NCBI GenBank assembly: GCA_964016885.1 | Contig: OZ024741.1 | Location: 202,120,001 to 202,184,000, forward strand | DNA: 64,000 nt | Source of the DNA: Eledone cirrhosa | Taxonomy: Eukaryota | Direction of reading: 5' to 3' | Shown here: piece by piece, positions 1 to 64,000 of the stretch | How positions within the stretch are numbered: position 1 is the first letter of the stretch | Layout of the letters: the number at the start of each line of letters is the position of its first letter | Program-made: the position numbers and the translations under genes | The notes under the pieces: generated by a model | The model's database searches: none | What the model saw: only the letters and a program-made list of their open reading frames with translations | Told to the model about the DNA's origin: nothing

Positions 1-354
1 ATGGCGTCTTTTTAAATGTAAACAAACTCTTTTGATTGTGAGCTGTAGAACCGTTTCGTGTGATTTTATAATGAGATATTTACTTAGAAATAATTGATTT
101 TTATAAGACTCAATATGGGATGAAACGTTCGTAAATCAACGTATTTGGTAATTACTTTAATGAATAATTTGCTTCATGCACGATTGTTATTTTTAACACA
201 ATAGGATTTTGTACACATGCTTGTTTGAAAAATCTTTCAAGGAAGCATGAAACAGCCTTTTGTACTGTTTATCATAATAAATTACAGTATTTTGAGCTGT
301 TTTAACTTCTCCACCTACCTCCTTCCAATTTTTATATTGTTTTTGTAAAAAACG

Positions 355-415
<61 letters not shown>

Positions 416-495
416 GTGTAAACAACAAATTCGGTTTTAGAACTTGTAAAAACCCACCTACCAACCCACTATTAGATGCATTTGAGCAGGACCTT

Positions 496-1758
496 ATGAA
501 CTTAATCCTTAAAATTAAATTCAAAGGACGTAACACCAACAACAAATTACAGAAAGATATTAAAAAACTACTGGACGACCTTAAAAATACCAAAGGAATT
601 GTAGTAAAAGCGGACAAAACATCAAACCTGTATACTATCGACTGCACTACATACAACAACTTCATTCGAAAAGAATTACATAAAAAATATAGAAAAACGA
701 ATGAAGTAACTCTTAAGCACATCAATGATGAGGCATGCGAAATAGTGAAAAATCTCGGAATCGAAGATAGGACAGGACCACTCTTACCGGCGGTACCCAC
801 CTTCAATCTTAAGGACCATAAGGTAAACTTTGATAATGACCCTAAAATTAGATTAATCTGCCCCTCTAAATCAGATATAGGTAAAATAAGCAAATATATC
901 TTAGATAGAATCATCCCCCAAATTAAGGCTAAGGTTAACATTAAACTCTGGGGGAAGACCCAAGAAGCAATAAGATGGCTTAATAGCATTAGCAATAAGA
1001 ATAAATCTAAGTTTATCCAGTTTGATATCGACGAATATTACTCATCGATATCACCTGAAACTTTGAATAGAGCCATTAAGTTTGCTAAGGATAACTCTGA
1101 CCTTACAAACGATGAAATTAAGATTATATTAGAAGCTAGGAAAACTATAGTCAAATTTGAGAACAGTTATTGGGTACGTAAAGATAGACCCTCTAACTTT
1201 GACATAACAATGGGCTCTAACGATTCGGCGGAAATAACTGATATTGTGGGGTTATTTATCGCCTTTAGACTCCAGGAAAAATTCAGCAATCTCCACGGCG
1301 GAATATACCGCGACGATGTTCTCCTCCTAGTTAAAAACCTAAATAACCAAAAACTAGAAAAACTACGCAAAGATATAAGAAAACTACTACTCGAAATAGG
1401 ACTAACTATAACATATGAATACAACCTTAAAGTAGTTAACTTCCTGGATGTCACACTCAATTTAAACTCTGGTCTGATTAAACCGTTTCATAAATTGAAT
1501 GAAAATCTCAAATACGTAAATGTTGGGTCTAACCACCCCATCTCTATAATTAAATCTATCCCTAAAAATATTTCCCTTAGAATCTCGGGTCTATCTTCTA
1601 ACATACAAGTATTTAAGGAACACGCCGAGTACTACGATAACGCCCTTAGTAAAGCAGGCTACCTCAACAAAATAGAGTATATAGATGAGAACAATCAAAA
1701 CACCCAAAATAAATCCCACATGGACGAAAGGATACGTACACTTGAAAGAAAAATTTAA
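496..1758 (+). CDS. PLE reverse transcriptase, open ORF without GIY-YIG domain
   Basis: Motifs KADKT, LKDHK, RLICPSKSDIG, IQFDI, MGSNDSAE, GGIYRDD, NFLDVTL, SNHP. The frame stays open upstream to ~409 (NKFGFRT..PP..LL..FEQDL). Confidence 0.85.
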   Translation: MNLILKIKFKGRNTNNKLQKDIKKLLDDLKNTKGIVVKADKTSNLYTIDCTTYNNFIRKELHKKYRKTNEVTLKHINDEACEIVKNLGIEDRTGPLLPAVPTFNLKDHKVNFDNDPKIRLICPSKSDIGKISKYILDRIIPQIKAKVNIKLWGKTQEAIRWLNSISNKNKSKFIQFDIDEYYSSISPETLNRAIKFAKDNSDLTNDEIKIILEARKTIVKFENSYWVRKDRPSNFDITMGSNDSAEITDIVGLFIAFRLQEKFSNLHGGIYRDDVLLLVKNLNNQKLEKLRKDIRKLLLEIGLTITYEYNLKVVNFLDVTLNLNSGLIKPFHKLNENLKYVNVGSNHPISIIKSIPKNISLRISGLSSNIQVFKEHAEYYDNALSKAGYLNKIEYIDENNQNTQNKSHMDERIRTLERKI

Positions 1759-2014
1759 GTCTGAATGTTAATTAAGTGCAAACACAAAACCAACCACGCA
1801 TATCTATACTATCTCTAATCCTTCTATAGATTTAGAAAAATAACCAATAATATATTCTATAAAAATGTCAAAACAACAGATGGGAATCTAATTACTCACT
1901 GCCACCAAAAATTCTCACTGCTATCAAAAAAACCACTCCCTCAACTATTCTTCTAACAACTTCACCCCTCCCTCCTAATATTCTCTATAAAAACCAAACA
2001 GGTCCTCAGTAAAA

Positions 2015-2135
2015 TTATTCCGATGAAATGACAGTTGATAATAACATTGAAATATTGAATGTCTGCATAACTAATACTTTGTAGATAGCAGCTGTTTTCA
2101 GGTTATGTAACTGTTATAGAAACACGTGTCAATAA
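2015..2135 (+). ncRNA. Type I hammerhead ribozyme motif (CCGAUGA variant, long stem II insert)
   Basis: Stem I ttatt/aataa; CCGATGA 2020-2026; stem II atgacagtt/aactgttat; GAAA 2119-2122; palindromic stem III ACACGTGT; GUC site 2128-2130. Confidence 0.7.
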
Positions 2136-2169
2136 ATTCCTTTTAACTAAACAGTATCCATTCAAATCC

Positions 2170-2223
<54 letters not shown>

Positions 2224-2424
2224 TTAGTTATACTATTTATGGTTATGTAAACACAAAACCTTAAGCAGTTGTAAGTATTTTACACACACCCTAAATAGTG
2301 GTAGGCAGTAATGTATTACTACCTTATTACCAGTAAGTTAAGTAGCTCAATGTAAAAACATCAGATGATTTACAGAGCAGTTATATGAAATATAAGAATC
2401 AAAGAACTGTTCAAAACATTATTG

Positions 2425-2471
2425 TGCTTACAGCTGTTTCCTCCAAACCGAGGTTTGGATTCTTCGGAGCA
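2425..2471 (-). ncRNA. Type I hammerhead ribozyme motif
   Basis: Reverse complement of 3626-3672. Confidence 0.8.
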
Positions 2472-3625
2472 ATTTATTAATGCATGGACAGTTATATGAC
2501 CTCCTTTTCAGCCGAGAGACATACCAATACATATTCAAACATTGATACATATTCAAACATTGTGGGTCAACATTCATTACAGAATTTAGAGTGGCAGTAC
2601 ACACTTCGAGATTACATTTATATTAATAGGTACAATCAAAAATCAAAGATATAGGTTAAAGTACAACATGAAGATAAGTGGTTATATAGTGCAAATGTTA
2701 TATGTGTGGCACGCATGTGCGTCTTGTTTATATAGTGTGGCAGAGAGATATGTGTGGTAGAGGCACTTAGGTAGGTAAATAAGAGTGTTAGGTTGGTAGA
2801 TCTGGTGGCAAAGTCTTTATATGATTGATGTAGTCTGTGTGTGGAGAAATATTATAAGCATTAAAGATAGTGCAAGCATTAAAAGTGTTATAAGTATTGG
2901 AGATGCACAGCGCAGGGATGTCAAGTAATTCATGTACTTCGGCATTTTCATGGTCAAGGGAGTGTATATTTCGATTATATGCCTTTCACATAATCCACGA
3001 CAATCCAGTTAGAGATCGTAGTCTGGTGTTCTTTAGTTCGATACAGGAGGTTGTTACGTTTCGAGAAACGCCATTGAATACCGGAATACTGGATTGTCGT
3101 GGATTATGTGAAAGGCATATAATCGAAATATACACTCCCTTGACCATGAAAATGCCGAAGTACATGAATTACTTGACATCCCTGCGCTGTGCATCTCCAA
3201 TACTTATAACACTTTTAATGCTTGCACTATCTTTAATGCTTATAATATTTCTCCACACACAGACTACATCAATCATATAAAGACTTTGCCACCAGATCTA
3301 CCAACCTAACACTCTTATTTACCTACCTAAGTGCCTCTACCACACATATCTCTCTGCCACACTATATAAACAAGACGCACATGCGTGCCACACATATAAC
3401 ATTTGCACTATATAACCACTTATCTTCATGTTGTACTTTAACCTATATCTTTGATTTTTGATTGTACCTATTAATATAAATGTAATCTCGAAGTGTGTAC
3501 TGCCACTCTAAATTCTGTAATGAATGTTGACCCACAATGTTTGAATATGTATCAATGTTTGAATATGTATTGGTATGTCTCTCGGCTGAAAAGGAGGTCA
3601 TATAACTGTCCATGCATTAATAAAT

Positions 3626-3672
3626 TGCTCCGAAGAATCCAAACCTCGGTTTGGAGGAAACAGCTGTAAGCA
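3626..3672 (+). ncRNA. Type I hammerhead ribozyme motif
   Basis: tgct-CCGAAGA-a-tccaaacc-tc-ggtttgga-g-GAA-ACAGCTGT-A-agca: stems I and II pair, stem III is palindromic, GUA site. Confidence 0.8.
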
Positions 3673-3773
3673 CAATAATGTTTTGAACAGTTCTTTGATT
3701 CTTATATTTCATATATATATATATATATACAATGATATTAAATAAATGGAAACTATTTATAAAACCATATTTA

Positions 3774-3830
3774 TTCTATTATATATATTTCAAGGGTACC
3801 AAAACTTTGGTACGATCTCATCAGATAAAA
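3774..3830 (-). ncRNA. Type I hammerhead ribozyme motif in a ~190-bp non-coding unit (3728-3910)
   Basis: Minus strand ttttat-CTGATGA-gatc-gtaccaaa-gt-tttggtac-cctt-GAAATATATATA-atagaa; flanks homologous to 43390-43538. Confidence 0.8.
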
Positions 3831-3926
3831 TACAAAGTTTGTTTTATAAATATTGACATAACCAGGAAGAACTTAACGGTTCAAGTTTTTCCTGAATATC
3901 CCTTTTGCTTATATATAGATATATAG

Positions 3927-4218
3927 CCCACACTGTAAAGGGGTCATGTATGTATCACGACTAAAAGTACCCATCCCACACAATAAAGTGGCCAAGTAGG
4001 TGTCACGACTAAAAACACCCAGCCCACACTATAAAGTGGCCTAGTAGGTGTCACGACAAAAAGCACCCAGCCCACACTGTAAATGTGGTTGGCGTTAGGA
4101 AGGGATCCAGCCGTAGAAATCTAGTTAGAAACAAGTCCTATATGACCCAACCTGCCCTTAATGGGATAACCCCTCTAACTCATGCTAGCATGTAAAATGG
4201 AAGTTAAACAACGATGAC
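3927..4218 (+). mobile_element. RTE 3'-UTR-related repeat with ~45-bp internal tandem units
   Basis: cccacactgtaaa..gtcacgactaaaa units followed by ggttggcgttaggaagggatccagccgtagaa; homologous to 55325-55578. Confidence 0.7.
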
Positions 4219-4255
4219 TACACACACACACGTGCATGCATGTGTGTGTGTATAT

Positions 4256-4466
4256 ATTGTTATACTTTGAGAGGGTCATGCTGCCAATAAAAACACACGC
4301 AGCTGTTGATTTTCATACGCACCTGATGGTTGTTTATATATTGTCAAAGCTCTTTCGTCACCATCGAACCAACCAGCCGAACGGAAATTTGTAATAAATT
4401 GAAGTGAAAACCAACAGGTGTATGTGTGTTTTTATTGGCAGCATGACCCTACCAAAGTATAACAAT
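4256..4466. repeat. Foldback element with imperfect inverted repeats
   Basis: attgttatactttgagagggtcatgctgccaataaaaacac vs gtgtttttattggcagcatgaccctaccaaagtataacaat; related ends at ~49705-49776 and ~59432-59500. Confidence 0.7.
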
Positions 4467-4511
4467 ATCTGTTTCAACACACGTTTTCAGATAAGAAATC
4501 TTGCAAAACAA

Positions 4512-4727
4512 TATATTGAATATATACCAAATACATATTCCATAGAAGAATATGTACACAGGTGGAATCATGAGACCAATCAATATAATCGATCATTGAA
4601 AACGAACTATTGATCATGAGCTACACTCTCCGGGTATGAAATAATGCTATCAGGTCTCTCTTATGATTCCACCTATGTACATATTCTTGTATGGATAATG
4701 TATTTGGTATACAGTATATGCAATATA
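4512..4727. repeat. Foldback element with ~65-bp imperfect inverted repeats
   Basis: 4512-4577 pairs with 4653-4727 (gaatatgtacacaggtggaatcat / atgattccacctatgtacatattc). Confidence 0.65.
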
Positions 4728-5038
4728 CTGTGTTTCTTATACGATATATGGCTCTCTCTCTCTCTACACATAATCAGATAATACACACATGTTTGGAATA
4801 TTGTTAATCAATTTTTTAGTAATCTACTGATATAAAAATCAGTAGTATATTGAAAAAGTGAAAAAATAGGGAGGCGGGGGGGGGGCGTGATTTCGAGGGA
4901 CATAAGGGGGCGTTTGGCCTAAATGGGTTGAGAACCTGTGCTCTAGATAATGTCTATTGAGCTTGCTTGATGTTTTGATTCATACCAGTAATGCACTGGG
5001 TGTTTGCTGGCCTTGTGCCTAAAGTAGAAACAATTATT

Positions 5039-5084
<46 letters not shown>

Positions 5085-5132
5085 GAAACACAAAATTCTA
5101 ACATATTTTATGTTTTGATTCATTATTTGTAT

Positions 5133-5252
5133 TCTGAGTTCAAATCCCGCCGAGGTTGACTTTGCCTTTCATCCTTACGGGGTCGATAAAATAAAGTACC
5201 AGTAATGCACTGGGTTTTTGCTGGCCTTGTGCCTAAAGTAGAAACAATTATT
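5133..5252 (+). mobile_element. tRNA-derived SINE, 5'-truncated (Nin/Deu-like central domain)
   Basis: B box gagttcaaatcc followed by gcctttcatccttacggggtcgataaaataaagtaccag; other partial copies at 4983-5038, 6116-6220, 50348-50465, 58751-58867. Confidence 0.8.
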
Positions 5253-6339
5253 TGTACACACACACACATGTACAAAATATATGGTATAGTATTGCAGGGA
5301 CGCTGTAATGACATATGGCGTTTCTTAGATTTTTAAGCCTGACAGAACTCATCCCTCATCAAGCTTAGCTTGAGTAAGGCAGATTTATTCCAGAGAAAGT
5401 GAAAGATAAAGGGAGAGAGGGAGGGGGGAGTGAATTAGAGATATAGAGGGAGAATCGACTAACATTTGAATAATATTGAATAAACAAATGTAGCGAGAGA
5501 AAAAAACACACAAATACAGTTGAGAAATTGATACATTCACATTATATAATAAGTAATACTTACAATATATTTAGCGGGCTTACAAGTCTGTGAAGCTAGT
5601 GTCCCGAGGAAGCTCGAAGAAAGCAGACCAGTGAAAATTAGTGTTGTTATAAAACTACTTTCCATGTTGACTTCTAAGACACGTTTGGTCGAGTGTAGCC
5701 TTGATACTATGTGTGATATCTTTTGTCACATGAGTTTTAGGTCTATTTACAATAACAAGTGGCCTCTGTTTCAGAGTATAATATAACCAAAATCTCAAAA
5801 TAAATAAAGATTATTAAAAGAGAACATTTTTTTAAACCCGGATGTGTATTAAAACATCTTTTAGAAATGCCTGTATACTGCCTTATTTATAGGCGAGAAA
5901 TACAAATAAATTCCCAGATTACCTCAGTAATTACAAGCATACCGGATATACGTCAAGTGACAATTATAACCATATAATTGTCCAGTTATCGCTAACATCT
6001 AGAATGCGTGGTAAATTAACAAGAAATAAAGGTGGGAAAAGGGTTGGTTATTAATAAAAATGTGTACAATTTTAATAAGTATAAGAGATAATTGACATGT
6101 TTTGATATTATCACCCCGCCGAGGTTAACTTTGCCTTTCATCCATACGGGGTCGATAAAAATAAAGTACCAGTAATGCACTGTAGTAATTGCTGGCCTTG
6201 TGCCAAAAGTAGAAACAATTATGACCTCTTCCGAGTTCAAATCTGCCGAGGTTACCGTATTTCACGGCTTCCTAAAATAACTCAAAAATCTACCATGCGT
6301 CCTGGAGGCCGAAGGTTGTTTATTTTTTTTTTTTTCAAA

Positions 6340-6492
6340 GGGCGGTGAATTGGCAGTATCAGTAGAGGGTTGGACGCCATGCTTTGATGCATAGAGTTAC
6401 AGCCCTTGCCATTCTGAGTTCAAATCCCGCCTAGGTTAACTTTGCCTTTCATCCTTACGGGGTCGATAAAATAAAGTACCAGTAATGCACTG
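6340..6492 (+). mobile_element. tRNA-derived SINE with head
   Basis: A-box-like tggcagtatcagtag, B box gagttcaaatcc, same central domain. Confidence 0.8.
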
Positions 6493-6614
6493 AGGGCGGC
6501 GATATCCAATTTTAGCGGCCTAAATGCTGCTTACTTGCTGTAGTTGCTGCTTACTTCAATGTATGAGGCTATTCCAACAAATTTACATTCCCCTTTTTTT
6601 AGCCGTTAAAAGAA

Positions 6615-6915
6615 ATATAGATTTATTTATTGTTTTTTTATTTTTATAGATTTCTTTATTTGCCCCTTTTTGTTTGTTTGTTTGTTTTTTTTGTTTTTTT
6701 TTGCGATTTATTAGCCTTTTGGGGTCACACACACACCCGTAGAAAGTGTGCGACCTTTCTGCCAGGGAGCACAGAGAGAGGGGGGTGCTCCCTTCTTCTC
6801 TTACCTGTACAAGCCGATATAGAGAGATGGCCCACTTACACGGGCCATTATTGCTACTTTCACTCATCTTTCATGGAATTGGCTGGGACTGAGTGCCTTT
6901 TTCTCCACCTGCATC
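6615..6915 (-). mobile_element. 3' fragment of a diverged Tx1/L1-like LINE
   Basis: Minus strand reads MQVEKKALSPSQFHER*VKVAIMARVSGPSL, matching the ORF2 C-terminus IRVEREVLSSQHFVERWVREARMARVNGPTL at 26280-26386; AATAAA downstream. Confidence 0.7.
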
Positions 6916-6979
6916 AGATTAATACTTAAGAGAACGTAAAACACGTCAAGTTTGTTCACCCCGGACGCTGTGACGAACT

Positions 6980-7212
6980 TGTAGTGACCTACATTCCGAG
7001 CGCTCATGGCTACATTCTCCGTACATTGTTTGGCTCAGTTCAGCCAATCGCTACCAGCGTAGGAGAATGTATCTCGACTTCCGCCCAGAGGGGGGGGATT
7101 CCCGCGGCGATTCGAAACGCTCTCTCTCTTGCAGATCGACACCGTGAAGGTAAACATCTCTTACTTTCGTTCCTTCAAGCATAGACAATATGTAGCAACA
7201 AATATCACTACG
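6980..7212. mobile_element. Candidate solo LTR
   Basis: Inverted termini TGTAGTGA...TCACTACG; no TSD seen. Confidence 0.4.
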
Positions 7213-8390
7213 GGTCTGGCTAACGCCTCAGTCAGTTGACCGTACATTTAAACCTTTAAAACCTTTATATTGATAACATTAACTATACTCTCAAGTGACA
7301 TTCTTCTAACCTTTGTAATCTGTAAATAAATTATATATAAACAATTATGAAGTCGTAAGATGCTATTTTCCACAACATTGCTTTTAACATCTTCAATTGT
7401 GACTTCTGTGATACAATACACAAATACACACATTCTCAACACAAACATCTACTAAATAACCTAAATAACCTTCTTCTTAAAAACTCAATAGGAGAATTCA
7501 CATATAAAACAGATAAGGGCATTATTACCTTTTCCACTTACTTTTGAAGACATGAGGAAATGTTCAAAGAAGAATGCAGCGACTGGAAAGACGAGGAAAA
7601 AGAACACGACTTTTGTTGAGAAAGTTAACATCAGTCGAACATGAAAAATACTGCAACTACATACTACCGAAGAAACCAGGTGGAATCTGTTTTGAGGAAA
7701 CAGTAAATAACCTGTCAAAAATGTTTAGCGATAAAAGTTCTTTATTTAACATCCATTGGCAGTGTATGAATCTGGTGAAAAAATAGGACGAAGATTCTGT
7801 CACGTACTCTGGGATCGTTAACAAGGAATGCGAAAGATTTAAACTTATCGAACTAACCCCAGGCATGTTTAAATGCTTAATGTTCGTGCAAGTGTTAACT
7901 GCAAAGAAAGATGCAGGAATTCTGACAAAATTAGAGCAGAATTAGAACTTAACATTTCAAGAAATATTTGAGAAATATCAGAGAATTATAAATCTGAGAC
8001 ATGACACAGAAAGAATCGAAGAGAGAGACTGCCCTCATATACAGTCAGTGCCACCTAAAGTGAAAAACAAAAAACAAAAAATTAATCCATCTGTAGTGAT
8101 AGGGGTCACCATTATGTAGTGATAAAACAGACAAAACATAGAATAATTCAGTTACAGTAACCCCCATTATAGTGAGAAAGCTAAAGATCGAACGATCTAG
8201 GTGTATGTGAAATTAAGATAGGTATGACTAGGTGTGTTGTTGAAGAAAATGCAGAAAAAAATACATTAAAGTCATTTACAAACAGGCGAAATGAAAGAAA
8301 AAATGCAAAGCAAAACAAATTTACATGCAGGAAAATGTACTGTGATGTTACATAAAATTGAAAATGTTCATACAAAAAATTCGTTGATTA

Positions 8391-8464
8391 AAAGTTCATT
8401 CATTAAAAGTTCATTCATTAAGAGTTCATTCATTAAAAGTTCATTCATTAAAAGTTCATTCATT
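8391..8464. repeat. 15-bp tandem repeat x5 (aaagttcattcatta)
   Basis: Directly visible in the 3' non-coding part of the inner gypsy element. Confidence 0.9.
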
Positions 8465-8550
8465 TCATAGAAATGAAAAATGTTCTTTTATTTGTTGATG
8501 TGTATGTGAGTGATGCATAGAGTCAATTGGTTTATATGTGTAACAATTGT

Positions 8551-11500
8551 TCATAACCACAAAAATTGGTTGATTTGTCGAAGTGTACAATTTAACCAAA
8601 ATGTCGACCAGGTGAAGAATTTGTAGTTACCCGAAAACCTTGAACATATCGCGTGGGCCATCTGACTGTTCTTCCCGATTTGGTGTGCCGGGGTTCTGCA
8701 GAATTCGTAGTATTTGTGTCGGGTAAAGTTGTTGGTGAGTCCATTGGAGAAACGTTGGGAACTGGTGGCATATCCTGTTCCATGAATGCTTTTTTTTAAA
8801 CGATCAATAGCGACAGTATTTCGTTTTCCGTTTATATCGAGGACGAAATACATCGATTGTTTATGCATTACTTTGTAGGGTCCGGAATATGGTGGATGAA
8901 GTTGAGACGAGATACCGTCATTTCGGACGAAAACATGCGTCCAAGTATTGATGTCCTTTGGTACATGTGAAGTGACGTGCTGTTGTCTGGGGGCTGAAGG
9001 AGACAGATGCGACTTCGATGATCGTAAACGCTGCGCATATTTTGCTGGGTCTGGAAGTTCTTGTGGCGAAACAGAGGCGATCATTTGCCCAGGTAAAGCG
9101 AGTGCCGTGCCATACACCAGTTTAGCTGGAGCATGTCCGACTCCCTCCCTAACAGTGGAACGAATACCAAGAAGAATGAGTGGGAGGTATTCGAACAAGT
9201 TAGCGGAGTTTGAGTAAGCCTTGACAGCTGCTTTTAGTTGACGGTGAAAGCGTTCAACCATGCCGTTAGCTGCAGGGTGATATGCTATTGTACGAGTGTG
9301 TTTACATCCAAGGAAGTGATTCAGCTCGATGAAGAGGTGAGAATCGAACTGACGTCCTCTGTCTGTAGTGATGGTCGCAGGTATGCCGAAACGCGAAACC
9401 CAATGAAACACTAGCGTTTTGACGACAGTTTCCGCGGAAATATCCGTCAAGGGAAAAGCTTCTAGCCAGTGAAAAAATTGGTCGACACAGGTAAGAAGGT
9501 GAGTGCAGTTGTGAGAAGGAGGCAGCGGTCCAGCGATGTCTATGTGCACGTGTTGAAAACGTGCATCTGGTGTTGCAAAGGAACCGATGGGAGATTTAAT
9601 GTGCCGGTGAATTTTCCGGCGATACAGTTCCTAGCCCATTCACGGGTGTCCTTGTTGATGATGGGCCACACAAAGCGGGTAGCTATCAGTTTTTGTGTGG
9701 CGCGGACACCAGGATGTGCTAGAGAATGCAGTGCTTAAAAAACGTCACATCAATGTTTCCGGTGAAGATGTCACACCAAATATATCCTGAAGCAGAGTGT
9801 AGCGGGCATTCTTGCAATTTCAAAGATGAATTCCGGAGCTGTAGCAGTTCCTCGTCATCTTGTTGATCAGCTGCAATCTACTGGAGATCGATAGTGGCAG
9901 TGGTGTGGATTGCATTAAGCTCCATGCGCGACAGGGCATCAGCTGCTGAGTTGGCCGCACCTTTAATGTGCCGAATGTCGGTTGTGTACTGGGAAATAAA
10001 GTCTAGATGTCGGACTTCCCTAGGTGAGTGACGATCAGGTTTGGCGTTGAATGCATACACTAGTGGTTTGTGGTCGGTGTATATGGAGAAAACCCGAATT
10101 TTGAGCATGTGTCGAAAATGCTTGACAGCAAGTTATGTTGCCAATAATTCTCGACTGAATGTACTGTACTTAGTTTCGGCGGGTTTTAAATGCTTGAAGA
10201 AAAAAGATACAGGTTGCCAAATACCGTCAGTGAGTTGTTGAAGCACTTCTCCAACTCCGAAATCGGATGCATCAGCCAATACACACATTGCGGCTTCAGG
10301 TTTAAGGTAATTCAGCATGAAAGCCTTGGATAACACCTTCATCAATTCAGCGAAAGCGGTACGTTCTTTTTCGCTGAGATTGATGTTTGCGTTTTTGCTT
10401 GTATGCTGTCGCAGCAAATCTGTGAGCGGTTGGGCTGTCTCTGCACAGAGAGATATGAACCTTCGATAGAAGTTCACGAAGCCAAGAAATTCTTGTAGTT
10501 TGAGGAGAGATGTGGGTGGTGGAAAATCCACGATGGCTCTAACTCTCTCCTGAAGTGGACGAATGCCGTCTTTATCTATGATGTGTCCGAGAAAATGAAG
10601 GGACACAACTCCAAACTCACACTTGTTGAGGTTTATGACGTTGGAATAGCAGGTGCAGGAATCTTTCATGTTTTCATCGGAGCTGCTGGCCAATCATCGA
10701 TGCATGCATATATGAAAGGCAGACTTCTGGTAAGTGTATTGATGAAGCATTGGAATGTCTGCGCTGCGTTGCGTAAACCGAAAGGCATACGCAGGAATTC
10801 GAACATTCCAAAAGGTGTTGTGATAGCGTCTTCATTATATCTGCGGGTTCTACAGAAATTAGATTATAAGCTCGCACAAGATCGATTTTCGAAAATATGC
10901 GAGCTCCATGCAGCAAACTAGAGAAGTCCTGTAGATGAGGCTCTGGATATGAGTCAGGCATGGTGCAGTTGTTCAGTGCTCGGTAGTCACCACAGATTCG
11001 CCAGTCGTTCGACGACTTCTTGGGGATGCAGTGTATGGGTGAGTACCAGTTGCTGCTGGACGGGCGTATGATACCAAGGTCCAGCATATGTTGAAATTCC
11101 TGTTTGACGGACTTAAGACGGTCTGGTGGTAGCCTTCGAGGTCGGGCAGCGGCAGTGGGCCGTGAGTTTTGATGTGATGGGTGACGCCGTGTTTTACAGG
11201 GCAGGTATTAAATATTGGGCGAGCTACGTCTGGGTATTCTTTGAGTATACAGCTGTGCAAGTAGTTGTTGTTGACGATTGTAAAATAACTGGACTGACTG
11301 CGGCTGTCCAAGCGGCTATGCCGTGCATAGTGAGATCAGTCGTGCTGTCAACGAGTCGTTGATGTTTTAGATCCACTAGGAGAGAGAAGTGATGAAGAAA
11401 ATCGGCTTCTAAAATAAGGGTCGGCAGCTTAGCTACAACGAATACCCACTGGAAAGTGCAGCGTAGTCCTAAATTCAGTGTCAGGGACTGCTCCCCGTAT

Positions 11501-11739
11501 GTTGGAATTAGCTATTGCTTCACTGCTTGGAGCCAGACTGGTGTTTCTTTCCTGTTGCCAGGAGTGCAGGAAACCGGGATGATGCTGACTTCAGCACCGG
11601 TATCGACCAGAAAACGTGTGCCTGTTACACGATCGTGGATGAAAAACAGGCGACCTTGGTTGTTAGGACCAGAAACGTTTGTCGCATTTAAGTTCCTGGT
11701 TGTGCACCCGTTTTCCGAATGTACAGTGGTACCACACAT
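8551..11739 (-). pseudogene. gypsy pol (protease, RT, RNase H, integrase), frameshifted
   Basis: FLVDTGAEVS; WRICGDYRALN, FSKIDLVRAY; ADASD..YSTFSRELL, YTDHKPL; HIDIAGP, TDRGRQF, YHPAANGMVERFHR, GPY. Confidence 0.9.
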
Positions 11740-11808
11740 TGCTGTCGAATGACGGGATGCACTCGGACTTCTGGAGCGACCACCGAATCAACAAGTTCGA
11801 CTACTAGA

Positions 11809-12531
11809 TCAGCACATGGCAGGGTTACCCAGTGGCAGGGCCTGAATTTGTTGCGTCAGGGCCTGTATTTGTGTTGCTTGCTGTGACAGTAAAGAGCGGA
11901 AATCAGGCACCTTTGTGGCACTGGAGGACTGAAGGAAAGGATTAGTGGAAGGAACAACTGGTGTCATATTCGCTAAGGTTGAGTGCGAATGTGGTACTTC
12001 CGTGATCTTATCCGCCAGCTCAGTAAGTTCCTTGGCGGAGTTGGATTCTCTGGTAGACGCTAGAACAACTTGTGTGGTTGAAGGCAAACACTGGAGGAAG
12101 AGTTGTTTAAAAATTTCATCTGGAAGGGTATGTTCTCCCAGAAGCTGCTTCATTCGCCGAATGAGTTGCGTCGGCTTTTTATCTCCTAATTCTTCCGCTA
12201 TAAGGAGCTGGTGTAGGCGCTTTTGCTGCGACTCCAACGTCCTCTTAATTAAATTTGCTTTGAGTGTGTCATATGACACAGAGCCGGGTGGTGCTAAAAT
12301 CAGGTCTCGGACAACGTTCATGATCTCCGGATCAATGACGTGAGTTAGACGAGCTGCCTTACTAACAATCAGGTTCGATGCGAACTGAGCTTCTATATGC
12401 GCGAACCATAGGACTGGATCGTGTACCCAGAATGGTGGTATTCTTAACGTAATCGCTGCTTGAACTGCCATATCTGTAGTGGATGAGTCGTCGTCCGTTA
12501 GAGACATCGATGGTGTCGTGATGTTTTGCAA
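11809..12531 (-). CDS. gypsy Gag-like protein
   Basis: PPFW..DP.LWF...EAQF and LGDKKPTQL motifs; lies between the PBS and the protease. Confidence 0.8.
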   Translation of the reverse strand: MQNITTPSMSLTDDDSSTTDMAVQAAITLRIPPFWVHDPVLWFAHIEAQFASNLIVSKAARLTHVIDPEIMNVVRDLILAPPGSVSYDTLKANLIKRTLESQQKRLHQLLIAEELGDKKPTQLIRRMKQLLGEHTLPDEIFKQLFLQCLPSTTQVVLASTRESNSAKELTELADKITEVPHSHSTLANMTPVVPSTNPFLQSSSATKVPDFRSLLSQQATQIQALTQQIQALPLGNPAMC

Positions 12532-12592
12532 TGAAGCGAAGAATGTGATTCGTAAGCGTCGATAGTTGAAGTGAAGGCTGTGTTACTTTAGC

Positions 12593-12604
12593 TCGGGGTC
12601 ACCA
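12593..12604 (-). promoter_or_regulatory. Primer-binding site (tRNA-Trp type)
   Basis: TGGTGACCCCGA, 3 nt after the LTR end; matches the first 12 nt of the tRNA-Trp PBS known from avian leukosis/sarcoma viruses. Confidence 0.75.
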
Positions 12605-12607
12605 TTA

Positions 12608-13390
12608 TGTAGCGAATAGGGTCACGTCCATGTAACTGTTAAGATGTATTCTTTGCAGGATGAATGATACAAAGAATGATGTAGAATTGTGATGTGGTTG
12701 ACAACGTTTATTTTGTAATAATAAAATTCACTTGTTAGTACATCGAATATTGAGTTATAAAATCGTGACACAATTATCACTACATTAATTGTCTTACTAG
12801 CTACTTCAAGCAAGCGTGAATGCATGTATCAAATTAAACGATACAGTAGAAGTTGTGTGTTGTACTTTACGGTAGTAGAGAAAGACAAGAAGTCAAAAGG
12901 ATAGACAAAGTGTAGAAGGGAACAATAGAAGGAAACCTACAGTGTGTGTGTGTTAATCCTTAACATACGTGGTTTCTGTAGTAGTGGTCAGTCCAGCTCT
13001 CTAATTCACTGTCTGTCGAGCTGGTATGAATTGTGAGAGAATAGTAGCTAGAAGACTGATTTCGTGAAGAGAATTCATAGTGTTAATAGAACGGTTCTTC
13101 TGTCGTCTGTGTTAGCCACTATCTCTAGTTAGGTTCTCGAAGCGCTTGTATTTATAAGAATACTATAGCTAGAAGGATGTGTATATGGTTCTTGAGACAA
13201 TTGTGGCCATCTGCCTATCATCTGTCAAGTGTCTGGGGCCACAGGCCAAGTGGCATATAACATTTATCATAGTTGCCTTTTTCGACAGGACAATGGTAAG
13301 AACACCTAACAATAGGTTGTTTTAGAGGCAAAAAATTTTAGATTCGATTTCGAATCTCCGCCAGGCAAAACATAGATGAATTCAGTTACA
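12608..13390 (-). repeat. 5' LTR of the inner gypsy element
   Basis: Minus strand TGTAACTGAA...CGCTACA; TATA-like TATAAATA at ~13149-13156. Confidence 0.7.
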
Positions 13391-16300
13391 CATCTTTTGG
13401 ATGTGGAGGATTACACAGCAGATATGATTGTCCTTTCAAAAACTTAAAGTGCTTCGAGTGTGTGAGAATAGGACATAAAAAATTACACTGCAAAACAAAA
13501 CCAAGAAAAAGGTTCAAGAGGGATAATTATGGAAACACATTATCGGCGGGAAAAAAATTAAGTAGACTCAAAGGAAATTTGTGTATGCAAAAATTAACTA
13601 CGTGAATGGGAAATTGCAGTTAGGTACAGCTAGTGAGATTACTATAATCAATGAAGATATCATCATATCTGGTGGCCGTATCAGTATCTGCCACCTGCGA
13701 CCTGTTCTCTAGCAGAACAGCTCTGCTGAGTAAGCTTGGAGATCAAGGTAGAGGAAAGCAACCTCAAAGATTGCACGTGGCGTTTCGGGAAAGAAATTAT
13801 TTTTTAATGGCGAAATAGTAACGTTAAATTTCGTGGCATGATCGTAAAATCTAAAGCTTATGTATTAAGAAATACAACAAATCTTTTTGGTTCTGACTGC
13901 ATGGAGCTGTTCGACTTATGGGAATTACCCATAAATATGTTTAGTAAGAATGTAATTGGTTCATCTGCCAGTTCAAATAAAGAGTCAGAAAATTAAAAAG
14001 AAGAATCGAAAAGGTGGTTTCCCTAATGTTTTTTCGGATGCGTTAGGTTGTTGTACTAAAACTAAAGCTAAATTTCAAGTGAAAGGAAATGTGATACCTA
14101 TATTTAAACTCAAACATAATGCACTGTTTGCAGCATTAGATCAAGTCAACAAAGAATTAGATAGACTGAAAAAAATACACAACAGTGTAAGTAAAAAAAA
14201 AAAATAAAAAAAATTCGTGTGCGCGCAGACTTTTCAACAGGACTTAATGAATGCCAAGTCCAGAGGAAATGTTTTCCACTAAACAGTGGAACATTTTTCT
14301 CAAAATTAGATCTTTCTGAAGCTTACTTACAAATACAGGTTGAAGACGAATGTACAAAGTTATTGACAATAAATACGCATAAAGGTTTGTACAAATTTAA
14401 CCGACTACCCTTTGATATAAAAGTAGCTTCGGCTATATTCCAACAAGTTATGGATACGATGTTGGCAGATTGTGATTTTGCGATTGTCTACTTGGACGAT
14501 ATATTAATTAAAAGTAAATCTCATGATCAGCATGTAAAGTGTATTTTTAAGAGAGTATGGGTTCAAACTCAGCGATGAGAAGTGCAAATTTTTCTTGTCT
14601 AGAATAAAGTACCTAGGACAAATCATCGATAAAAATGGTCGTCAACCAGATCGTCGAAGGCAAGTGCAATTAAAAATATGCTTTGCTGAAAAATGTTACT
14701 ATGTTACAAGCATTTTGGGGGTTTGCGAACTATTATCAGATATATACCGAATATGCAAAATGTAAGAGCTCCACTAAATAATCTGCTTAAAAGAGACCTA
14801 AAGTGGAATTGGACTGATAAGTGCCAGAAGAGGTTTGAAGAAATTAAAAACATATTAACATTGGACTTATCATTAGCACATTATGACCCCTAAATAGAAA
14901 TTGTATTGGCTTCAGATGCTAGTGAGAACGGTAATGGAGCCGTGATTCAGCACAAATACAGTCACGGTAGCACGAAAGCCGTAGCTCACGCCTCAAGTTC
15001 TCTACTACCAGCAGAAATGAATTACAGCCAAATCGAAAAAAAAAAAGCGTTAACAATAATTTTTACCTTGAAAAATATTCATAAGTTCATTCACGGAAGG
15101 AGTTTTCGTTTACAGACTGATTACTGTCCTTTGTTGTCAATTTACGGATCAAAGAAAGGAATTCTCACCCATAAAGCAAATAGATTACAACGCTGGAGGA
15201 ACCATTTTATTAAATTATGATTTTAAAATGGAGTATCTATCATCTAAAAGTTAGGACATGCTGATAGTCTATCAAGATTAATACCTAAAAATTGTGAACC
15301 ATTTGAAGACACAGTGATTGTGGCATTAAGAGCTGAAAAGAAGTTAAAAAGTATATTGTGTAACGTAGTACGGGAGTTACCTGTTACCTTAGAAGAAATA
15401 AAATTAGAAGCGAAAGATGTTTTTATTACGAAAGTGAAGAGATTACTGAGAGCAGAAAAAATAAATAAAAATATGCGGTTTGCAAAACGCAACCCAGATT
15501 CGAACTCGTACTCGATTTGTGACAATGTATTGATGTATGCACACTACAAAAGAGATAAAAAAGTTGGTAAAATCTTGCAGAGGCTGTGATCTGGCAACTA
15601 AAGACAGATATTCCATGGTTCAGACTACATATAGATTTTGCAGGTCCACTAAATGGATCACATTATCTTGTAGTGGTAGTTAGCTTTACTAAGTGACCTG
15701 AAATCTGTAAGTGTAAAAAAACAACCTCCTCGTTTACAATAAGTTTTTTACACGAATTGTTTGCAAGATATGGTATTCCCGATACCATAGTTTCTGATCA
15801 TGGCACACAATTCACTGTGTATGAATTTAAAAGATTTTGGTAAAATGTTTTCTATTGAACATGTTACCACTCCGCCGTACCATCCAAGGTCAAATGGACA
15901 TGCGGAACAGTTTGTGGATACATTTAAGAGGGCCTTAAAGAAAGTAAACAATGAAATAGATAATTTAGCACTTCAACAATTATTACAGGTATACTGTGTA
16001 ACGCCTAATCCTAATACCCCTGCAGGCATGGCACCTGCGGAATTGATATTTGCAAGGAAAATTAAGTCAGTGTTTGACAAACTGTTATCAGGTCGAAAAA
16101 GAAAAATATTGGATAACAAAAATAATACAACAACATTTTTCAAAATTGGCGACAGTGTTTTTTAAAATGTATAAAAATGGTAAAGAATGTGGGAAGATGG
16201 CGTGATGAGTAAACAAATTGGAAAAATGTTGTATGTGGTAAAAGGTCAGAAATGGGAACATAAGAGACATATAAATTAGTTTTTAAAAAAAGGTTTGCTG

Positions 16301-16596
16301 AAGAAAGGGTCACAAGAAATGAAGAACCAATGGAAATGTTATATGATATTTTCGATGTACCAACTGCCAAAGAAATTGTTGAACCTACACGTACGAGTAC
16401 GAGGAAAAGGAAATCTATGGAATTATTAGAAGTGGATCCAATGAAATCTCAGCAGCACATTGTATGTTCTCACTAATCCAATTTTTATCGCATAAGCTAC
16501 TACTTCGGCTACGACTCCTAGACATTATCATAGACCTGGTTGTTGTTGCATATGATGAATGGATGACTACGCAAACACTTTTCTTTATTTCAGGCA

Positions 16597-19500
16597 TGGA
16601 AAACCAAAACCAACATCTCCTAACACTTCATCCTCCTCTTCCTCCCCCTCTTCTAGTGAACGAACTCTATAACTTCAGAGTTGGTACCATAAACGTAGGC
16701 ACATTGAAAGGTCGATCAAGTAAGATTGTAGAGATGCTTGAACAAAAGAAAGTAGATGTTTGCTGTGTACAAGAGACTAGATGGAGGAGAGGGTCAACTA
16801 GATTCATTGTGGGCAATAAACGATGATACACATTTTTCTGGGCAGGTAATGACAATGGGTTCAGTTGAGTGGGAATTGTGTTAGCAGAAAAATGGATAGA
16901 TAAGGTAATCACCATAAATAGAGTGAATGATAGAATCATTAGAATTAGACTAGTTCTAAATAGAACAACCATATCTGCTTATGCACCCCAATCTGGTCTT
17001 CCAGGCGTTATAAAAGACAGGTTCTATGAGTCCCTAATGCAAACTATTTCTCAAATAACCGACATTGACTAAATAATCATTGCTGGCGACTTTAATGCGT
17101 ATGATGGACAACACTCTGATGGTTACGACGGGATTCATGGAGGCTATTGATTTGGTACTAGAAACAAGGAAGGTTTCAGGATCCTGGAATTCTGCGATGC
17201 CAACGACCTAACTATCTGTAACACAAACTTCAAAAAACAAGACAATCACTTGATGACCTATAGATCAGGAGAGCACACCAGCCAGATAGATTTTATCCTT
17301 ACCAGAAGAGACGAGACAGAGTGACCATTGTAAACACTAAGTCCCTTCCTGGTGAAGAATGCACCTCCCAACATAACCTAATAGTTAGTGACCTTATAAT
17401 CAGGGATAGACAATCTCATCATCAGAGGACAACCTCGAGGAGAAGAATATGGAAGTTACTTGATGCATTTGACAGTAAGCAAGAGCAAATAGAGACATAC
17501 AATATAGAGGAGCAGAGGGAATTCCTGAAAGATAACCTACTGAAGGCGACAAATGAAATTTGTGGCTGGAGTAAGCTTCTAGGGAGAAGGAGAGTGACTT
17601 GGTGGTGGAACAGTAGGGTGGAGGAGGCAGTTAAGGCCAAAAGGCGGGCATGAAAAGAATGGCGGGATGGAGGAAGAAGAGAACACTACCAGGTAGCTAG
17701 GAGAGAAGCTAGATGACAAGTTTACTTTGCAAGAAGGAAAGCAGAAGATGAAATATTTAAGCATGTTCTGCAACGCGAAGACCAAAGGCGTGCAGTGTTC
17801 AGGATTGCGAGACAATGTGTCAAGGAAAATTATGATATTGTTGGGGAGAAGTGTCCTTGATAATAACAGATACTTGCCCTCACTGATGCTGAAAAGAAAG
17901 TAGCATGGAAGTGCCACTATAAAAGACTACTAAACAAGGAGAATTGATGGGATGAAAACAGTCTGTCACATGTTGACCTACAGAGGGATTGGCTGTGCAA
18001 GTTAGTAGTAGTATAGTAAGTAAGGCAATCAAATATATGAAGACAGGCCAGGTAGCTTGTCCTTCGAGGATAGTTGCTGAGATACCGAAAGCGTCTGAAA
18101 TGATGGGACATACCATAGTCACTCGTATAGTAAACCAAGTAATACAAAATGGTGTCATACCCAATGACTTGCATAGCAGCATCATCGTCAACTGCTACAA
18201 GGGCAAAGGAGATGTTCTAGACAGAGAAAACTTTAGAGGCAGTAAGTTGGTTGAGCAGGTCATAAAGGTCACAAAAAGAGTTACTGCACAGCTGATTAGA
18301 GACCAAATTAAACTTGATGAAATGCAGTTTGGATTTGTGCCAGGCAAAAGTACCACAGATGCTCTCTTGAAGTGAAGCAAAGTTAGTAAGTGTTGTTGAA
18401 GATGAAATAACAAGAGACTCTAAGTGGTTTCGTTTAAATATAAAATTTACCTCAGTTCAGTGAATAAAGGAACAAAGAATATTACTACTAATCATAAAAG
18501 TTGAAGATGTTTTGTTTTTTCGTTATGTTGAAATAGAGAGTGGCAAGCTATCGTTTGTTAGTAGTCAAAGCCCAGTGACAAGGGAAGGTGATATCTTATT
18601 TTGTGGTAGAAAATTCTCTGGAAGGATTCCAAGACAGCCTATTTATATTGACCACTAGTTTTTTTTTTTTATCAAAGACCGATGACCTCCCGCTATGTTC
18701 TCCTCCCTAGGAATGGCGCTGTCAAACCTAGCATCCGGAGAATTTATGTGTTGTCCTCTCAGCAGAGTCGAAGGTCACTTTTTATTAGCCATGTTAGTGA
18801 GAGGAACCACGGGAACATTTCTTTCACTATCCTCTTCCTTGTAAGGAAACTGCAAGAGAAGTACTTAGCTAAAAGTAAACCCTTCTACTTAGCTTTTGTT
18901 GACTTGGAGAAAACCTTTGACAGTTTCATTAGCTGGTGGACTCTTATAAAACTAAGAGTAGATAAGTGGCTTGTGAAAACTATACAAGCTATGTATAATG
19001 GAACAATCAACAAGGTCAGAATTAACAATGACTATAGTGAAGAATTTACCGTACAGGTAGGTGTGCATCTGGGCTCCGTCCTTAGCCCTCTCCTGTTTAT
19101 TATTACCCTACAGGCTATAACAGAAGAGTTTAAAACTGGCTGCCCCTGGGAACTTCTGTATGCATAGCTGAATCTATGGCAGAATTAGAGAAAAAATTCA
19201 AAACCTGAAGCATGGTCTAGAATCAAAAGGGCTTAAAGTTAACTTGTCTAAGTCCTAGTATGTAGAAAGGAAAGCAAGGCCCGGATTCTCTTTGGGAAAT
19301 GGCCTTGCTCAATATGCAGGAAAGGAGTAGGTGGAAATTCCATTCTATGTCCCAAATGCAAGCTATGGGTACATAAAAGATGTAGTGGGGTCACAGGCAG
19401 GCTATCAAGGAACGTAGGTTTTATATGTGGCTGATGCTCAGGTGCAGTAAGTGGTTACTAGCCCCTTCAAATGCCCTAATGGTTATATAGAAATAGTCAA

Positions 19501-19815
19501 CAATTTCTGTACTTGGGTGATGTAATCAGCAGTGGAGGAGGGTGTCCCGAAAGTAGAGTAGCCAGAGTAAGAATAGGATGGGAGAAGTTCAGGGAGCAAC
19601 TACTGCTGTTAGGTACAAAAGGTTTTTCCCTTAAATTGAAAGGAAGACTTTACAATGCATATATATCAACAGCAATGTTGCATGGTAGTGAGACCTGGGC
19701 ACTCTGCTTAGAGGACCTGAGAAGATTGGAAAGAAATGAAGCATGCATGCTCTGATGGATGTGTAATAATACTCGAACAGCAAAGCATGACTGAACTAAG
19801 AGAGAAATTAGGCAA
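16597..19815 (+). mobile_element. Degraded RTE LINE (APE endonuclease + RT)
   Basis: RVGTINVGTL, CVQETRW, SAYAPQ, MQFGF, FVDLEK, GCPWELLYA; colinear with 52109-55222. Confidence 0.9.
18368..18831 (-). mobile_element. Solo LTR-like insertion with 4-bp TSD CTCT
   Basis: Removing it restores RTE TTDALFLVRK; ends tgaagtgaa / ttcactatc; minus-strand TATAAATA at ~18640-18647. Confidence 0.65.
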
Positions 19816-20713
19816 TCGACCAATCGGGCAATGTGATCGGTGGAAACTCCACCTTGGCGTTCTATAGAGGATTAGTGGAGGGGAAGAGCGACGACGTACT
19901 TGGGGAAACTCTAGGCGTCGACGAAAATCAACTAGCCAATCTCTTCGGACGGACTTTCGGGCCGGGGCCTATGGACAACTTCCAGAAATCTCTGGCCTGG
20001 CAGTGCTACCGGGGAGCTTTGCCAGTTCGGGATAAACTCTACAGGCATGGAGGTGCCGTCAGCCGGGCATGTCCGAGATGCGCGCAGGGCGACGAAACCG
20101 TCCTGCACGCACTCGTCCAGTGTCCGAGCATTGCTGACTTGTGGGTTTATGTCGAACATCTGCTGTCGCATGTGGGACGGATCCAGCTATCAGCTGAGTC
20201 CATCGTGAGGATTTCCCCGCCCTCTTCCTTTAGCCGGGAAGGGCAGGCAGTTTTTATCTGTCTGGTGGCCATGGCGAAAGAGATAGTATGGTGGACACGT
20301 TGGAAAGGGCTGAAGACGAGCACTTACCTCTTCGGTGATGCCCTGATTAACTTTTTCAAATTTCATTTGAAAAGGAAAATCAGGGTAGAAAGGGAAGTGC
20401 TCTCTTCCCAGCATTTTGTTGAAAGATGGGTGAGAGAAGCAAGTATGGCCCGAGTGAATGGACCTACTCTGAGTATGTGTCTGTAAATTAAAGGTGGAAA
20501 ACTGGGAGAGGGCACTTGCCCTGGTGGTCAGGGTCACTGTGGTCTTTTAATGGGCTTTCTCCACAAATGTCCCTCGGGAAATTTTTCTTTGTTATTTTAT
20601 TACATCCTCTGTTTTTTTTTTACACGCAGAAATGCCCATTTGTACCGTCCTGTATTGTCCTGTACTGTCCTTAATGTCTACTTTATGTAAACCCTTGTGG
20701 TTAATAAAGAAAA

Positions 20714-20762
<49 letters not shown>
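19816..20762 (+). mobile_element. 5'-truncated Tx1/L1-like copy with (TTA)n tail
   Basis: Near-identical to 25717-26665; ORF 19833-20486 has the CPRC..ETVLH..CP zinc finger. Confidence 0.9.
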
Positions 20763-20977
20763 GGCGACCTACGTAGTAAATCGTATCATCGTGAGCTCCG
20801 CAAAGGTTTGTTATTTTCAGTTGTTTAAAATTGCCATTCATGGAAAATGTTTATTGTTAACTGTATATAAGTGCACATACATTGATTTCTGAAAAGGACA
20901 CTAAAAAATATTGGGGCCTTGAGCCCAAAATTTAAACTTTTTATAATTATCAAACAAAAACTTTTCTTTGAAAAATA

Positions 20978-22932
20978 ATGGATGACTCAGTGTCACTCCT
21001 TCCTCACAATCCAACACCTCACACCGACACCACCATTGTAAATATTGCTACGTTTGCCAACACTGGAATTGTAAGCAGTAGCAATATTTTAAATTTGTCT
21101 CAGGCAGACGTTCATTTCCCGCCATTACCAATGACTGCAGGTGTTAAAGCCTCCACCACCACCACCGCGACAACCACAACCCCCACCACCCCCACAGCGA
21201 CAACAGAAACAAAAGAAAGAAAGAAATTAACTCGTGATATCGAAATGAATTCAACCAAAATGAACTCTTCCACACCGAACACCACTGACGCTACCACCAC
21301 CACAACTGAAACAAAAATTAACAATAGCAAAAATAACGATAACAACAACAGCAACAATGAAATTAAGAAAACTACCCTGAGTTTTGCCAGAGTAGCAAAA
21401 ACGTGCGAAGCGATCTAGATAACTCAGGAGGAATTAGAAGAAGCCAAAGGAATGATAAAGAAAGATGGGTACAGGGTCAGCCTCACCCCACCCACCCCAC
21501 CTAATAAAATGGAACAATGTCGCCTATGCACCGTGTCTTATCGGACAATTAACATAAAATCGCGCCGAGTGGAACGGGCATCCGAGTCCCAAATCCAAAA
21601 AGATTTGGGACATGTGTGGGCAAAGAAAACCCACATCAGACGTGGGCAGAAGTATGGAACCGTGGACGTGTTCTTTGAAACACCACAGGAGGCCAGAGAA
21701 TACTCCATGGCCCCATTAAGAAGTGTCGACTTCACACTCATCCCAAGCTATTGTGGCCAGAGACTTGTGAAGATCAGGGTGACCCACGTTCCACCGGCCA
21801 TCGAAATTCCCTGGCTAATGGCTGCCGTCCTCGCCGGCATCGAGGCCAACACCAAAATAATAGAAATAGCAAAAGAAAAGCAGGAGAACTGGTCCGGATC
21901 TGGGATGGAGCTCCTGATCCAAGCGGACCATAAAAGCATTGAGGAGATCCCAGAGGTAATAGAGCTCACTGACGGCAGCCACCTCACCGTAATCGTCGAG
22001 GGCAGAAGACCTAGGTGTGTCGTTTGTGGTGAAGGAACCCACCTAAGGGCTTTCTGCCCTCAGGCTAAAAGGTTGAGGCCACCTCTCTTACCCACCCCAG
22101 TGACTCAACCATCAACACCATTAGCAGCAGAAATGGCAGCAACAACTGTAGCAGCAACAACAGAAGCAACTGTAACAGCAACAACCCCAGCAACAGTAGC
22201 AAAACCAACACCACCACCACCCAACGCCCCAGACTAGCACCAGCGCCTACACCATCCACCACGCCACAACCAAAACCAACGCCTGTGGGGGATTTTCCAC
22301 TCCCCGGCTTATCGCAACTGGAGACAGATTGTGACTACGAGGAGTGGGAAACGGTATCAGGAAAAAAGAAAAAAAGAAACCAAAAAAGAAAAAATTCTCT
22401 TCCTTCCCCCTCCAAAAACAAAATACAGAGGAAAACAAATAAATTATCAAACAAGAAAGTTAAGACAGATATGCCACCATCCACACCAGCATCACCAACC
22501 CCATCACCACAAACACCAACACCATCACCATCATTAACCCCAACATCACCATCACCAACACGACAAAAGTCACCAAAAAGCGTAACAGAAACAAACCCAC
22601 AACAAACGCAAACAAAACAAAACAACCAAAACGATACACACTACACAGCATTAAATTTGAACAACAACCAATTATTACACTACATGCAACACAACACCAG
22701 CATCACAGAAAAAGATTACACAACAACCCAAAAGTTCACACGACTTCCACACATACAAATCACTCGCATCACACAGAAAACGTACACAACACTAAAACAA
22801 AAATTCCCCAAAGACATCGGAGACTTCCGACAAACACTCTCCAGGAGGATTTATAAGGACATCCTTCCGGAGGAGGCCACAAGCAGTGAAAAGGATGGAC
22901 AAACCATCCTTCCTCTACGAGAAGTAAGGTAA
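20978..22932 (+). pseudogene. Tx1-like ORF1 (gag-like), disrupted
   Basis: LSFARVA motif, CVVCGEGTHLRAFCP knuckle, T/P-rich linkers; stop at 21416 and a frameshift near 22240. Confidence 0.75.
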
Positions 22933-22966
22933 GTGGTCTTTCCCATGTTTTCCACTCCATTTCAAC

Positions 22967-25900
22967 ATGACCTCACTCAGAATAGGCAGCATAAATGCGC
23001 GTGGCTTGGGGTCGTCATGGAAGCAGGGCCACCTGCTCAACGACCTCAGGTCACTAAACATAGATGTAGTGGCCATCAGCGAGACCAGAATCTCCGAAGC
23101 ACGGGCCTTCGCACCGATCTTCGGCGGCTACGATGTGTATGCATCTCCCAGCCGTCCTGGATCGACGGGAGGAGTTGCTGTGCTTTTTCGGAGAGGTTTG
23201 GATCTCGCCATACGGGCCATCTTCCTGGACCCAGAAGGTAAGTTGGTGGTGCTAGACGTGACCAGCGGAGACGGGCAAGCTTTCAGGCTAGTGGCCGTCT
23301 ATGCCCCGACAGGAGCAGGGCGGCTTGATTTTTTCCGGCGTCTGGAGACCTTTCTTAGAACTCATTAGTGTTAGTGGGCGACTGGAACGGGATCTTAGAT
23401 GCACGCTGGGACTGTGTGGGATTAACGGATAGGAGAGGAGGGTGCAAGAGCCTCACCAACCTGCTCAGGCGTTTTGAACTGTCTGACAGGTACCGATTGG
23501 ATTTCCCGAATGTGCCAATGTGGACTTGGACAAATCGCATAGGGTCATCCAGATCATATCTAGATAGAGTATTTTGTAGGGAAATAGATAGGTCTAGCAT
23601 AGGCTGTCCACAATTCAAGATAGTCAGCTACACGGACCACAAATGTCAAGATCTGTGTGCTTGACTTGGATAGGCTTCATAGACGAGGACCCGGCTGCTG
23701 GAAGCTAAATGCGTCTTTACCAGCGCGCAAGGCCTACAGAGACCGGATTAGCGAACTAGTTAAGCGGACGTTGACGGGGGTCATCGTCAACAACAAGTGG
23801 TGGTTTGCTCTGAAAAGAGCAATTAGAATAGAGTCCATTAGGTTTAGTAAGGCTTTAGCAATAGAGAAAAATAGAGCAGAGGGAGAATTAGTTAGAAAAT
23901 TAGACGAGGCGCTTAGCAAAGGCATCGCGACCGACGTACTTGCGGCGAAATTGGCCCTTGACCAATTCTTCAATGCAAAGCACGAAGGATGCATTGTCAG
24001 AGCTAGGGTGCGTGCTCTCAGACACGAGGGAACGAAAGCCGTTCAATGGGCCCGAGTGGCGGAGGCGCGTCGTGGCAACAAATCCACGATCCGGTCTTTG
24101 GTGGACCACGACGGGTGCATGCTATTCGATCCCGGGCAAATGTGTGAAGCTTTTCAGCGACACTTCGCTCAGTTGTTCGGGGGCAGAGGCGGGCCGGATC
24201 GAGGGTTGGACTTTAGTGTCTACCTCGACGGACTGCCGCGGCTCTCGGCCACTGAGGCGGAGTGTTGCGAAAAGCCGATAACAGCCGCTGAAGTACGGGA
24301 GGCAATGACTATCTGCACAAGGGGTAAATCGCCTGGTTTGGATGGTCTGCTCTATGAACTTTACGTACAGATGCCAGACTTGTTCGGAGGCCTCTTGGCG
24401 GACGTCTACTGCAACTGGCAACAGAACGGGAGAATTCCCAGCTCTGTGAGCCGAGGAGCTGTGGCGCTGCTGAGAAAGGATCCGAACAAGGGGGATAACA
24501 TAGATAATTTTAGGCCCATAACTCTGCTAAACACAGAGTTCAAGATTTTGGCCAAGGTGCTAGCAAAGAGGTTGGCGCTTGTCGTTGGTGGTCTGGTGGG
24601 AGAGGCGCAGACATGCGCCATTCCCGACAGATCCATCCACGACAACCTCCACCTCATGCGATACATCGTAGAGAGGGTAGCTAGGGAACCTGGCACGGGT
24701 GGGTCCTTGATCAATTTAGATCAGTCGAAAGCTTTCGATAGGGTCGACCATCGTTACCTAGCGGCAGTCCTGAGGGCGGCTGGCTTTTGGCCCGTCTTCA
24801 GAGGCTGGATCGCTGCCATGCACAGCGACATCTGCTCTGTGGTGAGAGTGAACGGTCACCTTTCTGAACCGTTCAACATCATGCGCTCGGTCCGCCAAGG
24901 ATGTCCCCTCTCGTCCCTCTTGTACGTATTGACTCTCGAGCCATTACTGAAAAAACTGGAGACGTTGGGGGGGGGGGGGTCCCGCGCGAACTAGGATGCG
25001 GAAGATCCGTGTCAGCATATGCGGACGATGTCACCGTAGTGGTGTCGAACGCCAAACACATCGAGGCGATCGGCACTACACTAAGAGAATACGAAGCGGT
25101 GACAGGAGCAATGATCAACCAGGAAAAGTCAGTGGGCCTGCAGCTCGGCACCTAGAGAGGCAGGTCCATGCCGTCCAACAGCGTCGTCGGGCGCTGGACG
25201 GACGGAGCAGTTAAATTGCTCGGGGTCTGGTTCGGTCCGGATCTCCAGACGGACAAATACTGGGACGAGGTGACGAGCAGGGTGGCTTCTCTCACCCAGA
25301 AATGGGCCGAGAGAGGAAGCTATCCCTGAAAGGTCGAGCGGAGGTGGCTAACGCGTATTTCGCGCCCGTCATCTACTACCGCCTGACCGTCGTACCTTGT
25401 CCTAAGCCCCGCCTGACTGCGCTGGAGCGTTTGCTCTTTCGCTTTTTGTGGAAGGGATGCGCTCCGATGGTCAGGCGGTCCATCTGTTGTCAACACCCGC
25501 TACGTGGAGGGCTGGGAATGCCGTGGCTGATGATGCGCAGACACGCGCTCAGGCTACGACATCTCCACCTCTTCCTCGACGATGATCAGGTGTGGACTCC
25601 GTTTGCTAAACGCGTCTTTCCCCAGCTCGTCTCCTTGACGGAGCTGCAGTCCTGGGTCAAGCGAAGACCGAGAGGGAGCGCTTGGAGACTGGAATGTCTT
25701 CAGGCGCTCACAGCCCTCGACCAATCGGGCAATGTGATCGGTGGAAACTCCACCTTGGCGTTCTATAGAGGATTAGTGGAGGGGAAGAGCGACGACGTAC
25801 TTGGGGAAACTCTAGGCGTCGACGAAAATCAACTAGCCAATCTCTTCGGAAGAACTTTCGGGCCGGGGCCTATGGACAACTTCTAGAAATCCCTGGCCTG

Positions 25901-26386
25901 GCAGTGCTACCGGGGAGCTTTGCCAGTTCGGGATAAACTCTACAGGCATGGAGGTGCCGTCAGCCGGGCATGTCCGAGATGCGCGCAGGGCGACGAAACC
26001 GTCTTGCACGCACTCGTCCAGTGTCCGAGCATTGCTGACTTGTGGGTTTATGTCGAACATCTGCTGTCGCATGTGGGACGGATCCAGCTATTAGCTGAGT
26101 CCATCGTGAGGATTTCCCCGCCCTCTTCCTTTAGCCGGGAAGGGCAGGCAGTTTTTATCTGTCTGGTGCCATGGCGAAAGAGATAGTATGGTGGACACGT
26201 TTGAAAGGGCTGAACATGAGCACTTACCTCTTCGGTGATGCCCTGATTAACTTTTTCAAATTTCATTTGAAAAGGAAAATCAGGGTAGAAAGGGAAGTGC
26301 TCTCTTCCCAGCATTTTGTTGAAAGATGGGTGAGAGAGGCAAGAATGGCCCGAGTGAATGGGCCTACTCTGAGTATGTGTCTGTAA
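22967..26386 (+). pseudogene. Tx1-like ORF2 (APE-RT-zinc finger), frameshifted
   Basis: SINARGL, SETR, VGDWN, YLDR, TDH; KSPGLDG, FRPITLLN, DQSKAFD, RQGCPLS, AYADD; several single-base shifts, one in a G run at ~24968-24979. Confidence 0.9.
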
Positions 26387-26618
26387 ATTAAAGGTGGAAA
26401 ACTGGGAGAGAGCACTTGCCCTGGTGGTCAGGGTCACTATGGCTTTTTAATGGGCTTTCTCCACGAATGTCCCTCGGAAGTCTCCCCCCTATTGGGGAAT
26501 TTTTCTTTGTTATTTTATTACATCCTCTGTTTTTTTTACACGCAGAAATGCCCATTTGTACCGTCCTGTATTATCCTGTACTGTCCTTAATGTAAACCCT
26601 TGTGGTTAATAAAGAAAA

Positions 26619-26665
<47 letters not shown>

Positions 26666-26666
<1 letters not shown>

Positions 26667-29600
26667 AGTTGCATTTATCTTGCTTTATGTTCATACGAGT
26701 TATCACCAAGTCACAACCAGTGACCTCAAGAGACAACAAGGTCCGCCATGTTCAAGAAAGAACATACATATTCACACATGCATCTTTAGTGTTTAGACTT
26801 GTGATGTACTTATATTGACAGAATCTTCCTTAGTATATGGGCAGTTCCCATTAGTACTATCTTTTGTATTTCTCCTATACGCGGGTTTCCTGGGATTTGC
26901 GATAAGTAATCATTAGACCCCTTAGGTATCATTCCCAGAGCGCCTACAACCACTGGTATTGTTTTAGTTCTCAATTTCCACATTTTTCCAATTTCTATCT
27001 CCAGGTCCTTATACTTGCTCAATTTTTCAAATGTTTTTATAGATACATTCTTGTCTATTGGAACAGACATATCAATTAGCAGGCATACCCTCTTTTGAAA
27101 GTCTTTCAATATTATATCAGGTCTGTTTGCATCTATTTTTCGGTCTGTTTGGATGCTAAAGTTCCACAAGATTGAGATGTGATCTTTTTCAAGTATGGGA
27201 GGTGGTTGATGCTCCCACCAATTCTTTTGATGGGGCAGGTCAAAATGCTTACACATTATCCAATGTATGTATTGTGCAGCTCTGTCATGCCTGTTTAGGT
27301 ATTCGGTTGGAGCTATAGGACTGCACATTGAAATTATATGGTCAATGGTCTCTGGTTGTTTTTTGCATACACGGCATAATGGGCTGCACCCATTTTTTAT
27401 TATGTTGGCTTGGTAATTTTTTGTTGGCAGACACTGATCTTGTGCCGATATAATCAGTCCTTCAGTCTCCGATTTCAGTCCAGAGGATGCCAACCACTGA
27501 TGGGTTAAAGTTTTGTCAACATCAGGATTGTTAGCTCGCTCTGGGTATTTTCCATACAGAGGCTTTTCTTGCCATTTCTTAGCCAGTTTCTGTAGCAGTT
27601 CTTTCTTTGCAGTTACTTTTACCTGCTTTGCTTTTTCTGTGTTTTCCATTTCAGCAGTAAATGGGACTTCTGAAATTTGTAGTCCATTACTGTATCTTTG
27701 TGCATCTTTTGTAATGGAATATGATCTTTTGATGCTTTCGTGTTTCAAAACGAGTTTGATCATCCAATCATGTGATTCCCTTAGATATGTAGATAATCCA
27801 ATTGTTGCAGTTTTCAACGCAATGTCTAACTGGATTAACCCACGTCCTCCTTCTTTCCTAGGGAGATATATTCTATCTATATCTGCCTTAGGGTGATGCA
27901 TTCTGTGCATGGTTAAGAATTTTCGAATTTTTGTATCGAGCCTACGGATCTCTGATGACATTGTAACTGTAGGTTACTACTGGTATGGCAAGCGTGTTTA
28001 TGGCATCGATCCTATTCCTTGCATTCAATTCCGTTCTTAAGATTGCTCTTACTCTGCGGTAACATTCCTTCCTTATCCTTTCCCTCATTGTCGAGTGCTT
28101 GATTCCGTCTCCTTCACAAACACCTAGATATTTGTAAGTTTTTTCTTGATCAAGTTCTCTTATCACGTTCCCCCGATCAAGATTAATGTCTGAACTCTTC
28201 AGCAGCTTTCCTCTGGTGAACGTTGCTTTGGCGCATTTATCTAGTCCAAACTCCATTTTAATGTCATCACTGAACTGCTTCACAGTGGATAATAGCCCTT
28301 GCAATTGTTCATCATTTTTTGCAAATAGTTTCAGGTCATCCATGTAGAACAGGTGATTAATGGTTTTGTCATAGACTTTATATCCATGTTTTGTTTCATT
28401 GAGCATTTTACTTAATGGTATAAGTGCGATGCAGAATAAAAGCGGTGATAAAGAGTCACCCTAAAAAATTCCACAATTAATATTAACTTCTCCAGTTTCC
28501 AGTGATTTTGTTTCACTATTCAAAAGGAGTGTCGTTTTCCATGTCTTCATACTGAATGACAAAAACCTCCTGACAACGGGGGATATTTTGAAAATCTCTA
28601 AACATTTTTCAATCCAACTGTGTGGCAAACTATCAAATGCTTTTTTATAATCTATCCAAGCAATTGATAGATTTTTGTGTCTATTATGACAATCTTCCAG
28701 TATCATTTTGTTAACCAGAAGCTGATCCTTACAGCCATATGAGCTTCGTTTACACCCTTTCTGCTCAATGGGAAATAGGTCATTTGTTATCAGGTGGTCA
28801 TATGTGTATTCAGTTAGGACTGATGTTAAAATTTTATACATTGTGGTCAAGCAAGTTATCGGTCTGTAATTTTTGGGATTGTTTGTCTCATCATTCTTCG
28901 GAAGCAGGAATGTAATGCCGTTAACTAGCCATGAAGGTATCTTTTCTGGCTCCTTAACTATTTCATTGTAAAGTTGGGCTAACAGCTCATGAGACTCTGT
29001 GAAGGCATTTATCCAAAAGTTTTGTATTTTGTCTTTTCCTGGGGATTTCCATTTGCTGGTTTTTCTTAGAGCCAAGCGCAACTGTTCAACTGTTATATTT
29101 TCCCATGTTTGTTCCTCAAGGTGAGCTGTATCTTTCATTTGTCTGTCTATCCATGGGGCATGTATGTTATGAACTTTTTCTTCGGCCCAGATCTTTTCCC
29201 AGAATTCTTGCACTTCCTCCTTGGGTGGTATTGATTTAGCAGTTATTGTTGACTTACCAATTTTTCTGTAGAAGTTTCTTTGGTTGTTTTTGAACATATT
29301 ATTGTCCTTATAGAATCTAGATCGTTTTTCAAAGCGCCTTATACGAGCAGCTTTGGCCGACACTTTTTGCTTGATTATTTCTATCAGCATGTCTATGTCA
29401 CTTGTTGGTTTTATACTGTACTTTCTTTTCAATTTTCTAAGTTTAGTTTGTTTAACATGTTCACCTACTTTATAGTTTGTTAAAATTTCTATGTCAGATC
29501 GGAGAAGGTTTATTTGGCGATTGATGTTCTCTTGCCAAGTAGATTTCTTGTGGGAATTCCTTTGTTTTTTCATCTTCACTCCACATAAGTGAGTGGTGAC

Positions 29601-30510
29601 TTTAGCCGATGCATAATAGAGATGATTTAAATCAGTAATGTTTAGTTTGTTTGTGATGATAATGTTTTTGAGAATTATGTTAGTCTTGTGTATTATCTTT
29701 TGGTTCTGTTTGGAGTTCTGGATCTTAGGGAGGGTGTCTCGTTGCCCCATGTCAGATTCTTTCATTTTCATCCATTCGATCATAATTTCATCCTTCAAGT
29801 TGGCAAGTTCATTCTCATTCATTTCTTTATCATTTACGATCTCATTATTTTCATTTGGAGTTTCATCCTGAGCATGCACTCCCTCCACTTTTTTGATCCT
29901 TTCTTTAATTTGTTCTGTTGCCAGTGATTCCGCCCCAACCCTGGGATTCGAAGTGTTACAGTTTACCTCGTTTTCACTGACACATGTTTCATTTTCCCTT
30001 CGCTGACTTTGTGCTAATAGCTTGATCTGATCAATTTCTATATCAGTTAGTAACTTTTTTCTTACAATATTTCTTCGTATATTGGCTAGTTTGTTACTGT
30101 CAATATAGCCTCTGTTTTCGGGATGTTTCTTTTTCCAGTTGATATATGTCTGTTCTGTATTCGATGTATTTGATGGGTAGTACATGGCAGTGTAGAAAGC
30201 CTCAAGGACTTCTTTATTATCTTCCCTTGACCATTTTTCTCTCTTTTTCTTTGGATTTCTTGGTGGTGAGCATGGAGGGCCAACAGTAGGAGTATTCCGG
30301 TTATGGGAGGTCTCCAGCTCCGAAGTGATGGGAAGGTTTGAACCATTAGCTGATTTTTCGACCCCAGTCTGGTTCCTCTCTGAGGGACGCGGCCCTTTTT
30401 TACCCGGGTGATGGCCGATCCGGTATGAGATTTTATCATTAGACATTTACTTTATTTTGTCGCGTTTTATCCTTATCCGCCAAGGGGTAATCATTTCGTG
30501 TTACCACTTC
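26666..30510 (-). mobile_element. Near full-length Dong/R4-type non-LTR element in (TAA)n
   Basis: Single RT + CCHC + restriction-like endonuclease ORF; TAA repeats abut both ends. Confidence 0.85.
26810..30446 (-). pseudogene. RT + restriction-like endonuclease ORF with two lesions
   Basis: YRPITCL, WIDYKKAFD, GIF*GDSLSP (stop 28461-28463), FYMDD, CRVC..ETIDHI..C, RHD, RPD..LID..K..KY; frameshift near 27950. Confidence 0.88.
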
Positions 30511-30535
30511 TATTATTATTATTGTTATTATTATT

Positions 30536-30677
30536 TCTGTTATCAAACTTTTTACACAAACAAAACAAAACAAACAAACCCACGTTGTATCGTCATGTAC
30601 CGTCTTTAATGTTTTCTTAATGTCAGCTCTTTGAGACTAATAAAGAAACCCTTATTATTATTATTATTATTATTATA
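30536..30677 (+). mobile_element. Short 3' end of another (TTA)n-tailed LINE
   Basis: ttgtatcgtcatgtac..aataaagaaa + (TTA)n resembles the Tx1 3' ends at 20640-20762 and 26555-26665. Confidence 0.55.
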
Positions 30678-30720
30678 TAAAAAACACACAGTCCACGCTG
30701 TAAAGTGGTCGTGTAGGTAA

Positions 30721-31347
30721 CCAGATTGTTGAACGTATATACTTACTTAATAAATGTTCGGTGAATCCATACGTACATATATATGTGTGTGCATGTGTGT
30801 ATATATATATATATACATACTACTGTACGTCTGTATACATATATGTATGTACGTGTACATACTTATATTTAAGTAACAGCCGTACTAAGAGTGGGAAATG
30901 AAATTTCGTTTCATTTTTTCCGTTTATCGTTTTCGGTGCACCCGGCCGATTAACCCACTCAATATGCAAATTGGGCTACTCAGCCGTTAATATGCATAAG
31001 GTAAGTATATACGTTCAACAATCTGGCAGGAAGGTATACGTTGCTGACGGTAGCTAATAAGCTTGAAACTAGTACAGCGTTCCTTTGTCAGTGTTGAACA
31101 AACGAGCAACGATGGTTGCTGGACACTACGGCTTAATACGGGATGTTTGTTTACAAACACACTGAGCATTATAATAAATGTTCGGTGAATCCATACGTAC
31201 ATATATATATGTGTGTGCATGTATGTATATATATATATATACATACTACTGTACGTCTGTATACATATATGTATGTACGTGTACATACTTATATTTAAGT
31301 AACAGCCGTACTAAGAGTGGGAAATGAAATTTCGTTTCATTTTTTCC

Positions 31348-31352
<5 letters not shown>
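30721..31352 (+). mobile_element. Non-coding HHR element with ~180-bp terminal direct repeats (retrozyme/pLTR-like)
   Basis: 30749-30927 is repeated at 31174-31352; HHR lies between; 30721-30749 is an inverted copy of 30997-31026. Confidence 0.7.
31038..31080 (+). ncRNA. Minimal type I hammerhead ribozyme motif (one core change)
   Basis: acgttg-CTGACGG-t-agct-aata-agct-t-GAA-ACTAGT-A-cagcgt. Confidence 0.75.
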
Positions 31353-31412
<60 letters not shown>

Positions 31413-31774
31413 TCTAAATATATATATATATACATACACATAATCATACATATATACACACGTACATACACACACATACATACACACATATATACACGCA
31501 TACATACGCATACACAAATATAGATATATGTACACACACACTACATACGCACACACACAATTAATTGTAAGAAAGAATATAATAATAAAAATACCGTCAC
31601 ATAAGAATAAAAATAAATGTAAAAATTATTATAGTGTTGACAGCGATACAGGCAACAAATAAATGAACGAACACACGTGGTAAGCAATACACACAATTGC
31701 ACATACACATACATACATAAAAATAAATACATACACACATACATATACACATACATACACATACACATATACAT

Positions 31775-31834
<60 letters not shown>

Positions 31835-32223
31835 TGCCCCCCTCGTTATCGAGTATGGCCATTGCACGATATACCATTATTAATAATTATTAATTAATTC
31901 TATCGTGTAATGCCTGTGCGTGAAGATATTTTTTAAAGTGAGGAAAAACTGTGCACTGAGCCAATCCCACTCTCTGAGCGACAATAGCTACAACCCGAAA
32001 AGAAGAAAAGATCAACATCATCGGTAACTACTGAGCCGCAGGTTTTATATCGGAGTTATCCCAGTTTCCTGAGTTACCTTCTCCTAGAAGAATGCCCTGA
32101 CAAAGGCTAGGGGTCCTTCACTCCCATATACATACATATATATATACATACATATATACATATATATATATACATACATCCATACATATATATATATATA
32201 CATACACATATACATACATATAT

Positions 32224-32808
32224 AGTGGCTGCCAACTCCTTTTCGAGTACGGCCACTACTTTATATCCATGTAGGAGTACCCCTACCGATGCGCTGAACG
32301 ACTTGAAATCTCTGGTACAAACACTACACCTGTGACAATTATTGACACATAGTGCTGGGCCCATGGTACCATGTGATGACAAGTGCAGAGAGATCTCCAG
32401 ATATAAAGCAATGCCTGTGCCGTGAAGCTTTTATAGTGAGCAAAGGCACTGCACAAAGCCAGTCCCACTCTCTTAACCAAGATGATATTTACCAAAAATA
32501 AGAACAAGTCAACATCATTGGATACCATCAAGGTTGCAAGTGTTATATCAGAGTTTTCCTTCTCCTAGAATTCTGCCTTGACAAAGGCTAAGGGGTCATC
32601 GCTCCCAGTGATTTTGAATGGCCATTGACTCTTAAGAGCTCCTTTGCCCTTTGACAGGTTTTGCTTTTAGTCCTGCAGGATGTCCAAAGTCACCCTCCTC
32701 ACCAAGAAACCTTGGTGGGGTTGCCAGTTTAGTCGCCAACGACCCGACCATGAGGCAGGTTGTACTGGGATACATGTTACCAGTAGCACCAACTGGTGAC
32801 CTGACATA
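32224..32808. repeat. Unclassified ~590-bp non-coding interspersed repeat, copy 1
   Basis: Highly similar to 36297-36909; diverged partial copy at 31830-32125; flanked by microsatellite. Confidence 0.85.
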
Positions 32809-32954
32809 ATATATATATACACATATATATATACATACAAATACCCACACAAATACATATAAATACATACACACACATGTATGTGTGTAAAACTCATTCT
32901 TAGATGTATTTATTGAACCTTAAATATATATATACACACACATATATATATATG

Positions 32955-33116
<162 letters not shown>

Positions 33117-33189
33117 TATATATAAGAAAATACATAAATATTATATATATATATAAAAATAAAAAGGTGAAAGGGGTAAACAAATAGTT

Positions 33190-33715
33190 GGGAATACGAC
33201 AAATAATAAATAAATAAATAATTAGAAAAGGGTATAAATGTTTATAGCTGATTTAGAGCACTCAACATGTTCCTGGAGCAAACGATCAATGAAAATAAGC
33301 ATTAAATCACTGTATGTAATTATGCATATACATACGCATACATATATACATATACATATATATATACACACACACACACAGAACCATACAAACACACACA
33401 TATATGCATACATATACATACATATACATATATATATACATATAGGAAAAAGTATGACCCCGACGGCAGAGCTCAAGCCGTTTCTGAGGCTATTATATAT
33501 ATATACACAGATAAACAATTATATAAAAATACACATATACACACACCCACACATATCTACAAAAAGTTACGTCAAAGAGTTACGTCACCACCTTAATAAA
33601 AATACACACACACACATATATATATACACACACACACACACAAATACAACAGAAGCATATAAAATACAATTATATACACACATACATATACATACAGATA
33701 TATATAATTATATAT

Positions 33716-33797
<82 letters not shown>

Positions 33798-34805
33798 GCA
33801 ACACACACACAGAAATAAATATCTAAAAATAAAAAAGGTGGGTATATAAAGGGAGATAAGGGAGAAAAAGAATATAAGAGTACAGAAAGTGAGTTCAGAA
33901 GGTAAAAAAATCGTAGTGGATGTAAGGCGTAGAGAGCAGAGAAGAAGTTCAAGTGGTTGAGTCATCGTAGGAATGTCAATCCAGTTACAAATCAGATGTG
34001 ATTTCAGGTGAGGACAACATCTGAAGATCTCAGTCTTGGAGTTCAGGCAAGTTGAAGTGGCTTTCAAGTTTTGTAAAATCCTAAATTTTTCAGTGGTACA
34101 CAAAGAACAATATTTATGCCCCTTTGGTACTACCTCGAATGGTCTAAAATAGACCAATCGATAGAGTACGGGATGTTTTTATCCTTGAATTCCCACACCT
34201 TATTTGCGAGAGCCGTTGCTGTTCTTTTATCGGAGTGTTTAAAAGAAGCGACATGTGCATAAAACCTGGTTTTAAACCTGTCCTGAGTCATGCCAACATA
34301 TCGTTCACTCCTGGCTGGCTGGTTGTTAATTAAAGGTGTCACTTTGGCCTCATATACAACGGATTTGGTGTTACATTTGCCCTGTAATGGGCATTCATCC
34401 GGCTTCCTGTAACTGCATCCTGGATTTATTCTCGTACGATTAGAATTAGTGATTTTAGACTTCATAGATGGGCAGCAAGAGTAACTGATTTTAACTACAT
34501 TTCTATTAAATATCTTATAATATCTATGATTAGGAGGAAAATGTTTGTCTAAGAGGTCAAGGAATTTCCTTCCTACATTAGTTTTGAGAGTTAGAGAGAA
34601 GGGGGGTGTAAACCAAATAATTTTCCTTTTCCTATTATTGTGGTTAGTTTTAGGGGGGAGGGAGTAGGTAAATAATTAATATGTTCTGTAAATCCGCTGT
34701 TATTAAAGGCTTTATTATAATAAGGGGCTGCTTTATTAAAAATGTCTAGAGACGAAGATAAGGTAGAAATCCTACGGCTAATGTTGTGAATATAAGGTAA
34801 GTTAT
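33190..34805 (-). mobile_element. 5'-truncated Naiad-type PLE (RT thumb + GIY-YIG), frameshifted
   Basis: RISTLSS..AAPYYN; CPLQGKC..SVVYEAKV..YVGMT..FKTRFYAH..SF..W; CSLCTTEK..LN..E..CPH. Confidence 0.8.
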
Positions 34806-34882
34806 TCCGAGTTGAATCGTACGTAACCACAGTAAGTAAGGTACTCAATACATAGCAGAGTATAAAAGTTTTAATATAGATG

Positions 34883-34934
34883 AGATTGTACAGGACTAGA
34901 ACTGTTTCGTTTCTTTAGAAATCATCAGGAATCT
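34883..34934 (-). ncRNA. Type I hammerhead ribozyme motif with 4-bp stem III
   Basis: agattc-CTGATGA-tttc-taaa-gaaa-c-GAA-ACAG-ttctagtc-CTGT-A-caatct. Confidence 0.65.
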
Positions 34935-35349
34935 GGTTGTCCAAAATAAATGTTGTGGTATTTATATCTTTTCATGTGGTAGGAGAGGGTGGGGAGTGGG
35001 ATAGGTGGAGGTCATTGGTTGAAAGAAAAGGGAATTCATTAAAAGCTAATTCTGTAAGGCTATAATTTATATTTATAGTGACAAAGGCAGAAAGAATTCT
35101 ATAAACAAGTTCAAATTGGGGTGCCACTCCTTATTTTTAAGTTTCTTTTAAGCTAACAATTCCTACATTTCAGGTGTCTGTAAGATGGTTGGGGGGTCGG
35201 TCATGGTTGATGGATTTAAAGAAAAGGGAAATTCTTTAAAAGCTATTTCTTTAAAGCTCTACTTAGAGTGACGAAGGCCAAGAGAATTCTATAAACCAGT
35301 TCAAATATTGGGTGCCTATTGTCATCATCTCAGGTGTCAACAGACAAAT

Positions 35350-36296
<947 letters not shown>

Positions 36297-36909
36297 TGGT
36301 GTCTGCCAACTCATTTTCGAGTACGGCCACTACTATATATCCATGTAGGAGAACCCCTACCGATGCGCTGAACGAGTGTGACTTTTTAGTCCAGCCAACA
36401 ATTTGAAAACTCTGGTACAAACACTACACTTGTGACAATTATTGACACATAGTGCTGGGCTCATGGTACCATGTGACGACAAGCGCAGAGAGATCTCCAG
36501 ATATAAACCAATGCCTGTGCCGTGAAGCTTTTATAGTGAGAAAAGGCACTCCACAAAGCCAGTCCCACTCTCTTAACCAAGATGATATTTACCAAAAAGA
36601 AGAACAAGTCAACATCATTGGATACCATCAGGGTTGCAGGTGTTATATCAGAGTTTTCCTTCTCCTAGAATTCTGCCTTGATAAAGGCTAAGGGGTCATC
36701 TCTCCCGGTGATTTTGGATGGCCATTGACTCTTAAGAGCTCCTTTGCCCTTTGACAGGTTTTGTTTTTAGTCCTGCAGGATGTCCAAAGTCACCCTCCTC
36801 ACCAAGAAACCTTGGTGGGGTTGCCAGTTTAGTCGCCAACGACCCGACCATGAGACAGGTTATACTGGGATACATGTTACCAGTAGCACCAACTGGTGAC
36901 CTGACATAA
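36297..36909. repeat. Unclassified ~610-bp non-coding interspersed repeat, copy 2
   Basis: Same termini as 32224-32808 plus a ~25-bp internal addition. Confidence 0.85.
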
Positions 36910-36930
36910 CATATATACATATATACATAC

Positions 36931-37029
<99 letters not shown>

Positions 37030-37209
37030 TATACATATATATATACACACATATATATATATACACACACAAACATACACATACATGCCCATATGTAGGT
37101 ACATATGAACGCATGTACACACAACGATACGCATACAAACGAACGGCCACTCATACAAATACATACAAACATGTACTCATAAATATACGCATATACACAG
37201 GCACATAAA

Positions 37210-38520
37210 AACAACTCTACAAGCAGAAAATGCAGATAGGTAAGAGGTACTTACAAAACCATAGTGTCGTGTTTCAGGTTGAGAAGGGGTAGGGGGTAGG
37301 GTGGGAAGGAGGTAGAGGGGCTATCTTGTCGGGTGGCGTTTAAAAAGAAAAAAAAGAGGAAGTCGTTTTTAGCCATCGGGCATTATCACTGGCTTAAGGT
37401 ATTTGAAAGTTGCAAAGTGTTTGTGCATTCAGTTCGGGCAGTGTTCAGAGAGTTTGTTCAGTAGCGGGCTTTTAGCGATTAATATTTCGTAACTCTCTGA
37501 GATACAAAGGTCGCAGCACTTGTGTCCTCCGTTGTATGAGTGCGCTTTCTGGAGTATTTTCCATTTAAGCGCGAAGGGGGTGGAGTTCATTTTGAGGTCC
37601 CAAACAAAGGAGGCGAGTGTTGTCTGATTTGATTTGTCCGGTCCTCTGAAGGAGTGGGTATGGGCATACCACCGGGTCTTAAAGTTATTGGAAGTCATGC
37701 CGATGTAAGTCTTTTTGTTGTTGCAATCATCGATGCCTGAGATGACATCGCATTTGTATACGATATTATTTGTCAGGCATTTGTTTTCAAGTGGGCAGGC
37801 TTCCTTATTTAGGCAATTGCCTAAATAAGGAAGCCTGCCCACTTGAAAACAAGGCCTCAGTCCGGGGATTGGGTTCGGAGGTGGTTGGCTTATTTAATTT
37901 TTTAGAATTGAGATTGGCTATATTCCTAGCTAGGTTAGGTGTAGTGGAGTAGGAGAGTCTTATTGTGTTCTTATTAAAGATGGTGTAGTACCTATGTTGT
38001 ATGGGGAAGTGTGTGTTCAGCAAAGTGAAGAAAATCCTAGCTATAGGTGTAGAGACCTCTCTATTGAAGGGAGCGTTGTACCAGCTAATCTGCCTATGCC
38101 TATTTCTCCTATTCAGTCTTGCGGTGGTTTCTAGGTAAATTATCTTTTCTTTAAATACGCTGCGGGCGAAGGCGTCAATGTAGTAGGAGGCAGAAGCGTT
38201 AAATATATCTTCATTGGCCGAGAGGCCGGAGATTCTGATAGAGACGCTTTTTATTAAGTTATCAGTGATGTTTTGGGGGTGGTTAGAATTAACATTAATA
38301 TAACTAAGGGACTCATTAGTTTTGTGGTACGGGTAATAGAAGGAAGTATCTAGGTCGAGAGTGACATCTAAAAAGTTGGCCCTAGTCATATTAGATTCTA
38401 TAGTTATACTAAATCCTAGATTACGGAAGTACGAGTTTAAGTTTCTCCGAAACCCATCGGTGGTTCTGGGGTTAACCTTGTGCAGGGCGAAGACGCCTCT
38501 TCGTATTTTAGTCTTCACAT
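37210..38520 (-). mobile_element. 5'-truncated Naiad-type PLE (RT C-terminal half + GIY-YIG)
   Basis: NFLDVTLDL, SNHP, ISWYNAPF; CPLENKC..IVYKC..YIGMT..FKTRWYAH..CDLCISE..LN. Confidence 0.85.
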
Positions 38521-38589
38521 TTATTATTAATATTTGGCTCCTTCAGTTGAGCACTCTTCAGACTTTGAACCTATATGAAAAAACAACAT

Positions 38590-40075
38590 CTTAATATTTC
38601 TACGAAAATATACCCAGTACCTAGCAGGAAGACGTACTTAAAAATACTCATTAAAAAATGGATTCGTTCCTTAAAAGCGCACATTCTATTTCGATAACCA
38701 GGATAAAGCAGACAGAAACCAGGATAAGTTTGGTTTTAAAACATATAATAACCCTCCTAGCAACCCAGCTTTGTTACCTTTCGAAAACGACGTAATGGAA
38801 CTCATGCGGAGAATCAAATTTTGAAACTAAAGCAATTCCTTCCAACATGACTTGAAGAATAGAATTCGCCTGATAAAGGATTCTAATGCCGTGTATCTCT
38901 ACTCCAATAAAACAGGTAATCTATACCAAGTAGAGGGGATAATTTACCATCAACTGCTACATAACGCTGTGACCAAGGATTACCAGAAAACCGATCGGAG
39001 TGTTATTAATGACATCAACGATGCTGATTTAGATATCACTTCGGAACTTAATATCCAGGACCGGACTGAACCTCTGGACCTCTGGACCCAATTTCTCTTC
39101 ATTCTACCCTGAAGGATCACAAACCCAATTTTGTTAACTCATCTATTAACTTTATTAACCCTAAATCTGATTTAGGTAGACTTAGTAAAATAATTTTAGA
39201 TAGGATTATACAAAAAATTAGAGATATGGCCCCTCTAGCCTGGTGGAATAATTCTTTCACGGTGATTGATTGGTTAAATGACATATGCAACAAAGAACAT
39301 TGCCGTTTTATCCAATTTGACATCCACAACTACTACTCTTCCATCACTTTACCACTTCTTCGAGCTATTAATTTCATCAAAACACTCATGGTGGTTAAGG
39401 ATTTTGAAGGTGATGTCATCTTAAATGCTCGTAAATCAGTGATAAATTTCTATGACTCTATTTGGCTTAAAAAATCAAATAGTACCCCATTTGATGTTAG
39501 TATGGGTGCCAGCGATTTGGCAGAAGTCACAGATCTCATTGGCATATTCTTACTCTTTTCAATCAAGGAAAAATTCCATAATGTAGGTGGTCGCCTGTAT
39601 CGCGATGATGGTCTTTTGACCATGACTAAGTGCAGACCCTACGCTATCGACAGGTTTAAGAAGGAATTTATCGCTTTCTTTAAAGACTTCAACCCCTCCA
39701 TTCAAGTTGAGGCCAACCATTCAGTCGTGAACTTTCTCGATCTAACACTCATCTTGTCAAATGGCTTGAACTACCCATATAGAAAGCCTAATGATATGCT
39801 AAATTACATTAGTAATTATTCTAACCAGCCAGCCAGCATAACCAGGAACCTGGTAAAAAACGTTTCATTGAGGCTTTCACGTCTGTCAGCAAATGAGCAT
39901 ATCTTCACAGATCATTCCACATATTACAATGAAGCTCTAGCTCGGAGCGGATTTGTTGATAAGGGAGAATATACTAAGTACAAGCATAAACTCCATATAA
40001 TATGGAGGTGGCCACACCAATAGCAAAAATCTTTCTCTCTTTAATTAAGAAGCATTTCCCCTTAGCACACAACAA
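38590..40075 (+). mobile_element. Degraded Naiad-type PLE RT, 3'-truncated
   Basis: KFGFKT..PP..LLPFEND at ~38727; FIQFDI, MGASD, LYRDD, NFLDL in 39226-40023. Confidence 0.8.
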
Positions 40076-40079
40076 ATAC

Positions 40080-40143
40080 AGTGTAGTATGTTCGTATGGT
40101 GGAATGCTACTGTGTGTGTGTGCGTGTGTATGTGTAGTTGTCT

Positions 40144-40181
<38 letters not shown>

Positions 40182-41945
40182 CGTGTGTTGCTGCATCGCT
40201 TGTTAGCTTAAACCAGCCATCTCATTTCGGTTCTCTCTGATCGGTTGTTTATTTGCGGTTGCAGACGTTTGATAAAAAGCGCTTCCTTGATACGTAACGT
40301 GCCGACGTTTCTTTCAGTCGCTAGAATTGTGACAATGGGCTTTCCGTCTTTGTTTCCGCATTTGTCTATGTGTTTCCGGAAAGACGAGGCCCTGGTTTTA
40401 GTGTGTTCCTTGATCCGGATGTGCAAAGGTCGGATTGTGCTACCTATGTAGTATTGGTTGCACCTGTCACATTCTATCTTATACACGACGTATGTGCGTA
40501 GGCAACAGTTCGCATGGCGTATCGGGCAGGAAGGATCCACTGCAACTTCTACCGAAAGGCAGCCTGCAGGGACCTGTTCGTTCACTACAAGTCCGCCCTC
40601 CCTAACAGTACCAAAAGAGGATACATCACGAACGAGATCGCGCGAATCAAAAACAGATGCAGCGATCCCGCGAGTGGTGTCACTCATACCAAGCGATTCC
40701 TCGAGGTGCTGGAGACGAACGGGTACCCTACCTCGATCACAGACAGAATAGGAGACACCAGACGCAAGAGACAGAGAGGCACCCAAGGCAAGTGCTTCCT
40801 TAAAATGCCACACCTGGGCGAAAATACCACCAACGCTATCCGCAAGGCTATACGGAGGGAGGGCCTCGACATCCACCTGGCCCACTCGGGCCCCTCCCTG
40901 CGAAGATGTCTCTCCAGGAAACCCGGGAAATCTACTGATGCATGCTCCCTCAGAGACTTCCGATACGCCATGCGAACTGTTGCCTACGCACATACGTCGT
41001 GTATAAGATAGAATGTGACAGGTGCAACCAATACTACATAGGTAGCACAATCCGACCTTTGCACATCCGGATCAAGGAACACACTAAAACCAGGGCCTCG
41101 TCTTTCCGGAAACACATAGACAAATGCGGAAACAAAGACGGAAGGCCCATTGTCACAATTCTAGCGACTGAAAGAAACGTCGGCACGTTACGTATCAAGG
41201 AAGCGCTTTTTATCAAACGTCTGCAACCGCAAATAAACAACCGATCAGAGAGAACCGAAATGAGATGGCTGGTTTAAGCTAACAAACGATGCAGCAACAC
41301 ACGCACACACACACACACACAAACGAGACAACTACACACACACACGCACACACACACAGTAGCATTCCACCATACGAACATACTACACTACCAATACAGA
41401 GGAACAAGGCAACAACACACGCACACACACACACACTCAAGCGAGACAACAACACACGCACACACACACACACAGTAACATTTAACAAACAGGCAGAGAA
41501 TGGACTGACAGCTAGCGCCACCCCACTCCCTCATTCGGCCGCTGACCTCTGCCCGACCGACCCCATTTCACGCGCACGCGCGCTCTGCCGAATACCTCAG
41601 ATATTCAAAACAACAAACAGCGTAGGACGCGTTTCGCACCTGTCCGACAGACAACCTTTCCCCCACCCCGGAAAAACCCCCAGTTGATGGATGTGAATCC
41701 GAAATATATAGGGACTATTAAATCTCTCCCAAGGTAACTCTCTCTCGTGTTGTTATTTTTATTTTATCCTTTATACTCTTTCCTTCATTCTTCTACACAT
41801 ATCATACACACCACGCATCTCAACGTACACCCACTTACATCTCTCTCTCCACCACCGGATCTTGTTACCCGGAGATTTACCCATTTGCATTGTCGAGGCT
41901 TCCAAACGACTTAAAGATATTTACTTATTATTCCACAATGCTTCA
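40080..41945 (+). mobile_element. PLE of another clade: RT thumb + GIY-YIG + 3' pLTR with inverted 5' duplication
   Basis: FYRK..VHYKSALP..NGYP; 40080-40525 is the inverse of ~40960-41389; degenerate HHR at 41678-41713. Confidence 0.85.
40942..41277 (+). CDS. PLE GIY-YIG endonuclease (fragment)
   Basis: VVYKIEC..C...YIGST.RPL..R..EH...EALFI....P.IN. Confidence 0.85.
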   Translation: MLPQRLPIRHANCCLRTYVVYKIECDRCNQYYIGSTIRPLHIRIKEHTKTRASSFRKHIDKCGNKDGRPIVTILATERNVGTLRIKEALFIKRLQPQINNRSERTEMRWLV

Positions 41946-41963
41946 AGCAAACTTCAATACTCT

Positions 41964-42055
<92 letters not shown>

Positions 42056-42325
42056 CCCTAAGTATTGAGTACTCTGGTGCGTTATGGCCCATCTGGTTCC
42101 TTACCACAATTCCTTTGTTATATATATATATAACCAAAGATTAATATGGTTCATTGATTACTCAATGAATACAGTTTTACAATAGATTAAAAGCACTCAA
42201 CAAGGAGTTTTCCTGAAGTTTTTAATATTATTCAAAATATTAACAAATGAAGATATTCACATACTGCCAATACAGGAATTGAAATATCAAGACCGTAGAG
42301 GTATGTCATATATCAAATTATATAT

Positions 42326-42385
42326 TTTATCTGACGAGGACGTACTGAAAAAACAACACAATACCTTCGAAATATATATAATAAA
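42326..42385 (+). ncRNA. Type I hammerhead ribozyme motif
   Basis: tttat-CTGACGA-ggacgta..taccttc-GAAATATATATA-ataaa. Confidence 0.75.
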
Positions 42386-42694
42386 GCATATATTTTGATT
42401 GTGTGAATATCTTCATTTGTTAATATTTTGAATAATATATATATATATGTATATTTATTAAAATAACAGATTAAAGTTTAAGCAAAGAATCGCTGCTTTC
42501 ACCCTTAACGGGATCTTCTGAAACTCTTCAAAGCCACCTCCATGGTTTCATGCATATTCTCCCTTGTCATCTTCCAATGTAAGATTATACCCCCCCCACA
42601 CACACACACACACACACTTTCCTGGCAAGTAACATGTTTCTACCACCTCCTCTACTCCCATAACTCTGATTCTAGACAAGGACACAAGTGCCCT

Positions 42695-43146
42695 AGTGTT
42701 GTAAAGTGGTAATGCTAGTGCCACAATAAAATGCACTCAGCCTACTCTGTAAAGTGTTAGAGCTGGTGCCATGATAAAAAGCACCCAATCCACGCAATAA
42801 GGTGATTGTGTTGATGTCTTGATAAAATTCACCCAATCCACCATGATAAAAAGTACCAAGTACATACTGTAATGGGGTAGTACTGATGCCATGATAAAAA
42901 GCACCCAATCCACTCTATAGTGTTGGTACCATGATAAAATACACTCAGTTGACTCTGTCATGACAAGAAGGATCCAATCCACTCTATAAGGTGGAAGTAC
43001 TGGTACCACTATAAAATATACAAAGTATATCCACAAAGGCCATCCAGCTGTAGAAACCATGACCACCTGACTAGTCTGGCCTCAGAACATGACAAACCAT
43101 CTAACCCGTGAAGTATAGAAAATAGACGTCAAACAGTGATGATGAT
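42695..43146 (+). mobile_element. RTE 3'-UTR-related repeat with 7-8 degenerate ~45-bp units and GAT tail
   Basis: Repeated gccatgataaaaagcacccaatccac units, then ggcatccagctgtagaaacc. Confidence 0.65.
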
Positions 43147-43155
43147 TATATGCAT

Positions 43156-43188
<33 letters not shown>

Positions 43189-43430
43189 AAGTTATATTTA
43201 AAATTGTTGGGTTACAACTAGTAAATATTTATAACTGATATAAAAGCACTCGACAAATATTTGGAGTATATTTACAATATTAAATAAATGGAAAACTATA
43301 TTTATAAAACCATATTTATTTCATTATATATATTATATATATTACACTGCTAGAGTAAACCTCTTCAAATGAAGTTGATGTTTATTACGGTATGTCGAAT
43401 ATATTTATCTATAAAACTGTTTATATTGTA

Positions 43431-43492
43431 TTTTGTCTGATGAAGGCATAGCATATTGTTAATATGATATCCCCGAAATATATATAATGAAA
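43431..43492 (+). ncRNA. Type I hammerhead ribozyme motif
   Basis: ttttgt-CTGATGA-aggcatagcatatt-gtt-aatatgatatcccc-GAAATATATATA-atgaaa. Confidence 0.78.
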
Positions 43493-43536
43493 TAAATATG
43501 GTTTTATAAATATAGTTTTCCATTTATTTAATATTG

Positions 43537-43570
<34 letters not shown>

Positions 43571-43990
43571 TATATATATTAGTAAAATTCATCTTATCAA
43601 ATGTTGAGTACTACAATTAAATGAATTAATAAGAATTAAAAACTAAAAATTAAAGATTTGAAATTAAGGTTAGTTTTTTTCATCTAAGAGAAAAAATTGC
43701 TCATACACATTTTCCAAAAATTCCTGATTGAAAGCCACCACTGATGCTTTGCTTTGTTTTTTTTTTATTTCCCACCACAAAGGGGCCTGTGACAGACAGG
43801 CTGAAGTACACACACACACACACGTGTATATTTTTATATATACACTCTCTCACGTACACACTCACACTCTCTAAAACCATATTCCAAAAATAGAACTTCT
43901 TTTACAACCCTACTGTTGCCAATCCCATAGAATTTGTCTCTATTTACATGTATATATATCATATCATCAGTGTTTAATGTCTATATATAT

Positions 43991-46900
43991 ATCATCATCA
44001 TCATCATCATCATCATTTTACGTCCGCTTTTCCCTGCTTGCAAGGGTTGGACGGCTCCTATTCAGCACAGCATCTCTCCACTTGTCATGGCCCTTCATCA
44101 TCTCCTCTGTGAGTTTCAACGGTCTGAGGTCTGCTCTCACCACCTCCACCTATGTTTTACGTGGTCTACCTCTTCTGCGTCTTCCTTCTACTGGGATTTC
44201 TTGGCACTTCTCCAGCCGTCGCATATCCTCTGCAGTTGCCGCCCATGTCTCACTACCATGCAGCATCGCGCATCTCACACAGGCATCATATAACTGTCCT
44301 TTCGTATGCAGGGAGAAAACCTTCTTTGTCAACAAAGGAAGCAGCTCCCTAAACTTCTTCCAACCCGTCCTTATTCTAGATACTATTGCCTCGGAACACC
44401 CCCTCCCATGCTAAACTGATCTCCTAGGTACCAGAAGCTATCAACCACTTCTATAGGACCCACCTGCATTGGAAAAATGTGTCTATCGCTGCGATTAATA
44501 CTGTCAAATTTCCCTGTATATCTACTGCATACATAGTTTTCCCAACCTGTTAGTTTTCCTGCTATCCCACTACATCTCTTGTGTACCCTAGATCAGCAGT
44601 GCGTACATTTTATGGAATTTATGCCAGTTCCTTTCCTACATATCGAACATGGCCATTTCCCTGATGGAATCGGAGTATTGTCCTCTCTTCTACTTATCAA
44701 CACTTTTGTCTTAGATATGTTCACTCTCAGTCCTCTTGCTTCCAACTGCTGTTTCCATAGCCAGAATTTATTCTCTAGCTCCTCTACTGATGCTGCTATA
44801 AGAGCTAGATCATCAGCATAGAGAAGTTCCCATGGGCATCCAGTCTTAAACTCCTCTGTTATGGCTTGGAGGACTATAATGAACAAGAGTGGGCTGAGGA
44901 CCAAACCCTGATGTACACCTACTTGTATCTGGAATTCCTCACCAAACTCCATACCTACTCTCAATTTACTGACAGCACCCCCGTACATAGCTTGCACTGC
45001 CCTCACAAGCCTAGTGACCACAAACCTTAGGGACCACCAGATGACAGATCGGGGTACCCTATCAAAGGCCTTCTCTAGGTCAACAAAAGCTAAGTATAGT
45101 GGCTTATTCTTCTCTAAGAACTTCTCTTGTAGTTGCCTCACTAAGAAGAGAGCATCTGTTGTACTTTTCCCAGGCACAAAACCAAACTGCATCTCATCTT
45201 TAGACCCTTTCTCTAATCAGTTGCGCTAATATTCTCTCTGCCACTTTCATAACCTGATCCATCAACTTTATGTCCCTATAATTGCTCCTCTCTAGAGCAT
45301 CCCCTTTACCTTTGTAGCAATTTATGAGAATACTGCTGCACCAGTCTTTGGGTATGACACCACCATATATAACTTGATTGATGATGCGTGCAACCAGTTT
45401 AATGCCTACTTCACCTGATGCCTTCAGCATCTCAGTAACTATCCCCGACGGTCCAGTAGCCTTACCATTCTTTAATTGCATCTTGTACCCTATATTCGTC
45501 TATCTCAATAGCTGGTCCCTCTGTTGGGTCTACTGGGGGTAATTTCTCTCTGTCCCATTCATTCTCCACATTCATCAGTCTCTCATAATGACATTTCCAG
45601 GCCTCCTTTTTTTTATCATTCGTGACACTAAGTACACCGGCGTCATTCTGGACACACTTCTCTCCAACAACATCCTGATTTGCACTGACACACCGCCTTG
45701 CAATGCGGAACAGCACACGTCTCTCATCTTCCCGTCGCAGAACATTGGCAAACCTCCTACTCTCAGCTTCCCTGCGTGCTAAGTACACCTGACGTCTAGC
45801 TTCTCTCCTAGCAGCTGTGTGTCCTTCTCTACTCCCACCCTTTTTCCAAGCATTCCATGCTAGTCTTTTGTCTCTAATGGCCCTATCTACCGTGCTGTTC
45901 CACCACCAGGTCACTCTCTGTCTGGTTGAAGCTCTGCCCCAACCACAAGTTTCTTCAGTAGCCTGCAGTAAGTTGTCACATAAGAAAGTCCAGTTATCAT
46001 CTGTCATACAACTCTAAATCGTCTTCTTTTTCGTCATACACCTCTTGAAGGGCTTTGCTAAATTTATATTTTAATGAAAGGTCTTTTAGCTTCCAGACCT
46101 TTCTTTTCCACAACTTCCTGTATGTCTCATTCTTTCTCATGCTTACTGAGATGTCACTAACGACTAACCTATGCTGTGGGGTACATTCTTCCCCAGGTTA
46201 TACCTTAGTATTTGACACCATCTGATGTCTCGCTGTCTAACTAGCAGGAAGTCAATCTGGCTTATGTGCTCGCCTGATTTGTAGGTTATTAGGTGGTTGG
46301 TAGACTTCTGGGTGTTAGTGTTGCAAATGGTTAGTGCATTTGCATCACAAAATTCAAGAAGCCTCACTCCTTCATTTCTTGAGCCGTAACCGTGCCCACC
46401 ATGTACCCCAGTATATCCATCCTGGAGCTGTCCAACATGTCCATTGAAGTCCCCAGCTAGCATAACGATGTCTCTGTCCTCTGTCATTGAGGCTGTTTGT
46501 AAAAGTTGCTCGTAAAAGCAGTCTTTCTCTTGTTTAGCTAGGCCTGCCTGGGGAGCATAGGCAGAGATGATTGTCACTAGCCTCTTGCCTACAGCTAATC
46601 TAAGCTTAATTATTCTATCACTACCTCTATTGTCTTATTGATCCACCTCTCAGCCAGTAATATGCCCACCCCAGAAAAGCTTATAACTCCGATGTTTTCC
46701 TGCAATTAGTCTTGCAGAGGCACCTCTCTATCGTACCTCTTGCACACAGCACACATCCACATGCCTTCTCTCACGCATCTCCGCTATCTCACCAGATCTA
46801 CCTGTTAAAGTGACAACATTAAGTGTGGCAACTCTGAGATGCGACGTCTCGTTCTTTTTCCTGTTGTGCGATTGCTTGATGACGGTCGTGGGGTTCTCTC

Positions 46901-47080
46901 ACATGGCCTCACCAGCCACCCCACTACCGTGCGCAGCCCTAACATGGTTAGTGTTATTGCTGTTTACGCAGTTGTTTTTGTGCAATTGCTTGATGACGGC
47001 CGGGCGTTCTCGCACATGGCCGAACCAGCCACTCCACTACCGTGCACAGCCCCATGGTTAGTGTAATTGCTGTTTACGCA
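43991..47080 (-). mobile_element. Degraded near full-length RTE LINE (second subfamily) with (GAT)n tail
   Basis: RVATLNV, SAYAPQ, GDFNGHVG, MQFGF, FVDLEKAFD, LYADD, MLHGSETW; tail at 43991-44016. Confidence 0.9.
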
Positions 47081-47789
47081 GACACTCACATACATACATA
47101 TACACACATATATATATATTACATTCAAAGTTATCGATGGCATGTTTGAGATAATCTCAAACATGCATCTTATCTCCCAAAAATAAGTTCAAAGAAAAAT
47201 TCAAGGAATAAATCTGAGCATTACAAAATAGTGAATGACATATGGAGATCAGCAATTGCCCATGCATACCCGTCTCCAAGAGCAAGGCAAAGGTTGATAC
47301 AGTTAGGCTCCAGTGACATCGTAACTCATTTCTACAGCTGAGTGAACTGAGCAATGTGAAATAAAGTGCCTTGCTCAAAGACACAACACATCACTCAATC
47401 CAGGAATTGAACTCACAACCTCATGATTCTGACCCCAATACCCTAAAAACTAAGCCATACACCTTCATTGACATAGGTATAAAATAAATATTGGTGTTGA
47501 TATATAACTACTTATATAGATATATAACAATTGCTCTTCCCTATACTTTACTTTGAAGTGCTGAATTCCTTTATTTGCTAACTTAAATTCCCAACATAAA
47601 AGCTACCTGACTGAGATTATTGTATTAACCATGGGAAAATTTGTTTTTTATCCACTTTAAGTAAAAATAAGAAGTGTTAAATGCTAACTGAGACTTCTTT
47701 ATAACATAGAAAAAGATTACAAGTTTGCCCTACTATTTCTATTGTTAAATTCTAGGTCAACGCAGTGTAGAATAAATTCATCCTATCTT

Positions 47790-48383
47790 TGGTGTTGGGT
47801 TCATCACTTTGAAACAAAGAAGGCCAAGGTCGTTTCATGGGCAGGGAAAGTGATGGCCTCAGTATTGAGGGATGTAAAAGGCATTGTGTTTATTGACTAT
47901 CTTCAAAGGGGCCACACCATCAATTGAGAGTACTATGACAACTTGCTGAGGTAGTTATGAAAGGCTATCAAACTATCAAGACCAAACACCCAGGAAAACT
48001 GACGAAAGGGGTCTTGCTTCACCAGGACAATGCTCCAGCACAAAAGTCTTTGGTTTCAATTGCTGCTGTGCATGACTGTGGCTTTGAACTAGCTAATCAC
48101 CCTCCCTATTCTTCTAATTTGGCCCCATCTCACTATCCTGTTCCCCAATGTGAAAAAACACTTGGGTGGGAACCAGAATTGCAGTAATGATTATGTCATA
48201 TCTACTGTTGGTGACGTTTTTTAACAAGATGAAAGCTTCTTCACCAATGGGATCCAAGCACTCCAATACCAATGGAAGAAATGTGTGGGCCGTAAGATGG
48301 ACTATGTTGAAAAATAAACCTCATTTGGTCACATTCATGAGAGTATCTTATTCAGCTTATGAACTTTTCAGCTAACCCTCGTA
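47790..48383 (+). mobile_element. mariner transposon 3' fragment with TIR
   Basis: AGKVMASV, LLHQDNAP, HPPYS.NLAPS; ends cttttcagctaaccctcg-TA. Inverted copy at 59960-60379. Confidence 0.85.
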
Positions 48384-48810
48384 TTTATATAAGTATATAT
48401 ATTTATTTATGTGAATATTTATTTATGTGAACATATTTATATAAATATATATATTTATTTATGTTGACTCAACTAAAATAGAATTAGAATTTAGCTTCGA
48501 CATAGCTGTACACAAATATGTATGTGAATTTGGTATATCTGAAGATATACAATCATCGTCATCATCATCATCATCGATTAACATCCATCTCTTGCACGCT
48601 ATCATGGGTAGTTAGAGGGGTTTTTCCAGTTTAGAGGCAAGTTGAACCGGGTGAAGTTGTCTCGCTAATATAGGACTGTTTCTGGGTGGTTTTCTATGGC
48701 TGGATGCCCTTCCTAATGCCAACCACATTTACAGTGTGTGCTGGGTGCTTTTTCGTGTCTTTTACATGACCACTTTACAGTGTGTGCTGGATATTTTGTG
48801 GTTCCAACAT

Positions 48811-49659
48811 CTGTTGAAATGTTGGATAAATATTCTGTTGCGGTCGGCCGCGAAGAGGCTGCTTTCGTTTATTTATCAAATATTTCTTCATAGGAGCCTT
48901 TATTCTTATAGCCTGGTCTAATTGATTTTTTATGTGGTTAATTATGCTAATTGGGAGAGGAAATAGTGTATATATTTTATCAAATGATTCTATGGACATA
49001 ATTTATGATATATTGCTCTGATTATTTAATTTATTAATTCTTCATTGAGCCACATCGTGAACGGTTGCCACATATATATCTGTGACTTTGTGTATATGTA
49101 AATCTTTATATTTAATAATCTCCCATTAGGTTGAGATGCAATTTGGGCAATATTGGGCTGCGCTTTCTAGCAACCAACCCACTCGCCGTAAGCAACTAAT
49201 CACATTCTTTCTAACTTGACCACTGCCACGTCACGATTCTTAGCCATTTTTTAATCTATTTCTGGCGGGGATCGCTTTGGAAAATTAACTGTCCTATGAG
49301 TTTGTCTCCTGATGAGTTCGATACTCGAGATTTATCCTTAATAGGATATCTCAAAACGCGAACGAAACCCAGGGTAGGGACATAATCACGGTAAGAGTGT
49401 ACGCATTTCTTCTAACTTTAAATTTATACCTAATTGTGTATGGTTGATGGTATATTTATTCGATTTCTACATGCTGTTGAAATGTTGGGTAAATATGCTA
49501 TTGCGGTCGGCCGCGAAGAGGCTGCTTTCGTTTATTTGTCAAATATTTCTTCATGGGAGCCTTTATTCTTATAGCCTGGTCTAATTGATTTTTTATGTGG
49601 TTAATTATGTTAATTGGGAGAGGAAATAGTGTATCAAATGATTCTATGGACATAATTTA

Positions 49660-49665
<6 letters not shown>
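48811..49665 (+). mobile_element. Non-coding HHR element with ~200-bp terminal direct repeats (663-bp period)
   Basis: 48811-49012 is repeated at 49474-49665; absent from the paralogous arm at ~59581. Confidence 0.8.
49303..49382 (+). ncRNA. Type I hammerhead ribozyme motif, canonical core
   Basis: tgtctc-CTGATGA-gttcg..cgaac-GAA-ACCCaGGGT-A-gggaca; inner hairpin tatcct/aggata in loop II. Confidence 0.88.
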
Positions 49666-49696
<31 letters not shown>

Positions 49697-50494
49697 TATA
49701 TATATTTTTGTTTTGCAAGGTTTTTGATATGAAATCATCTGTCGAAACAAATATTGTTATACTTGGGGAGGGTCATATTGTTGTAATAATATTGCCAGAA
49801 ATAATTGTTTCTACGTTAGGCACAAGGCCAGCAATTACACAGTGCATTACTGGTACTTTATTTTATCGACCCCGTAAAGATGAAAGGTTAACTTTGCCTT
49901 TCATCTTTACGGGGTCGATAAAATAAAGTACCAGTAATGCACTGGGTATTTGCTGGCCTTGTGCCTAAAGTAGAAACAATTATTTCTGGCAATATTATTG
50001 CCAGAAATAATATCAGAACACACTCACTGTTTGGTTGGTTTTTGCTTCTGCATCTTTTATATCTCCATAGTTAATTTATTTGGCAATCAATGTTTATCAT
50101 TGACTGACCAACGGTTAAAAATACAGATATATACATATATATAGTCTAACAAAGTTCTTTCGTTGAACATCTGCAACATCATCAGTGGTACTATTATCAT
50201 GTTACCCTCTATTGTGTTGTATTGTAATGTTCCAAAAATGGCGTGAACATTACAATACAACACAATAGGCGGAAACATGATAATAGTACCACTGATGATG
50301 TCGCAGATGTATTATTACATTCCAGCATAGTTACTTCCCTTTACGATCTGAGTTCAAATCCCGCCGAGGTTGACTTTGCCTTTCATCTTTACGGGGTCGA
50401 TAAAATAAAGTACCAGTAATGCACTGGGTATTTGCTGGCCTTGTGCCTAAAGTAGAAACAATTATTACAACAATATGACCCTCCCCAAGTATAA

Positions 50495-50540
<46 letters not shown>

Positions 50541-50654
50541 ATACATGCATGTATATAACATGGTAATTATATATATATATATTTGCATGCATATACATAT
50601 ACCATACATATACATATACCATATATACACACATATATATATACATATATATAT

Positions 50655-51704
50655 ATCATCATCCTTGCCATTTAACTTCCATCTTCCATACTAGCATGGG
50701 TAGGATTTAGGGAGAAAATCAGGTCAGAGAACCATGTTTAGCTCACCCAGGGCAGATTTTGGCTTGGTTTCTACAGCTGGGTGCCCTTCCTAACATCAAC
50801 CACATTTACAGTGTGTGCTGGGTGCTTTTTGTCATGTCACCTACACAACTACATTACAGTGGGGACTGGGCACTTTTTGTCGTGTCAGTGAAATGACAAC
50901 TTTACAGTGGGGACTAGGAACTTATGTCTTGGGACTAGGGAAGGAGAAGGAAGCTTGGGGAAATTGCAGACACAGCTAATAGGGGAGGGAGGGTTACCGC
51001 AAAGGTAGTGTTTGAGAGGGGAGAAGGTTGAGGGAGGTGTTGTCTACTAGGTATAAGCCTCAGCCTGAGAATAATAGAAGGCAGGTCTTCTGTAATACTG
51101 CATAGCACCAAAGGTCGTGGTCCTGTGTCATTGCTTTAGTGAGGTGTAATTGTGCAAGGTCTGCTTTTATTACCTCATCCCAAGTCTTCCTAGGCCTGCC
51201 CACTCCACGGCTACCATCAACTTTGAGTGCTCTGCACCTTTTTATACAGCTGTCACCCATCATACGCATCACATGTCCATACCAACACAATCTCTTCTCC
51301 TGCACACAACAACTGATCCCTCTTATGCCTAATTTCTCACGCAGTACATTTATACTTTGCCATTCACATTTATTGCTATTGCACATCCAGTGAAGCTTGG
51401 AGGCTTCATTTCTTTACAATCTTCACAGGTTCTCAGCACACAGTGCCCAGGTCTCACAGCTGTGCAACATTGCTGTTCGTATACATGCATCATACAGTCT
51501 GCCTTTCATTTTGAGGGAAAAATCTTTTGTAGTTAGTAACAGTAGTAGTTCCCTATATTTTCTCCAACCCGATCTCACTCTGGTTACTGTGCTTTCAGAA
51601 CACCCTCCCCACTACTGATTTGGTCACCCAGGTAACAGAAACTATCTACCTCTTCAACCGAGCCCTCTGAGTATTTGAAGGTGATTGTATCCTGAGGGTT
51701 CTTG
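50655..51704 (-). mobile_element. RTE LINE 3' fragment
   Basis: RLCWYGHVMRM..GRPRKTW plus 3' UTR; copies at 57515-58563 (+) and 60385-61085 (+). Confidence 0.85.
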
Positions 51705-51804
51705 TGTATATATATGTGTGTATATATATATGGTATATGTATGTGTATGGTATATGTATATGCATGCAAATATATATATATATAATTACCATGTTATATA
51801 CATG

Positions 51805-51854
<50 letters not shown>

Positions 51855-51856
<2 letters not shown>

Positions 51857-54800
51857 CCAGAGCCCCCCACCCCCACGCATCACCATTATTATTATTACGC
51901 GGACCAAATCATAAGCCAGAGGCCTATACTATCGCTTGCCCGGTTGCCTTCGATATATGATGGATGGATGGATGGACGGACGGACTGCGGAATCCTGGAG
52001 AGTGGAAGGGAGAGAAAAATCTGGACGCCCAGAGCGAAAATGCCAAAGTTAAAGTCAAATTCACCTCGTGGACGAGAATGCGAGCACTCCTCTTTGTTTC
52101 GTCCGCGGATGGCTAACATAACCCTATCTCCTCCCGCCCCCCACCACCCCCACCCTCCAAACGCAACCCAAAACTTCAGAGTTGGTACCATAAATGTAGG
52201 CACCCTAAAGGGTCGCGCTAACGAGGTTGTAGAAATGCTTGAACGTAAGGAGGTCGATGTTTGTTGTATTCAAGAGACCAGGTGGAGGGGTGGGTCTGCT
52301 AGATTCATTGAGGGTAAAAAACGATGTTATAAGCTTTTCTGGGTGGGAAACGACGATGGGCTGGGTGGAGTAGGAATCATGGTAGCAGAAAAGTGGGCAG
52401 ATAAGATAATAGACGTAAATAGAGTGAACGACAGAATAATTAAAATAAGACTTGTCCTCAATAGAACTACGGTGACAGTAATATCTGCGTACGCACCCCA
52501 ATCCGGACTGCCCGGCACTATAAAAGACAGATTCTATGAGACACTGTTGCTAACTACCTCCCAAATATCTGACAGTGACTATATAATTATTGCAGGCGAC
52601 CTAAATGGTCACGTTGGACAACATTGTGACGGCTACGACGAAATCCATGGAGGCTATGGGTTTGGTACTAGAAATGAGGAAGGCTCCAGAATCCTGGAAT
52701 ACTGTGATGCAAATAACCTAACTATCTGTAACACTAACTTCAAAAAACGTGACAATCACCTGATTACCTATAGATCCGGGGAACACACAAGCCAGGTAGA
52801 TTATATCCTTACCAGAAGACGTGACAGAGTGTCTGTTGTAAACACTAAATCCCTCCCCCATGAAGAATGCACCTCCCAACATAGACTGATAATTAGCGAC
52901 CTCATAGTCAGGACGAGACGTACCCGACAGCAGAAGAGGACTATCCTCAGGAGGAAAATATGGAAACTAAAGGACCCCACAGCCAGAAATAAATTTCAAA
53001 GCATATTACTTGATGCTTTCGACAGTAAGGAAGAGCATCTAGAATCGGACAATATAGAGGGACAGTGGAAATTTCTGAAAGCAAACCTGCTGTTGGCGAC
53101 AGACGAAGTCTGTGGCTGGAGCAGGCCTGTAGGCAGGAGGAGAGTAACATGGTGGTGGAACAATAGGGTGGAGGGGTCAATTAAGGCCAAAAAGCAGGCT
53201 TGGAAAGTATGGCGGGATGGGGGAAGTAGAGTAGACTATCAAGTGGCCAGGAGGGAAGCTAGGAGAGAAGTGTACTTAGCAAGAAGGGAAGCTGAGGAAA
53301 GAAAGTTCAAACATGTTCTACAACGCGATGACCAAAAACGTGAGGTGTTCAGGATTGCCAGGCAATGCGTCAAGGAAAACCGTGATATTGTCGGGGAGAA
53401 GTGTGTACTTAACGATGATGGCATACTTGCCATCACCGACACTGATAAGAAGGTAGCTTGGAAGTGTCACTATGAAAGGCTACTAAATGAGGAGAATAAA
53501 TGGGAGAAAGACAGTCTCCCCCATATCGACCCGATAGAGGGACCAGCAGTGTTAGTCGAGGGGAGTATAATAAGTAAGGCAATCAAGGATATGAAGACTG
53601 GTAAGGCGGCTGGGCCTTCGGAAATAGTTGCTGAGATGCTGAAGGCATCTGGCACGGTGGGACACACCATGGTCACCCGCATAGTTAACCAAGTCGTACA
53701 GAATGGGGTTGTTCCGAAGGACTGGCATAGCAGCAGCATCGTTAACTGTTATAAGGGTAAAGGAGACGCCCTAGATAGGAGTAACTATAGAGGCATTAAA
53801 TTAATCGACCAGGTCATGAAGGTCACGGAAAAAGTAATAGCGCAACTAATCAGAGAGAGAATTGATCTAGATGAAATGCAGTTCGGGTTTGTGTCAGGCA
53901 AAAGCACCACAGACGCTCTTTTCATAGTACGATAACTACAGGAGAAGTACCTAGCTAAAGGTAAACCCCTCTACTTAGCTTTTGTCGACCTGGAGAAAGC
54001 CTTCGACAGAGTCCCCCGCTCCATTATCTGGTGGGCTCTTAGAAAACTAGGCGTTGACGAATGGCTTGTGAGGGCTATACAAGCCATGTATAAAGAAACA
54101 GTCAGCAAGGTTAGAATTAACAACGAATATAGTGAAGAGTTTAGCGTAAAAGTTGGCGTCCATCAGGGCTCTGTTCTCAGCCCCCTACTATTTATTATTG
54201 CCCTTCAGGCTATAACAGAGGAGTTCAAGACAGGCTGCCCATGGGAACTCCTATACGCAGACGACCTGACACTCATAGCGGAATCAATGGCCGAGCTAGA
54301 GAAGAAATTCCAAACATGGAAGCACGGCCTAGAGTCAAAAGGACTTAAAATTAACCTGGCTAAGACCAAAGTTCTAGTTTGTAGGAAAGAAAACAAGGCG
54401 GCGGTCCCTTCTGGGAAATGGTCGTGCTCGGTATGTAGGAAAGGCGTAGGTAGAAACTCCATCTTATGTCCTAAATGCAAAGTATGGGTGCATAAAAGAT
54501 GTAGTGGGATCACAGGTAAGCTAACTAAGAACATAGACTTTACATGTGGCCGGTGTTCTGGTGCAATAAGTAGCAGCAAGTGCCCACAAAATACTAGCTC
54601 TTTCAATTGCACAGAGGGTTCTATAGAAATAGTGGACAGCTTCCGTTACCTGGGCGATAAAATCAGCAGTGGGGGAGGGTGCTCTGAAAGTACTGTAGCT
54701 AGAGTCAGAACTGGTTGGAAAAAGTTCAGAGAGCTTATACCACTATTAGCTGCTAAAGGGTTCTCCCTAAAAATGAAAGGCAGGTTGTACGATGCCTGCA

Positions 54801-55578
54801 TACGAACAGCAATGTTGCATGGTAGTGAGACCTGGGCATTGTGTGCAGAGGATATACGCAGACTAGAGAGGAACGAAGCTTGCATGCTCCGCTGGATGTG
54901 TAACAGTAATATACGTGAACGGCAAAGCATAAACGAACTAAGGAAAAAATTAGAGATACGAGGGATCAGATGTTGTTTACTCGAGAGAAGGCTGCGTTGG
55001 TATGGACACGTGATGCGCATGAAAGTCGATAGCTGTATTACAAAGTGCAGGGCAATAAAGATAGACGGTAGCCACGGAATAGGCAGACCTAGAAAAACAT
55101 GGGATGAGCTGATAAACTCCGACCTCACACACTTACACCTCTCCAAGACAATGTCACTGGACCGTGACCTTTGGCGGTACTCAGTAACAGAGAAGACCCG
55201 CCTTGCCAGTAGGCATCTCTAACAAACTACACCCCGTCCCGCCACCACCCCCACCCCATCCACACCACCCCGTTCTATGTAAAGTTATGTTGGTGCCGCG
55301 CCATCCAGGCCGAAACAAATGAGATCGTGTAGGTGTCACGACAAAAAAACACACAGTCCACGCTGTAATGTGGCCGTGTAGGCAACACGGTAAAAACCTC
55401 CCAGACCCACACTGTAAATGTGGTTGGTGTTAGGAAGGGCATCCAACTGTAGAAAACCTGCCAGACAGTCCTATGCGAGCAAGACAATCACTCTTGCCTC
55501 AAGTGGGACTACCCCCGTCCAAACCCATGCAAGCGTGGAACACGGACGTTAAACGTTGATGATGATGATGATGATGAT
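51855..55578 (+). mobile_element. Full-length young RTE LINE with (GAT)n tail and long TSD
   Basis: 5' UTR, single ORF, 3' UTR, (GAT)7; ataattaccatgttatatacatgtatgta+(TA)n on both sides. Confidence 0.92.
52109..55222 (+). pseudogene. RTE polyprotein (APE-RT with PHD finger), one premature TAA at 53933-53935
   Basis: ORFs 51704-53935 and 54068-55222 share a frame; VR*LQEK here vs VRQLQEK and VRKLQEK in sibling copies; YADD intact. Confidence 0.9.
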
Positions 55579-55601
55579 ATAATTACCATGTTATATACAT
55601 G

Positions 55602-55660
<59 letters not shown>

Positions 55661-55699
55661 ATATAATATATATATTATATATATATATTATCTTGGTAC

Positions 55700-56655
55700 C
55701 ACAAAACATCCATCTTGATTGGGTCTTCATGTGTATCTATCCTGGGCTAGGGCATAAGCTCAAAACAAGTCCCACTGTCTGTCTACCCTAGCAGAGTGGG
55801 CACTCGGGGCTATCTGATTTGCCCCACTTGATTGAATTTATATTCAAGGACAGGAGATCATAAACAGATCTGAGGAGAAAACTGATTATTAAAGGCGTCA
55901 TATGCCACAAGTCATTTTAGCTGAGACACCTCTGGAATGCACCTTTCCACATCATCCACTGGCCCTGTTGGCGCTGCTGAACTGCCTTCAAGAGTCTTCT
56001 GGAATCCTCTTCCTTCTTCACCTCCTGTAAATTCAGATCTCTCCTCATCTTTTCCCTGGCCTCTGACCACTGTTCCATTTTTGTTACGCCCAGTCCTTGC
56101 CTATTGGTCTGAGTCTGTCCTATGATATCTCTGATCAGAAGGCTTTCTTTTGCTGCATCTACTGCCTCCTGAACCTGTCTTCAGCCTGGACCCACTCAAC
56201 CCCATGACCGTGTCTTCTGAGTTCTCAAGCATGGTCAAGAACCTTGCTTTTCTGACCTTGTACTCCTCAAAAATGGATTTGAGGGATAGAATCTGCTTAG
56301 CCAGGCGACAGAGTGCAGCATTGTGAGACCTGGGAGGACAGCAAGCCACTTCCTTGTGTATTTGTTGATTTTGGCCTCCATGGCCTCCACCATACTAGAG
56401 CAGATATTGTATATCATCAGAGGCTAGAGAAGCTTTGGGATCAACATGAATTGCAAGCACCAAACCTTATATTTGCCAGAGAGGCTACATTGATCTATGT
56501 CCTGCAGACTTTTTTCCACCATTTGCTTTGTTTCAGCTCCCTTTTTCCTATCTTTCAGATTGTCATCATACCATCTTCCAAAGCTTTTGATTGGTTCCTC
56601 AGCCACTGTTTGGATTTTTTGGATCATAAAGAGAACACTGTTGGAACATAAAGAC
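55700..56655 (-). mobile_element. Degraded HERO-like (RLE non-LTR) fragment
   Basis: EEPIKSFGRWYD, LSGKYKVWCLQF..PKLL, RKWL, EEYKV, SFLLRSVYDLL. Confidence 0.6.
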
Positions 56656-56659
56656 CCAT

Positions 56660-57177
56660 AAGAAATATTACAATGGCATTTTATCCAATACAAGGTTTCT
56701 CCATACATACAAAAGGAAGACTGCATGATGCATTTGTGTGAAGTACAATGCTGCATGGCAGTGAAACATGGACTGTGACTACAGAGGACATATAATCGAC
56801 TGGAGAGAAATGAAGCAACCTTGCTTCATTGGATGTGCAATGGAAATGTGAGAGAAAAGCAGAGCTTGGATAAGCTGAGGGAAAAGTTGGGTTTAAGAGG
56901 AATCCAAGGTGATGTGCCGGATAGAAGACGGCATTGGTATGGATGTGATGCACATGGATCATGATTGCTGAGTGAAGAAGTGCCAGGAAATCCCAGTGGA
57001 ATGAAGCCAGAGTAGAGGTAGACCAAGAAAGACCTGGGCAGAGGTTGTGAGAGCTGACCTCAAATCACTGAGACTCACAGAGGAGATGACAAAGCAATAA
57101 ATGAGATGCTGCGCTGAGAATGACTGGTCCAACCCATGCAAGTGTAAAGAAACAAACATAAAAACGATGATAATGAC
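56660..57177 (+). mobile_element. Old RTE 3' fragment
   Basis: MLHGSETW and GRPRKTW remnants; another fragment at 63690-64000 (-). Confidence 0.7.
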
Positions 57178-57514
57178 TTTACCAATTCTGCCAATCCACC
57201 ACCCTCAAAATGTGTTATGTTGATGTTACTTTTGCAACTCATTTTGATTAACACTTCAAGAAATTTTACTTTAATTTGTCCTTAATACTGTTGGGGAAAA
57301 GTACATGTGACATGATATTTAACCATCTTCTTGAGCTTAAGGAAAATAATCAAATTTTAAAAATATAATCTATTTATTTAAAATTTATAGAATATTTTAC
57401 AAAGTTGTTCTCGTTTTTTCATATCTTCTTCAATAACTAGAAAGCTAATTTTACATAATTGGCAACAAAGAATGTAGGTTTTACTTGTGGCTGGTGCACA
57501 GGGGCAGTAAATAG

Positions 57515-58680
57515 CAAGAACCCTCAGGATACAATCACCTTCAAATACTCAGAGGGCTCGGTTGAAGAGGTAGATAGTTTCTGTTACCTGGGTGACCAAA
57601 TCAGTAGTGGGGAGGGTGTTCTGAAAGCACAGTAACCAGAGTGAGATCGGGTTGGAGAAAATATAGGGAACTACTACTGTTACTAACTACAAAATATTTT
57701 TCCCTCAAAATGAAAGGCAGACTGTATGATGCATGTATACGAACAGCAATGTTGCACAGCTGTGAGACCTGGGCACTGTGTGCTGAGAACCTGTGAAGAT
57801 TGTAAAGAAATGAAGCCTCCAAGCTTCACTGGATGTGCAATAGCAATAAATGTGAATGGCAAAGTATAAATGTACTGCGTGAGAAATTAGGCATAAGAGG
57901 GATCAGTTGTTGTGTGCAGGAGAAGAGATTGTGTTGGTATGGACATGTGATGCGTATGATGGGTGACAGCTGTATAAAAAGGTGCAGAGCACTCAAAGTT
58001 GATGGTAGCCGTGGAGTGGGCAGGCCTAGGAAGACTTGGGATGAGGTAATAAAAGCTGACCTTGCACAATTACACCTCACTAAAGCAATGACACAGGACC
58101 ACGACCTTTGGTGCTATGCAGTATTACAGAAGACCTGCCTTCTATTATTCTCAGGCTGAGGCTTATACCTAGTAGACAACACCTCCCTCAACCTTCTCCC
58201 CTCTCAAACACTACCTTTGCGGTAACCCTCCCTCCCCTATTAGCTGTGTCTGCAATTTCCCCAAGCTTCCTTCTCCTTCCCTAGTCCCAAGACATAAGTT
58301 CCTAGTCCCCACTGTAAAGTTGTCATTTCACTGACACGACAAAAAGTGCCCAGTCCCCACTGTAATGTAGTTGTGTAGGTGACATGACAAAAAGCACCCA
58401 GCACACACTGTAAATGTGGTTGATGTTAGGAAGGGCACCCAGCTGTAGAAACCAAGCCAAAATCTGCCCTGGGTGAGCTAAACATGGTTCTCTGACCTGA
58501 TTTTCTCCCTAAATCCTACCCATGCTAGTATGGAAGATGGAAGTTAAATGGCAAGGATGATGATATATATATATGTATATATATGTGTGTGTATATATGG
58601 TATATGTATATGTATGGTATATGTATATGCATGCAAATATATATATATATATAATTACCATGTTATATACATGCATGTAT

Positions 58681-58720
<40 letters not shown>

Positions 58721-59517
58721 TTATACTTGGGGAGGGTCATATTGTTGTAATAATTGTTTCTACTTTAGGCACAAGGCCAGCAAATACCCAGTGCATTACT
58801 GGTACTTTATTTTATCGACCCCGTAAAGATGAAAGGCAAAGTCAACCTCGGCGGGATTTGAACTCAGATCGTAAAGGGAAGTAACTATGCTGGAATGTAA
58901 TAATACATCTGCGACATCATCAGTGGTACTATTATCATGTTTCCGCCTATTGTGTTGTATTGTAATGTTCACGCCATTTTTGGAACATTACAATACAACA
59001 CAATAGAGGGTAACATGATAATAGTACCACTGATGATGTTGCAGATGTTCAACGAAAGAACTTTGTTAGACTATATATATGTATATATCTGTATTTTTAA
59101 CCGTTGGTCAGTCAATGATAAACATTGATTGCCAAATAAATTAACTATGGAGATATAAAAGATGCAGAAGCAAAAACCAACCAAACAGTGAGTGTGTTCT
59201 GATATTATTATTTCTGGCGATGGATTGGCAGTATCAGTAGAGGGTCGGATGCCATGCTTTGCAGCAAAGAGTTACGGCCCTTTATGATCTGAGTTCAAAT
59301 GCCGCCGAGGTTAACTTTGCCTTTCATCCTTACGGGGTCGATAAAATAAAGTACCAGTAATGCACTGGGATAATTGCTGGCCTTGTGCCAAAAGTAGAAA
59401 TAATTATTTCTGGCAATATTATTACAACAATATGACCCTCCCCAAGTATAACAATATTTGTTTCGACACATGATTTCATATCAAAAAATCCTCCAAAGCA
59501 AAAATATATATAATATA

Positions 59518-59574
<57 letters not shown>

Positions 59575-60379
59575 TATATTATGTTGGAGCCACAAAACAT
59601 CCGGCACACACTGTAAATGTGGTTGGCATTAGGAAGGGCATCCAGCCATAGAAAACCACCCAGAAAGTTCTATATTAGTGAGACACTTTCACCCGGTCCA
59701 ACTTGCCTCTAAATTGGACAAACCCCTCTAACTACCCATGATAGCGTGCAAGAGATGGATGTTAATCGATGATGATGATGATGACGATGATTGTATATCT
59801 TCAGATATACCAAATTCACATACATATTTGTGTACAGCTATGTCGAAGCTAAATTCTAATTCTATTTTAGTTGAGCCAACATAAATAAATATATATATTT
59901 ATATAAATATGTTCACATAAATAAATATTCACATAAATAAATATATATACTTATATAGATACGAGGGTTAGCTGAAAAGTTCATAAGCTGAATAAGATAC
60001 TCTCATGAATGTGACCAAATGAGGTTTATTTTTCAACATAGTCCATCTTACGGCCCACACATTTCTTCCATTGGTATTGGAGTGCTTGGATCCCATTGGT
60101 GAAGAAGCTTTCATCTTGTTAAAAAACGTCACCAACAGTAGATATGACATAATCATTACTGCAATTCTGGTTCCCACCCAAGTGTTTTTTCACATTGGGG
60201 AACAGGATAGTGAGATGGGGCCAAATTAGGAGAATAAGGAGGGTGATTAGCTAGTTCAAAGCCACAGTCATGCACAGCAGCAATTGAAACCAAAGACTTT
60301 TGTGCTGGAGCATTGTCCTGGTGAAGCAAGACCCCTTTCGTCAGTTTTCCTGGGTGTTTGGTCTTGATAGCTTGATAGC
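57515..60379. repeat. Right arm of the inverted segmental duplication
   Basis: Reverse complement of 47964-51704 without the HHR insertion, and with an intact SINE head. Confidence 0.9.
59216..59405 (+). mobile_element. tRNA-derived SINE, full length
   Basis: A box, B box, central domain, 3' end gtagaaataatta. Confidence 0.85.
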
Positions 60380-62369
60380 TAAGCGGGATCAGTTGTTGTC
60401 TGCAGGAGAAGAGATTGCGTTGGTATGGACATGTGATGCGTATGATGGGTGACAGCTGTATAAAAAGGTGCAGAGCACTCAAAGTTGATGGTAGCCGTGG
60501 AGTGGGCAGGCCTAGGAAGACTTGGGATGAGGTAATAAAAGCTGACCTTGCACAATTACACCTCACTAAAGCAATGACACATGACCACGACCTTTGGTGC
60601 TATGCAGTATTACAGAAGACCTGCCTTCTATTATTCTCAGGCTATGGCTTATACCTAGTAGACAACACCTCCCTCAACCTTCTCCCCTCTCAAACACTAC
60701 CTTTGCAGTAACCCTCCCTCCCCTATTATCTACATTTGTAATTTCCCCAAGCTTCCTTCTCTCTCCCTAGTCCCAAGAAATAAGTGCCTAGTCCCCACTG
60801 TAAAGTTGTCGTGTCAGTGACATATATATATATATATACATATATATACATACATACATATATATATATGTGTATGTACACACAAATATATATATATGTA
60901 TGTATATAGATATATATTATGTTAGTACCACAAAACATCCAGCCCACACTGTAAATATGGTTGGGATTAGGAAGGGCATCCAGCTGTAAAAAAAACAGCC
61001 TGAAACAGTCCTATATGAGCGAGACATGGTCACCTGACCCAACTTGCCTCTAAATGGAGCAAACCCATGCTAGCGTGGAAGATGGACATTAAACAATGAT
61101 CATGATTAATATCTGAAGCAGGATGTCTATATGATACAGTCAGATGCTTTTATTGTCATAGGATTTTCCATAACTGAATGTATGTCAAAATATGTCTCCT
61201 CCTCTCCTTTCTAGGCAAAGTAGAATGAATGTTTTTATTCTGGAAAAAAAAGCAAAATTTGTTTCCTGTGTTAAATGTAATATACTTATTTCAGGGAGTC
61301 ACGAATAAATTGATAGAATGTTGACTTTCCAACTGTAAGGCAATCATTTGCATCCTTCTAGCAGTAAATAGGTGCCTCACAGAGTTTTATAATGCTGAGT
61401 TTTTCACAGTATCTGAGGGAGGGGTGATTTAGGAGCAGGAGGAGATATTGGAATTTTAAAAATCCTATTTATGAGTAATTAAATTTTAAAAAATACAATA
61501 CAACATCCACAATTAATTTATATCAAGGCTTGGCTAGCATCTAAGTATGGATATTATTTAGGTTGATTAACTGATAGTCACATGAATTATGTGTGGGATT
61601 GTCCAAACACATTTATTATTGTTTTTTCATAGAGATAGCTTCACAAAAGTGTCAAATTTTTCCTGTTGCCCTCCTTTACTTTTGAGTGGTTTTAAGTGTT
61701 CCAAGATGACACTCATAGAAGATATTTATAAATCTATTTTGAGTTCCTGAAAGAATAACCATACTTAAGCAACTGAAGGACAACTAAAACAAGAAGATTG
61801 AAGTGAGTGTGATTGCTAACACACACATTCTATTTTTTTTAAATGATATTGAAACAATGATACAGACAAGCAAGCACTCATATATATTGTAATGTTCCTA
61901 GAAGCTTATACCATCGTGCTAAGGAAGATTTTAAGTCATTGAAATTCTTAAATGCAAATGATTTGTACACCATTTTCTTTCAAAAGTGTGGTGACAGCAT
62001 CTCTACAATCAAGATATATCAGGAACAAAAACGATGAGATTTTCACATTCCTTTAAGTTTATCTGTTGCCTCCATTGCTATCAAATTCATACAACTGCCA
62101 GATTTTGACTACTACTTATTCTGCTTTGATGATATCCACTTCTGCACTAATTGTTCTTAGTGACTTCATTTCCTGATTTTGCTTTGCTCTTTCACTCCAC
62201 TCACGGTGACCCAGTTGCTATGAAGCTGAAAGAGTGGCTGCTTTCAACATACATCAACTTGTCTCTTCTCAGACTGTTAACCTGCTGATTCTTTGAACCA
62301 TTTCTTTATTTTAAACTCAGTCTCTCCATAGATATTAGAGTATATACAAAGTTTATAAAAAAAAAAACA

Positions 62370-62900
62370 TATCTGCCCTTAGGCTGGGAAAAAAAAGTAC
62401 GTATTTGGTGGGGTTCAATTGTTAATCTACTTGAAGTAGTCCCCTTGGGCCTGCACACACTTATCCAAATGATAATCCCATTGTCGAAGCATGTCTGGAA
62501 TGCTTCTTCCAGAATGGCACACAGCTCCACCATCATAGCCCACATGATGTACTCTCAGCTCTCAAAGCAGGAACATTTCAGTGGCATCTTCATTTATGGA
62601 AACAACCAGAAGTCAGAAGGAGTCATGTCTGAAGAGCAGTGAGCCTGGAAAATAAACCGAATGATCTTTCTTTGCCCAGAAACCTTGGATTAGCTGCAAC
62701 GAATGAGCTGAGGCATTGTCATGATGCAGCTGCCAGTTTTGCGAGGCCTACAGATCCAGTCTCTTGGACCAAACTGCAATACGATGTTGATGGACATTCC
62801 GATAGTAACTGTTTGTCCTTTTGTTGCATATTTATAATGCAAAGCTCCTCAGTAATTGAAGAAGACAGCAGTATCACCTTTATTTTGCTTTGCACCTGAC
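62370..62900 (-). mobile_element. Highly degraded mariner-like fragment
   Basis: Minus-strand HHDNA-like remnant at ~62715 and C-terminal KCVQAQGDYF at ~62432-62462. Confidence 0.5.
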
Positions 62901-63191
62901 AAGCTCACAAAAAATGATATATATGCATGTTTCCCTAATGTCAATAATTCCCACAGGAAAGAATATAGTGGCACATTTTTTCAACAGATCCAGTACACTT
63001 TAAGAATCCTTATAACACTACTTTATCACTGCAATTCAACCCTACATTAAAATAACATGCACCAGCTGCAACTTAGTGCATACACTGGTTGCACAAGTTG
63101 GCTAATTGAATAGACATTCACAATTTCTTATGTAAATTATCTAGAGCAGCAAATGTCCCTTAATTCTGACCCATCTGAAAATTCTAAACAA

Positions 63192-63378
63192 ATAATTGTT
63201 TCTACTTTAGGCACAAGGCCAGCAATTACCAGGTGCATTACTGGTACTTTATTTTATCGACCCCGTAAGGATGAAAGGCAAAGTTAACCTCGGCGGGATT
63301 TGAACTCAGATCATAAAGGGCCGTAACTCTATGCTGCAAAGCATGGCGTCCGACCCTCTACCGATACTGCCAATCCAC
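63192..63378 (-). mobile_element. tRNA-derived SINE, full length
   Basis: Reverse complement of the same SINE family. Confidence 0.85.
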
Positions 63379-64000
63379 AAATAATGCTTTCTAATTTAGG
63401 CACAATGCCAACAAGCTCAGTATTAAATTAGTTCTTTATTTTAACTCTTGAGAGGATGAAAAGCAAAGTTGACTTCAACAGGATTTCAACTGAGAACCTA
63501 AAGAGCCAAAACAAATACCTAAAATACTGAACAAGTAATGGAAACAACTTTTATAAACTAGCTATTTACCTCTACCTTGCTTTCAATAAATTATGTTACT
63601 GCAGTCCAGACTTAAACTAAGTTATAGCAGGCAGAAGAAATGTGGTTCCACATTAGAAGGCATATCTTTTCAAACATAATCATCATCACAACATAGTGCC
63701 AGCCTTCTTGATCCGTTGTCATCACAGTTGTGAGGCTTAGTTTCTTAAAGTCACTCTTCACTACCACATCTCATGTCTTCCTGGATCTGCCTATTCCTCC
63801 GGTTCCAGCCACTGGGATGGTTCTACAATACTTTATGCAACTATCCTCCATATGCATCACATGTCCATACCAACACAGTCTTCTCTCTTTCACATTACAT
63901 CCAATCCCTCTTATGCCAAGTTTTCTTCTGCAATTAAGGCCTATGTTTCACTGTCATGTATCATTGCAGTTCGCATGCAGGCATCATACAATTTACTTAT

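What the first reader, a model, noticed from the sequence alone, without database searches (positions are those of the whole stretch)
30721..31352. About 1.4-mer of a 425-nt non-coding HHR unit
Terminal direct repeats of ~180 bp bracket a minimal HHR, and a 29-nt inverted copy of an internal segment sits at the 5' junction. A greater-than-unit-length permuted copy is what rolling reverse transcription of a circular or multimeric RNA would give. The unit size is near the range reported for metazoan retrozymes. A9 is G in this copy.
Basis: partly seen in the sequence, partly recalled or inferred. Interest (0 to 1): 0.7.

Follow-up and report, generated by a model that had tools for sequence, protein, structure and literature searches.

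The report
Ribozyme jumping repeat copied from circles
This is one mutated copy of a protein-free repeat with a hammerhead-ribozyme motif that occurs over 7,000 times in this animal genome, and some sister copies repeat the same A-to-G changes in every unit, likely because one edited RNA circle was copied round and round into DNA by a Penelope-type enzyme.

Summary
Observation confirmed. 30748-31351 is 1.42 turns of a 424-426 nt ORF-less unit with a minimal type I hammerhead. A9G is a rare singleton change (25 matches against 7,419 intact). The 26-nt inverted piece is the stump of a second arm. Back-to-back insertions pair a tailed with a tail-less arm (24 of 25, then 13 of 13). That is the Penelope-like (PLE) insertion signature, so this is a non-LTR retrozyme family, likely moved by a PLE protein (partner not found). 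Evidence on the template: one 5.8-unit array repeats 9 private changes, all A-to-G on the ribozyme strand, in every unit, and the marker tested occurs nowhere else in the assembly. An older insertion shares 10 A-to-G changes across opposite arms that otherwise differ. This fits one A-to-I-edited RNA unit copied repeatedly and from both target strands, most simply a circle. Cleavage, circles and expression are not shown; some arrays also grew after insertion. The scan found this system, and edited arrays, before on other DNA of this genome.

The parts
30721..30746 (-). Stump of the inverted (second) arm: unit positions 76-101; its outer end is not one of the two family 3' ends, so it was likely cut short or deleted
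   Evidence: Exact reverse complement of 31001-31026; no further piece of the arm in the window; head-to-head second arms are the family norm
30748..31351 (+). Main arm, 604 nt = 1.42 units of the 424-426 nt ORF-less repeat; 5'-truncated, ends at the tailed 3' end
   Evidence: five substitutions from the family consensus; longest ATG ORF of the circular consensus 51/55 aa
30748..30927 (+). Direct repeat copy 1 (partial first turn; pLTR-like redundancy)
31172..31353 (+). Direct repeat copy 2 (end of the full turn)
31038..31080 (+). Minimal type I hammerhead motif, palindromic ACTAGT instead of helix III (predicted to work as a dimer); predicted cut after 31074
   Evidence: architecture as in PMC4209133
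31050..31050 (+). A9G change in the catalytic core; rare and scattered in the family
   Evidence: 25 matches, none in tandem, against 7,419 with A; 45 of 48 sampled hammerheads have A
31265..31294 (+). Predicted bulged hairpin whose 3' base is the tail-less 3' end used by other copies (31294)
   Evidence: z -0.46 alone, weak; end mapped
31295..31351 (+). 57-nt tail between the two family 3' ends, with a predicted bulged hairpin (31315-31351) at the tailed end
   Evidence: fold z -1.18 alone, -2.24 for both hairpins
31352..31404 (.). (TA)n target microsatellite; AT microhomology with the unit, no target-site duplication visible
   Evidence: 75 of 100 family 3' ends are followed by at least 4 TA
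30677..30720 (.). Left flank, not part of the element: 44-nt piece of another dispersed repeat, then (TTA)n at the end of a neighbouring RT element

Best explanation
This is a truncated copy of a high-copy, ORF-less hammerhead repeat (a non-LTR retrozyme) that is likely inserted by a Penelope-like element's enzyme, likely from a circular one-unit RNA. Shown: thousands of copies about 2% from consensus; two fixed 3' ends; (TA)n targets; random 5' ends; back-to-back arms pairing a tailed with a tail-less end; both arms and all units of young insertions sharing one haplotype, in two cases a cluster of A-to-G changes. Inferred: tandem loci are transcribed on the hammerhead strand; paired hammerheads cut out monomers, which are ligated; some are A-to-I edited; a PLE RT/GIY-YIG protein nicks both strands of (TA)n and primes at two internal sites 57 nt apart on the same RNA; each primer runs 0.2 to many turns; the two cDNAs are joined at their truncated ends. 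Some arrays then grow by unequal crossing-over. Odds: PLE-moved non-autonomous element about 0.9; circular or re-used single-unit template about 0.75.
For: Copy number. Ends: 63 tailed, 37 tail-less, 14 other of 114 arms. Pairing: 26 of 27 pairs with both ends classified, 24 of 25 after removing two segmental duplicates, p 8e-7; 13 of 13 in a second set. This matches the published PLE tail, inverted arm and two RT start sites. 5' ends: 4 of 104 near the hammerhead cut against 2.7 expected; 243 of 244 cut junctions without indel. Opposite arms share a rare non-CpG variant in 9 of 25 pairs against 110 of 4,397 unrelated pairs; a subfamily marker agrees between arms in 30 of 30 pairs (7 positive). 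L107: the 44T+71T haplotype has 8 genome matches, all in one two-armed insertion. L123: six segments carry the same 9 private changes against their subfamily, all A-to-G, 7 with a 5' U; the 111G+113G marker has 6 matches, all in that array. L186: 10 of 10 changes shared by all covering segments are A-to-G, across opposite arms that differ at about 30 other sites. Variants fixed within an insertion, selected site and known markers left out: A>G 15, T>C 0 in 34 loci; 2 and 0 in 8 control loci. Unselected sample: A>G 50, T>C 25 without site 196, p 0.005.
Against: No partner PLE found: 41 single-arm 5' flanks share no ORF. Growth after insertion is real: L076 and L105 alternate A/B units, and L068 has 11C in 6 of 7 units of one arm only, so uniform arrays alone prove nothing. 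A mirror control failed to show an editing hot spot at site 246: A246G 104 matches against T247C 58 of the first 100 listed of 128 (counted by eye). The 31:1 A>G/T>C ratio is inflated by an inherited marker (196G) and by my picking loci on 246G. L123 and L186 were found by selecting on an A-to-G site, and only 2 of about 150 insertions examined are clearly hyper-edited. A source array missing from this one assembly cannot be excluded. In vitro, the anole PLE did not need hammerhead cleavage and used unprocessed RNA, and 8 of 9 Xenopus retrozyme dimers did not cleave. The tail (57 nt) is longer than the published 30-40 bp.
Confidence: 0.72

Rival explanations
1. PLE-moved element, but the template is a linear multimeric read-through transcript of homogeneous master arrays; no circle is needed and the hammerhead is a passenger.
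For: The anole PLE inserts from unprocessed RNA and hammerhead mutants insert normally. Long uniform arrays exist (L119, 20 or more near-identical units). Several young insertions carry no private variant and cannot tell the models apart.
Against: Editing of a linear multimer should differ between units, yet the first and last partial units of L123 carry the same changes. No master array with the tested markers exists in the assembly for L123 or L107. A missing master must be invoked separately for L107, L123, L173 and L186.
Confidence: 0.15
2. Single-unit template but linear: RT re-uses a hammerhead-cut monomer (or a 1.x-mer) by jumping from its 5' end back to its 3' end.
For: Explains shared private variants as well as a circle does. 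L099 looks like a template switch between this RNA and a PLE RNA.
Against: No scars at the cut junction (243 of 244 exact) and no pile-up of 5' ends there (4 of 104).
Confidence: 0.07
3. Copies are solo pseudo-LTR ends of an autonomous PLE that became minisatellites by unequal crossing-over (the scenario discussed in bioRxiv 10.64898/2026.07.22.740005); this copy is such a fragment.
For: All end features are PLE features. A/B arrays show local expansion.
Against: Only 1 of 70 loci has a PLE ORF piece directly upstream, and it is a chimera. Multi-unit arms face both ways with shared private variants, which local tandem expansion does not produce.
Confidence: 0.06

Closest known systems
Metazoan non-LTR retrozymes (Cervera and de la Pena 2020, PMC7229834; parts 2-4 of 6 read)
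   Same: Tandem, ORF-less, low-GC units (37%) with one type I hammerhead each; thousands of copies; predicted highly self-paired circle; U.U mismatch at the base of stem II as in axolotl HHR_Amex2; PLEs proposed as the mover.
   Different: Unit slightly above their 170-400 nt circles; the hammerhead is the minimal PLE type rather than canonical; their circle-to-tandem-cDNA step is a hypothesis, while here DNA copies carry evidence for it; their circles and cleavage are shown, ours are not.
Endonuclease-positive Penelope-like element insertions (Craig et al. 2021, PMC8557442, passages; Frangieh et al. 2024, PMC11167929, parts 1-2 of 4)
   Same: Partial tandems, inverted 5'-truncated arm, optional tail at one end, (TA)n targets, two internal RT start sites, nicking and extension of both strands.
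   Different: No ORF; tail 57 nt instead of 30-40; near-strict one-tailed/one-tail-less rule; both arms traceable to the same RNA haplotype, which the parts I read do not report.
Retrozymes as non-autonomous PLE derivatives (Li et al. 2026, bioRxiv 10.64898/2026.07.22.740005; parts 1-3 of 5 read, supplements closed)
   Same: Same class and proposed origin; unit lengths 51-972 bp cover this one.
   Different: They link families to PLE pLTRs by sequence in Xenopus; I found no parent PLE. They do not analyse insertion ends, arms or template form in the parts read.
[quoted passage not shown]
   Same: Core with palindromic loop in place of helix III, proposed dimer action, unpaired base 5' of stem II, pairs on opposite strands 100-700 bp apart.
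   Different: Here the motif is in a self-contained tandem unit without ORF.

Membership tests
non-LTR retrozyme | Type I hammerhead in each unit | tested here: met
   minimal type; this copy has A9G
non-LTR retrozyme | Short (150-450 bp) tandem repeats in many copies | tested here: met
   420-426 nt units, arms from under 1 to 36 or more units
non-LTR retrozyme | No protein coded, GC under 50% | tested here: met
   longest ATG ORF 51/55 aa, GC 37%
non-LTR retrozyme | Predicted highly self-paired circle | tested here: met
   70% paired, z -8.3 against 60 shuffles; inflated by the self-complementary TA/TG tract
non-LTR retrozyme | Self-cleavage in vitro | not testable with these tools
   needs a transcription assay of monomer and dimer
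non-LTR retrozyme | Expressed as circular RNA | not testable with these tools
   only indirect genomic evidence
non-LTR retrozyme | No primer-binding site or polypurine tract; long target-site duplications when present | tested here: inconclusive
   duplications cannot be read inside (TA)n; PBS and PPT not searched
autonomous Penelope-like element | ORF with RT and GIY-YIG endonuclease | tested here: not met
   no ORF in the unit; 1 chimeric ORF piece upstream in 70 loci
PLE-type insertion (works like) | Partial tandem with 5' truncation and inverted 5' arm | tested here: met
   36 head-to-head pairs among 114 arms
PLE-type insertion (works like) | Optional tail at one end (two RT start sites) | tested here: met
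   two 3' ends 57 nt apart; 24 of 25 and 13 of 13 pairs mixed; longer than published tails
PLE-type insertion (works like) | AT-rich or (TA)n target | tested here: met
   75 of 100 ends by a strict test; most others are decayed TA
PLE-type insertion (works like) | Sequence shared with the pLTR of an autonomous PLE | tested here: inconclusive
   none in the window or 70 loci; no genome-wide search for the partner was run
A-to-I edited RNA fixed by reverse transcription | Clustered A-to-G on one strand with 5' U/A neighbours | tested here: met
   L123 9 of 9, 5' neighbours 7 U, 1 A, 1 C; L186 10 of 10, 6 U and 4 A; ADAR neighbour preference recalled; single-site mirror control negative

The most novel reading that the evidence does not exclude
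The genome holds fossils of single RNA molecules: one ADAR-edited ribozyme circle was primed at two fixed sites from both strands of a nicked TA repeat and reverse-transcribed round and round by a Penelope enzyme. This would give DNA proof of the hypothesised retrozyme cycle, explain the Penelope tail-and-inversion layout as twin priming on one RNA, and show RNA edits written into inherited DNA.
Probability: 0.6. Interest if true: 0.75.

Novelty: new member of a known kind. Interest (0 to 1): 0.58.

Why it matters
The element class is known. Two open questions become testable with this family. First, the circle-to-tandem-DNA step of the retrozyme cycle is only hypothesised in the paper that defined the class; private and edited haplotypes repeated through whole arrays test it in DNA alone, on thousands of young insertions. 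Second, the tandem/inverted layout and tail of Penelope elements are called unexplained; a near-strict tailed/tail-less pairing with both arms from one RNA haplotype gives a concrete model that the existing in vitro PLE assay can test. It also points to a route by which A-to-I edits enter the germ line. My paper searches found no report of edited, phase-locked retrozyme arrays; the library lacks most subscription journals.

Tried and rejected
Rfam scan of the window: nothing. Sequencing runs: no RNA holder listed; laying four contig sets of unrecorded kind confirmed the family's common variants but says nothing on expression, and X5 laid no contig. Partner PLE: tblastn of window PLE pieces against 70 loci, sensitive blastn of the unit, and all-against-all of 41 single-arm flanks found none; one of the seven tblastn queries was read on the wrong strand and is void. 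5' ends at the hammerhead cut: no excess. Twin hairpins at the two 3' ends: predicted, weak z-scores, left open. Site 246 as an editing hot spot: not supported by the mirror control. A/B alternation in L105 and L076 as a dimer circle: rejected for L076 (first unit is a hybrid, as unequal crossing-over predicts), open for L105; differences are not A-to-G. Mixed variants at 36 and 238 are CpG decay, not template mixing. A9G as an edit or a later mutation: cannot tell. Rows dropped before counts: L017 (duplicate of L016), two duplicated L078 insertions, the long array L108, overlapping loci, and 10 arms starting at the unit boundary or locus edge; the arm parser missed a few short arms (L065, L084, L089). 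First hammerhead regex was mis-sized and redone. Sequence look-up in earlier findings: nothing.

Full report
OBSERVATION. Direct repeats lie at 30748-30927 and 31172-31353 with one substitution and a 2-nt indel, so 30748-31351 is 1.42 turns of a 424-426 nt unit. A minimal type I hammerhead lies at 31038-31080, the only hit of my generic scan in the window; position 9 of the core is G. The inverted piece is 26 nt exact (30721-30746 against 31001-31026) and 29 nt only with a gap. The right end runs into (TA)n. The left flank is a 44-nt piece of another dispersed repeat and then (TTA)n at the end of an RT-coding element. Below, R numbers are positions in the unit counted from window 30926.

FAMILY. 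A DNA search of the own genome gave 930 candidates, the best 40 at 98-100%. Exact patterns gave 6,584 matches for the tail and 7,419 for the intact hammerhead, 0 for reversed controls. The G9 form has 25 matches, none in tandem, so this copy's change is a rare singleton and the copy is likely inactive. Arms differ from consensus by a median of 1.9% (82 arms). The unit has no ORF over 55 aa. I sampled 48 loci from the first 100 tail matches on contig C1 and 22 best-hit loci. Only L099 has a PLE ORF piece directly upstream, and it looks like a chimera.

INSERTION ANATOMY. Of 114 arms, 63 end at R426 (tailed), 37 at R369 (tail-less) and 14 elsewhere; 75 of the 100 regular ends are followed by at least four TA. 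5' ends are spread over the unit, with 4 of 104 near the predicted cut against 2.7 expected. There are 36 head-to-head pairs; of the 27 with both ends classified, 26 pair a tailed with a tail-less arm (24 of 25 independent, p 8e-7). A second set, chosen on other markers, gave 13 of 13 among 16 pairs. Craig et al. (PMC8557442, passages) describe this layout for PLEs: partial tandems, an inverted 5'-truncated copy, a 30-40 bp tail often at one end, (TA)n targets. Frangieh et al. (PMC11167929, parts 1-2 of 4) show that a PLE protein nicks and extends both strands and starts RT at two internal sites that bound the tail. The window's 26-nt piece is therefore the stump of a second arm. Both 3' ends sit at the base of predicted hairpins, a lead taken from note e1-9568397; the folds are weak alone.

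TEMPLATE. Units in one arm differ by 1.6%, opposite arms by 1.7%, unrelated insertions by 3.9%. Opposite arms share a rare non-CpG variant in 9 of 25 pairs against 2.5% of unrelated pairs. In L107 all nine segments of both arms carry 71T; the 44T+71T pattern has 8 genome matches, all there. L173 repeats the picture with T247G in 6 matches over both arms. L123 (C2, 78.93 Mb) is a 5.8-unit arm whose six segments carry the same nine changes against their subfamily: R111, 113, 134, 135, 146, 196, 203, 246, 385, all A-to-G on the hammerhead strand, seven with a 5' U. The 111G+113G pattern has 6 matches, all in this array. L186 (C6, 44.93 Mb) is older: its three segments share ten changes, all A-to-G (196G may be inherited), across opposite arms that differ at about 30 other sites, which argues against later homogenisation. 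With the selected site and known markers left out, fixed variants were A>G 15, T>C 0 in 34 loci picked on 203G (8 from L186) and 2 and 0 in 8 loci picked on 247. The unselected sample has A>G 50, T>C 25 without site 196. Clustered one-strand A-to-G with 5' U/A neighbours is the ADAR signature (recalled). Editing of a linear multimer would differ unit by unit, so identical patterns in first and last turns point to one unit copied several times. No scars at the cut (243 of 244) favour a circle over template jumps on a cut monomer.

AGAINST. Arrays also grow after insertion (L076, L105, L068). The mirror control at R246/247 shows no clear asymmetry (104 against 58 of the first 100 of 128). The two hyper-edited cases were reached by selecting on an A-to-G site and are 2 of about 150 insertions. 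A parent array absent from this assembly would rescue the linear model. The anole PLE does not need hammerhead cleavage, and most Xenopus dimers did not cleave. The partner PLE was not found.

COMPARISON. It is a member of the non-LTR retrozymes on every feature testable in DNA (PMC7229834, parts 2-4 of 6; its supplementary life-cycle figure not read); cleavage and circles are untested. It is not an autonomous PLE but inserts like one; a 2026 preprint already proposes retrozymes as non-autonomous PLE derivatives (10.64898/2026.07.22.740005, parts 1-3 of 5; supplements closed). The hammerhead matches the minimal PLE type (PMC4209133, part 1 of 4). Searches found no paper on edited, uniform retrozyme arrays or on both arms sharing one template. 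The scan has noted this system many times in this genome and, at another place, an edited array read as a circle fossil (e1-8674264); I saw that note after finding L123, and it is not independent support.

VERDICT. The window copy is an ordinary, likely dead member of a new retrozyme family. The family gives good genomic evidence for a step that the literature I read leaves as a hypothesis. Novelty: new member of a known kind. Interest 0.58.

Noticed in passing
L099:3354-4019 (G000:C1, 43.147 Mb): One (TA)n-bounded insert joins an inverted end of another hammerhead-like family, the 3' end of a PLE ORF (72% to window 37429-37893) and R187-426 of this unit; possible template switch and a hint at the partner.
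   Followed up: partly
window 349-2173 (+): PLE-like ORF between two (TA)n runs, with a degenerate hammerhead-like motif at about 2016-2060 (seen by eye); no Pfam hit; no similarity to this unit.
   Followed up: partly
window about 2390-3710: Near-perfect fold-back of about 1.3 kb between TA runs, likely another head-to-head PLE-type insertion.
   Followed up: no
window 26620-30676 (-): RT element in three ORF pieces (RVT_1, weak zf-RVT) with (ATT)n at both ends; resembles R4/Dong elements (label recalled). Its end lies 44 nt from the finding and may relate to the lost left arm.
   Followed up: partly
L108-L109 (G000:C1, from 51.772 Mb): Array of at least 36 units with 4.6% internal divergence, satellite-like; it runs past the fetched stretch.
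   Followed up: no
L119-L120 (G000:C1, 253.17 Mb): Very young two-armed insertion of 20 plus at least 7 near-identical units, with an assembly gap inside.
   Followed up: partly
L140, L141, L070: Older subfamily about 8-13% from consensus with its own shared markers; better bait for finding the parent PLE.
   Followed up: no
run X6 (organism C): 22 contigs of another coded organism lay on the unit, half at 95% or more, two ending in (TA)n at the tailed end; the family may be shared with a relative.
   Followed up: no
window 31840-32600: Two diverged copies, about 490 nt apart, of another repeat between TA-rich tracts.
   Followed up: no
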